64,000 nt of DNA from Octopus sinensis. Its lineage: Eukaryota. The translations under genes and the position numbers were made by a program. This document shows, one piece after another, positions 1-64,000 of the stretch. The notes below the pieces were generated by a model. That model had not been told where the DNA came from. It did no database searches and saw nothing but the letters and a program-made list of their open reading frames with translations. The stretch lies in contig NC_042998.1 of NCBI RefSeq assembly GCF_006345805.1, positions 43,958,001 through 44,022,000 of the forward strand, read 5' to 3'. How positions within the stretch are numbered: the first letter of the stretch is position 1; each line of letters begins with the position of its first letter.

Positions 1-2451
1 ACATTTATTTTGAAAAATAACTGCTGACATTGCACTCAACTATTTGTTAAGAAAGTATTATAGATTAAAAAAGACAGACAATTAAAATGGGGAAGTATTC
101 GCAAAAAAGACAAAAAAAAAACAGTGACGCTTAAAGGCTGAAAGATGTTGTAATGTCATTAAAGGAAAGATTCGAAAATACGGCTGTGCGCTCATTTAAA
201 GCTTCTTTCTTTTTTCGTATCTCTCTCTGAAATAGTGGTATAGAGTGATAGAAAGTAAGTGATTTCAAGACAACTGAGAAATAAGGGAGAATTAGCAAGG
301 GAGATCGCTGGCGCCGGATTTTTTAATATTTTTGTAACTATCACCTATGGCAGTTTTTGTAAGTCGTAATTTGATTTCGGTCTTTTAGAATTCGTAGCAT
401 CAACATGTTAACAAATCTTCAAATTTTATTTTATAGTCTTCCACATACATGAATCTTATTTTTATTAACCAAAATCTGTCTCAAATCATACCATATTCTC
501 CTATGCAAGTTTGCTTGTATGCATAACCTAACGTGACCTCTATATTGTAAGCACAACTGACAGAAATAACAGCCGATAAACCCCTTTGCTCCCACAAAAA
601 TATGTATGAGGACTACACTCACCACTGTAAGTTAACGAAACATTAATTAATTAACCAGATAATTACTAGATAGTAGGTAATCTTATGGTTCCTTTCAGCT
701 ACACCTCGGCACATATGTGCTATATCTATAACCTGGAAAAAAGCCTTCTGTCTGTGAGAAGGAAAGTTAGCTTTTTGTGACCGAGAAACTAAATTTGTAT
801 GGTGCTTACATTTCGCTAAATGACACTTGCCATAGATTGTTTTTAAAATTAATTACTTGATCATAATGTATAAAGCTACTTAAATAGATGACATACATTA
901 CTTTATAAATGCACAATATCATTTTAAAAGCTACCTAAAGAAATTGTACATAAATGGTATCAGAATGGTCGAACGTAAAATCAATATTAATCATGAAACT
1001 CAGCCGTTGCTCTTATGCTGTGTTATATATCTGTTTATTTATTTCTTCATTTATTTATATTTTTGCATCTTTATTTATTGAATGAAAAAATAATCCTCTA
1101 GTTCTTAAAGACATCAGGATATTTACTAGGATAACGAAAGTGATGGTGTGGTGGTGGGCGGGATGATGATGATAATGATGATGAATTGAGGAAAGAAGAA
1201 AAGGGTAAGTTATTGAGCTGTATAAACTGAAGTCTCTACAGAAATCTTTGTGTAGGTGGTATGAGTGTATTTTTTATACGATTTCAGTAGAATATTTGAA
1301 CACGCTAAGATATATGGATTTGTTCCGAACGAGGTAATGTTATTTACGGATATCTACCTATATAAAAGCAGTGACTTTTGTTATTTACATATATAGGTTT
1401 TAACATTTTCGGTTTGTTACGGTGATTGTGCTTATAGCAGTGATAATTTTCTCTTTTCTTTCTTCCTCTACATTCGTATTTCCTAGTAAAAGTTTATAAA
1501 ATACGTACACCAATCATCTCTACTTAGGTGGTCAGAAATCTTGTGTATAACGTTCACACAACATTTTGTTTTTATTACCAGTAACAAAACAAATGCTTTT
1601 GTAACTAAGGGATAAAACTATGATGATACGATGAAAGGAACTAACCGAAAAATTACATCTATGCTCTATTTAACATAAAGCTCACTTGTTTACTTTGTAA
1701 TTTTTAAAATATAATTATCATTTGCCCACGCAGACCATCCATCCTTAATTTCTCTTGATTCTACTGTTTCAGAATGAATTTGTAAATGAGAAGAACGTAA
1801 GCAAGCAACGTAACTGAAGGGAATTGAAATTAGCATTTACTATATATTAAAATATAATTGTTGCACTGGCATTCCAATTTATTTCAAATCCAAAGTTTAC
1901 CAAACCGAACATGATCTTATAGTTATGTTATGGCTTGTAGATAGTTGAGGGCCATTTGCAGTGTTACTCGATGTAAACACCCAATTTACGCCGAGAAACG
2001 ATGTCGGTGTTGCAGGTAGCCAGGACAGAATTCATTGAAATTTCACTATCGAATTTGTAATTTTCCCGTTGGACAGCTTAATTCATTGTAGATTAACCAG
2101 GTATCCTTTTTCAGTGGAACTATATGCACATGTGTTACATATCTGACGTAGATACTGTTCGATGTTGCAGATTCTGGCTTAGAACTACTTCAATAATTTC
2201 AACATGGAGTAGAAGACTCAGAATATATGATGCATCTCTTTAGTTACGTAGATGCTGATTTTGTAATTCATGTTATCACTACTATTTCGTATTGAATACA
2301 TATGCTATTGTGTGACAAATTTCTATACTGTGATATCTACATTCTTCTAAATCTTTGGTAGTCAAGTTCTAATAGTAGCATCTCTTATTGGTTGCAACCC
2401 AGAAATATAATCAAGTCATTAAACTAGAGCTGAGATCGCTGTATTTGAACA

Positions 2452-2529
2452 ATTTACAAACTTGATTGACATAGCCAATTTATAAACTTGATTGACAGAC
2501 CTAATTTACATACTTGATTGACAGAGTCA
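2452..2529. repeat. 26-bp minisatellite, 3 copies
   Basis: atttacaaacttgattgacatagcca / atttataaacttgattgacagaccta / atttacatacttgattgacagagtca in tandem. Confidence 0.85.
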
Positions 2530-4375
2530 AAAGTGACATCTTATAAATTACCACTCATGAATTGAGGATTTTGCTATATTATGTTTCATAAGAGATTCTT
2601 CCTCAAATAATTGTTTCTTGTTACTCTTTTGTTGTAGGTAGTGATGGATGTTTAATAGTCCCCCCCACCAAAAAAACAAACAAAAAACACACTTCAAACC
2701 TGTTCATCAAGTCTCCATCACGATATTGTGGGCGTAATTTCAAGCGAATTCAGGTGTAGTCTTGGCAACAAAATCCGCGGAGAACCATTCCATGTTCTGT
2801 TTTCGGTGGTGTTTATCAATATACTGAATATCTGTATGAATTCAGTTATCATAAAAGAATCCTATAATCTGTTGAGGGAATTATTTCGACAGAAAATTCA
2901 TGACACTAGTTCTATATGTCTCTGTTGGGAATTCATGGAGTCCTCGCTATTGCTTTAGAATTGTTAGAATCATTGCTTGAATATTTGTATTTCTAAGAAA
3001 CACTGTTCATGGTTATTGTGTTTACATTACTAAGAGCTGTAATAACATTATCGCATTGTTTGAATTAGTTACTTAACATCAGTATTTCTGCTTGTAGTCC
3101 TGTCTACACCATTATTTCCGAAGTCTGCACTTTTATAACTATGTCTACTATGCCAATAGTATTATCTGTCATCGCTATTATGATTTCTGAAAGTTATATA
3201 CGGTAATAATATTCAGATTTGTTATTAACTGTGTAAGACTTTATCTTGTTTAAGAGATTCTATCAGTAAAATCTGAGTGTAACAGTCCACAACGTAATTA
3301 CGTAATTATATTGTGTGATTAGTGGTGACACCCGTTTGCTAGGAGGTCTACGAAGTAGCAATACGATTAGTGATTATTGTTTGTTTTGGTAGGCATGAAA
3401 TAAACACTGATTAAGCATATCTATTGTGAAAGACATTCTATTCTGTTCTTTTATATATCTTATTGAATATCTCATAGGTTTCTTGTAACGCGATAGAGTG
3501 TGATTAAAGGTAATTTAATTGTTAGCTCTCATAACTCCTTCCTAAATGACTTCAGACCGATCATTTCCATAATATTGTGTTGTGATGTGACACGATATAA
3601 CGAGATATATTACTCCACTTGCCTAATTATTTTATAGTGAATTCAAAGTAATTATATGACATGCATATTAACGCAGCATCAAATAATGAAATTTTGGTCA
3701 ATAAATTATCTTATGCAACCATCATCAGTTTCATTTATATTATAATTCCTTGTTGTTATATGAGTATTGCCATGGATATATTTGATCCGATCTCTCAATG
3801 ATTATAGAGCGATCTTAATGTACAACGAAGTCGAAAAGAAATGCAAAGGCTTTCACTTTGATCACTGTTATGCTTTAAGCCCACGTTAGCCCTGACTGAG
3901 CTAAAATATTAACAAAAAGGTTAAAGCTGTGACTATGCTTTCATTTGTAATCAGGAATAATGCATTGGGAACTACAATATTAAGAGCAGTCTCTCCCTTT
4001 TTTAAGAGAGTAGGTTAGAAATGCAGAGAATATTGTATTGACTGTTATTTCAAGTAAGCTTTTGCTTCGTCGTTAATTTGATATTTCGTTTAGTATTCAT
4101 ACATTACCTTGTCAATCTATAGTTCCCATAACTGTTGACTGAAGTCTCAGAACAGCTCAGTATTCCGGAAAAGGCGATGTTTTGTCTTCATGATTAATAC
4201 TACCTCTTCAAACGTCTTAAATGAACGAATCTCTTTTTCAACCACGAAAAGAAGTTAAAGCAATTTTAAAGAAAAGTATCCTTTACCTCAACGTTTAATG
4301 CCACCTCTTCTCTACACAAGTGCATTTCCTTCAGGCAATTGAAACGCTATCAATACTTTCTCCTCACTTTCTTTT

Positions 4376-4575
4376 AAGGCGGCGAGCTTGCAGAAACGTT
4401 AGTACGTTAGAAGTATTTCATCTATCTTCATGTTCTGAGTTCAAATTCTGCCGAGGTCGACTCTGCCTTTGGAATCGATAAACTAAGTACCACTTGCGTA
4501 CTGGAGTCGATCTAATCGACTGCTCCCAACCAAACTAATGTCGGACCTTATACCTAGGGTAGAAATGGATATTTC
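4376..4575 (+). mobile_element. tRNA-derived SINE, family A (degenerate)
   Basis: ggcggcgagcttgcagaaacgttag head, B-box-like gttcaaattc and gtcgact...gataaactaagtacc body shared with many copies in the window. Confidence 0.8.
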
Positions 4576-5331
4576 CTTCTTACCGAGGTACAGTAAATTA
4601 ATATTAAGCATAGTAATAAATTGAATTTAAATTCAATGATAATTATTATAAAATGTTTCATTATTACACTTTCTTCCAACTGTTTTTGCACATTGCTCAA
4701 GGCTAAACTTTCTGTTTATATGTTGAATGAAATGGCGTATTAGATCAAGTATCTTCGTGGGATTTTGCTGACAGCGGCCATATAATTACAAGTAATCTAT
4801 ATATACACAGATTGGCTAATTATTTGACAGTCGCCTTAAGCTTAGTCTTAAATTCTGTGGAGTAGATTGTAAATTATATCATACTAGGAGCTTGAGAGAG
4901 AGTTGATCATCTTGGGAAAAAAAATGATTTTGAACCACACACATACACGTACACACACACTCGAGCACACACATATACATATCTACATACATTATACTAA
5001 TACATCTGTTTGTTGTCTACACCACCTGTCTTCGTCTTTTTTTTTGTGAATTGTCCCTACATACATACACACATACACACACGCGTATATATATATATAT
5101 ATATATATATAAGAAATATTGAATTTCTAAATCTCTCGTAGAGACATGTACGGTGGTAGGGCGATAGAATGGTTGTATACTGTCAATCTAACAAGAACGT
5201 GACAGTAGGGGGTACACCACCGCTGTATAGCCCTAGGAAGCATCGAACGCCTCCTGATGGCTTTGACACATTTTTCCCTGTGTCCTTATATACCTATACG
5301 AAGGGGAGACAAACACCCCCGGCTGCCGAAA

Positions 5332-5388
5332 CTGCATCTAGGGACACGTGTTTCAGGATCGTTGTCCTTCATCGGCCTAGAGTAGCAG
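5332..5388 (-). ncRNA. Type I hammerhead ribozyme motif (U4C core), copy 1
   Basis: Reverse complement reads tctagg-CCGATGA-agga caacga tcct-GAAAC-acgt-GTC-cctaga. Confidence 0.75.
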
Positions 5389-5625
5389 ACACCGGTCAAC
5401 CGGTGATATTTGTCTCGACTTCGTAATTGTATATATCTATACTCAGTGAAGTCTATTCACTGATTATCAAAATAAGAAATATTGAATTTCTAAATCTCTC
5501 GTAGAGACATGTACGGTGGTGGGGCGATAGAATGGTTGTATACTGTCAATCTAACAAGAACGTGACAGTAGGGGGTACACCATCGCTGTATAGCCCAAGG
5601 ACAAATATCACCGGTTGACCGGTGT

Positions 5626-5682
5626 CTGCTACTCTAGGCCGATGAAGGACAACGATCCTGAAACACGTGTCCCTAGATGCAG
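5626..5682 (+). ncRNA. Type I hammerhead ribozyme motif (U4C core), copy 2
   Basis: Stem I tctagg/cctaga extended by ctgc/gcag; core CCGATGA 5639-5645; stem II agga/tcct; GAAAC-ACGT-GTC with predicted cleavage after C5671. Confidence 0.75.
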
Positions 5683-5987
5683 TTTCGACAGCCGGAGGTG
5701 TTTGTCTCCCCTTCGTATATGTATATAAGGACACAGGGAAAATGTGTCAAAGCCATCAGGAGGCGTTCGATGCTTCGTAGGGCTATACAGCGGTGGTATA
5801 CCCCCTACTGTCACGTTCTTGTTAGATTGACAGTATACAACCATTCTATCGCCCCACCACCGTACATGTCTCTACGAGAGATTTAGAAATTCAATATTTC
5901 TTATTTTGATAATCAGTGAATATACTTCACTGAGTATAGATATATACAATTACGAAGTCGAGACAAATATCACCGGTTGACCGGTGT

Positions 5988-6044
5988 CTGCTACTCTAAG
6001 CCGATGAAGGACAACGATCCTGAAACACGTGTCCCTAGATGCAG
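5988..6044 (+). ncRNA. Type I hammerhead ribozyme motif (U4C core), copy 3
   Basis: Same motif 362 nt downstream of copy 2, with one stem I mismatch (tctaag); predicted cleavage after C6033. Confidence 0.7.
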
Positions 6045-6204
6045 TTTCGGCAGCCGGGGGTGTTTGTCTCCCCTTCGTATAGGTATATAAGGACACAGGG
6101 AAAAATGTGTCAAAGCCATCAGGAGGCGTTCGATGCTTCCTAGGGCTATACAGCGGTGGTGTACCCCCTACTGTCACGTTCTTGTTAGATTGACAGTATA
6201 CAAC

Positions 6205-6269
<65 letters not shown>

Positions 6270-6270
<1 letters not shown>

Positions 6271-6947
6271 TCTTTTGCTTGTTTCAATCATTTGACTGCG
6301 GCCATGCTGGAGCAACGCCTTTTAGTCGAGAAAATCGACCCCGGGACTTATTCTTTGTAAGCCCAGTACTTATTCTATCGGTGACGGGGAGGTAAACACA
6401 CCAGCATCGGTCTTCAAGTAATGCTAGGGGGACAAACACAGACACACAAACACATACACACACACATATATATATATACATATATACGACAGGCTTCTTT
6501 CAGTTTCTGTCTACCAAATCCACTCACAAGGCTTTGGTCGGCCCGAGGCTAAAGTAGAAGACACTTGCCCAAGGTGCCACGCAGTGGAAATTATAGTTGA
6601 AATTTCCAGAAAAACAAAACGAAGACAGGTGTATAAACAACAAGCAGGTATATTAGTTTGACGCTCACGAAAGTGAGAAAGTCTTTTACGTTTTGAGCCT
6701 ACGCCCTTCACCTGAAAGGTTCACTAGGAAATAAATAGAGAGAAAGTTTTTTAAAAACTTGTGGATTTAGTGGTATATACACGACGGGTTTCTTTCAGTT
6801 TCCGTCTACTAAATCTATTCACAAAGCTTTGGTCGGTCTAAGGCTATAGTAGGAAACACTTGCCCAAGGTGACAAGAAGTGGAGCTGAACCCGGAATCAT
6901 GTGATTGGGAAGCAAGCTTCTTACCACACAACCACTCCTGCGCCTAT
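6270..6947 (-). mobile_element. SINE family B pieces (6270-6590 and 6780-6947)
   Basis: Reverse complement of the head aggcgcaggagtgg...ccttgggcaagtgt and of the tail catggccgcagtcaaatgattgaaacaag, with internal CA/TA tract. Confidence 0.85.
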
Positions 6948-7443
6948 GTGGAATTCCGTTACCGCATGCAGATTTTATATCAAAATTTATAAAACACGAA
7001 GTGGAATGAACAGACTTTAATCATAAAATATAAAACGATGGGGAACTGAATATGCTCCAGCAGTATAATCAAAGCCACTCACATGATGACGTGCCAGTAC
7101 ACAGCTACTACTGCATCATATTTCTGTAATTATTTATATATTTTATGCAATAGTATGATATGGGAAACTCAGTAACTAACAGCTGTTACCATTGCACAGA
7201 AACAATTGTTGAGATTTGTGATTAAAACCTGTTTATTCCATCTTCTTGTTTCTAAGATAGTTAAGCATATGGATATGTCATTGAGTAAAGAACTCCACAT
7301 AAAGCTAAGTATTCCATGATTCGGAGAGAGAAAAGTAAATGTGCGTATGTGTATATGTTTTAAGAGTCAAGTCATCTCAGTAGCCACAGAAGCACTATCT
7401 TAATGACTGGCAAGGGAGACAAGCTCCCCACGGTCGCAGATAT

Positions 7444-7506
7444 AGCCTGATCATCGATGATTTCGCATTTTGATGCTTAACGCATCTTAATGCTCATCGG
7501 TGGCTC
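7444..7506 (-). ncRNA. Solitary type I hammerhead-like motif (U4C core, palindromic stem III)
   Basis: Reverse complement reads gagcca-CCGATGA-gcatt aa gatgc gttaa gcatc aa aatgc-GAAA-tcat cg atga-TC-aggct. Confidence 0.65.
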
Positions 7507-8672
7507 TCACCGCGCCGAGGGTTAAACTCATCTCGCCTTGTTAGCTTAAAAGATTTCTGTTGAAATCATACGCTGATTTCATAAATGGTAAACGTGTAAA
7601 TTATAAATAATATGGGTGGCTAGTTCGTAATTTTACAAGCTAAAGGTAGAAATATATACGTCATTAAAGTGAAGAATTCAATCTTAAGTTCTGTTGTGCA
7701 TTTTGTTATTGGATTTGGATTTGGATTTGGTTTCTCTCGTGAAGTTATATAGCTAACGAACGGGCATTAAAGAGATTTAATCATCGTGAGAAAAATCTTT
7801 TTTATTTTTATTTTTATGCTCAGTTCAGGGTTTCGTTCAGATCAAATTGATAGATTTGATTAGTTGTAATGTGGAAAATGAATTAAATTTGTAAATATTA
7901 AATACAAACTGAAAATTTCAAATCCAATTCTTCCTGGATTCTTGTCTCTGATGGCATCTATTGTCTCAGAGCGAAAAGTGTTGCGTCAAATCCGGTACAG
8001 AATTATTTCAAAGTTAATCGGCGCAATACTGATCAAAAAGTGATAGGTTGTTTTCCTTACCTCTGCTCTATCAAAGTTGTTATGTAAGAAGTTAATCAGT
8101 AATCGTCTTGCCGTTTGATTAACTGGCTTCCTTTTTGAAGTTTATTATATTTCGTCACGAATTTCCTTAGTCTTTATTTATTTATTCATTATATTTATTT
8201 ATTAACCCTCATACTAGTAACTTTACTAGTTTGAGTTTGCCGTTAAATAACCTTACACAAAGGAAGCGATGACAAGGTTAATTTGTTTCGTGTCTTGAGA
8301 AAGAGTAATAAGTTGAATATGTTAAAAACTACAGAAAAATAATTATGAAAAACTGAAAATGTTCACTAATGATATCGTTATTACCTTCTATCGACTTTTC
8401 TAAGGTAGCAGACATTATGAATATAACACATCTCTCATCTGAGTATTCTTTACTCTCCGTTTTACTTCGGTTTTATAATGAAATTAATTAGAATTGCAAT
8501 TTATTATAAGAGTTTTAAAAAAGTTTTCTTCTGCCTTAGTTTTACTTAGTTTTATCGCATCTATATTTACATTTAGTTTTGTTTTCTTCTAATTTTAATG
8601 AGAACCTGTCAATATTTTTTTTTTAAATTTTAAATTACATGGTGGTAAGAAATAATGTCCCTCTTTTCGAGT

Positions 8673-8843
8673 AGGCGCAGGAGTGGCTATGTGGTAAGTA
8701 GCTTGCTTACCAACTACATGGTTTGTAAGCGGGTTCATTCCCACTGCGTGGCCCCTTGGGCAAGTGCCTTCTACTATAGCCTCGGGCCGACCACAGCCTT
8801 GTGAGTGGATTTGGTAGACGGAAACTGAAAGAAGCCAGTCGTA

Positions 8844-8845
<2 letters not shown>
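8673..8845 (+). mobile_element. SINE family B, 5' half
   Basis: aggcgcaggagtggctatgtggtaag...gggttcattccc...ccttgggcaagtg...gaaactgaaagaagcc, followed by (TA)n. Confidence 0.85.
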
Positions 8846-8888
<43 letters not shown>

Positions 8889-9739
8889 CAAACTTACTTA
8901 GAAATGGATGCGTGCGTTCTGTTGTATAAAACAAATTGATAAATAAAACATATGCATATATACATACATATATGTACGTACCTACATCTACATGCATATA
9001 TGGGTACAGGACACCAAAAAAAAAAACCTCGAACACAATGAGAAGCGAAAACATAAACACAAAACCAAGGAAATTGACTTTTTTCTTAAACAACGAAAAA
9101 ATAGAGTACAGGATATAGAACACAAGGAAAATTCCCCTTCTTCAGTCGCCTCTGTTTCATCCACTCCGCGAGACACGACTTCGGTGAAAAATTCCTTCCC
9201 GCAAAAAGCAAATTAAATAAAATTTGAGATTTTTTTGCAGAGGGGTAAAAATGGTAACAAAAACAGGACAGTAAAGACAGTACAAAATATAAACAGTAAA
9301 AGTCAGGACAAGGACAATAACAGTAACACAGACAAGGAGGGCTGTTAAGCCAAGCGTGAGAAAATATTACGAACGCCTTTTTATGAGAACGGCGAAGGAA
9401 GCACAGAAAAGCCGTCTACACTCGAAGGAAGTGAGGTCAGAAAGACAGTAGTTTTCTCGTCGCTGACCAGCGACGGGACAGAGGAGGAGGACAGAAAGGG
9501 AGAGAAAAAAGGGAATGGTTGTAGTGGAAACCAGAAAGAACGAAGAATGAGAGAGAGGGAGGGAGAGACAGTAAGGTAGAAGAAAAGGAAACCAGAAAGA
9601 GCGAAGGCTGAGAAAGGGAGGGGGACAGAAAGGTTAAGAGTGCTCATCATTATTAATATTAAGAACAAACTTAAGATGCAGAGGTGAAAAGTTGCGAAAA
9701 TCCCACGTCCTACACTTCAATCGCTACATTTAGGCGAGT

Positions 9740-10260
9740 AAATTAAACACGCTGTGGAAAGAGTCGAACCCAATTTTCTTTATAAGATGGGTGATAAAGA
9801 AGAATTAAGAAACTATCTACTCATAAGCCTCTTGTCTCAACTTTTTAAGCTGTATACACCAGACTATCAAAACATGTCCATGACAATCGACCGAGGGAGC
9901 TAGCGGGTTTTCATAAGAATTACAGCCCGATGGATCCACTCCATCACAGCGTATTAATAATGTTGGGTGGTGACTGACGAAGTAGGGTTGCGAATAGAAG
10001 CGGCCAGAATGAATTTCCACTAAAAGGTCTCTGGAGTAACGTTACTCAACAGAATGCGTAGCTCGAAGATCAGGGAGTACCACTGCCTCCCAGGTAGAGC
10101 CTCTATCTCTCAGCATTGAGGGGTAACAGCTTTGGTACTACGGACATGTGATTAGAATGCTGCAGATTAAACGTATCGCCAAGTCCAATTCTTCAAGCCA
10201 AGCCAACTGACAGAAGAGCTATGGATAAACCAAAAACGAGATGATTGGATATCCGTAGTC
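9740..10260 (+). pseudogene. Degraded RTE-like LINE reverse transcriptase fragment
   Basis: Manual translation gives YKMGDKEELRNYLLISLLSQLFKLYT (KKGD..NYRPISLL-like), ELAGFHKNYS and later YYGHVIRM. Confidence 0.65.
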
Positions 10261-11277
10261 TCAGTTCGTCACACTTGGAAATTCATCCGGAAAGTCTCAA
10301 AATGGCTACTTCTAATAAGAACCATTCTCCTGTGGAGGAGATCCTTGGGGATTCTACTCTCACGGACTTCCTAGGAATAGTGGGCGGAGAGGGATGGATC
10401 TTTCTGCATAACTTTATTTGATTTTGTAAATGAAAAGAAGAAGGAGGAGGAGGAGGATAAAGTGGAGGAGTTGCGATATGTACCTTTATTCCGGGAGTGA
10501 GGAATACTACAAAAGTTGCTGATATCAACAATAATTTTCTGTATCTTGAAGTTCACAGAAAAACATACATATAAATTCTGTACCAGGATTTCCTAATAAT
10601 AATTACAGATCCGACAGTTGCCATTTCCTAGAAAGCTCTTAAGCTTTCCAAACAGACAATCTGTCAACATTATCACTGATATAGTGGTCTAGAATTCCAA
10701 TTGTACTATCTATAAATGAGTTGATGAATTGATTCTATCGCTATATTTATTAGCTTTGCATTTCACTTCTGCGCAACATTTTCTCTGTATGTTATTGAGA
10801 AGTAGGTTATGAATGAACTATTGTCATTTTTCAAATAGAAAAAGGTCAGGCGTACATTTTCTTTACTATTTGTCTGTCTAGGTTTCAAAGACTTGCTTCT
10901 CGAAGGAGTGAAAGTAAGTGGAGTGTATGCAGTGTAAGTTTACTCTGTTAATTCGTCTCTAACTATATTTCACAGAACACAGTGTAGGACACCCTAATTC
11001 AGTATGTTGCACTGTTTCAGAAAATATACCACACAGATGACATTTATTTTACAGTAATTTATCAGTTATCTCTTCCTGCTTTTCAGTCGATGGACACTGG
11101 CCATGCGACAGTATCACCTTGAAGTCTTTAGTCCAACAAATCGGTCAAAGTACTTATATTTAAGTCTGATACTTACTCTACCGCATTTGACTAAAGGCTA
11201 GCTAATGGGAACGTGAAAGAAGTTTCACCGGTTGTCAAGCGTGTGGGGAACAAGCACAAGCACAATGAAATACACAT

Positions 11278-11280
11278 CTG

Positions 11281-11338
<58 letters not shown>

Positions 11339-11376
11339 GATCGATCGATTTATCAATCTGTCTATTTAATAGAAAA

Positions 11377-11444
<68 letters not shown>
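11278..11444. repeat. (TATC)n, (CT)n and (TA)n microsatellites
   Basis: Read directly from the sequence. Confidence 0.95.
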
Positions 11445-11449
11445 TAGTT

Positions 11450-11828
11450 TATTCTTTTACTTCTTTCAGTTATTTGACTGCAGCCATGCTAGAGCACCAA
11501 ATTTAGTCGAAGATATTGATCCCAGGACTTATTCTTTATAAACCTAGGACTTATTCTATCGATCTCTTTTGCTGAACGGCCAGTATCAGGGACGTAAACA
11601 TACCAACCTTGGTTGTCAACCGATGGTAGGGGCACGAACACACACATACAGACACATATACCCGTTGGGTTTCTTTCAGTTTCCGTTTGCCAAATCCACT
11701 CACAAGGTTTTGGTTAACCCGAAGCTAGAGTAGAAAACATTTGCCTAAGGTGCCATGCAGTGGGACCGAACACAAAAACCATGTGGTTGGGAAGCAAGTT
11801 TCTTACCAAACAGCCACGTCTGCGCCTA
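11450..11828 (-). mobile_element. SINE family B, near full length
   Basis: Tail at 11450, head ...gtctgcgcct at 11828. Confidence 0.85.
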
Positions 11829-12114
11829 CATATATATATAGAAGTAAATGTTAGCAGTACGGAATCGTAAAATATAATTGCCAACTAAATGTGTCTGTCC
11901 CATAGAGGACGTTGCTACCGTTGTTTTTAGCCCCAGGAAGACATTTCCTCCAGCTAGCTAATGCCACACTGTCTGTGTCCGATTAGCATCTGCGAAGTAA
12001 AATCATCGTTCCCACCTCTAGCCTTACGTGATACACACAGACCCGAGTTTCTAGGTAGTAATCCGACATCAGTGTGTGATAATCATTAACTCAGATTGTA
12101 TTGACTTTACTTGT

Positions 12115-13360
12115 AGTTATTTAATTGACCCCGATAGGATGAAAAGCAAAGTCGACCTCGGCGGGATTTGAACACAGAACGTAAAAACAGACGAAATATC
12201 GCTAGGAATTTTGCCCAGCATGCTAACGATTGTGCTAGGCCGCTGTCTTTTATAATATTCCTTTCTACTATAGGCACAAGGCCTGATGTTTCAGGGCAGG
12301 GGCTAAGTCGATTACATGGACTCCACTGTTCAACTTGTACTACTTATATCAAGACCGAAAGGTTGAAAGGTAAAGTTAACCTCGGTGGAGATTGAACTCA
12401 GAAAGTCGCCGACTTGTATAATAATAAAAGTTTCTAATATAAGTACAAGGACAGCAATTTTGATGGTAGGTAATAAGTTGACTCCATTGAGCCCAATACT
12501 TCACTGATACTTTTTTTTTATCGGCCTCGAAATTACTGGCCTTGTGCCGAAATTTGAACCAATATTATATTAGGCGGTAAACTGGTAAAATTCGTTAGAG
12601 TGTCCGGATCTTTATGTTCTGAGTTCAAATTTCTTCGTGATCAACTTTACTTTTCGTTCCTCTGGAATCACTAAAATAAAGTCGCAGTGAAGCACTAGGA
12701 ATGATGTAATAGACTAACCTCTTTCTCTCCCAGATTGCCTGCTTTGTGCCTATATGAGAAACAACGAGGCAGCAATCTGGCAAAATCGTTACCTCACCAA
12801 AGGCAGCGAGCTGGCAGAAACGTTAGCAGGCCGGGTGAAATGCTTAGCGGTATTTCGTCTGCCATTACGTTCTGAGTTCAAATTTCGCCGAGGTCGACTT
12901 TGCTACTCATCCTTTCATGGTCGATAAATTAAGTATAAGTTACGCACTGGGGTCGATGTAATCGACTTAATCCGTTTGTCTGTCCTTGTTTGTCCTCTGT
13001 GTGTTTAACCCCTTGTGGGTAGTAAAGAAATAGGTATTTCGACTGCCGTTACGTTCTGGGTTCAAATTCCGCTGAGGTCGACTTTGCCTGTCATCCTTTC
13101 GGGGTCGATAAATTAAGTACCAGTTTTGCACTGGGGTCGATGTAATCGACTTAGTTCCTTTGTCTGTCCTTGTTTGCCCCCTCTGTGTTTAGCCCCTTGT
13201 GGGAAATAAAGAAATTAAAAATTGTTACCTCATCGGAGAAAATGCTCAACATTACCTTTCATTCTTTCAGGGCCGATAAAATAGGTAATATTTCAGCACT
13301 GGAATCAATGTAACCGGTTTCCTTCTTCCCTCAAAATTGCTGACCTTGTGAACAAATTAG
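12115..13360. mobile_element. Cluster of family A SINEs on both strands; best copy is 12800-13215 (+), with a duplicated body
   Basis: Repeated ttctgagttcaaatt...gaggtcgactttgcc..tcatcctttc..ggtcgataaattaagtac. Confidence 0.85.
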
Positions 13361-16120
13361 AAAGAATTGTTATTTAACATAAAATTTTTAAAATTTGTAA
13401 TTGCTGTTATTATTTTTGTTTCCTGGCCTGACAAGTTATGTTTTAGCAAATTCTGTCGTTTTGAGTTGTTACTGAATGAAAGCTGTTTCGATATTTCACA
13501 AGAGAATCTGATTAGGAACACCGAAAAGTATTCTTATACAATCTTCTTGAAGTTTTGTAGACATCTTATTTTTATATTCCTTCTTGAAATACACTTAGAA
13601 AATGGCGTCTGCAACAAAAACAACAATAAGCAGGAAGGTACCACTACCACTACCACCACCACCATCACTGACACTAAAAATGATTACAATGCATTTGACG
13701 AATAGAACAAGAGGAAAATAAAAAAATATTAAATTCACAAACACGTCTAGTTCAATATACGAAAACAAAACAATACATAAATACTGACAGCATCACCACA
13801 TTTTGTGATTAATTGTTAGCAACAACAACATCAACAACAAAAAGTACAACGAGTTTACTCAAACACACAGCGGGTGAAAATATAAAGAGATATTCTTCAT
13901 GAAATTAAGCTATGTTGTTAAAGCTCCAGGAAAAAAAAAAAGGTATATTGTACATGACCAAACTTACGCGAAAACAAGCAATCTGACAAAAATATAGTGA
14001 GTCGTAATGTTTATCCTTGTTTAAAAAGCATATCTAAGATTTGAAGAGAACAGCTACTTCAATCGAATTCAAACAAAATAGCAAGGTCTCCATCGCTCGC
14101 AAGACAGCAATTGGAATAGACTCTTTTCAGCAGGTGGAAAAATATACTCGCCAACTAAAGGGACCTGTGAGACATTTTGCCGGGTCTTTATAAGCAGGAC
14201 ATAGTAAGGAAATATAACTGAAATTCTGAAAACCCTTCTTGCTATTTTATTTGTCTTAATGGCTTCTGAAAACCTCAGAACCATATCGGAGATTTAAGAT
14301 AGAAATGAAAAGTATGGTTATAATGCTGCTGGGTAAAAAAAACCAGTTGTTATGGTTGTCCTGATAAGCTAGAGATGTATAGCAGAAAGGAGATCAGCAA
14401 ACCCCGGTACCCAGAGAGTCATCGACCTGTGGGCACTTTCTGGTCCGCTCCAGTGCCTGAACTTCTCAAGGGCTATTTTGGCATCGTACAGTTTTGGCAT
14501 CTGAAAAGTGTTAGGGTATCGTGAAAATGATCAGTGCCCTGGAGGTGCTTTGACCCAGCTAGCTAGAGTCTCTCACAGTATATGGGTGAACAGCCCTAAA
14601 TAGTTTTCTTATAATAAACCTTGTTTGAATTATAGCGTATTCTTACATAATTTCATACCTATTCCATGTCACAAATCAAGTTTTTAACCCATCCACTGTA
14701 TAGCGTCCTCACCTCTCACCCGTTTTTATGTAACTTTGTCCATTACATTTGTATAGTAGTAACTAAATTTCTATCATTTATTGTATTACACACGAAAGCT
14801 GTTTGTAAGCTGTTTTTAAAGGCACCACCATTAATGCTAACAACAACAGTAGCGGCATATTTCGCAGTTTATTGGAAACTTGTTCTGCGCTTCTAGATGC
14901 ACCGTCGTGATTTGATGGGTGTGCGCGGTATTGCATTTCGGGGACTGTAAGATTTGTGCTTTTATGCTATACTGTTTTGTTTATATGTGTCTGGTATTAC
15001 ATCTGTTTGCTTTGTAGCATATGTTTGCTATGAGTTGTTGTTTGGCACAGGTTGAACTCTAAGCTGACTTATCGAAGCCATTCCATGAGAAAATATTCTG
15101 TATTTTTGATATAGCTGAGTGATTTGAAGAAAAGTTGGCTGTTATTTTAACAGGCTGATCATTGTAGCTTCCTTTTTTTATTGAATGGTGTCTGTGTTTC
15201 GATTATGTTGTGTAAATCGTGTAATGTGCTTTAGTGCCAAGTAGAGATCGGGTTGAGTATGTGAAACGTGTATTGTGTGGATTTTGTTATATATTGTATG
15301 ACAATTATATGAAATGTGTCGAAGAAATTGTTGATGGTTGGTGAGATGTGTTATAATATCGGGCGTCAATTGGTCATTAATTATGAATGTAATATTATGC
15401 AATTAATCAAATAATTTTAAACTACATGCTAAAAATAGAGTTTACATTTATTAACAAATTCTTATTGAATTTGAAGAGCTGATATGAAGAGATGGTAAAA
15501 TACATTACTCCGTTCTAAACGCCTCATAGATCTGACAGTCTAACCCTATCGATTGATATCCTGAAGGCAATAATGTGGAACTTAAAGGGTTCGGAGTGAG
15601 TGATTCGGGTTGCATAATTAAAATTTCATCATATTTCAGTTTCGTCAGTAGTTACGCTTGACGTAAGCTAGCTACATTTTAAAGCAGTTTGCTATTTAAT
15701 AAAAAAAACAAAAAACTCATTATCTGTACGGTCAAGTTAAATGTGATTTCCATCAATAATCCGATAAATGGAAGCTAAATATTTCATTTGAATCATAGAA
15801 ATAATACACTTAACGAATTACAGGAATCGTTAAAGTGGAATTTGTTGGAGACATTACAAGGAGTAGATGCCGAGTTCGATTTCAAGAAAAAATATAGTGC
15901 TGAACTTCTACAAGGCTTGAATAAAACCAAAATTGGATTGTTATTCACATACAGGGTATTATATTTGTGCTGAGCGCACACAGACAGTAGAATGTATCTA
16001 AAATATATTAACTCAACTGACTGGTAAAAATTAACTGATCAGTATATTTCATAGATATTCCTTCTCCGTCGTTTTTGTAATTTTATCCAAATGTTATATC
16101 TTGCCGATGCAGGTAGACAG

Positions 16121-16140
16121 AAAGATAGATAGAGAGAGGG

Positions 16141-16231
<91 letters not shown>

Positions 16232-16260
16232 TAGACAGATAAACAGATAGATAGATAGAT

Positions 16261-16344
<84 letters not shown>

Positions 16345-16378
16345 CATATAGATTAGATAGATAGATAGATAGATAGAC

Positions 16379-16437
<59 letters not shown>

Positions 16438-16471
16438 CATATAGATTAGATAGATAGATAGATAGATAGAC

Positions 16472-16564
<93 letters not shown>

Positions 16565-16610
16565 GAAAGAAAGAGGGAGAGAGAGATAGACAGATAGACA
16601 CACACACAAG
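16121..16610. repeat. Long (GATA)n/(GACA)n microsatellite
   Basis: Read directly; the interruption gacatatagattagat occurs twice (about 16343 and 16436), indicating a higher-order duplication. Confidence 0.97.
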
Positions 16611-16714
16611 CACATATGTATATAGTGAATCCGAGAAACAGAGAAAAAAGAAGAAAAAGAAAATAAAAAACAATCACAAGGTCGTAGCAAAAACAATGTG
16701 AAAGAAGAGAGTTG

Positions 16715-16753
16715 TTGTGTTACGTTTCGAGCATAGCTCTTCGTCGGAGACAG
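16715..16753 (-). ncRNA. Minimal hammerhead-like motif (PLE pLTR relic)
   Basis: Reverse complement reads tgtct-CCGACGA-a-gagc tat gctc-GAAAC-GTA-acaca. Confidence 0.45.
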
Positions 16754-18707
16754 GAAAAACAGGAAAGTTCATAGATAAGAAAGACGGAAGAATGAGAAAA
16801 AATCGCCAACAGTCCCCAGCTTCCAAGTCATATTTCTGTTTCCATTACCATGATCATGAGAGTTGTTGAAGAATGTTTTCTGCTTTCCTTCCTTTACAAT
16901 GTGTTTCAATTATGATTGAACACCCCACCCCATGGTCATATACCTTCATCACAGACCATGAAATTATGGGCAGATTATTGTGGACTGCAGTGATATATTA
17001 GGATTTGAACGTTAATGGCAAGACAAAATTTCTGACGAAAGAACCTTTCTGACCATACTACTAAACATTATATGACGCTAGTTTTCTCAATAAGGTTAAA
17101 AATTACATTTATACATTTTTTAGGATAAATTGAGAATAGAAAAATAATGTAGGATTGGGTAGCTTCAAACACAGCTGACAAACAATTGAAAATAAATTAG
17201 ATATTACATATGAACACACAAACAGTAGTGGGGGGAAGATCGTCAATTTATAATTTATATTCTGAGCATACTTAAAAGGAAACAATCACATGCATGAATG
17301 TTTTAATGCATTTACATTTTACCTCAGTGTATTCATAAATGCATGATGTTTTTTCCAGAATTTATGAGTGATTGTATCCAATACAAGCATACATTTTCAG
17401 GTTTTGGCAGTACGAGTCCCAAGGTGGTTGTTTTGTCTAACGCTTCATCAAGCCATTAATCTGAAAAGTAATACTACGTATCAAAAAATATTCTGTGTAT
17501 AATAAAATACGGAATTGATATGCAGCATTTAGCTTGTACACTGCACTCGGATTCAAGTAAATCCCACTCCAATTATTTGTGCGTTTGTATACTAAATATT
17601 GATTGGTTTATTTTCAGCTTCACGCTTAATTTTATTGTTATTTCGTTTCTTTATGTTTTTTCAATATATTTCTTATCAATTGAGTTTATATCTTATGTCA
17701 CGACCATTCATCACGAAAATCTCAGTTTTTGCAGTGGTACTTTAAATTTCTATTTGGTAACTTTTCTAAAAACTTTAGTTAAAGTCGTAATTATTTTTTA
17801 TTCTTGAGTGTATATGCACGCATCTTCTTTGTCGGATTTTGTACATATATAAAATGAATTTAATATTTGCCAATAGTTATTGGATTCCATTGGGTACTAG
17901 GTTTTATAACATAAGTAGTTCCCTATAGCTGCTTTTTAATTCATTATTCTTTTATGTCAAACATTAATGTCATGCACCTATTCATCATTTCCTTCTCCCT
18001 ATTTTCCCTTATATACCACCATATTTCCATTAGGATTATTGCTGTTGTTATAGTCTTTGATGCAGTTGACAACAACAGCTAATATCTATACAACGTTGTC
18101 AAAGATATTTTGCTTACGATAAACTTTCAGATTGTACGGAAGGATAGGGAAATAGTCACTGATTTTGGAAGATTTGCTCGATTGGGTTTATGCTTAGTTG
18201 TCAGATTTTTACGTCGCGCATGGCACCCGACTATAGCAAAAGAGTGGAAACCGGTGCGTGATAGCTACAATCACCACCCAAAAGATAAAAGCAGATGACA
18301 ATACAATATCAGTGTGCAACATTAATGTGACTTACTGTGCACAACAAGCAGGTGAAACATTAAATTAACAGCAAATAAAACATAAGCAAAGGAAATATCT
18401 TAAAAAATAAAACTGATGTATTGCAGAAACATAATTCTAAATCCTCATAAAAAGATGCTACAGACATCTCAGGAACACGACGGAGGCATAGATATTCGTA
18501 CACGACTTTTGAAAAGATGATGAAGTAGTTGATGATGATGATGATGAGGAGGAGGAGGAGGGGGATGGCGATGATGATGATGATGATGAGGCGGTTGATA
18601 ACGACGTGGCCAAAATGGGCGAAACGGATAACAGAAAATGTATAATGAAAGTAGTTTCAGAAAGTACACACACGTATGTGTATGTAAATAAATATGAATG
18701 TGTGTAT

Positions 18708-18753
<46 letters not shown>

Positions 18754-18890
18754 ACACATTAGTGTGGGTGTGGGTGTGGGTGGGTGTGGGGGGGTGTGCG
18801 TGTGTGTGTCTGTATCGATGTAAGTTAACTTGCCTTTTGGAATGCAACATTCGTTTAAACCTGCGTTAAATTCGCAAGACTCTGTTATAA

Positions 18891-18928
<38 letters not shown>

Positions 18929-19562
18929 ATTCAAGAATATAGCTGTACAATACGCATGTTTAATAGAAACGTATTCATCTTGTGCGCGTTTGTGCATTTA
19001 CGTCTTTTCTGTTTAGTTCGCAAGTAAAGGTCAACCTATTATAGTATCCTGTTTCGGTTTATTTCTTTTCGAAACTTCAGAGGTTTGCACGTTCCATGCT
19101 TTGTGCTTCTTTTATGCATCAAATTCAAAGTATGCAGACCTCTTTTAACTTGCGTCTGAATAATTCGGTTTGTTTTTTTTTTTTTCAGCTATCCTTTGTT
19201 ATTTTTGTGGAGACGGGACTGAATCCGTCTTGTGTTGATATGCTTGCTGGCAATAAGGAACGTTCATTTTGAATTAATTTTGTGAAGTGATGATCAATAA
19301 ATGCAGACTATTCTCAATGTATGACATACAGTTAAGCTGTGAAAACAATAAGCAAACAGATGTATGGGTTGGTGGTGTAGGAATGCATAATAACCCAATG
19401 GGTTCCGAATGTGTAAGTGTATGCCATATTCTATTGAGTTACGATACTTTATGATGTCAACTTTGCTTTTCAACTTACTGAGATCGATTCAATGATCTAT
19501 CAATATAGTATGGAGTCGAAAGAAACCGACTTTTGCCGATCTCAAATTTCTATTCTTTCGCC

Positions 19563-19608
<46 letters not shown>

Positions 19609-19908
19609 CAAGGCGACGAGCTAGTAGAATCGTCAACACACCGGGAAAAAAATCCCCTGGGCATAACCATTCTTACAACTATAAAGAATGACATAGACAG
19701 TGAGAAGAGATGAGGGGTTGCTGGAAAGAGTAGGAAAGGCAAGCATTTTTAGCATTTCTTTATATATTGCATAATATCTCTGACCCCTCTCATTCTTTTT
19801 TCTACGTGACTTGTAAAGTTTACTTGTATGTAAGAGCTCTGGTAGTAAAAATGAAAATTATTATTATTATTATTATTATCATTGTTGTTGTTGTTTTAGT
19901 TATTATTA

Positions 19909-19944
<36 letters not shown>

Positions 19945-19996
19945 TATTATTATTATTATTATTATTATTATCATCATCATCATCATCATTATTATT
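19563..19996. repeat. (TTA)n/(TTG)n/(TCA)n trinucleotide tracts (19563-19606 and 19856-19996)
   Basis: Read directly from the sequence. Confidence 0.95.
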
Positions 19997-20867
19997 TATA
20001 CATGCAGCAGTAGTTACTATTTTATTTGCGTTACAACCCAGCAGCATTATTAATTCAACCTTCTCAAGCAGATACGAATAGATGAATATAATTTGAATAA
20101 TACATGATTATTTTTGAATCAATCAACATAAATTAATGCAATTGAAATGAATAATGATTAAAAAGTAAAATAAAATAGAACACACGTAAATTTTTACGGC
20201 AGAATAAATGCGTTGTGCTCCTAAAGATGGAAGCCATTACTAGTTAGTTGACGGATAAGTGTTAGAGAAAGAGAATTAATTGAATAGGATTTTAGGATAT
20301 CATATAAAATGCAACCACAAAATAAATATAGATTTGCATTCGTGAGAAGAGAGAAATTAACAATGAACTGTTATCATTCAAGTGAACGCTATATAGCAGT
20401 TTTAGATGTACATGATGAAAAAGCGAGGTGGAAATATTTTCTCGTCATTATTCAACGATTATCCTATTATATCTTCAGATATTCTGTTATCTTACATTTA
20501 AGCATGGGAAGGAATCGATAAGATTGTTTGTGATTTATTTTTATAAGGAAATAAAGTGAAAATGCAACAGTCGAAAGCAAAGGTCCCACATAAGAGGTAT
20601 ATGCAAACATGAAGCTATATAAGCAAACTGGCAGTTTGCTCATCCTAAGCTAGGTCAGAGTATCAATAAAGGTAAACATTACTCCCAATTAAACATACGG
20701 AGTGGAATAATACACTCTAAGAATCCATAATCTGCCAAACACCAATAAAGTAAGGGAACCAATTTCTGAGGACGCACGTATATCATCTGCATCCTCCAAA
20801 AGACAATATGCAGAAGAATGCGAGCTGCAGCTATTGACCACCATACTTTATAACGATAAACGATAAA

Positions 20868-21170
20868 CGTCGCCCTTTTCAAGCCTAGCCAGGCTCATGG
20901 GCCCAGTTTCCCGGTTTCTGTGGCGTATGTGTCCCCCCCTCAGCTGGACGGGACGCCAGTCCATCGCAGCGTTACTCAAGAAGCAAGAAGAGAGAGTGAG
21001 AGAAAGTTGTGGTGAAAGAGTACAACAGAGGTTGCCACTAACGCCTGCCGGAGCCTCGTGGAGCTTTTAGGTGTTTTCGCTCAATAAACACGCACAATGT
21101 CTGGGAATCGAAACCACGATCCTCCCACAGCGAGTCCGCTGCCCTAACCACTGGGCCATCGCACCTCCAC
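20868..21170 (-). mobile_element. tRNA-derived SINE, family C
   Basis: Reverse complement has tggcccagtggttagggcagcggactcgc...ggtttcgattccc (A and B boxes); homologous to 37025-37322. Confidence 0.85.
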
Positions 21171-21938
21171 CATACTTTATAAAGTGTGACACAAAAGATA
21201 GCGCAGTAGCTGACATGATTACAAATGAAACCGGGCCAAATTGAAGCTCACTTACGCACAAGGTTACCACATTAATAAACCTGGGATGACCACCATAGAC
21301 ATACATCACATCAGTTCTACACCTGAACATCAGAAGCGTGTTATAGAAAATCAACAGAATCAAAATTCCATACATTAACGATCGTCCCTCATATACTCAA
21401 TTAATACGCATGACACTCACAGATACGCTTCTATCTACACATATAGCCGATGCTAGTACACATACCAAAGTATGTTATGTTTCGGACAATGATAATACAA
21501 AACAACAATAATAGGGCTGAAGAAAACATGCTGTTCAATGTTGAAAAATGTTTAAGAGCTCGCCTTTAGTTTACAAACATATTTCCATTACCAGAGGGCA
21601 TTTCAATCCTGGAGTCACAGTCAGTGAGTGATTTCGGAATCTACATGCATCATTTTATGTGAAATTTCAACAATGTGCAGTAGATGGATTGTTGAATTCT
21701 GAGATCTTTCAGAATGAGAAAATAAGAAACTATTTTGCTCTTGTGGAGAGCATTTGCCCTCAGTCGCCTGGAATAATGTTCCTAATCATCGTTGTCTCAT
21801 TGTCTCAGACTAACAACGGAGCCTAGAGCAATCCGAGACACACACACACACGCATACATACAGACACACGCATACACATACACACACAAGTTCAAACACA
21901 GATACAGACACACACACACACACACATACACAGATATA

Positions 21939-22019
<81 letters not shown>

Positions 22020-22302
22020 CTCAATACATAGCAGAGTAAATTAATTTATTTTATAGAAGGAGCTTCTACTGGACTAGAACTGTTTCATTCAAATGAAATC
22101 ATCGATTTTATCAAGTGGCCTGCATGGGAATAAATACCATACAAAGGTAATTATTATTTAAAACTATAAATTAGGGAATCTGAGAGATACCACCACGCTG
22201 AAATAGCAGTCAAAACCCTGAGCCTAAAGCCACATTAAATGTTCATGTAGCGCTAGGAGAGAAGACAGAGAGACAAAATAAACTAGCAAAAAAGATTTTT
22301 CT

Positions 22303-22344
<42 letters not shown>

Positions 22345-23307
22345 TAATTTGATTTGGAAATACAAATGAAAGAACAATAATGTCAGTACATGAACCACGC
22401 ACCAACGTCTCTTTAGTCGACCGTGTTACCGAATGCACTCTACTTAGCGTTTGTCCTCGTGTTGCTTAACTTCGGTTTATCTATCTAATGAATTGTCTTC
22501 TTGATAAATGTATAAAACAATGAATGGAAAATATGATGTCTTGCTACGAATGTTAAGTAGCTGAAAATGTATCTGTGAAACAGGCAAGATGCCACGTATA
22601 TATAAAGTTCAATTTGCTGGAGATGGATATTTATAACCAATCTAGAAAAGAGAACGCAAACTCTGTGTGGCATAATCAAAAACACAGTCTCCTGGAAATG
22701 AATAGATATGTGACGAGAGGTTATCAGTGAATTCAAATGAACATCTTAATAATGAATGCATGATACATATGTGTAAGTGTGTGTGTGTGTGTGTGTGCGT
22801 ATGTGTGTGCATGTGTATGTGACTGCATGTGTACATGTCCGTGCGTGTGTATATATGTGTTGGAATACGTACTATGCATATATGTAATATAAACACACAC
22901 ACATACATACACACACATTTGTTGACAACTCAGTGACTCTAAATTCTAAATTTGCAGCCAATAGTGGTCGACAAGGGTTTTAGCTGGAGTGCGCACGTCA
23001 CTGATGAGATCCGAAAGGTTAAAACACTTGAATTACGTAGTCTCGAATCATATTTTGCAGTACTTGATTTTTCTATAACTAAAAAATAAATAAATAAATA
23101 AATATGAATTGAATATAGTATATATGTTTATATTTATGTACGTTTCCTTGCTAGTGCGGATGCATAACATACTTAAGTTCTCAGAATCCATGGCAGTCAG
23201 CATAAATGCGGCAAGAAATACTTTTTAGCTTAAGTCAAGACAGTTTCAGTGACTTTTTTTTTAATATTATAGGTAGTGCGTATATATATATATATATATA
23301 TATATAT

Positions 23308-23515
23308 ACTCTTTTACTTGTTTCAGTCATTTGACTGTAGCCATGTTGGTGCACCACCTTTAGTCGAGCGCATCGACCCAAGGACTTATTCTTTGTAACC
23401 CTAGTAATTATTCTATCGACCTCTTTTTTGCCGAACCGCTCAGTTACGGGGACGTAAACTCACCAGCATCGGTTGTCAAGCGATGTTGTGGGGACAAACA
23501 CAGACACACAAACAT

Positions 23516-23556
<41 letters not shown>

Positions 23557-23710
23557 CGAAGGGCTTCTTTCAATTTCCTTATTTAATCGACCCCGAAAAG
23601 ATGAAAGGCAAAGTCGACCTCGGCGGAATTTGAACTCAGAACGTAACGATAGACGAAATACCGCTAAGCATTTAGCCCAGCGTTCTAACGATTCTGCCAG
23701 CTCGCCGCCC
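23308..23710 (-). mobile_element. SINE B 3' part (23308-23578) abutting SINE A 5' part (23579-23710)
   Basis: Matches the family patterns seen elsewhere in the window. Confidence 0.85.
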
Positions 23711-23986
23711 TTCTTACGCATAATATTGTGAATGGTATGTTCAATTTTATTTTATAAAATGTGAACAACTGCTGCAGTTATTGATGATATCTTGTAAACT
23801 ACAATCGACTTTCTATCATAAATGTTTTAATGTGGATGATTAGAGATATTGATAACTTTATTATTGCTGAAAGACTTAACTATCTCTTGTTCCTAACCAG
23901 CGAAAGCGAATCTTTGTAAGAGGAATACGGTAGAGCCGTCAGAAATCCGAGGGAACCACTTTTCTGCCTGTATTGTTAATATCCTT

Positions 23987-24200
23987 AAGGCAGTGAGCTA
24001 GCAGAATCGTCTGTACGCCTGTCAGAATACTTAGCAGCATTTCTTCTCTCTTTGTGTTCTGAGTTCAAATTCCGCCGAGGTCGATTTTGCCTGTCATCAT
24101 TTCTAGGTCGATAAATTAAGCACCACTCAAGTATTGGGTCAGTGTGATTGAATTAGCCCTTGCTCCGAATTTTGGGGCCTGAAGTCAAATTTTGAAATCA
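23987..24200 (+). mobile_element. SINE family A
   Basis: aaggcagtgagctagcagaatcg...gttctgagttcaaattccgccgaggtcga. Confidence 0.8.
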
Positions 24201-25203
24201 GTATTGTCAGCATCCTTTTGCTTGTAGTACATGTGCTATTTTTAGAATGAGTGCCTCTCTTATGAGTCTCTTTTGAATAAGCTAATCTAGCTAGCCTAAG
24301 GTCCTATAAGGAACAGCTGGACCCCAGAATACCTATCTAGCTCTTCATTCACTCCCAAGACCTTACTTATATTTTTCTCTGTTCAGAACATAGGTGATTT
24401 ACAAATTTCTCACTTTTCTGTTCTGTATGTATTTCAATGACCCAATGGAATACTTATAGGGTTTAGGACTGATATTAAATCTTTACTTCAATCCTGCCGT
24501 TTAGCAGAGATTCTTTGAGTATCACGATCATTTATATGTAATAAATATGTATATATGCATGTATCTAAGAGATTACACACACACACACACACACACCACA
24601 CACACGTACGTTATCTTCAGCATTTTAATGATTTGGAATTTTCGTACAAATAGCGAGATGATTAGAACCAAACCTCAGTCGATGCTGTTGATGTACGGAT
24701 GTTTGCATGTGTGTATGCATACATGTATGAATGAATGTATGTATGTATGTATGTATGTATGTATGTATGTATAGGTACACACTCACGCACATGCACACAC
24801 ACACATATATATACATATACGCGTGTGTGTATGTGTGTGTTTGTGTGTAAGTGTACATATGTATATATTATGTATGTATATATCTATTTATCTATCTAAC
24901 TGTGTGTGTATGTATGAATGTATGTTTGTTTGTATGTTTGTTTGTATGTATGTATACGCACAAACATGCATGTATCTTGGTTATTTAAAGTGTTCATACG
25001 ATAGATATCTCACATCAAATATATCTACATCACAGATTATTGTGATTTATTGCATACAGCACGGATTCCACACGCTAAATATACATAGTTAAATAGCTAG
25101 TGACAACCAAAGGCAAATTGACAGGAAACTATTTGAGCTACAGGTTTTATATAAAAGTCCCATCTCCCACGCATTGCTAGGAAAACGGCACAACAAATTG
25201 GGG

Positions 25204-25237
<34 letters not shown>

Positions 25238-25286
25238 AATATATAAGAAAAAAGGTTTGAAAATGCAATTTAAACGATGTTTATTT

Positions 25287-25326
25287 ACTTAACCGTTTCA
25301 CTCTTTGGTAAAAGATTGTCAAAAGT
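25287..25326 (-). ncRNA. PLE-1 pLTR hammerhead motif (1 nt missing in stem III)
   Basis: Same as 32489-32529 but reads aaccgtttc instead of aaccggtttc on the + strand. Confidence 0.55.
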
Positions 25327-25356
25327 TACATTTAAGGAAACATTGAATAATATGGG

Positions 25357-25480
25357 TTCAAAAAAGTTTTTACATAATTGTCACATTGAATATTATGCAT
25401 TCAAAAAAGTTTTTACATAATTGTCACATTGGATATTATGAATTCAAAAATGTTTTTTTATACATAATTGTCACATTACA
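25357..25480. repeat. About 42-bp tandem repeat x3 inside the PLE-1 pLTR (also at 31227-31350)
   Basis: ttcaaaaaagtttttacataattgtcacattgaatattatgca repeated. Confidence 0.85.
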
Positions 25481-25902
25481 TGTATAAATATAGTGTTTGG
25501 TAACAGAGAAGTTCAATAGTGTGATGAGAATATTTGGGAAAATTTGGCAGAAAAGGATAAAACAAATATATTATTGGGAATTGGTTGCGTTAATTATTGG
25601 TTGTCGCAAATTGTCACATTACATGGATATATATACAATCTTTGGTATATATATACAGCCTTTTGACAGCAAAAATTAAATGGATTTTTTATACATCTCA
25701 GAATATTTTAAGTACAAGGCGAGAATATGTTTTTTACTGACCTGTCGGTATTAGCAGAAAGGCTGAACTGAGAGAAGAGAGGAAGTAGCCAATGTGGTGT
25801 ATACTTCCCCTTTATGCATGAATGATTTTGGGGTTATCAGGAGGTTAGTATGCGGGTGTGAATAGATGTGTCCGTGCCCGCTGGTCAGATAGCGTCTGTT
25901 TG

Positions 25903-27165
25903 TCACACACATATATACACACACACACACACACACCACCACACAACACACACACACACACCCACATAGTAAACAAACACACACCACATACAAACAACAC
26001 ACACACACACACACAGAACACACACACCCACACACAACGCACCCACATATATCACATATACACACAGCACACAAATATAATATGTATCTATATATAACAT
26101 ACGCAGATATATAACACACATACACATACAACACACACACACACACAACACACGCACACATACATACGTAATATAAATATCACACAAATACACCTAGCAT
26201 ATATATACACACATACAATACACACATACAGCATGTAAGTAATATACATACACAATATATGCATGCAATATACATACGCAGTACATACATATAATATATA
26301 TAGACAATGCATATACATATATACACATATACATATAAATAGTGTTTACATCCACATACATAGATGTACCACATATACACACAATACACATACATACAAC
26401 GCATACACATACACGTACGCATACATATAATATATATATACACACACACACACATAACATACATACACAATGTATACATATATATACACGCAATGCACAT
26501 ACATGTATTCATGCATATATAGCACACCTACAATATACATATATACAATGCACACATACACACACATATATACACTTAATTGTACACATACATATACAAT
26601 ACACATACATACAATATACATATACACAATGCGCATGCAAATAATGTACATGTTTATACACACATAAACAAGCAAATAATATACACACACACACCACACA
26701 ACACACACATATATAACACACATATATATATATATATATATACACACATACATACATACATACATGCACATACATATATTTTTTCACACACATACACATA
26801 CATATATATATATATATAAAAAATTCACCCCCCCCACACACACAATTACAAACCTATAGCGTACACACTCAAATATATCTCTACATGCCGCACACAAACA
26901 CACAACAAAGTACTAACATATACACACATACCATGCATATACACACACACCACACACACACCACACATATATATATATATATATATATTTATATTAAAAA
27001 ACAAATACACATGTAAATACATACATACGTACACAATGCTCACACACACACACATACACACACACCCGTACACAGTGCACACACACACACATATATACAC
27101 ACGTGCACACACACATACACACAACGCGCGCGCACGCACACACATACACACACGCGCACACAGTG

Positions 27166-27197
<32 letters not shown>

Positions 27198-27290
27198 CAC
27201 CCGCGCACACACACACACAACGTGCACACACACACACACACACACACACAACACTCACACACATACATCACCTACATATATATAATGCAT
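25903..27290. repeat. Degenerate CA/TA-rich tract carried within the PLE-1 3' UTR/pLTR
   Basis: The same idiosyncratic interruptions (e.g. tagatgtaccacatatac, agcacacctacaat) recur at 31628-32372. Confidence 0.9.
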
Positions 27291-27436
27291 GCGTGTGCAT
27301 GCCACGTATGTGTGCGGTCAATGCCCGCTAGTGTGTCCTATGCGTGCCGATGCGCGCATGTGCCCGCCCGCACGATATGCTGTGAGCGTGCGCGCGTCCC
27401 TGTGTGCTTGCTCTGGATGTGTTTCCAGGGGGTATG

Positions 27437-29746
27437 TTAGAGTATGTTTAGTTGTGGTCTGTATTTTTGAATAAGATTACTTTCCTTATTTATTCGTGTT
27501 TGGTCTGTGGTGTTGTCCGAGCATTGGTATAGTGGGAAGACTAAGAATTTGGGGGACCTATTGTGTGCACAAAGGTCTAAGTGTCCACTTAGTGGTATCT
27601 GTCTTGTGGAGGGGTCCCTCATTTGTTGTCGGTGAACTGTCATTCTGTCTCTGAGGGTAAGGCTCGTTTGCCCTATGTAATCTTCGTGGCATCCTTCACA
27701 CCTTATGACGTAGAGTAAATTTTTTGATGCGCACGTGAAATTATTTTTTATGATGAATGTGTGTCCCGAGTGGAACTTGTACGATGATCCCTCAATGAGG
27801 TGGATGCAGGTCTTGCAGTTGGGGCGACCACATTTTTTGATGGTGGGCGGTGGGTTTGTGTTGTGTAATTTTGCGTTGGTGAGGAGGTTTTTTAGGGATT
27901 TAGGTTGTCTCTTACTTTTTATTATTTTATGAGCTGCCAGTATTTTTTTCAGGCGTGGGTCTTGATTTAGTTGTGGAATGTTGTTGTATATAATAGTGTA
28001 AGCTTCTGCATTCCTTGGGTTGTGTGTTGAGAGATAAGGGAGGCTATTGACTGTACTGTGGATGTGTTTGGGTTTTCGAAGGTCTTGAATGTTGATTGAT
28101 TTGGCCCGTTCTATTCCGTTGTCTACTAGTGATGCCGGGTAATGTCTTTCGAGAAGAATTGCCCTTAGTTCCCGGAGTCTTCTATTTCGTGTTGTGTCAT
28201 TTGAGACATAGTGCAGATTCTTCTCGCTAGGTTGAAGGGGATATTTGTCTTTGTGTGTTTTGGGTGATTGGAGGTGAATAGAAGGTATTGTTTAGAGTCA
28301 GTGGGTTTGTAATGGATGTCAGTTTCAATGTTGACGCCTTTTTTAATGATTAGGATGTCAAGAAAAGGGAGTTGGTCCTGACTATATTCCATTGTGAATT
28401 GAATGTTTTTATTTACACTGTTGATAAGGTTTTTGAAGTCTAAAGTTGGTCGAGTGTGTGGGACCATAGGATGAGGCAATCATCTAAGTAGCGTTTCCAG
28501 TTCTCCAACAGGTATTTGTGGAAAGACTGGCCGTACTTATATTTGGATTTTTCATAGATATGTGATTCCAGGTAGGCCATCACCAGGTTTGCATAGGTAG
28601 GTGCAACTTTCGTATCCATTGCAGTTCCTGAGACCTGTCTGTAAGTGTTGTTGTGGAAATACATGAAGTTGTTTTGGCAGAATAAATTTGAGGCCCTCAA
28701 TTATGAATTCTTTTTTAATTCTTTCCGGGATCTCATTGGGATATTTATCCAGCCAGAATTTAATGGCTTCCAGTCCAAATTCATGTGGGATTGTGGTGTA
28801 AAGATTAATAACATCAAAAGAAACGATTAAGGTGTCTTTATCGGCATGTTTGGGGAGATGGTTTAATAGGTCCAGGTCATCTCTTACAATACTTGGAATG
28901 TGTTTCAGTATTGGCTTTAAGATGATATCTATAAAGTTGCTAAGTCTGTGTGTTTCACAACTTGGGCCTGCCACTATTGGTCTCAGTTTGAGATCAGTGG
29001 GATGTGGTATAGTGATGCAGGTTGAAGTGGACTTTTTGCAAGCTTCTGTGATATTTGACTCTTGTGTATTTTTGGAAGCCCATAGAGTGTGCTGGTTTTG
29101 CAATTAAATTTAGTAATGTAGTCGCATTCCTTTGCTGTCAAGTCCTTCCGGTGTTGGTAAATGAGTGCCTTCAGATTGGTCATTGTTTTGGATTGCTGGT
29201 AGTCGACTACTCTTTCGTAGTATGTGGTATCCTCTAAAAGGAGAGATACAGAGTTTTTATATTGCTCAGTATTCATAACAACGACCGTACTACCCTTATC
29301 AGCTTCCTTTATTGTGACGTCATGATTGTCTCGTAGCGTATGGATGATTTCCCATTCTCTTTTACTGGTGTTGGGTTTGAGTTTAGGTTGTGGGAGTTCA
29401 CCATAAGGGAAGTTGGAGATGTAATCGCAAAATTTGTCTAAGGTTTTGTTTTTGCCTTTTTGGGATTATAGTTGCTTTTGTTACAGACCATTGATTCGTC
29501 GATATTATTAGTTTTCCTGTCAAAAAATTCCTCTGTGAGGCGTAATTTTCTGCAAAAGTGCGAGATGTCATCCTGTATTTCCCTCAGGTTAGGGTATTGC
29601 GGAGTTGGGGTGAATTTTAGTCCTCTTGAAAGAATTTTTATTTGTGGTGTCGACAGGTTTAGGTTAGAAAGATTCACTATTTTTGTTTTTTCGGGGTTGG
29701 TATCTACCATCTGGTGTCGTGGAAACTGATGCCCTTGCCTAAAAAA
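27437..29746 (-). pseudogene. PLE-1 pol: reverse transcriptase + Cys-rich linker + GIY-YIG endonuclease, with multiple 1-nt frameshifts
   Basis: IVNLSN..LSRGLKFTPTP, EADKGS, LYGLPKIHKS, LRPIVAG, SFDVINLYTTIP, GTAMDTKVAPTYANL, WKRYLDDC, LPFLDI, HYKPTD, CGRPNCKTC, CASKNLLYVIRCEGC..YIGQT, RMTVHRQQ, ending KYRPQLNIL. Confidence 0.95.
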
Positions 29747-31039
29747 GGAATCCTGGGGGTTCTTCTATTTGCGGTATTTTGCTGTATGTGATTCTGTCCC
29801 CCGTTGACATGTCTGTTGAAGAGGTTTTGGTTGTTGTGATTCTGTCCCCCGTTGCTATGTTGTCTGTTGAGGAGGTTTTGGTTGTTCCAGGGTCTGGTTG
29901 TTGGTGTGGCCTCCTGGAAGAGTTTTGGTTATTCCAGGGTTTGGGTTTTTTGTCCTGGGTGTAATGTTGGTTCCTTAGAGTGGGTTGGAAACTATATTCA
30001 TGGTTTAGAAGTGAATCCCTATATGTTGGGGGAGAACTCTGAGTTAGGAGCGGTTTTGGGTTGGAATCTACAATCATAGTTCAGAGATGGGTTTCTAAGT
30101 GATGGGTAGGATCTCCGAATCTGGAACGGTTCTTGTGTGGGTTGGGGTCTACGTTGTCTGGTAAAGTTTTGTCGTGTGTGATGGGTGTCTCGGTTCTTTT
30201 GATGGGATTGTAGTGCTGTCTGTAAGTTCTGTTGTTGTTGTTGTCGATGTTAGGGGTGGTGTGTGTTCGGTGTTTTGTTGGTTTTTCTTTGTTTTTGGCG
30301 AGGGGCGTGAGTTGAAGTAGATATTTTAAAATATGGGTTGCTTGAAAGGTGTTCCTTTGTGAACTCTGTTTCATAATTGGGAACCAGCTGTTTTTTTCCA
30401 TTCGCTGAGGGATGTTATTTCTTCATCCTCGCAGTTTTTTCTCCAGAGTTTGGTGGTTTCATCAAGGAGTGCTCCTTCACAGTGTTTTGAGATTTCAATC
30501 TGCATTTCATTGTCAAGGGTCTTGGATTTTTCTTCACTGGCGTTGGCTCTGAGCCGCAAGAGTTCTACTTCCGTTTTGAATTTTTCAAAAGCTAGTTTCT
30601 CCCTGAGGTTTTTTTGGTTTTCTGGTTCATTTTGGATGGGTTTTATTTGTAGTTTTCTGGGTAGGATGATAGGGGTGGAGTTGAGCCACTTTTCATAAAT
30701 GTCAGCTTTGTTGTTATTTTTTATGAAATTCCAGAAGGCAAACTTACGCGCTTTGAGATTTTTACTCCAGGTGTTGTTAAGAGAGCTTTTAATTGAGAAG
30801 CAGTCTTTAGTTTGCTCCTGCTTTGGGAGCACTGCCGTCTCTATGGATTTCATTAGGTTTTGCAGTGTTGGATGATGTCAGGGATTTGATTGGTTGTTTT
30901 GGCCTCCATGAGTCCATTTAGGTATAAGTGCGATTGTTCGACATTGTTTATTATGGTTGAAAGTTTCGAGAGATTTCTTGTAATTTTTTAGGATATTTTG
31001 GTTCATTAAAGATTCTGCTTGTTGTGATTTGGGTGGCAT
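29704..31039 (-). pseudogene. PLE-1 upstream ORF1 (helical/coiled-coil domain plus low-complexity tail), frameshifted
   Basis: Co-linear ORF pieces 30878-31099, 30371-30853, 30081-30401 and 29739-30077; ATG at 31039; heptad-like LREKLAFEKFKTEVELLRLRANASEEKSKTL. Confidence 0.7.
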
Positions 31040-31155
31040 TTTCGGGACTCGTGTGATGTTTATATATATATAAAAAAGTTGAGTTGTGGGGTATCGCACG
31101 AGTGGGATTATATAAGAAAAAAGGTTTGAAAATGCAATTTAAACGATGTTTATTT

Positions 31156-31196
31156 ACTTAACCGGTTTCACTCTTTGGTAAAAGATTGTCAAAAGT
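31156..31196 (-). ncRNA. PLE-1 pLTR hammerhead motif (U3-A8 covariant core)
   Basis: Reverse complement reads actt-TTGACAA-tcttt tacc aaaga gt-GAAAC-cg-GTT-aagt. Confidence 0.65.
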
Positions 31197-31633
31197 TACA
31201 TTTAAGGAAACATTGAATAATATGGGTTCAAAAAAAGTTTTTTACATAATTGTCACATTGAATATTATGCATTCAAAAAAGTTTTTACATAATTGTCACA
31301 TTGGATATTATGAATTCAAAAATGTTTTTTTATACATAATTGTCACATTACATGTATAAATATAGTGTTTGGTAACAGAGAAGTTCAATAGTGTGATGAG
31401 AATATTTGGGAAAATTTGGCAGAAAAGGATAAAACAAATATATTATTGGGAATTGGTTGCGTTAATTATTGGTTGTCGCAAATTGTCACATTACATGAGA
31501 AGAGAGGAAGTAGCCAATGTGGTGTATACTTCCCCTTTATGCATGAATGATTTTGGGGTTATCAGGAGGTTAGTATGCGGGTGTGAATAGATGTGTCTGT
31601 GCCCGCTGGTCAGATAGCGTCTGTTTGTCACAC

Positions 31634-31666
<33 letters not shown>

Positions 31667-31668
31667 AC

Positions 31669-31699
<31 letters not shown>

Positions 31700-32488
31700 C
31701 AACACACACACACACACACACATAGTAAACAAACACACACCACATACAAACAACACACACACACACACAGAACACACACACCCACACACAACGCACCCAC
31801 ATATATCACATATACACACAGCACACAAATATAATATGTATCTATATATAACATACACAGATATATAACACACATACACACACACCACACAACACACACA
31901 CACACCACACACACACACACATAACATACATACACAATGTATACATATATATACACACACACACACATAACATACATACACAATATATGCATGCAATATA
32001 CATACGCAGTACATACATATAATATATATATATAGACAATGCATATACATATATACACATATACATATAAATAGTGTTTACATACACATACATAGATGTA
32101 CCACATATACACACAATACACATACATAGATGTACCACATATACACACAATACACATACATAGATGTACCACATATACACACAATACACATACATACAAC
32201 GCATACACATACACGTACGCATACATATAATATATATATACACACACACACACATAACATACATACACAATGTATACATATATATACACGCAATGCACAT
32301 ACATGTATTCATGCATATATAGCACACCTACAATATACATATATACAATGCACACATACACACACATATATACATAATATCCAATGTGACAATTATGTAA
32401 AAACTTTTTTGAATGCATAATATTCAATGTGACAATTATGTAAGAAACTTTTTTTGAACCCATATTATTCAATGTTTCCTTAAATGTA

Positions 32489-32529
32489 ACTTTTGACAAT
32501 CTTTTACCAAAGAGTGAAACCGGTTAAGT
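32489..32529 (+). ncRNA. PLE-1 inverted pLTR hammerhead motif (U3-A8 covariant core)
   Basis: actt-TTGACAA-tcttt tacc aaaga gt-GAAAC-cg-GTT-aagt; stem III is the palindrome AACCGGTT. Confidence 0.65.
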
Positions 32530-32606
32530 AAATAAACATCGTTTAAATTGCATTTTCAAACCTTTTTTCTTATATAATCCCACTCGTGCGGTACCCCACA
32601 ACTCAA

Positions 32607-32658
<52 letters not shown>

Positions 32659-34394
32659 TACATAGTAAGTATTTTGAGATGTCTTTAAGTAAAGCTAAAA
32701 TTATAAAATGCTGATATCGAGAAAGACACACATTTACATATACATTTAGATGTTTGTGTTTGCATACATATACGCATATACATATATACAGATATGCATT
32801 TATATGCACACATGCACACATGTGTATGCATGTATGGTGCACTTAAATATGTGTTTATATTTACAGGTGTCTAAGCGCGTATATATATGTGTGAGAGTAA
32901 GTGTATAAGCAGATTACATAGATTGCTAGAGGGAGGGAGAGAAGGGAGGGAGATTGCTAGAGGTGGAGGAAAAGAAGTGTACCTTTTAATCACTGTGTAA
33001 TATACTCTAAATCCTATCTATGCGAAGCATCTTGAAGAGAATATAACCCTGTTAAACACTCAAAAACCGACTGCACTCAAGAGAATATTTCACAAATGTT
33101 ATAAGGCTGGGAGATAAAACTACAAAAATCATGAAAGGAGTTGGACATGATTATGGAAATGGGATTTCGATATGTTATCGACTTCGTACTTGTATGTAAA
33201 AATATATTGATCCTATATAAACAAATGTTTTGTGAACGTAGTTGGGTACACTTTGAATCAGTGTAATGGACCAAATCCCATTTCTCTCTTTCACACACAA
33301 ATATATATATATATATATCTGGGATTTAAATGAGCTCTATCTATTCTGACTGAGTTGCTGGGGGAAAAAAGCAGTAAAGAAACAGGCATTCGTGATGTGA
33401 TTGAATTTCTCAATAGCTTATGTTTTAATAAGGGAAAAAATGATGAAACTCCATATAAAAGTATTACATTGACCTCACTAAGTACTGTATTCGATACCGT
33501 TTTGGAAAGCGATTGAGAGTGATCGCATAATTCAAGGAAATAATGCAGAAGAATCCAGAAAATATTGATTTTTTTTCTAGTATGAGTATATCGATTGCTC
33601 TCACTTTCTCTCTCTCTCTCTCACTCACCTTCTCTCTCTCTCTTGCTGCTTATTGGAAGAAAAAACATCGTAAAATGTATTTTAAAGCATGTACGTGCTC
33701 ACGTATACACTTAAACAAAATATAATGAAACTAAAAGACAACAGGTGACATTAATTTTCGAACGATACTAAACACTTGCATAAATCCTAAACGCGATCTT
33801 TTATGGGTAAGTCGTTTCAGGTTCGTATTCCAGTTCGTACACTGAGTTAGAGGAAAACAAATATCGCCATGAAAAATACATACAAAATTGTCTAAACGTA
33901 AGCAAAGAAACTAATCCACACACAGTATCTACTAAATATTCAAGTATTTCTAAGACAAAGCATTAAAACTGAAGCTATTTCAAAACTGTTACTAAAGAGA
34001 AAATTTCATGGAATTATGAAACTTTTATCTACTAGCTTCTAAAAACAGCTTGGTATTCTGTTTATTCATAACAACGTTTTAGTTTTTCGCTGTTGTTTTT
34101 CATTTTCTTTTTATCTGTGACTCTAGAGATGATGATAAGAATGAAGTATATTCATTTATATTTTATCATCTTTAGTCTAAATATTAAAATCATCATTGAG
34201 TTTACTTGCTATTTTATACGTATTACATCAATAGCATCTCTATTACTTCAGCAATGAAAGCATAACGAAAGAATAAATAAACAGACTTTCTAATCAACAA
34301 ACGCGAAAATCGAGAATTACATTATGTAATTTTGTCATGAGTAATACATAAAGCTCTAGTATCAATATTTTTCCAATAGTAAATATGTTTATAA

Positions 34395-35273
34395 AAGCGG
34401 CGAGCTGGTTGAATATTAGCAGAGCACTTGATAGCATTTTCTTTGTTTTTACATTTTGAGTTCCAGTTTCGCCGAGGTTGACTTTGTCTTTCATTCCTCG
34501 GGTTCGATAAAATAAACACCAGTTGAGCACTGAGGTCGACGTAATCGGCTTACTCGCCTTCCTAAAATTGCTGGCCTAGTGCCAAAATTTGAAACCAATA
34601 CTAAATATGTTTACGCCGCCTCTGGGTCCTCAGAAAGCATAAGATATAAATGTCTGCTTTGATATTCGTGTTGTAGGCTTGCCAATTGCACAAATCTGTA
34701 GAACAATGATAGTAGCTAGCTAAATATAGATATTACAGGGAAAGTAGTAGCATACATACAGTATATATTCACGCGCACGCGTGTGTCTAGATATAATCCT
34801 TTATATAATAGGTACAAGGCCAGAAATTTGATGGGAGGGGACTAGTCGGTTACATCATTCCCAATGTTTCACTGGTACTTAATTTATCGACCCCAAAAGG
34901 ATAAAAGGTAAAGTTGACCTCAGTGGAATTTGAACTCAGAACGTATCGACAGGTGAAATACCTATCTCCTTACTACCAACAAGGGGCTAAACACAGAGAG
35001 GACAAACAAGGACAGACAAACGTAGCGGCAGACGAAATACCTATTTCTTTATTACCCACAAGGGGCTAAACATAGAGGGGACAAACAAGGACAGACATAG
35101 GTATTAAATCGATTACATCGACCCCAGTGCGTAACTGGTACTTATTTAATCGACTTCGAAAGGATAAAAGGTAAAGTCAACCTCGGCGGTATTTGAACTC
35201 ACAACGTAACGGCAGACGAAATACAGCTAAGCATTTCGTCTGGCGCGCTAACTATTCTGCCAGTTCACCGCCT
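34395..35273. mobile_element. Family A SINEs: 34395-34600 (+) and compound 34808-35273 (-)
   Basis: Family A head and body motifs in opposite orientations. Confidence 0.85.
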
Positions 35274-36043
35274 TGTGTGTATAGATAAAATGCCACTTAG
35301 ACAGCAAAGGAAAAGCACTCCAACCTCCCTATAGATTTTGCATTGCCTTCGAATTTGGTTGAAGGCGCGGAGAAATTTATTCTCAAACCGAAAACTTGGT
35401 TTCACGGAGTAAATATACACGAATTACATTTACCCTTTTACAATTCTGCCAGTGTACCCCTACTGGACTATAAATTTTCTATCGACGCCGAAAAAGATAA
35501 AAAGGGCAATACTGATCATGTAGGGCTTTGATCAGAGCTGGAACACATACAGCTAAGAGTTTTTACCATTGCTCTAATGACTACTAATTTACTATTGCGT
35601 GTCATTAGTATCTCTTTGGCTGTCGTTATCATGTCTGTGACAAGCTACAATATGTTAGGTTTTAATGAAGCACTCTTAGTATAGCACTAATTATAATTGT
35701 CTTCTTTGTGTGGAAAAACTTTCTCGATCAATAAAAGAAAAGGACACGTCTTCGTCATTGCGCTAAGAAAATATTATTGATGGGATGTAAATTAGAGAAA
35801 TAAGAGATCCTTTCGGTTTGTTTGTAGAAGCGCTGATGTTTGTGATAACAAAAGCGTAGATTTTTCATAAATATTGTTGAAATTGGTAATGTATGCGTGA
35901 AATTATTGATCAAATGGCTACGACTGTCTTCAGATAAAAATTGTTTGGCACACTGGAAACTCTATCGGTTCTTGTAGCTTAAGCGTGACAGGAGATTAGA
36001 AAATATTGATGGATTGGATTTACTGCGGATGAAATCTAGGTGC

Positions 36044-36276
<233 letters not shown>

Positions 36277-37024
36277 AGGGAAGGAAAATAATGCCAAAGG
36301 AGATAATATACTAAGGAAAATACCAAGGAAGAGAAAAGCATGGCGCCAGATAAAAAGCCGAAAAACAAGAAGAAATGACCTGAAATGAGAAACAATGCTT
36401 GATTCCTCTGAGGAACTCAGAACAGTGTTGATTAGTTTATACCCAACGGTTATAACGGGAGAGATTGTGCTGCATATTGGATGATGGTAACCTGCCAAGA
36501 GATGTTTATTTGAACTGGATATAAACACTGATGCAACAAGGTCTCAAGTCGTTTATGTCTAGATTTTATCATAATCAGAGATTTTATTTTGAGTGCTTTT
36601 TACCTAAAGGAAAAATTAGTGGATTTAATTTGGCATTTTAGGTTGATTAAGCTGATTTAGTGATGCGTTGTATTTCTAGAAGTATATGTATGGTTATTGG
36701 AATCCAAGGAGATGAATGCTGTAATGAGAAGCAGTAGAGTAATATCAATATCAATAAAACACAGTACGATGCTTCCTTATTTATTATAACCCCAAAACCA
36801 AATCTCTTTGAAGACATAAATTTGTACTAAAAGACCATGTTTGTTTTCAGACTTTTAGTTAACCCTTGTTTCATACGTTCTGTGTTACATAAAGCTTTGG
36901 TTTTGCTAAAAAATTATATCATATTATATCATATATGATGTATGGATATTAGAGGAATATGTCTTGTGTATCACATGTGATAAACAAGATAGGCGAAATA
37001 TTAATATATACATATATAGCCATG

Positions 37025-37322
37025 TGAAGGTGCAATGGCCCAGTGGTTAGGGCAGCGGACTCGCGGTCGTAGGATCGCGGTTTCGATTCCCAGACCGGGC
37101 GTAGTGAGTGTTTATTGAGCGAAAACACCTAAAACCTCCACGAGGCTCCGGCAGGGGGTGGTGGCGATCTTTGCTGCACTCTTTCGCCACAATTTTCTGT
37201 TTCTTCTGTTGGCCTGCTCGCTTAGCCATCTGGGTGGCAATTTTTGCAGACTAAAGCAATGCGAAGCGCATTGTGACCAGCGATGTGTAACAACTTCTGA
37301 TAGCCTGGTCGGTCACGGTGAT
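37025..37322 (+). mobile_element. tRNA-derived SINE, family C
   Basis: tggcccagtggttagggcagcggactcgcggtcgtaggatcgcggtttcgattcccag (tRNA-like head). Confidence 0.85.
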
Positions 37323-38149
37323 AGTGGTGATATATTGCCATATACGTTTCCTTACAACTTGCTATAGCCTTGGCTCTGACAGAAAAAAGTAGCGGTAGAA
37401 CCTACAAAATTCAAAGACCATCAAAGATAATCAAATTCAACCAAATATTTTGCTCAACAGAATTAACATACCATACACACAAAATTCGATAAACTTTTAT
37501 GAATTATTAGCTTTAACACATTTATATAACACACGGCTGTTGGTATTTTGTTCGGTTTCTTCATTTGCATTTGCACGCTTATATTATTTTAATATCGTGT
37601 TTCTAATAAAACGATACCACAAAACAATGCAAACACTCAAACAAGTAAATAATAGAACAGAAAAACATCAACAATCAAAATGCAATCACAGAAACATGCC
37701 TTTCACTAACAAATTAATTGAAAATAAACCACAGATTTTTAAAACATGTAACCAGAAAATGAATCCACTCAACAAATGACATAAACAAAGCAATGAATAG
37801 ATATACAAACAAATGTTTACATCCACACTAACAGATATAAGATTACTGCGTTGTAAGAGGTTTTGTCTGTAGATCACAGTGGCAAGAGTCGCAAGGTAGA
37901 AAATTCTGATGATAAAAGCTGTCAAGTTTCTTGATGTTTCAGCAGTATAGGCTTTATGTAATTCATCCTAAGTGTAAAACTGAATTGCTGAGGTATATTT
38001 CGTACAAAGAATTTCAGTGCAGGAATTACTGTTTAAAATTGCGCTGAGAGTTTGTTCGCAGCACTTCAAGGACTTTGAGGATACTGGAATCGTCGGCTGT
38101 TTTTCAGAATCCTTGAAGGTCTTCTTTGTATCGATTGCTGGATCTTGTT

Positions 38150-38540
38150 CAAAGAATTTCTCCTTTTGCATTGATGAGTCCCGAAACTATTTCGATACTA
38201 TCGTCAAATGAATATTGATCTCGTTTGGAAAGCTGATAGTTTCTCAACTGTTTCCACGATAACGTTTTGATGCAGTTCATCCTTCGTGTATGGTCGTTGT
38301 GTTGATTTCTTGATGCTTCTAATCTCTTGCATTTCTTCAGGGTCTTTAACGTCTTCAATTTACAAGATGATAATATTGCTTTTTGACATGTTGGTTGCAT
38401 GTATGGATGTTTTCTAAGGGATGGAGACCTTCGCTGCACTCATAAAGAATTTGTAGTCCGTCCAGTGTTTGTTCGAATTTCAAGGCCCTATCAATGGTTT
38501 GAACACGAGTACATCCATATAGTATCGAAGATGCTTGGAA
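38150..38540 (-). pseudogene. Highly degraded LINE (RTE-like) C-terminal fragment
   Basis: ILYECSE, RLEA...RRM...LSWKQLRN resemble the LLYG.E.W...LE....RR...I.W....N motif. Confidence 0.35.
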
Positions 38541-38835
38541 GGTAGAACTAGTTAAGAGCTAGAAGAAACCCGAAAAGAAAAGAAAATTATTAATGAAATA
38601 GATGTTCATAGGTTGAAAAGAGGTGTACTTGAGGGATATTATATGTATGTAAGTATGTATGCAAGTGTAGTGAATTGGTGTGCAGAGAGGAGTAGAAATT
38701 ATAGGGCTGCTACTGCTGATGAGGAGGATGATGATGATAAGGTTAAGTCACGGAACAAACGAAAAACAGAAAATGCAGGAATGAAATGTAATCGAAAAGG
38801 AATCGAAAGGAATCGAAAAATATTGTTAATGATAT

Positions 38836-39045
38836 TGAGCTCGGAGAATCGATGGCACGCCGGGCGAAATGCATAGCGGCATTTCGTGCGCCTTTACGTT
38901 CTGAGTTCAAATTTCACCCAGGTCGACTGCGCCTTTTATCCTTTCGGGATCGATAAAATAAGTACCAGTTGAGCACTGGAGTCGATGTAATCGACTTTCC
39001 ACCTCCCAGGAACTTGCTGGCCTTGAGCCAAAATTTGAAAACAAT
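38836..39045 (+). mobile_element. SINE family A
   Basis: gcacgccgggcgaaatgc...gttctgagttcaaatt...gataaaataagtaccag. Confidence 0.85.
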
Positions 39046-39969
39046 GATACTAGAAGTTGGTGGATGATTATTTAGAATTCGATGAAGGTGGAGATTTAGT
39101 ATAGGGAAACCACAGAGTATTGTTATTTTCAGTATAAGGAAAACGCTGTTTTTCTTTTATATTCTTTATCATCATTTAGTGTAGTTTGAGTGGAAAATGA
39201 GAGAAAGAAAAAAATGAGTGACGAATTATAATTAAAACAGTATTGGGAAAATAAAAAGGAAATTTGGGATAAAATGAACAGGGTGAACAGCTACACGATT
39301 GGTTTGAGATAAAACGTTGAAATTTCGATAATAGAAAATCGAAAAACTTCACAAAAAAACACTCCTGGTTGTTTGAGGGAAATTAATATTTAAAATGCAT
39401 TACATTATATTTTTAATTTAAATATTTTTGAAGGTGTATGACATTAACGATATTATCATTCTTAATCTATTTGAGTTCGTCAGGTGTTATTGAACACGAT
39501 GTAATTTATAAAGGACAACTCTACCGTAATTAACTCTTCGAAATAGGAAAGGAAATACCGCAGTTATGTTATCAATATTTATCGAATAATGGAATCAATC
39601 AATTGTTAAATGTCGTTGTTAAGGGTAATTTTACCATGATTACATCGGTAATTTTTAGGTTTCCGTTGATGACAGCTTACGGTCAATATGAGATTGCAAA
39701 CCTCGAAACTAGTAAGCACTTGATGGGTTTAATGGTCTCTCAATCATGGATAGCAAGATGTGAGAAACGTGTAGTTACTTTTGTTGAACTATTGGGATGA
39801 AATCATCATGCCAACATTTCCAGATACTCGGTAAATTAGGCTTGCACAAAGGTATACATTTAAAATGTAACTGTGAATTAACGGGGGATTATGATAATCA
39901 AATTGATGAGCATGATATGGGAAAATATGTCGACATTGTTAGTATGCGTTATAACAGTTAGTGTTATTG

Positions 39970-41200
39970 GATTGTCAGAATTGTTTGAGCGTCGATATTT
40001 ATTCCGGCACTTTATTTTTTGAGTTCAAATCCTATCAACGTAAACTTTCTATTTCATCTATCCAAGGTCGATAAAATAAAGCACCAGTCAATTTATGGGG
40101 TTGATGTAATCAACTTGCCCCTATATCGTGAATTTGTGGCTTTCTGTTTATGTTAGAAGCATTTATAAGAGAGACTATGGTTTGGCCGAATATCCGGTAG
40201 GATGTTTTGATTTACTTGTTGTGACTTTACGTCATGTAGCAGAGATCAGATGTCGAAGCCGCAAAGATCGATTCGCACCTCGCCAACCCTTTCTTGTCAT
40301 AAATGCCGTTGGCTCTTCTAAACCACCTTAACCTGAACAACCACCCCAGGTACCGGCACTCTTCGCACCCATTAGGATGAAGAAGCTTAATCACTCACTA
40401 GAGATCTTTCGAGTTCAAATCCCCCCGTGTTCTACTTGGCATTTCTCTCCACGTCATTAAAATTAAGTCTCTGTCAAAATTAGGGTCGATGGTATCGACT
40501 AACCTCCACTCTCCAAAAGTGCTGGTTTTGTGCAAAAATTAGAATACATTTGCATTGTTTCTAATCTTGGCAGAAGGTTAGTTAATTTGAAAGGAGGGGG
40601 TTTAGTGGACAGCATTGACTCCATTACATGACTAACTAATATCGGCGCGATTTGAACTCAGAACTTAAAGTCTCGGAGGTAATGCCACAAAGAAATGTTT
40701 CCGATTGCGTAACGATTCTACCGGTCGCTGATTTAATAACCAGGCCAGAAACTTTGAAGGAAAAACTGAATCCATTTTCCTTCCCATTTAAATTGCTAGT
40801 CTTCTGCCAAAATCAGAAACCATTACCAGGTTGGCAGATTGACAGAATCGTTAGAATGTCGGGAAAGGATCTGTAGTATTTCTTTGAGTATATAAAGATC
40901 TGCATTTATATCCCGTTAAGGTCGAATTCGCCTTTCATTTTTCTGAGGTCGAATTGAACTTTAGAGTTGTTTAAGTGACCATATCCCTACCCTAAAATTG
41001 CTGCTCTTGAACCAAAATTAGAATCATTAGTGCTCAAACTCTTCAACGGTATTTTGTTCCTATTCTTTACATTCTGAGTTCAAATCCCGCTAAGATCAAC
41101 TTCGGTTGATTATTAAAATACGTCACAGTGAAGTACTTGATGGAAGGGTTCATTTATTCGACTTTCCCCTTCTCGTCAAAACTACAGGTATTTTGCTGAA
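39970..41200. mobile_element. Cluster of old family A SINE fragments
   Basis: Repeated degenerate gagttcaaatccc / ggtcgat..aatcgact / ccaaaattagaa motifs on both strands. Confidence 0.65.
40065..40360 (+). repeat. 296-bp inverted duplication, arm 1
   Basis: Reverse complement of 42476-42771 with about 2 mismatches; the ORF track gives near-identical 67-aa translations. Confidence 0.95.
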
Positions 41201-42129
41201 CTTAAAAAAAATATCATCATAAAGTTTTTAAAGGTTTCGTGTGAATTTCTACTGTGTCAGTTGCATCTGCGCATTTGCGAGTCATTTTTCGTATTGTTTG
41301 TATATTTTTGGTGGTGGGAGATGCAGAATTGTGGTCAAATGCTACAACAGGTTTGAATTGTTGTGGCGTTGTTTATTTATGTATTTTTTTAGTATCGTGT
41401 TTCGTGTCTTTGAATTCTTGACTATTGGAATGCCAATTGTGTAATATTTGACGATGATCATTGTGTTTCGTACCTGGTGCGTGAATTCCAATATGTGTTT
41501 GAAAGGGTAAGTTCGTAGTGTATATGTTTTGCGACATTTGTCATACTCTCAGCTGTAAATTGAATAAAATTTACGTTGTGTGAATTGTTAGTGGTGGGAA
41601 GGATGATTTGTATCATTGGATATTGAATATGTAAGAGCATGAGCTCCCGTATTTTATTAACTTATGGTTTTATATTCTGTGTTATATAGTTGATACGAAT
41701 GGAATTTACTGTATGAGTTGTGATATGGAACTCCAGGTCTCTGGCGTAGGATAAAGTTTACACTTTGTAGGACTACTTTTGAACTGTGTGCAGAATCTGT
41801 ACCACATAAGTAGTTATGCAGAACGTTAGATCAAAAAGACACTAATCAGTGGATTAAAGGGGAGAGATTAGAGAAAATAATGATACTAATGTGCCGGCAT
41901 TTGAACTGACGCACTATCATTTTCTCAATGTGCAATACCACACTTGTGATACCAGAATTAATTTTCTTTGCTCTAACATGACGAACAACATAGCCACAGT
42001 TAAACATTTGACGGACAATGATAAAAACCTAATATTTGATTTCATGGTGTTAATCATATTCCAGCTGCGCTTCTCTAAAATGTATGTGGATTAGTTGTAT
42101 TACTGTTTAGTTGCGCTTAAGTGGCTCTG

Positions 42130-43170
42130 TAACGGGAAAATCATCTGAGTTGGTTCGACTGGCAAGTTTTATAGATACATACCGAGCTTTTTGCCCTTCT
42201 TTTGGCAGGTAACTTTCACGACAGGCAGCACAGAGAAAACATACCCAATTCTTTGACTCAGGGTTTGGTGACGCTGCTGAGAGATGACAAAGAATGCAAA
42301 TATTGACACTCACCATTACCTAATTCACTTGATCATGAGATTTAAGAGTTTTGTGAAGATGCTTGGGAAGAGGTTGGCATTTCTTGTGAACAGAGTGCTC
42401 TTTAGCGTGCAAACCTGCAGCTTTCCTGGCAGATCTCTACAAAACATACTCCACGTCAAATAATATAATGTAAATAGTGCCGGTACCTGGGGTGGTTGTT
42501 CAGGTTAAGGTGGTTTAGAAGAGCCAACGGCATTTATGACAGGAAAGGGTTGGCGAGGTGCGAATCGATCTTTGCGGCTTCGACATCTGATCTCTGCTAC
42601 ATGACGTAAAGTCACAACAAGTAAATCAAAACATCCTACCGGATATTCGGCCAAACCATAGTCTCTCTTATAAATGCTTCTAACATAAACAGAAAGCCAC
42701 AAATTCACGATATAGGGGCAAGTTGATTACATCAACCCCATAAATTGACTGCTGCTTTATTTTATCGACCTATTCGGTTTGCCGCAAGCTTTTATTTATG
42801 CTATGTTTGGTGGGTCCCTATTACACTTGGATTAATCCAAAGTTTTCCATTGCGTTCACTATAGGTACTTGGCGAATGTCCTCAAACGCAGGTTTCGATC
42901 TCAGGAGATGAAGCACATTCAGTGAAAAGTGATATCTCGGTAGTTTTGATAAAATATTCAGCTACTGAAACCTGTCGTCCAATGTGTAAGGCGCCTGTAG
43001 TCATGGATGACATAATCGTATCGATGCGGGTACCATAGTGAAGGAATACCTGATAGTAACACGACCACGCTTTGATCAGAAGAAGTCAGAGTGTTAGCAA
43101 TTCGGCATCTGAAAAGGTTAAGTTCATGCCAGCCAGCAATATTGATCACCACATTGACACACCTGTTAGA
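42130..43170 (+). pseudogene. Degraded L1/Tx1-like reverse transcriptase relic
   Basis: GKSSELVRL (GKSPGLDGL-like), IPNSLTQGLVTLLR, VKMLGKRLAFLVNRVLFSVQTCSFPGRSLQNILH. Confidence 0.65.
42476..42771 (-). repeat. 296-bp inverted duplication, arm 2
   Basis: Reverse complement of 40065-40360. Confidence 0.95.
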
Positions 43171-43269
43171 ATTCATGGCGACAGATTCATGTCAGTTTTT
43201 TAGATAGTTAATGAATCGAAAGTAGGTCCAAAAAGATCAGTCTCACACAGAAATGGATCAAAATGAAGC

Positions 43270-43506
43270 TATTTCTTATTTCTTTATTGCCCACAAGGGC
43301 TAAACATAGAGGGGACAAAAAAAAGGACAGAAAAACTGATTATGTCGATTACATCAACCCCAGTGCGTAACTGGCACTTATTTAATCGACCTCGAAAGGA
43401 TAAAAGGCAAAGTCGACCTCGGCGGAATTTGAACTCAGAACGTAGCAGCAGATGAAATACTGCTAAGTATTTCGCCCGGCGTGCTATCGTTTCTGCCAGC
43501 TCGCCA
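43270..43506 (-). mobile_element. SINE family A, full length
   Basis: Tail tttctttattgcccacaaggg through head ctgccagctcgcc. Confidence 0.88.
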
Positions 43507-44946
43507 GATAAAGCTATTTCTGAAATGTTAGCAGTGGTGACGAATGCATGCACTGCTATTTATTTAAATATCTGCAACATTGTGATTTATCCTAGATTTA
43601 TTTGACAAGATTAAGACTCCGATTATTTTGTTTCTCGGGGAAGGGACACATTTCGCTATTCACATGATCCATCTACTATCAACATTTGCATTGATGGCTC
43701 GCTAAATTGTCGCTGTCTGCCAGTGGGGATTGCTGGACGGAGTGAGGAAGTGCGGTCGACCTTTTCAGCCTTCACTTGATTATATGGTCTTTAGCTGTTG
43801 CAAGTGATGTAGCATAAATGAAAGCTTGCGGCAAACCGAATACCTGTCTTGGGTTTCATTCTAATTGTAGTCTTTTCGCTGAAACTACATTGCTAATTAA
43901 CTTTGGAGTAAGCGTGATCATCACACTAAATCTTTTGCAGTTCCTTATAAATTCAGGCCTTGCTAACTATATAATAAATAGTTATTCCATACGTGACAAT
44001 GAAAAAAAAAATACATCGATAACAATATCACCAAAATATACAAAATAACAAATTGTTATGCTATGATATGATATTCTTACCAAACAAAAATGACCTCGTT
44101 ATCATCATACATAAAATAAAAAGAACAAGAAATTGACATCAGAAACTTGATATAAATTGAAACGCTGCGTGAAGCAGTTTAATGAGAGTTCGTTTCCATC
44201 CTTTAATGACATTCTTGTAGCTTCTAATTTAGATTTTGTTTGTTTATTTATTTCTGTCATTGTTCAAGTTCGTTATATGCAGGTCCGCGTGTATTCTAAA
44301 ATTATAATGATGAGGTTGTTAACAGCAATATTTACAGCGAGAACAAAAGTAAGAAACATAACCACCACATCTGAAAGAGATGTGCGAAAGAAACCTATTT
44401 GATCGATAGAATTCGCAAATCATACATCTCAGTGATTATTTGTTCTGCAACGGGACATAATTAGAGGCAAGACAAACCCTACATCGTCAGTCTTAGTGGA
44501 ATTACCAAGCACAGCTGTTATTTCCCGGCAGACATGCCATTCTTGTCCTCGAATTTCCAATATAGAAAACAACATTAACCCCTGTACAGTTTGGGTAGAA
44601 TTCAATTCTCTTGGTTATTAATATTATTAAACAAATATAAACATATACAGCGGGTATTATTCCTTTCTTTGTTTCATAAGCTACAACAGAACAAAATATA
44701 ATTACAAACGAATATGGTTGTCTTTATTACAGTGGAAAACTAAGATGAAGGAGTCCATTTTCAGTTCACGTGAGCAGAATAAGACCTGTGTGTATGTATT
44801 TGCATGAGTGTATTAGTGTGAGCGTGAGTGTGTATGATGAACAAGAGGGTGTGTGTGCGTGTGTGTGATTTTGCTTATATAATAGCTAAATTATCCACTC
44901 AGTTTACAGCAACGATCTATCCATCTTTATCTGTCAAACTATATAT

Positions 44947-44982
<36 letters not shown>

Positions 44983-45168
44983 TTCATGTATTGGCGCAAG
45001 TCCGGAAATATTTGCGGGAACGCTTGCTTATCGAACTCGGTAGACATAGCATTCTAAACGAAAATGCCTGTTTTATATATATATATATATAAAAATATAT
45101 ATATATATTTGCACGCGCGCGCGCGTGTGTATGTATATGTATGTGTGTATATATATATGTATGTTTGC

Positions 45169-45216
<48 letters not shown>

Positions 45217-45547
45217 CAGAATGAGATAAAATACCAAGGCTCTGAAGATTTTAGAACATTTATAAATAGGTCTTAGAGATGTCTCCGGAATATTTTTTAT
45301 ATTCCTTCAGCGGAGACGGTGTGAGAAAATATGAAATAGAGAGTGAAGTGGAGGAATGAAAATACATGTGAGATATGCAGGGATATTGCATATTTCATGC
45401 CTTATCTAAATTAATTATTACCTAACCATTTTCTCACACCGTCTCCGGCACCATTACCTCTCATAGCCTCTCTCTATATATAATACGTATATTCATATAT
45501 GTACATGTTTATATAAGGATGAGGTTGCGTACACATACACATATGTG

Positions 45548-45590
<43 letters not shown>

Positions 45591-45829
45591 GTGTGCGTAT
45601 ATGCGTGGATATGTACGTATGATTTTCATAAATATATGTTTGTATGCGTATATGTGCATGTACGTATTCATGTTTGTGTGAATGTGTAGGTATGTGGATG
45701 TTGTGCACGCAGGAGGTTTATGTCTATGTATTGTGAGAATATAGTTGCATTTATTCCTTCATCTTTGGTCTTTTTATTTTTCTCTATATTAGAGTAACTT
45801 CCCTTTTATTCAACGGTTTTTTCATAGCG

Positions 45830-46300
45830 TCTGTTGCCGTTAATAGCCGACGGGAATGTATCGTTGTCTTGGCGCCGATATTCGAAACTTCAAGTACTAT
45901 AACGACAACCTTCTAACAACAAACTTATATACAAATATTCCACATGATTTGGGACTTACTGTCATAAAATATTGGGTCGAGAAACGTAGAGAAGCGATCC
46001 CCTGTAGATTTACTGTAACCTTCTGACTAGACGTAGTCAGCCTCATCCTCGAAAACAAAACATTCCTTTTCAACGAAAAAAAACCAACAAATTCCAGGCC
46101 TAGCTATGGGGACACGATTTGCTCCATTTTTTACGAACTCAGTATTGGGATAATTGGAACAAAACCTACATTTAAAAAAATGAAGAGAACTAGCGCATGA
46201 TCTTTGAAAGACATATAGAGGACACATGAAAAAGATACCTCGCTGATTGTTTCCTAATGTCGACCAAATCCCTAGAAAATGTAAAAGAATTAAGCACCCC
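45830..46300 (+). pseudogene. Degraded PLE (Neptune-like) reverse transcriptase fragment
   Basis: TNLYTNIPHDLGLTVIKYWVEK, LILENKTFLFN, GLAMGTRFAP, *KRYLADCF, paralleling PLE-1 pol. Confidence 0.8.
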
Positions 46301-46879
46301 ACTCAACAATCTACACCATATGTTAGATTCCATAGTACAGAATCTAACATATATATCAGGAGGCTAATATCGTGGTGGACACCGAAATTTCCATATTTAC
46401 TTAGTATTACCGACAAAAGTAGCGTTAGTTCAAGTCAGCGATCAGAATATATGTACGTAATTAACTGTAGGAATCCTTCTAAACAGCGGTGTTCGTCTCA
46501 AGAAAACATCTCTTATAGACACATAATGCGAAAAACACAGAATTACGTCAGCAGCTCACTAAGATCGTCCAGTTGGGCTAGGTCCAGATTTCTGCTATTT
46601 TTAACATCATCGATAGCAAATATATCAAGCGAACATAGCTGCTAACTGATATAGTTAAACAGTAATTGAAAGGTCAGTGATGTCGCATTTAGCCGGCAAA
46701 CTGAACAAAATGTCACTGTTAGGGACAGAAGCATTATTATTTCATGCAAATTTATGCCTTAGATGGCTTGTCATTAAGTAAACAATACATACATGCATGC
46801 ATACATGCATACATACATATATACATACATACATACATACATACATACATACATACATAAGTACGTACATATATTTATA

Positions 46880-47280
46880 TACGAGGTCCGATCAATAAGT
46901 ATCTGGACTGTTGCCATAGTAACAAAGCTGAAGCACGCAGTCTGAAGCCGCTTGCCAAAGATTGACCTTGTACTCTGCTGTGCATGCGCACTAGGTTTTA
47001 ACGCTTTAACTTATTTCCGCTGTTTACAGAAGTGTTTGGAAGGAAGGTGTGTAGCGTATGATCATCGCATTGACTATGACAGAGAAAAGTGTCATGGCGA
47101 TACCTGCTCAGATGTTGCAGGAAGTGTATGGAGAGGAGTTGTATAAGCCGCTTGCAAATGCAAGAGTGATTCAGAAGATTCCAAGATTGCGAAAAAAATT
47201 TCGATTTTGACGAAAGTTCTGGGTGCATCTATGAGAGGAAATCGTCGAATCACCATCCATGAGTTATCAAAGATCCCTGC
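46880..47280 (+). mobile_element. Mariner transposon relic (left TIR plus HTH fragment)
   Basis: TA-cgaggtccgatcaataagtatctggact end; MLQEVYGEE...E*FRRFQD...DESSG resembles the mariner N-terminal HTH; right TIR not found. Confidence 0.65.
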
Positions 47281-50200
47281 TCCGCCTTTGCCAAAAAATC
47301 AGTCGGCAATAATTTTAACTAGTACAATTAGATTGCAAATGAAAAATAAATGCAATGGCAAAGTGATTGCTCCTTGAAAGTTGTTAATTACTTGTCTGAT
47401 CAAGTAGATAGTGATATCTTATGAAGTATCTTATTTCATAAGATACTTGTCAAAGATCATTGATCTGATGTTATGGTTACTTGCAAATTTATCATTTAGA
47501 TTACTGATTTTGAGGCTTTTCTCAACTATACTTACGACGCAACTTTCCTTCACATTTCTGTATACTCTGTACCACATAAAAATTTTCTAATTTGTGTTAA
47601 AATCAGTTACAAATTTCAGATATATTTGTTTAGTTTACTGTGTTACTGTTATCTGTATTTTTGAAGGAGTAATATTGTTTGAAGAATCGCTGTTTCAATT
47701 TCTCTCCACTAAACAAGCATAGAGCTTGCACATTGGGTTGGAATCTTAACTGGCGATTGTAATTTCTATTTCATATCTAATTGCGTCAGTTTTGCATGAC
47801 TGGTTCATAGTATGTGTTTGTACGTCTGCTTAAGCTGATTTAGTTGGTGTAGAAGTTACTAAGCTTTTATGCTAATAGTATAAACTGAATCTCATTTTAA
47901 ATTGTTTTTATTGACTAGCAAGTGATTAGCAAGTTTTTCTTAGAATAATCAGACTTAGCATTTGATGAAATAGGAGGTGTAGACTACCTAGATTACACTT
48001 ACTTTATTCACGGTATTTATAGCGTTGCTTACCGAGTAGAAGTGAGGTTATATTTAATCATATCCTTGAATACAAAATTTCAAAATCATTTATTGTTGAA
48101 GCCAGTTACAATATCGAAGATTTCTTTATTTCAGTGGTTAAATACTTAAGTAGTTATCGGAAACGACCGCAGCCCTTATAAAAGCTCCGTTTCTTTTAAT
48201 CCAGTAATACACATTCCTGAAACTACAACAATTTATAACGCTGTCACACTTGTTCATAATTTCAAATCATTACAATTGCATGCATGATTCTATATAGTAG
48301 AGTGAATCGATAATGAACAATTTACCTGTAAATTGCACCCTTGAATTTTCTCTTCAAGTGTCATCCACTAATAGGTATTTAAAACCCCACTACTTTTATA
48401 TTGCTTCGTTCTTCCTTACACCTTCAGCTCTAATCCATTCATGCTCATTTCGATACAGCAACATTCTAATTTCCTCATAATCATTTTCTTAAAGGCCTTC
48501 AACTAGTGCATCTTTAAGTCCACCTTTAACCTCATTAACTTAAATAACACTGACAAAAGTTTTAAGTAACAAATAATCGCATTAGGATTGAAAATACAAC
48601 ACTGGAAACTACAACATAGCAACCCATACATATCACAAATATTTTTAAACGGTGTTAAGATTGCCTTCTTCCTGTTACTTGGCAAGAAACTGGTATATAA
48701 AAACCTGGCATATAAAGATCATAACTCTTTACACACAACCAAGCTCATTGTGTATAAGACAGTTGGGTACCTTATTGATGGTGACTTGAAAAGTAGAAAA
48801 TATGCAACCGAAGTATTGTGATAATCATGCACAATCCGTTGATCGACCAAGTAAATGCCTCTTGCTTTGAAACTATGTTAATGTGACATTACCTTTGAGG
48901 GGTCGGGCATGTGCAACTGCCAAATTAATCAATCATTTTTTATACTCCGACTAAGTTATATCTCTATTTCTTTATTGTTCACAGGGGGCTAAACATAGAG
49001 GGGACAAACAAGGGTGTTTAACCCCCAGTGGGCACTAGGTTATCTATCATGGAGTTTAACAATGCGAATCTGCATAAACTGAATACATACCTAAACGATA
49101 CGCATGAGTATAAAGAGAAGCGCAAAAGGACCAACGCAGCGCCTCATCTCCAACGAGTCTAGGACTTAAGGCTCTTGCATTGGCTTTTACAGTCATGAGC
49201 AGATCTGCAAATTTAAATCCGAGGGACACTCATCCTTGGCTCTAGGAAATTTCCAACGACGACGACCAAGGTGTTAAGAAGTGGATTCATGCAATTTCAT
49301 GTACACATTAATTTAGACTCCGCAAACTTAAAGCCATTGAAGTGTTAAACATTACATTTTCAAGCATTACATGGATAAAAAGAAGACCATTACAGCCTAG
49401 TTTGAGATGAATTATAAAATATTTAATTTCGTTCTTTTGCGTATGTGTGCATGTATTTTTTTATCCATTCCAGTTCTCTATTTCCTCATCCTTCAGTTGT
49501 ATCCGGTGCAATTTCAATTTCTTTTATATTAATTTTTATTTTTTGCTTTACATACTTTTCCGATCAACTCATTGAATTTACACGAGTTTAGTTTTCTTAA
49601 CTTAGTATAGATAAATGGAATAGCTATTGAATGGTGAAAACAAACATCTACAAATTAACCCATGTTTCAATAGATTTCTGTCAATAAATTCTAATGGCGC
49701 AACAAAATCATTATATTCAGTAAATAAATATTTGTATGTATACAATGAACACATTACAACGAGTTCTCTATAGAAATAAACTTAAATTCATCTCGTGCAT
49801 GTTTTCTATACTACTTTATTTATACAATTACTAGTCTTTCAAGTGTAAAAAGCAATATTTCATTTTCCCGTTTGTGTTAGAATGAAAATATCTTGTTTTC
49901 GTATAATTCGACCGTCTTCGCGACTTCCTAATTATTTTTGTAATCATATTTGCATATTTCTTGCATTTGAAATTATTTACCGATATTTCAGTCTCATAAC
50001 ATATTCTTTCTTTGGAAACTTATAAAAGGTTTTGTTTATAGTAGTTGGTCATGTAAGTTTTTTAATCAATTTTTGTTTATTATATAGAGTGTTATGTATG
50101 AAAGCGTAAATATTTCGACTGGTAGGTCATCACTCTACATATGATAACGGCCTAATTGAGAAAGGATTGTGATACAATTGAGATAGATGTTCCTGTTCAT

Positions 50201-50639
50201 TTAAATAACATGTAAATAAGAAAAATAATGCAAGTATTTAAAATTTAAACCGAGAAGTCATTTTTACCATTTAAATCAAGAACATACGCATTTATATTCA
50301 TCATTTTTTTTTACCGTGGGTAACTTATACTATCATTGCTTTCATGGCAATAATTTATTAATGCACAAGAACTATGTCTATGAGTAGATTGCAGATGTGC
50401 GATGGTATGTTTGATAACTTGTAGTGTATAATACTATCACAAAGTGTAGATGAATTTAAAAGCACTTGTGCATTGTATATGTCTAATCGGTCTATTCCTC
50501 GATGCAAATATTTCATCTTCAAGACTCACTAGTTAAATCATCTTCTAGAAAATTACAGGACCTAAAAATGATTTTAGCGTAAAATTTAGTTGAATATATG
50601 AGGATAGAACCATTGATGCATGGGCGTTCATTAATTGAA

Positions 50640-51760
50640 TAAGGTTATGTGTTACTTTCCCAAAATAAAATGAAATAAATTAAAGAGTGATAGCGAATAG
50701 CTAAAAAAAATTATAACCTGGATGGATATAGAAGCTGAAGGTTTCGAAGCAGTTGTCCATAGTTATATTCTTCCCCTTTGATTTTCAAAGAAATATTCAC
50801 AGCAGCAGCACGGCTGACCTCTGTGGCGGTACATACTACTTCACTGTCCCAAACAACACTATCCAACCCGTCATGTTTACACTTTGATGAGAATGCTCCA
50901 GCAGTATTATTTGTGCTGATGTTCATGTATGTATTCAAATCGCATGGGGGGAGGGCTTCTCTGTACCTTTTCTGGAACAGTCTTTTCCGAATGGCATTGT
51001 ATATTACTTTTGTAACAACGTCATATCGCATAGGGAAGGCTCCTTGATATATTTGGGCAGCTGTTCATCACATGCGTGATATCTTCTGCAGAAATATGAC
51101 ACAATTAGCATAATTAGCATTTTCTGTCGCATCTTGGATTTCCAAAGGCTACACAGTCTTTTGTTTGTTGGATGTTTCGTATCAATCTCCTATCCTCGGT
51201 TTGTAAATGCAAGAGAGACTCCTCTCCATCTTCGTTATTACTGTCTTCTTCAAATCTTCGGCAAACATGCACATGCAAAGTGTTTTTGATATGCTGAGCG
51301 ATTCCCATCTAGGTCTTCTTTGAGGTATTTTAGTTCGGCTGTTTTGAGAGGATATCAGAAAGAGAGTGCTTCCTGACGAGCTCCCGGCCATCATGTAGGA
51401 CATTGTACTTTTCATTTTTCAGCACTAAGTTTATGTGTTTATTTTTGCTGATGTTGTTAATGGAATGCTGTCTCAGATAGAGACTATACTATATTCGAAG
51501 ACTGTCTGGACAGATCTCATGCCACTACCTCTTTCATCAGTACTTTCGTAGGGACTGTCGAAATCACTATTTCTCTGGAAATTTCTAGTTGATATCACTA
51601 TCACGCAGGTTTTAATTTCTAGTTGATATCACTATCACGCAGGTTTTAATTTCCATTACAGACCAGTTAAGTATCCCAAATGTTGAAATCATCAATGGTG
51701 CTGCAAATGTATTGTGGGATATTGTCTTGTGAGAGGAGAATTCTGATTGCCATGTTTCTG
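50640..51760 (-). pseudogene. Degraded R4/Dong-like non-LTR element 3' part (CCHC knuckle plus restriction-like endonuclease)
   Basis: FQRNSDFD..ERGSGMRS, C*LC..EDITHVMNSCP, RYDVV, HDGLDSVVWD, EVS...KIK.EE.NYGQL. Confidence 0.75.
51580..51653. repeat. 34-bp perfect tandem duplication
   Basis: aatttctagttgatatcactatcacgcaggtttt x2. Confidence 0.9.
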
Positions 51761-51802
51761 ATTCCAGGTTACATGCATGTATATATGCATATATGTATGT
51801 GC

Positions 51803-51960
<158 letters not shown>

Positions 51961-52719
51961 ATCCGTTTGTCTGTTTGTCTATAATGTCTATGTCCCTGTC
52001 TACTGGATCCTGCGAAGAATTATAATAGGTATGTGATATGTGTGTGCGCATGTGTGTGTGTGTGCGTGTTTGTCTGTTTGTGTGTGTATGCATCTATCAG
52101 TACACACATAAATACATATATACATAAACGCCAGTGAATTCACTCACACTCCTTTCGTTCAGATCATACAGCAATCGTCACACGTTATTGTTTGGAGACA
52201 TCTTCATTCCAAAATGTTTTCATTTTCGTTTAGATTGTTTAAAAAGAATCAACAAATGACAGGGAAGTAAAAGCATAAAATAAAATAAACTGAATATGCT
52301 CGACATTTGTAAATCAACGAAAATTAATTTTCACACAGTATCACCTAACGTGATAGAAATTTTAAAATGGAATTAATAATATAAATAACGATGTTACGAA
52401 ACCAATACTCAAAGACACTTTATATTGAAAATTTTCTTTCTTGGCAACTAATAAGAAAATCAGTTTGCGAACGTTAATTTTGGGACTAATAACACCTCTG
52501 GCAGAATTTGGTCCGAAACTATAATATCATTACGAAATCTCCATGAATTCGATGTCTTCATTCTTATATATCAAAATGCAAGCTCACTGTAATTAATGAT
52601 GTTTAATTTCCTTTCTAATTACTTTTCCGGCTATATTTTAACGCATGTAATTTAAATTTCCGTGGGAGGTTTATATCATGACTGTTTCTCAATAATGTTT
52701 TAAATTAAATTCAATATAA

Positions 52720-52885
52720 CGGCATAGCTGTATGGTAAGAAGCTTGCTTCTCAAGCACATAGTTCTGGGTTCAGTGTCTCAACGACTGTGACATTGGGCA
52801 AATATATTCTACTATGGCCTTGGGCCGTCCAAAGTATTCTGAGTTGATTTGGTTGACGGAAACGTGAAGAAATCAGTCGTATATA
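52720..52885 (+). mobile_element. SINE family B, 5' half (degenerate)
   Basis: tggtaagaagcttgcttc...gggttcagt...ttgggcaaat...gacggaaac. Confidence 0.75.
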
Positions 52886-53006
52886 TACATATATGTATAT
52901 GTATATATACATACATATGTCTGTGTATGTATGGATATATGCATGTATATATACTTACATGCACATACATGCGTGTATATGTGTTTTCGTGTATCTGATG
53001 GTCAGG

Positions 53007-53066
<60 letters not shown>

Positions 53067-53736
53067 TAGATAGACAGAAACAGTGAGTGAGAGAGAGGTT
53101 TTGACTATATGTCCGAGTTAACAAAACCAAATGAAATACAAATGGAATACAAATTTCGTATGCAAATATTTATATACACAAGTATGGCATGTAATAAATC
53201 TCCGGTGTGTGTCGTAGTACTCACACGCTACACATTGAATCAAATCCCCACAAACAAACACTTATCTCTCTACACATACATATAATGCATGGTTTTTATT
53301 TTCCTCTGGAAACGAAAAAAAGCACACATGCACACACAGACACAAACGCAAACACGCACACAGACACCCACAATCAGAAAGACAAGAGAAGATATTACAA
53401 GAATATCATTAACTGAAGCTCTGACGATTGATCAAAAGCATAATTATAATCACTTAATCTGATATAAATTGAAACGTTTATCTTCAAGTGTGAACATATA
53501 TGTGAAGTATGAAATAATAACGTTAACGAAGAAAGTGAAATCTGATTATTATTGCAGAATTCCACAACGATTCTCATTTAATACAGAGAAGTAAACATGA
53601 TTTCGTACCTAATTTATTTCAGATTAAGATTTGCTTACACGTCTCTAATGCAAATCTGTTCCTATGAAAACCTTCATGTTTACAATATCAAAGTCACTAC
53701 TATTTTGACACACGTCATTAAATATGTAAAGCGATG

Positions 53737-53784
<48 letters not shown>

Positions 53785-53837
53785 ATTGGTGAATTGAAGA
53801 AATGGAGCTGAACGCAGATTGAACAGAAATCGTTTTA

Positions 53838-53925
53838 TTTCATTCTACACGTGTTTCGAAAGGCACAAATTACCAAAATCCGATTGAATAATGGGACCAT
53901 ATTGTGTCTTCTCTTCAGGAAGAAA
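53838..53925 (-). ncRNA. PLE-2 3' pLTR hammerhead ribozyme (canonical core)
   Basis: Reverse complement reads tttcttc-CTGAAGA-gaag a cacaa...ttgtg cc tttc-GAAAC-acgt-GTA-gaa t gaaa. Confidence 0.8.
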
Positions 53926-54531
53926 AAAGGAAATCCGTTGGAAAAACAAAAACAGAACAGAGGCAGAGCAAAAAACAAATCGAACTGTGCTCCTAAGAGC
54001 CCATGGCGAAACTGTTTATCAGTGTATGTTGAGAACCGGTGGCTGAAGAATTCAACGGGTCAGGCATCGGTCAATCGTGTGGGTGAGGGTGTATAGATGT
54101 TCTTTGTGACCGAGAATAAAGTTCTGACTATTTAAAGAATATTGGATGTTTTATAAGGGGCGAGAAAAAATCTACTTAGAGACGTGTGTGTGTGTATACT
54201 GTTCTATATATGTGTGTGTTGGCGTAGGGGTAGAAAACATTTTTTGTGTACGTGTGTGCGTTTGATCGTTCGGCTGTCAGTGGCTACTGCCGTGATAACC
54301 GTTGGGTGGCAGAAAGAAAAAAAAATAAAGAAATTATATATATATATTATGTTTTATGTGTGTGTGTGTTCATCTAAGCCTGCCTTGACAAGGAAACCCC
54401 CCGCTGTGAAAAAACAAGCCCCGTTTGTCTTACAGGAGTAATTTCCCTTGCAGTGGTTAATTGTAGATATCTTAAAAGCTATTTCAGAATTTGTTACCAA
54501 GGGCTATGGGTGCCGGTCTTATTTATAAACG

Positions 54532-57211
54532 CTATTTAAAGGCCAGATAAGTGTAACGCCGCCAATGGGGGCATCGAAAAGCCGACTGTAAGAGCCCGTT
54601 TACCATCCGGCCTCTGGCAAACAAAATATGGAAGAGTTCGGAGACACAAGGTTGCACTGTCTTCTGCCCCTACCAAATGGGAGGGCCACCGACAAAATTG
54701 ACCATTCCAGCCTATAGCTTAAGTTCGCATCCTTCAGTCGCCATATTAGCTTACTGAGTCCCGTGGTCTGGCGCTTGTTCACGTCCCGAAAAGTTGCGTA
54801 ATGGTTGGAGACACGCAAAGACAATCTTGAGGATGATGCCCCTATATAAGTGAAGGCATCTGAGTCCGTGTAAACCTTGCATTGGTAGACGGCGTTTTTG
54901 ATCTTGGAGTTCGCCGACGTGAATCTTACTCTGCTAGGATTGGTTTCTGAAATTAGAACTGCGTTCCTGTCACTATATTCGTTCCGAGACCTGCAGCCGC
55001 TTACTACTCTATTTTCCACTACGTCACTATTAACTATAGGAATAACCCCTGATTCTCCACTATCTATCAGAGTGCTGTCATTGCTACTGCCCGTGGTACT
55101 GCTATTGCGGGAAATGATGCTGGGGATGCTAAAGGGGCTCTCTACCCTACTCCCATTGTTACCATCAACCACAACACCCCTATTTATAACTATACCCCTA
55201 GTGGGTACTCCCTGGCTGGAGCTGAGATTATGTGTCACTGTACTGGCTCTCATATCATTATTACTACTATAATTATTCCTACTGAGCATTAAACCGGGAG
55301 CGGAAGAGGCTGTGCCTCCGGAAAAAGGTGATAGGGTCTTAGTAAGTAGCCTATTATTATGGGAGGCGATTATCTGGGCGAGGTTTTTAGTGTTGGAGAA
55401 AGCTATCCTAACTTTATGTGAGTTAACCGTGGAGTAATATTTGGAATTTCTGGGGAAGTTATTGGCGATGGCTTGTCTAAACATGAGGGGGAGGTTAGTT
55501 CTAATCTGCTTACCAAAGGGGATTACAAACCATATATGCTTATTCCTATCAGTGTGATGGGTCGGGACGCCAGCTCTCGCATTTGGGTGGGTGATTCTCG
55601 GATGAATAACGGGTCTTGGGTTAGTGTAAGACCTCCCGGACCGATAATTATCCTTGTTCGCTAAATTAAATGCGGGAGCGACTACCCCGGTATCCGCCGC
55701 GCTCCCGTCCTTACTTAAAATGTTAATGTTATTATATACGGCCCTATCCTGATGACCGAATGATGGCATCGGAAGGGCCGGATCAATATAAATTACCTTC
55801 TGCCTATAACCGGCCTTGGATAGTGCGGCGTTATAAAAATCCGCTTTCTGCATAAAAATATCGGCACTGGCGGACAAGCCAGACAATCTTAGAGAGATGT
55901 TTTTAACCAAATTGTCTGTTACGGTTTTGGCATGATTTGAGAAGACACTGACATACTTCAAATTAGTGGAAGGCTTATGGTAAGGGCAGTATGAGTCGCT
56001 ATTAAGGTTAAGTGTAACGTCTAGGAAATTAGCCTTGGTGAGTTCATTATGAAAAACTATACTCATGCCCATTCTATTAAAAAACCTAGCTAACCTGCTC
56101 TTAGTTTTCTGCACTATTCTGTTCGTGGTGTTTTGCAGGTAAAACAGACAATCGTCACGATACAGGCCGCCCGCGATCTCCGGGAATTGATCGGACAATT
56201 CGTAGAGAATATATATTCCGACCAAATCGGCTATCTGCGCACTATCCGAACTACCCATAGGCACATCAAATTCATTGGGAGTATCCTTACAGATCCACAG
56301 CTTATTATCAAACTTAATAAACGATTCCTGGCAACTAAAATGATATCTATCTCTTCTCTGGTGAGGCCTGCCTTGTTGTGAGCATGCCAGAGGGCCTTAT
56401 TTAGCACACTAGGGTTAATCGAGGGGTAGAAGCTGGCGATATCAAACTGAATGAACCTAGTACGGTTCTTATTGGGGATGGAAGAGAACCACTTCACTAC
56501 CTGCGAGGAGTTGGCCCAGAGGCTGAGCTTCAGCTTGTTTACTAAACTAGGGATATATTTATCTAAAATGTACTTACTGATTATCCCGATATCAGATCTA
56601 GCAGGGCATATGAGTCTTAGCGCTGGGTTGGTGTGGAAGTTAGGTTTATGGTCCTTCACTATAAATCTGGGTTGCTTGGGGCTAAGCGGCTGAGTTCTCA
56701 TTTGAATTCGGTGTTTAAATATTATATCCTTAATTTCCAAGTTTACCTTCCTCAGGGTACTCCAATTGGTTTTTCTATAATTTTTCTTGATCTCTTTACC
56801 GAGTAAATCTAGGTACTGCTTAATGGGCATCTTGTATGTGTTCCTGGTCTTGTCGGACTGGACCAGGACTCCGTCCGTTCTATTAATGTCCTTGGTAATT
56901 TTATCTAGGTATCTGAGGTGGGCATTTCTCCTGGGTGACTTCCTGAACTTAATCTTTCTAACTATGTCCCACAAGTCGTCCTCAAACTTCTTCAGTCTTG
57001 GGTTCGGTGGCGGCGTATCCAATGTTTTAAAAAGCCGGCCGTATTCGGACGATGCAGTTGTCCGGTTCGATTTTAGATCTTCGTTCTCGTGGAAGAAAAT
57101 GAGCCATCTTATCCGGTTTATGAATGCGTTGGTTTTACAAACCAACTCCTTAAGGAAGGCATCCTTTGGTGGTATAGGAATATCCTTAAGGGACGCATCA
57201 ATCTCGAACAA
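54532..57211 (-). CDS. PLE-2 RT-GIY-YIG polyprotein (about 890 aa once two 1-nt frameshifts are repaired; true start uncertain)
   Basis: SLKDIPIP, SDKT, KDHKPNF..RLICP, FDIASFYPSI, VPMGS, GLYRDD, NFLDVTL, YHKP, NAVYQC..YIG..RVSNH; repaired C-terminus CNLCVSE...CPH, stop at 54532. Confidence 0.9.
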
Positions 57212-57475
57212 CTCCTTTATTGGCGTCGGTTAAAGTAGCAGTTTCTTGACGAAGCGGTATGTATTATGTGAAATAGAAAGATGAATAATCTTGTAGTAGA
57301 TTAATCAAAAGTTTAACCGATACCTTAGTAGCAAAAATCACAGCAGTGAACAGCACGGTTGGAGGTACAACCATCTGGCGTTGCAACCGTGCGTTGGTGC
57401 GGATAATTGAAATTAAAACATTATTGGTGAATTGAAGAAATGGAGCTGAACGCAGATTGAACAGAAATCGTTTTA

Positions 57476-57563
57476 TTTCATTCTACACGTGTTTCGAAAG
57501 GCACAAATTACCAAAATCCGATTGAATAATGGGACCATATTGTGTCTTCTCTTCAGGAAGAAA
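57476..57563 (-). ncRNA. PLE-2 5' pLTR hammerhead ribozyme
   Basis: Same sequence as 53838-53925. Confidence 0.8.
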
Positions 57564-57818
57564 AAAGGAAATCCGTTGGAAAAACAAAAACAGAACAGAG
57601 GCAGAGCAAAAAACAAATCGAACTGTGCTCCTAAGAGCCCATGGCGAAACTGTTTATCAGTGTATGTTGAGAACCGGTGGCTGAAGAATTCAACGGGTCA
57701 GGCATCGGTCAATCGTGTGGGTGAGGGTGTATAGATGTTCTTTGTGACCGAGAATAAAGTTCTGACTATTTAAAGAATATTGGATGTTTTATAAGGGGCG
57801 AGAAAAAATCTACTTATA

Positions 57819-57861
<43 letters not shown>

Positions 57862-58059
57862 TATATTTGGCTGTTTGTGTATGTGTGTGTGTATGTATAT
57901 CTACCTTTATATGTATTTATCTGACTCGCCCACTCTCTTTCGCTTTCCTCTTTATCTCTCTCTATGTATGTATGTATGTATGTGTGGGCTGACAATAACA
58001 GGTAGTTCAATGATCGAAAATTACAGGTTCTGTGCTACCATCAAATGCGTAATAATACC

Positions 58060-58370
58060 TCGTTCCAGGTACATATTACTAAGCTCCCAATAAAATGCAG
58101 GCGCGTAGCCGGATGGATCCTTAAAACTTTCAGAACGAGAGAACAGGAAACAATGATGGTCCTCTGTAGGACATTTGTCCTCAGCTGCATAGACTAATAC
58201 ACCAAACTACGATCACTACACCTTATGATATTAATAGCGGAACTCGAAGCAATTCAGCGAAGCATCACAAAGATCATGTCAATACGAAAGGTCAGCTACT
58301 GAAGAGGTTGAAAAAGTTAATCCTCTATTCCCTAGAACGAAATCGGGAATCGCATGAATTGATATACATT
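58060..58370 (+). pseudogene. Degraded CR1-like LINE C-terminal fragment
   Basis: GWILKTFRTREQETMMVL.RTFVLS, ELEAIQRSIT, RLKKLILYSLER. Confidence 0.75.
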
Positions 58371-58377
58371 TATCTTT

Positions 58378-58545
58378 TACCCTTTGCTTGTTTCAGTCAT
58401 TAGACTGCGGCCATGCTGGGGCACTGCGTTGAAGAATTTGAGTCCAACAAAGTGACCCCTGTACTTAATTTGTTTTACCCAGAGCTTATTTTATCGTCCT
58501 TATTGCCTAATCGCCAAGTTATGAGAACATAAACATACCAACATA
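58378..58545 (-). mobile_element. SINE family B, 3' part
   Basis: cttgtttcagtcattagactgcggccatgctgggg tail motif. Confidence 0.75.
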
Positions 58546-58727
58546 TATATATATATATAGTTACGGTATATTCTGTTAAGAACGTAGTAGAGTACAGTAT
58601 AAAGTCCGTCCACATTCAGATTTCACCATCTGCTATTCATTAATAGTATTACACGGACTTTCAGGTTTGCATTTGGGCATCTGTCGTGTGTGACTAGATA
58701 ATAGAAAAAAATGGAGTGAAGAAGAAA

Positions 58728-59073
58728 GAGTACGGTTGGACATTTATTCTTTAGTCACTACAATTGTTTGCACGCAGCATAGTTTTTCAGGCGTGCAGGT
58801 ACTTGATTATGTAACCATTTCCCTGTATCATGTTATCTAGTTGTGTTTTCTCAGGCAATATATAAATATTGTCACCGTAAGTTCAAATTCTCGATTTCAA
58901 GACCACCCTCTGTGTCTGTCGCAGCCTGATTCTACTAAATTCGGGCTACGACAAACAGAGAGGATGTTCTCGAACCCGAGAAACGTTTGCATAATCAAAT
59001 AACTGCACGACGGGAGAACTACGTTGAGTGGAAACAACTGTAGTGATTAAAATATAAATGTCCAACCGTACTC
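58728..59073. repeat. Diverged inverted repeat of about 88 bp (old PLE pLTR pair)
   Basis: 58728-58815 versus 58987-59073; gagtacggttggacatttat / ataaatgtccaaccgtactc. Confidence 0.8.
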
Positions 59074-60312
59074 CTTGCAGACAACTTTTTCAATTGCGTG
59101 TGTGTGTGTGACAGTGTGTGTGTATGTGTGTGTATGTGTGTGTGTGTGTGTGTATGCCTCTGTGTGTGTGTGTGTTTAAATATGATTATTTTGTATTAAG
59201 AAGTTATCTTTGAACCTACTATTATATTCTAATTCGCAGTTATTATTTATCTAAATGTATGGTAACTTATAGCATTGAGGACGAATATTAATATGAACTT
59301 TGATTTTTTTCCGGTATTCAGTAAAGCATTGACGTATTTTTTGTTCTATCAGAATCAAACTCTTTTATCAAATATGTATGCTTTCCATAGCAACGTCGTA
59401 TATTGCACGAAGCCAAAAGTCTCACAAAGGACATGTTTCTTTTTTAGATGTAGCTAATGCTGTACTTGAATAAATGCCTCTGTACGTCCGACACTATATT
59501 ATCTCATGTAATTCTTTTGTTAGATTCTGTATGTAGATCTGGCATACATATAAGGTCACATTATTTATCGGTGAGTTGAAGCTCATCAACATTTTAAAAC
59601 CACCTTCTGTCTATTCTACTCTTAATACAACGCTATCTTTTCACTAAATATCAGGACTATACATCTATACATAAAGCCATTGGGTACACTTTCGTTTATC
59701 TTTTTGATTACATATAACATGCTTTCTCAATTCGGAAATATTGTACTTAATACTTAACATCATTCAACTAAGAGCTACCGTTTACATAATATGCTCTTCT
59801 CAACGTATAACTTGCAATAATTCAAAGTGAGTAGTGACAGTATTAATTCAATCCATTTTCCTGTCTTCCATTTTAAAAGAGTCTGAAACATGAATAAAGA
59901 TCGTTGAACAAAGTAACTAATAACAAACTATGTTCTTTATATATTGTGAATGAATTTAGAAGTTATGCGGTACAATTCAGTTTATGAAGTATCCAACACT
60001 CTGTTTTAGTACACTCTTTTAATATATGCTCGTAAATGGAATATTGATTTGCTATGATCGGTTACTAAAGAAAGCATATTAATGCATGTATATTACTTAC
60101 CTTATAATAAATGCATTAAGCAAAATATATGCATCTGTTTTGATTTTACTTTTACTTCACTGAAGCCACTAATACATTTACAAAAAGCGTGAACGTCGTG
60201 ACTTAACTTTTATTTTCAAATGGAACTAACATTAGAATATTGTAGCTTATTAGAAGTTTTGCGAAATACATAACCAGTGTGTTACAGAAGGCGAGAGACA
60301 TGCAGACAGAAC

Positions 60313-60512
60313 AGCGAGTTGGCAGAAACGTTAGCGCACCGGGCGAAGTTCTGAGTTCAAATTCCGCCGAGGTCGACTGTGCCTTTTATCCTTTCGGGGT
60401 CGATAAATACAATACCAGTTACGCACTAGGGTTGATGTAATTGACTTAATCCCTTTGCCTGTCCTTGTTTGTCCCCTGTATGTTTAGCCCCTTGTGGGTA
60501 ATAAAGAAATAA
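60313..60512 (+). mobile_element. SINE family A
   Basis: gcgagttggcagaaacgttagc...agccccttgtgggtaataaagaaat. Confidence 0.88.
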
Positions 60513-61126
60513 GAACATCGAACATCAAAATTAGCAATATCGAAGATATTGCAAATTTACCATAGAAATATTTAATTAGTCCTGATATTTCGGTTCCAGA
60601 ACCTCTTTACAAAAGCATTAGGGAAGAAAAGTGAAACAAAAAGAGTGCGACAGATAAACCATGTGTGCATTACATGCCAGTATACTGACAACATAAATTA
60701 TCTCTAACATTATTTTAAAAGAATATCTTTTTCGTGATAATTTATCGTCATTTACTTCTTTACATAATTAAAACTATTATTCATTTGGCAAAAAGACACG
60801 AATTAACTTGGAATTGTGACATTTAAGCATTTCTCAAATCCATTAAGATGCGAAGAATAATGAAAAACAAGTTTTCGAGACATGGAGAGAAATATGATTC
60901 CTTACAGAGAAAAAATGTGTCAATGGACTAGAGCAGTGCTCTTAAAATAAGAGAAGTGGTAGGCATCTGTCCTGGTGGGGGCTGGGTATGTGTGGATTGA
61001 ATAGACTCCATCAAATTGCTATGCTTGATAAATCAAAGCTGGTTTTAAGCATTTTGAACTTTTCGTATACTTTGGTGTACAAAGAAAAAAATTATCGTTG
61101 CCAACGCTATTTTGTTATCTCATTAA

Positions 61127-61434
61127 CCCCTTACCCAACAATTACTTTGAAAATAAATGTATTTTTTCAGACATATTTTTAAATTGTTTTATTTTACTAT
61201 GTTTTGAATGGTGATTTCGAGGTATATTTCAAACCTTATTTATTATGAATTTTAATTCAATAATATTGATTTTAAATTACCGCTTTGGGCAGAAACGAGT
61301 TAACCCGTTTTCAGACGAAGGAACTCGTTTGCTGTCGATTTTGGCGAGTCTATCTTTTGACGAGTTAACTCGCCAGAGATAGAAAAAAACGATTTCGGTC
61401 AAAACGCATATATTCGTTTCTGTCGGGTAAGGGG
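61127..61434. mobile_element. piggyBac-type MITE (308 bp)
   Basis: TTAA target duplication at 61123-61126 and 61435-61438; 14-bp TIR ccccttacccaaca / tgtcgggtaagggg with 1 mismatch. Confidence 0.88.
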
Positions 61435-62859
61435 TTAATGGGGGAAATTACATAGGTCTCAGTCAAGGTGGAAAATAGTTGCTGATTTTAAAAACTGCTT
61501 GCATAGAGGACATAGAATATTAGATTTGGATTCATTTTGTGTGTATGTAAGAATATTTTTTGAGTGGCGGCAACTTTCATATATGTCTGACTAAAAGCCG
61601 AAATGTAAATTAATATGTTATTTTTGATGGACAAACACTATATCTTATTTCGAGTATCATTTTCGTAAGCTTTTGAATAGAATCTGTATATCAATATGCC
61701 ATGCGTGTTTGTCTATGGTTATGTTATAACTATAATATGTTTTCTTAGTATAATTACTGTTTGGCGATTTTAGTTTCTCTTTAACATTTGAAATTAATTT
61801 ACACATTATCCGTGAAGGGTTATCAGAGATTACAGTATCTATAATATATATAGAATCCTCATAGAAGACATACAGTGATGTATTTTTCACATATTAGGGA
61901 AGGCACTACTTGCAACAGAGTGGACTCTGCTAAAAGTATCTAATGTGTTGGGACGATACATTGGCCCTTAATTTTTTAAACAGGCTATAACTTGCCGAAA
62001 TATTCTACCTGTTGTAGATTGCAAACATGTCAGATTTGGCCTCTCACACCAGCCCTACAATATCATTCTCGAAATTAAGTTACCTCATCAAAATCTCAGA
62101 GTTACAAGGAAATACATAATTAATTGAAAACAATGTGAATAAATAAGCGCTACTTTTGACAGAATGATATAAATGGTAAAGAGTTAACCCCACCTTCCAG
62201 ATAGGATATGACTGGATTTGAACTCAGAAGGTAAAGAACCGGAACAAATACCGCGAAGAATTACATCCGATGTTCTTACAGTTTCGTAAATACTATTTGA
62301 TACATTTTTTATCGATCTCGAAATGTAAAGTTGACCTCGATATGATTTGTATCAGAACAAATATTGAGAGGCAGTTCAATCGATACTCTTATGATTTTGC
62401 TAATTTAAGCCTTTAAATGTACGAAAGAGGAAGTTATTAGAATACACAAAGGAAGTATGTAGAAGACGAAAATATATACTGAGATATATCAATGTTGATA
62501 AAATCGAGGTCACTAAGACCCAGTTTACTCTCTGATAAAGTTGTACGATAATCCGAGGAATGAGAGACATATGAATCTCATACGGGAATTGCTTGTTGAA
62601 TGATGAAGAATGAATAGAACATCAAACATATGTTGACCAGCAGTTAGTAGGTTATTGCCATCATTATTATTGTTACTTTTGTTTACTTCAAGTCGTCGCT
62701 GATCAAGCACTCATTTGATCCAAGGCATGTACGCGAAATTACATTAAAAGATATGTCTATTTTTAGACAGTGAATGTTGGCCAATTAAGACCATAGAATG
62801 ATTATCCAGCAGTGTTTTTATATGCTTCTGGTAACACTTGTAGGACTTCAAATATGACA

Positions 62860-63307
62860 TATAAGCAGCGCTAGTATTATAGACATTATCGAAAACATGC
62901 CCAACACACATAACGTTTGACAAGATTAGTAAATATAAAGACCTGCTAATAGAAATTGAAAAAATGTGGCATCTCAAGGCAACTACAGTACCAGTGATTG
63001 TAGGATCTCTAGGAATGATAAAAAAAAGGTACTGAAACCTATTTAAAAATGATTCCAGGCTTACCATCCCTACAGGAAGTGCAAAAAATCGTATCAACTT
63101 GAACGGCTCATGTACTGAGAAGAGCACTATCGCTGTGAAAATAACATCCATCCATGAATTTATTTATTTATTAATTTTTAAATACATGTTTTATCTGTGA
63201 ATTTGCGCGTGTAATCTGGGAATGCATACGATGCCCCTCTCTGCCCTAGGTATATGGAAAAAACTCGGCGAAAAACGGAAGAAAATTTGAAGAAAGAAGG
63301 AAAAAAC

Positions 63308-63348
<41 letters not shown>
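62860..63348 (+). mobile_element. 5'-truncated R4/Dong-like element: RLE C-terminus, 3' UTR and (TAA)n tail
   Basis: FDKISKYKDLLIEIEKMWHLKATTVPVIVGSLGMI...LQEVQK...AHVLRRALSL*; (TAA)n at 63309-63347. Confidence 0.85.
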
Positions 63349-63349
<1 letters not shown>

Positions 63350-63479
63350 TAGTGATGAGAAATAGTATGATAAACACAAGATAAAACTTATACCATTTGT
63401 TCCCTAAGTATGTTTCCCGAATGTGATTATTTACATCCAATGTGGTGTGTATTTGTTGTACAATCTGATGCACGTCTTT

Positions 63480-64000
63480 AACAGTTCTCCAGAAGAACTA
63501 TGCATGATACCACTAACACTGATTCTGAGGGAAGCAAAGGCTGGGTATGTATTCAAAAGCTGCCAACAAAAAGTCAACCAATTTTATTCATGGATGATCT
63601 CAAACTTTATGGTAAAGATGAATCCCAAGTCAGTTCCCTCGTTGATACAGTGTATACTTTCACTACTGATATCAGAATGGAGTTAGGACTGAAAAAGCGT
63701 GTTGTGTTAGTCTTGAAGAGCGGCAAAATCAAATTTATAGACGGGCTGGCGATACCGTCGGGGGAGGTTATGAATCAGATAAAAGAGACGAGCTATAAGT
63801 ACTTGGGGATTTGGGAAATGGATTAGTTGATGAAGAAAGAAATGGCAGAAAAGTTTAAGGTGGAGTACATGCGCAGAATGAGACCGATCCTTCCGTCGAA
63901 ATTAAACCGACGGAATACAATTGAAGCTATCAACACCTGGGCGGTTTCACTACTTAGATATGGAGCAGGGGTAATCGCATGGGTGGTAGACGATCTAAAC
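63480..64000 (+). pseudogene. R4/Dong-like reverse transcriptase fragment, running off the window
   Basis: CMIPLTLILR, LFMDDLKLYGK, DIRMELGLKK, YKYLGI, AINTWAVSLLRYGAGVIAW. Confidence 0.88.

Follow-up and report, generated by a model that had tools for sequence, protein, structure and literature searches.

The minus strand of the window (the whole 64,000-nucleotide stretch of Octopus sinensis DNA that was analysed) carries, from 31039 to 27437, the decayed remains of a young GIY-YIG Penelope-like element (PLE), in which a separate upstream reading frame, ORF1, is very probably joined to pol by programmed -1 frameshifting at a U UUU UUA heptamer. This reading is based on two ORFs at a -1 offset, a heptamer conserved in slip phase, a pol frame that is open only from the heptamer, and the lack of a conserved ATG. 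At U UUU UUA, a minority of ribosomes would move back by one base and produce an ORF1-RT-endonuclease fusion; the majority would terminate shortly past the heptamer.

The element and its copies

Judged by its linker, the element is an endonuclease-bearing (EN+) PLE of the Neptune/Nematis type. This agrees with the original prediction of an endonuclease-bearing, Neptune-like PLE, for which RT, a C-x4-C-x2-C linker and GIY-YIG were all present. Its features are located in the window as follows.

29704 to 31039, minus strand: ORF1, 447-448 aa in intact copies; nine indel sites break the window copy
30315 to 30796, minus strand: conserved, all-helical ORF1 core, ends approximate; no Pfam match and no specific fold match
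27437 to 29746, minus strand: pol, comprising RT, linker and GIY-YIG, read in the -1 frame and broken in the window copy
27806 to 27832, minus strand: C-x4-C-x2-C linker motif of the Neptune/Nematis type, translated as CGRPNCKTC
27452 to 27718, minus strand: GIY-YIG endonuclease domain with CCHH residues (PF01541, E 1.8e-4)
31109 to 32374, minus strand: 5' pseudo-LTR, microsatellite-rich, a direct repeat of 25240-26574
25240 to 26574, minus strand: 3' pseudo-LTR, with weaker similarity on to about 27284
32370 to 32624, plus strand: piece of pseudo-LTR in inverted orientation at the 5' end, with 98% identity to 31061-31315
31159 to 31192, minus strand: putative minimal hammerhead-like motif with a U3-A8 core and a palindromic stem III

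The linker of a relative, L062, reads CGRPNCGIC and fits the pattern C-x2-5-C-xx-C between RT and EN, which is the definition given for Neptune/Nematis in PMC8557442. The PF01541 score of the window, 22.2 bits, lies just below the cut-off of 22.6, and the GIY-YIG E values for the window and L062 (2e-4 to 4e-4) are likewise just below cut-off; RVT_1 scored above cut-off in the pol of both L062 and L078. The CCHH motif was found as C-EG-C between the two tyrosine motifs, followed by H..H. A second copy of the hammerhead-like motif begins at 32493 (plus strand), and, besides the window, 26 of 41 loci contain the U3-A8 core pattern; a minimal hammerhead variant of this kind has been described (PMC4209133). 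An Rfam search gave no hammerhead match, and its only matches were microsatellite-driven and below cut-off.

Counted from the heptamer, pol has about 776 aa in intact relatives. Copies of the element are scattered over many contigs of the host genome (2.7 Gb). ORF1 of the window copy is interrupted at nine indel sites and the aligned part of its pol (down to 28000) at five, and the copy is therefore dead.

Reading frames and conservation at the ORF1/pol junction

The junction is defined by four features of the window.

29740 to 29746, minus strand: slippery heptamer T TTT TTA in ORF1 phase, the predicted -1 frameshift site
29704 to 29706, minus strand: ORF1 stop TAG, 11 sense codons past TTA, a candidate queue stimulator
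29708 to 29710, minus strand: in-frame pol ATG, not conserved, overlapping the Arg-Trp codons of ORF1
29896 to 29897, minus strand: copy-specific one-base deletion, by which the upstream piece of ORF1 in the window leaves the slip frame

The minus strand reads CCT TTT TTA GGC with T6A at 29746-29740, as had been claimed; the predicted stop of the ORF1 frame at 29704 is the TAG listed above, and the ATG lies at 29710-29708. The -1 frame, TTT TTT AGG CAA, was seen in translation to continue into MVDTN..IVNLS and RT, again as predicted. A DNA search gave 42 matches, with 40 of 177 candidates scored, and 30 loci were fetched, the window included. The majority vote of these 30 copies is a single continuous ORF1 of 447 codons ending in IPFLGKGISFHDTRW-stop; in its frame the heptamer is T TTT TTA in ORF1 phase, as a -1 slip needs, and the pol frame is open from six codons before the heptamer. 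Among the 12 copies that span ORF1, two natural ones (L015 and L018) keep it intact, so that the roughly 1.3 kb of coding sequence predicted upstream of pol holds up as an ORF1 of 447-448 codons. The family consensus, which had been set in advance as a check, keeps ORF1 and pol in different frames, and one continuous ORF1-pol ORF is ruled out by it.

The original prediction would have restored the slip frame by adding one C to the C5 run at 29755-29759. That repair was misplaced. The run is C5 in 25 of the 29 other copies, shorter in four and C6 in none, and a C6 at this place is therefore rejected. The missing base is instead a C of the CC at 29897-29896, which is present in 27 of the 29 other copies and in contigs of all four sequencing runs examined. 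The apparent frame of the window, a +1 slip at CTT TTT TAG, is an artefact of this missing C.

Among the sister copies, 27 of 29 retain T6A. To sample more divergent relatives, an ORF1 protein search of the same genome was used (150 of 1411 candidates scored), from which 40 loci were picked for long open frames and variety, not by their junction. We found TTTTTTAG in 33 of 34 alignable junctions from seven other families, the remaining one being CTTTTTAG; L092 also has TTTTTTAG, and in five of the 40 loci no junction was found. These seven further families, grouped by eye, have 49-68% pairwise identity in the ORF1 core. The 3' halves of their ORF1 contain 13-18% T, and the conservation of T6A exceeds chance. 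Conservation drops around the eight invariant bases, where the flanks are unalignable, except for a preceding CA in seven of eight families. Pol lies in the -1 frame in every divergent locus whose ORF1 continues uninterrupted as far as the junction.

A distant ORF1 query against the same genome returned mostly known places, and the junctions of the new loci were all of the L071 family. A search with the pol alignment added four metagenome loci and one locus from a genome collection; these five represent four lineages with T6A (L101, L102, L103/L104) or T6G (L120) at the same place. No match was obtained with the ORF1 alignment against metagenome and viral contigs. The proposed conservation of T6A and of the -1 phase in relatives was thus checked in seven other families and four outside lineages, and it was borne out.

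The AG that follows T6 in all eight families of the genome, even where the pol residue differs (Arg or Ser), would also be expected if TTTTTTAG were a 3' splice acceptor and pol were made from spliced RNA, and introns do occur in PLEs (PMC8557442, PMC4209133). However, L102 (TTTTTTA-T) and L120 (TTTTTTG-T) have a homologous ORF1 and no AG. The residue past Phe-Leu is not D, E, G, A or V in 22 of 85 ORF1 proteins, which means that its codon does not start with G. A conserved, well-scoring phase-2 GT donor was not found in six families with a rough weight matrix. In two families, contigs of probable RNA runs (a guessed status; rare forms are dropped from such contigs) cross the junction unspliced, and none of their joints falls on it. 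None of the runs that contain the element is recorded as RNA, and these contigs carry no information about expression. We consider splicing very unlikely.

Slippage of a transcribing or reverse-transcribing polymerase on T6 could add a base and fuse the two frames in the RNA. The conserved homopolymer would fit this, and its length does vary, with T7 (by substitution) and T5 in one of 29 copies each. Yet six T's are short for polymerase slippage, and both the ORF1 phase and the X XXY YYZ form (T6A or T6G) are maintained. With no inserted T at the site among the contig differences listed, this explanation is as improbable as splicing.

The pol frame has a stop within 11 codons upstream of the heptamer in nine of 12 lineages and within 11 codons downstream in none (Fisher p 3e-4, for lineages that are related to one another). 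These stops before and not after the heptamer suggest that pol translation starts at the heptamer.

Alternatively, pol could be reached by termination-reinitiation or by independent initiation near the ORF1 stop, at ATG 29710 or at a non-AUG codon. ORF2 of LINE-1 offers a precedent for non-AUG initiation. The modal ORF1 stop overlaps codon 12 of pol; this codon is ATG in three of eight families and ATA, CTA, CTG or TTG in the others, and a stop at a fixed position would agree with reinitiation. Nevertheless, none of the four lineages that have DNA and a stop at 10 codons shows an ATGA overlap (they have ATAG, ATAA, CTAA and ATAG). Reinitiation also leaves unexplained the invariant heptamer and the pol codons before codon 12 that are free of stops (0/12, against 9/12 upstream). 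In five of 12 lineages (L066, L074, L102, L120, and the L071 family via L078), pol has its first Met beyond residue 100: at residue 154-155 in the intact L066 and L078, which is inside RT, at 174 in L102 and at 138 in L120. Conservation of the heptamer and of the ATG had also been set in advance as a check; the heptamer is conserved, and ATG 29710, matched in three of eight families, is not. Initiation near the stop is unlikely, though less so than splicing or polymerase slippage, and -1 frameshifting at the heptamer is the reading with which we proceed.

The ORF1 protein and the distance to its stop

ORF1 belongs to a very large family, with 886 clusters (50% identity) at E 0.001 or better. 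Its core is followed by a low-complexity tail that is rich in R, N, Q, P and H, basic and disordered. A model of the 161-aa core has four long helices (pLDDT 90). Foldseek with this model returned nothing at E 0.001 or better, and the best structural match had a Z of 8.5, to generic helical bundles. Five ORF1 proteins gave no match in a Pfam search, capsid, zinc-knuckle, RRM and esterase domains included; the fold model covers the core only. The proposed structure check yielded an all-helical core, for which no link to a Gag fold or to any specific fold was found. Its position and its make-up, a helical core with a basic disordered tail, lead us to predict that ORF1 is an abundant RNP or oligomer partner.

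The downstream stimulatory stem (catc/gatg) had been described as weak by eye. It is weak, being no better than shuffles, and nothing stands in its place: folding of the 3' sequence in eight families, as had been proposed, gave no standout hairpin or pseudoknot. The 60 nt past the site contain 5-13% U; their MFE lies between 0 and -9 kcal/mol, and z between -0.6 and +1.2. A scan for simple H-type pseudoknots failed to outperform shuffles in all 12 lineages. The exceptions are L066, in which GGGG pairs with CCCC at long range (z -2.1 at 150 nt), and L103, which has a 6-bp stem. Because no stimulatory structure was found, the efficiency of frameshifting may be low.

The distance from the heptamer to the ORF1 stop was more regular. 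The 10/20/30 spacing of stops was noticed first, and the count on the protein library was a later test; counts of ORF1 homologues rest on the best 150 of the 886 clusters. Among the matches listed, Phe-Leu occurs within the last 45 residues in 84 of 113 ORF1 homologues of at least 250 aa, compared to 0.0018 per position further upstream in ORF1; profile A1 included four Phe-Leu tails and may favour such matches. After removal of four query members and five truncated or fused rows, 75 cluster representatives remained. The five rows were dropped by hand (P0004, P0059, P0077, P0119 and P0138), including two whose Phe-Leu lay 2 and 6 residues before the end. Among the matches listed, ORF1 ends exactly 10 residues past Phe-Leu in 24 of the 75 representatives and sooner in none; seven more end at 20-21 and seven at 30-31.

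In a FastTree phylogeny, the stop at 10 is concentrated in a 40-row clade (support 95) that contains the window family. Exactly 10 codons separate Phe-Leu and stop in 25 of these 40 rows, although the ten residues in between have a mutual identity of 10%; ten rows of the clade have Trp at the eleventh codon, and seven stop at 20. The sister group of 45 rows has tails of 10-40 residues and no peak at 10 (2/45). The state changes 12 times on the tree, compared to 20-26 times in the five shuffles listed. On this phylogeny, the stop at 10 is one old, inherited and retained state and not a repeated invention. Since the state is clustered on the tree, p-values for the stop-at-10 count are overstated. 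The window family itself stops after 11 codons, not at the clade mode of 10.

In the four lineages with a stop at 10 and available DNA, the first conserved motif of pol follows at a variable distance (NL at 24-27). In this small sample it thus seems to be the slip site, and not RT, that anchors the ORF1 stop. The ORF1 stops fall on pol codons of the form xTA or xTG, and the stop at 20 corresponds to K-I-I-N of pol in some families; amino-acid constraint on pol could contribute to the stop position.

One way in which such spacing might act is through ribosome traffic. The pause would come from a ribosome terminating 10-11 codons downstream, or from a queue where the stop is 20 codons away. With 10 codons from UUA to the stop, a trailing ribosome would meet the terminating one while translocating off UUU/UUA; without such a pause, frameshifting at the site would depend on basal U6A slippage. 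In mouse liver, the A-sites of disomes are 30 nt apart, and queuing at 30 nt before stops has been reported, yet few disomes were seen at stops in the mouse-liver study (PMC7397865). In E. coli reporters, -1 slipping of a trailing ribosome increases when the ribosome ahead is paused at UGA, with a peak at a 9-codon spacer; at the IS3 pseudoknot, also in E. coli, frameshifting fell under a higher ribosome load (PMC6815119). The sister group without a stop peak and the window family's distance of 11 codons count against a queue. Given frameshifting, stimulation by a queue behind the terminating ribosome is plausible, if somewhat doubtful. The full proposal is a shade more tentative, namely a natural eukaryotic -1 frameshift stimulated by a terminating ribosome, with the stop one or two ribosome lengths past U UUU UUA, in a large Neptune-type clade. 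If it were true, the ratio of ORF1 to RT would be set by ribosome traffic and the speed of termination. The elements provide dozens of natural, diverse slip sites that are free of structure and keep a conserved distance to the stop, which makes stop-codon ribosome queues as programmers of eukaryotic frameshifting directly testable; in the literature searched, the sole direct demonstration of a queue came from synthetic bacterial reporters.

Comparison with known systems

A frameshift with a pseudoknot between ORF1 and RT is known, among PLEs, from the EN- Athena/Terminon elements. Their ORF1 is helical or coiled-coil-like, as it is here. However, Athena/Terminon elements lack the endonuclease, attach to telomeres and have a pseudoknot, whereas the window element has a GIY-YIG domain and dispersed copies, and no pseudoknot was found in it.

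The element resembles the EN+ Neptune/Nematis PLEs, as described in PMC8557442 and PMC3846280, in its RT, C-x2-5-C-xx-C linker and C-terminal GIY-YIG with CCHH, and also in its direct and inverted pseudo-LTRs, minimal hammerhead motif and microsatellite setting. Canonical EN+ PLEs are described as single-ORF (PMC8557442, PMC6431247), in contrast to the ORF1 of about 450 aa that overlaps pol at -1 in the window element. For a killifish Neptune, the text of PMC12602865 that we consulted reports a non-overlapping ORF1 of 420 nt and does not mention a frameshift. Esterases have been reported in Neptune-like PLEs of fish and molluscs (PMC5408684). Our literature search found no description of a frameshift in Neptune elements; repeat databases and some key PLE papers were outside its scope, and a description elsewhere is possible. 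In the supplement of Craig 2021, the words frameshift and ORF1 occur only in the Chlamys rows. The legend of Fig. 1 in PMC8557442 refers to PLEs whose ORF1 is set apart by a frameshift and a pseudoknot; if that figure marks Neptune, the layout with two ORFs has been described before, and the novelty is confined to the structure-free mechanism. The single-ORF picture of EN+ PLEs is corrected here for a very large family, and annotated RT ORFs of such elements miss the real N-terminus.

Of the elements of canonical -1 frameshifting, the X XXY YYZ heptamer in the 0 frame and the open -1 ORF are present, whereas no hairpin or pseudoknot 5-9 nt downstream stands out. The gag-pol junction of HIV-1 has the same heptamer, U_UUU_UUA, in the same -1 register and with the same order of structural protein and enzyme (PMC5009743). 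HIV-1 has a downstream hairpin (PMC2794165), but none was found in the families of the window element. ORF1 gave no Gag or capsid match, and the element is not a virus. The gag-pol-like layout of the original prediction stands for the ORF1/pol offset and the conserved heptamer; a fold-level link between ORF1 and Gag was not found. For SARS-CoV-2, the stop in the 0 frame was proposed to let the pseudoknot refold (PMC8168617), which differs from the queue proposed here. The closest parallel to that candidate queue is found in the collision-stimulated reporters of E. coli (PMC6815119), in which the heptamer likewise lies about one ribosome length before a stop and no structure is needed; these reporters are engineered and bacterial with an optimum of nine codons, whereas the clade of the window element is natural and eukaryotic with ten.

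Structured motifs upstream of ORF1

Two hammerhead-like motifs and one predicted hairpin were located in the window:

31159-31192, minus strand: minimal hammerhead-like motif, core UUGANAA (U3-A8)
32493, plus strand: second copy of the hammerhead-like motif
~31045-31105, upstream of the ORF1 ATG: predicted long-loop hairpin, arms CTCGTG..CACGAG-like (folding without shuffle control)

The hammerhead-like motif with the UUGANAA (U3-A8) core recurs in 26 of 41 related loci, across which its stem II shows compensating changes. Stem III is palindromic, with ACCGGT or ACATGT in most; CUGAUAA is given for a single copy, at locus L094.

Folding, likewise without shuffle control, also placed a long-loop hairpin upstream of the ORF1 ATG in L015 (a copy of the window's family with ORF1 intact), L062, L066, L071 and L072. 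In several families, the predicted hairpin ends ~10 nt 5' of the ORF1 start, and it may act as a translation or promoter element.

The ORF1 tail and pol

A 13-row subclade retains D-T-[RG]-W in the ORF1 tail (window 29707-29718). Its Trp codon, TGG, occupies the exact position of the stop in sister lineages and is a single A-to-G change away from TAG or TGA. This conserved codon could represent a pause site or fixed readthrough.

In L078, a locus of another family, a 3' part of pol (L078:2613-3836) was covered at far greater depth than the remainder in contigs from three probable RNA runs, and one 3' pol contig carries an internal deletion of 190 bases. The deep-coverage contigs are possibly a non-autonomous derivative.

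Other repeats and an element in a bacterial bin

The window contains further repeats, of which the two inverted repeats are probably other mobile elements:

5102-6218: near-perfect long inverted repeat, 444 nt, 98%
40065-42771: near-perfect long inverted repeat, 299 nt, 99%, 2.1 kb apart
12049-13215, 23511-23706, 34844-35279, 38836-39060, 43310-43505, 60328-60520: dispersed SINE-like repeat, ~200-260 nt, both orientations

L120, a two-ORF Neptune-type element of an outside lineage, lies in a bacterial genome bin (Bacteroidota MAG), where it is probably eukaryotic contamination. Its ORF1 has one stop, and its heptamer reads T TTT TTG.
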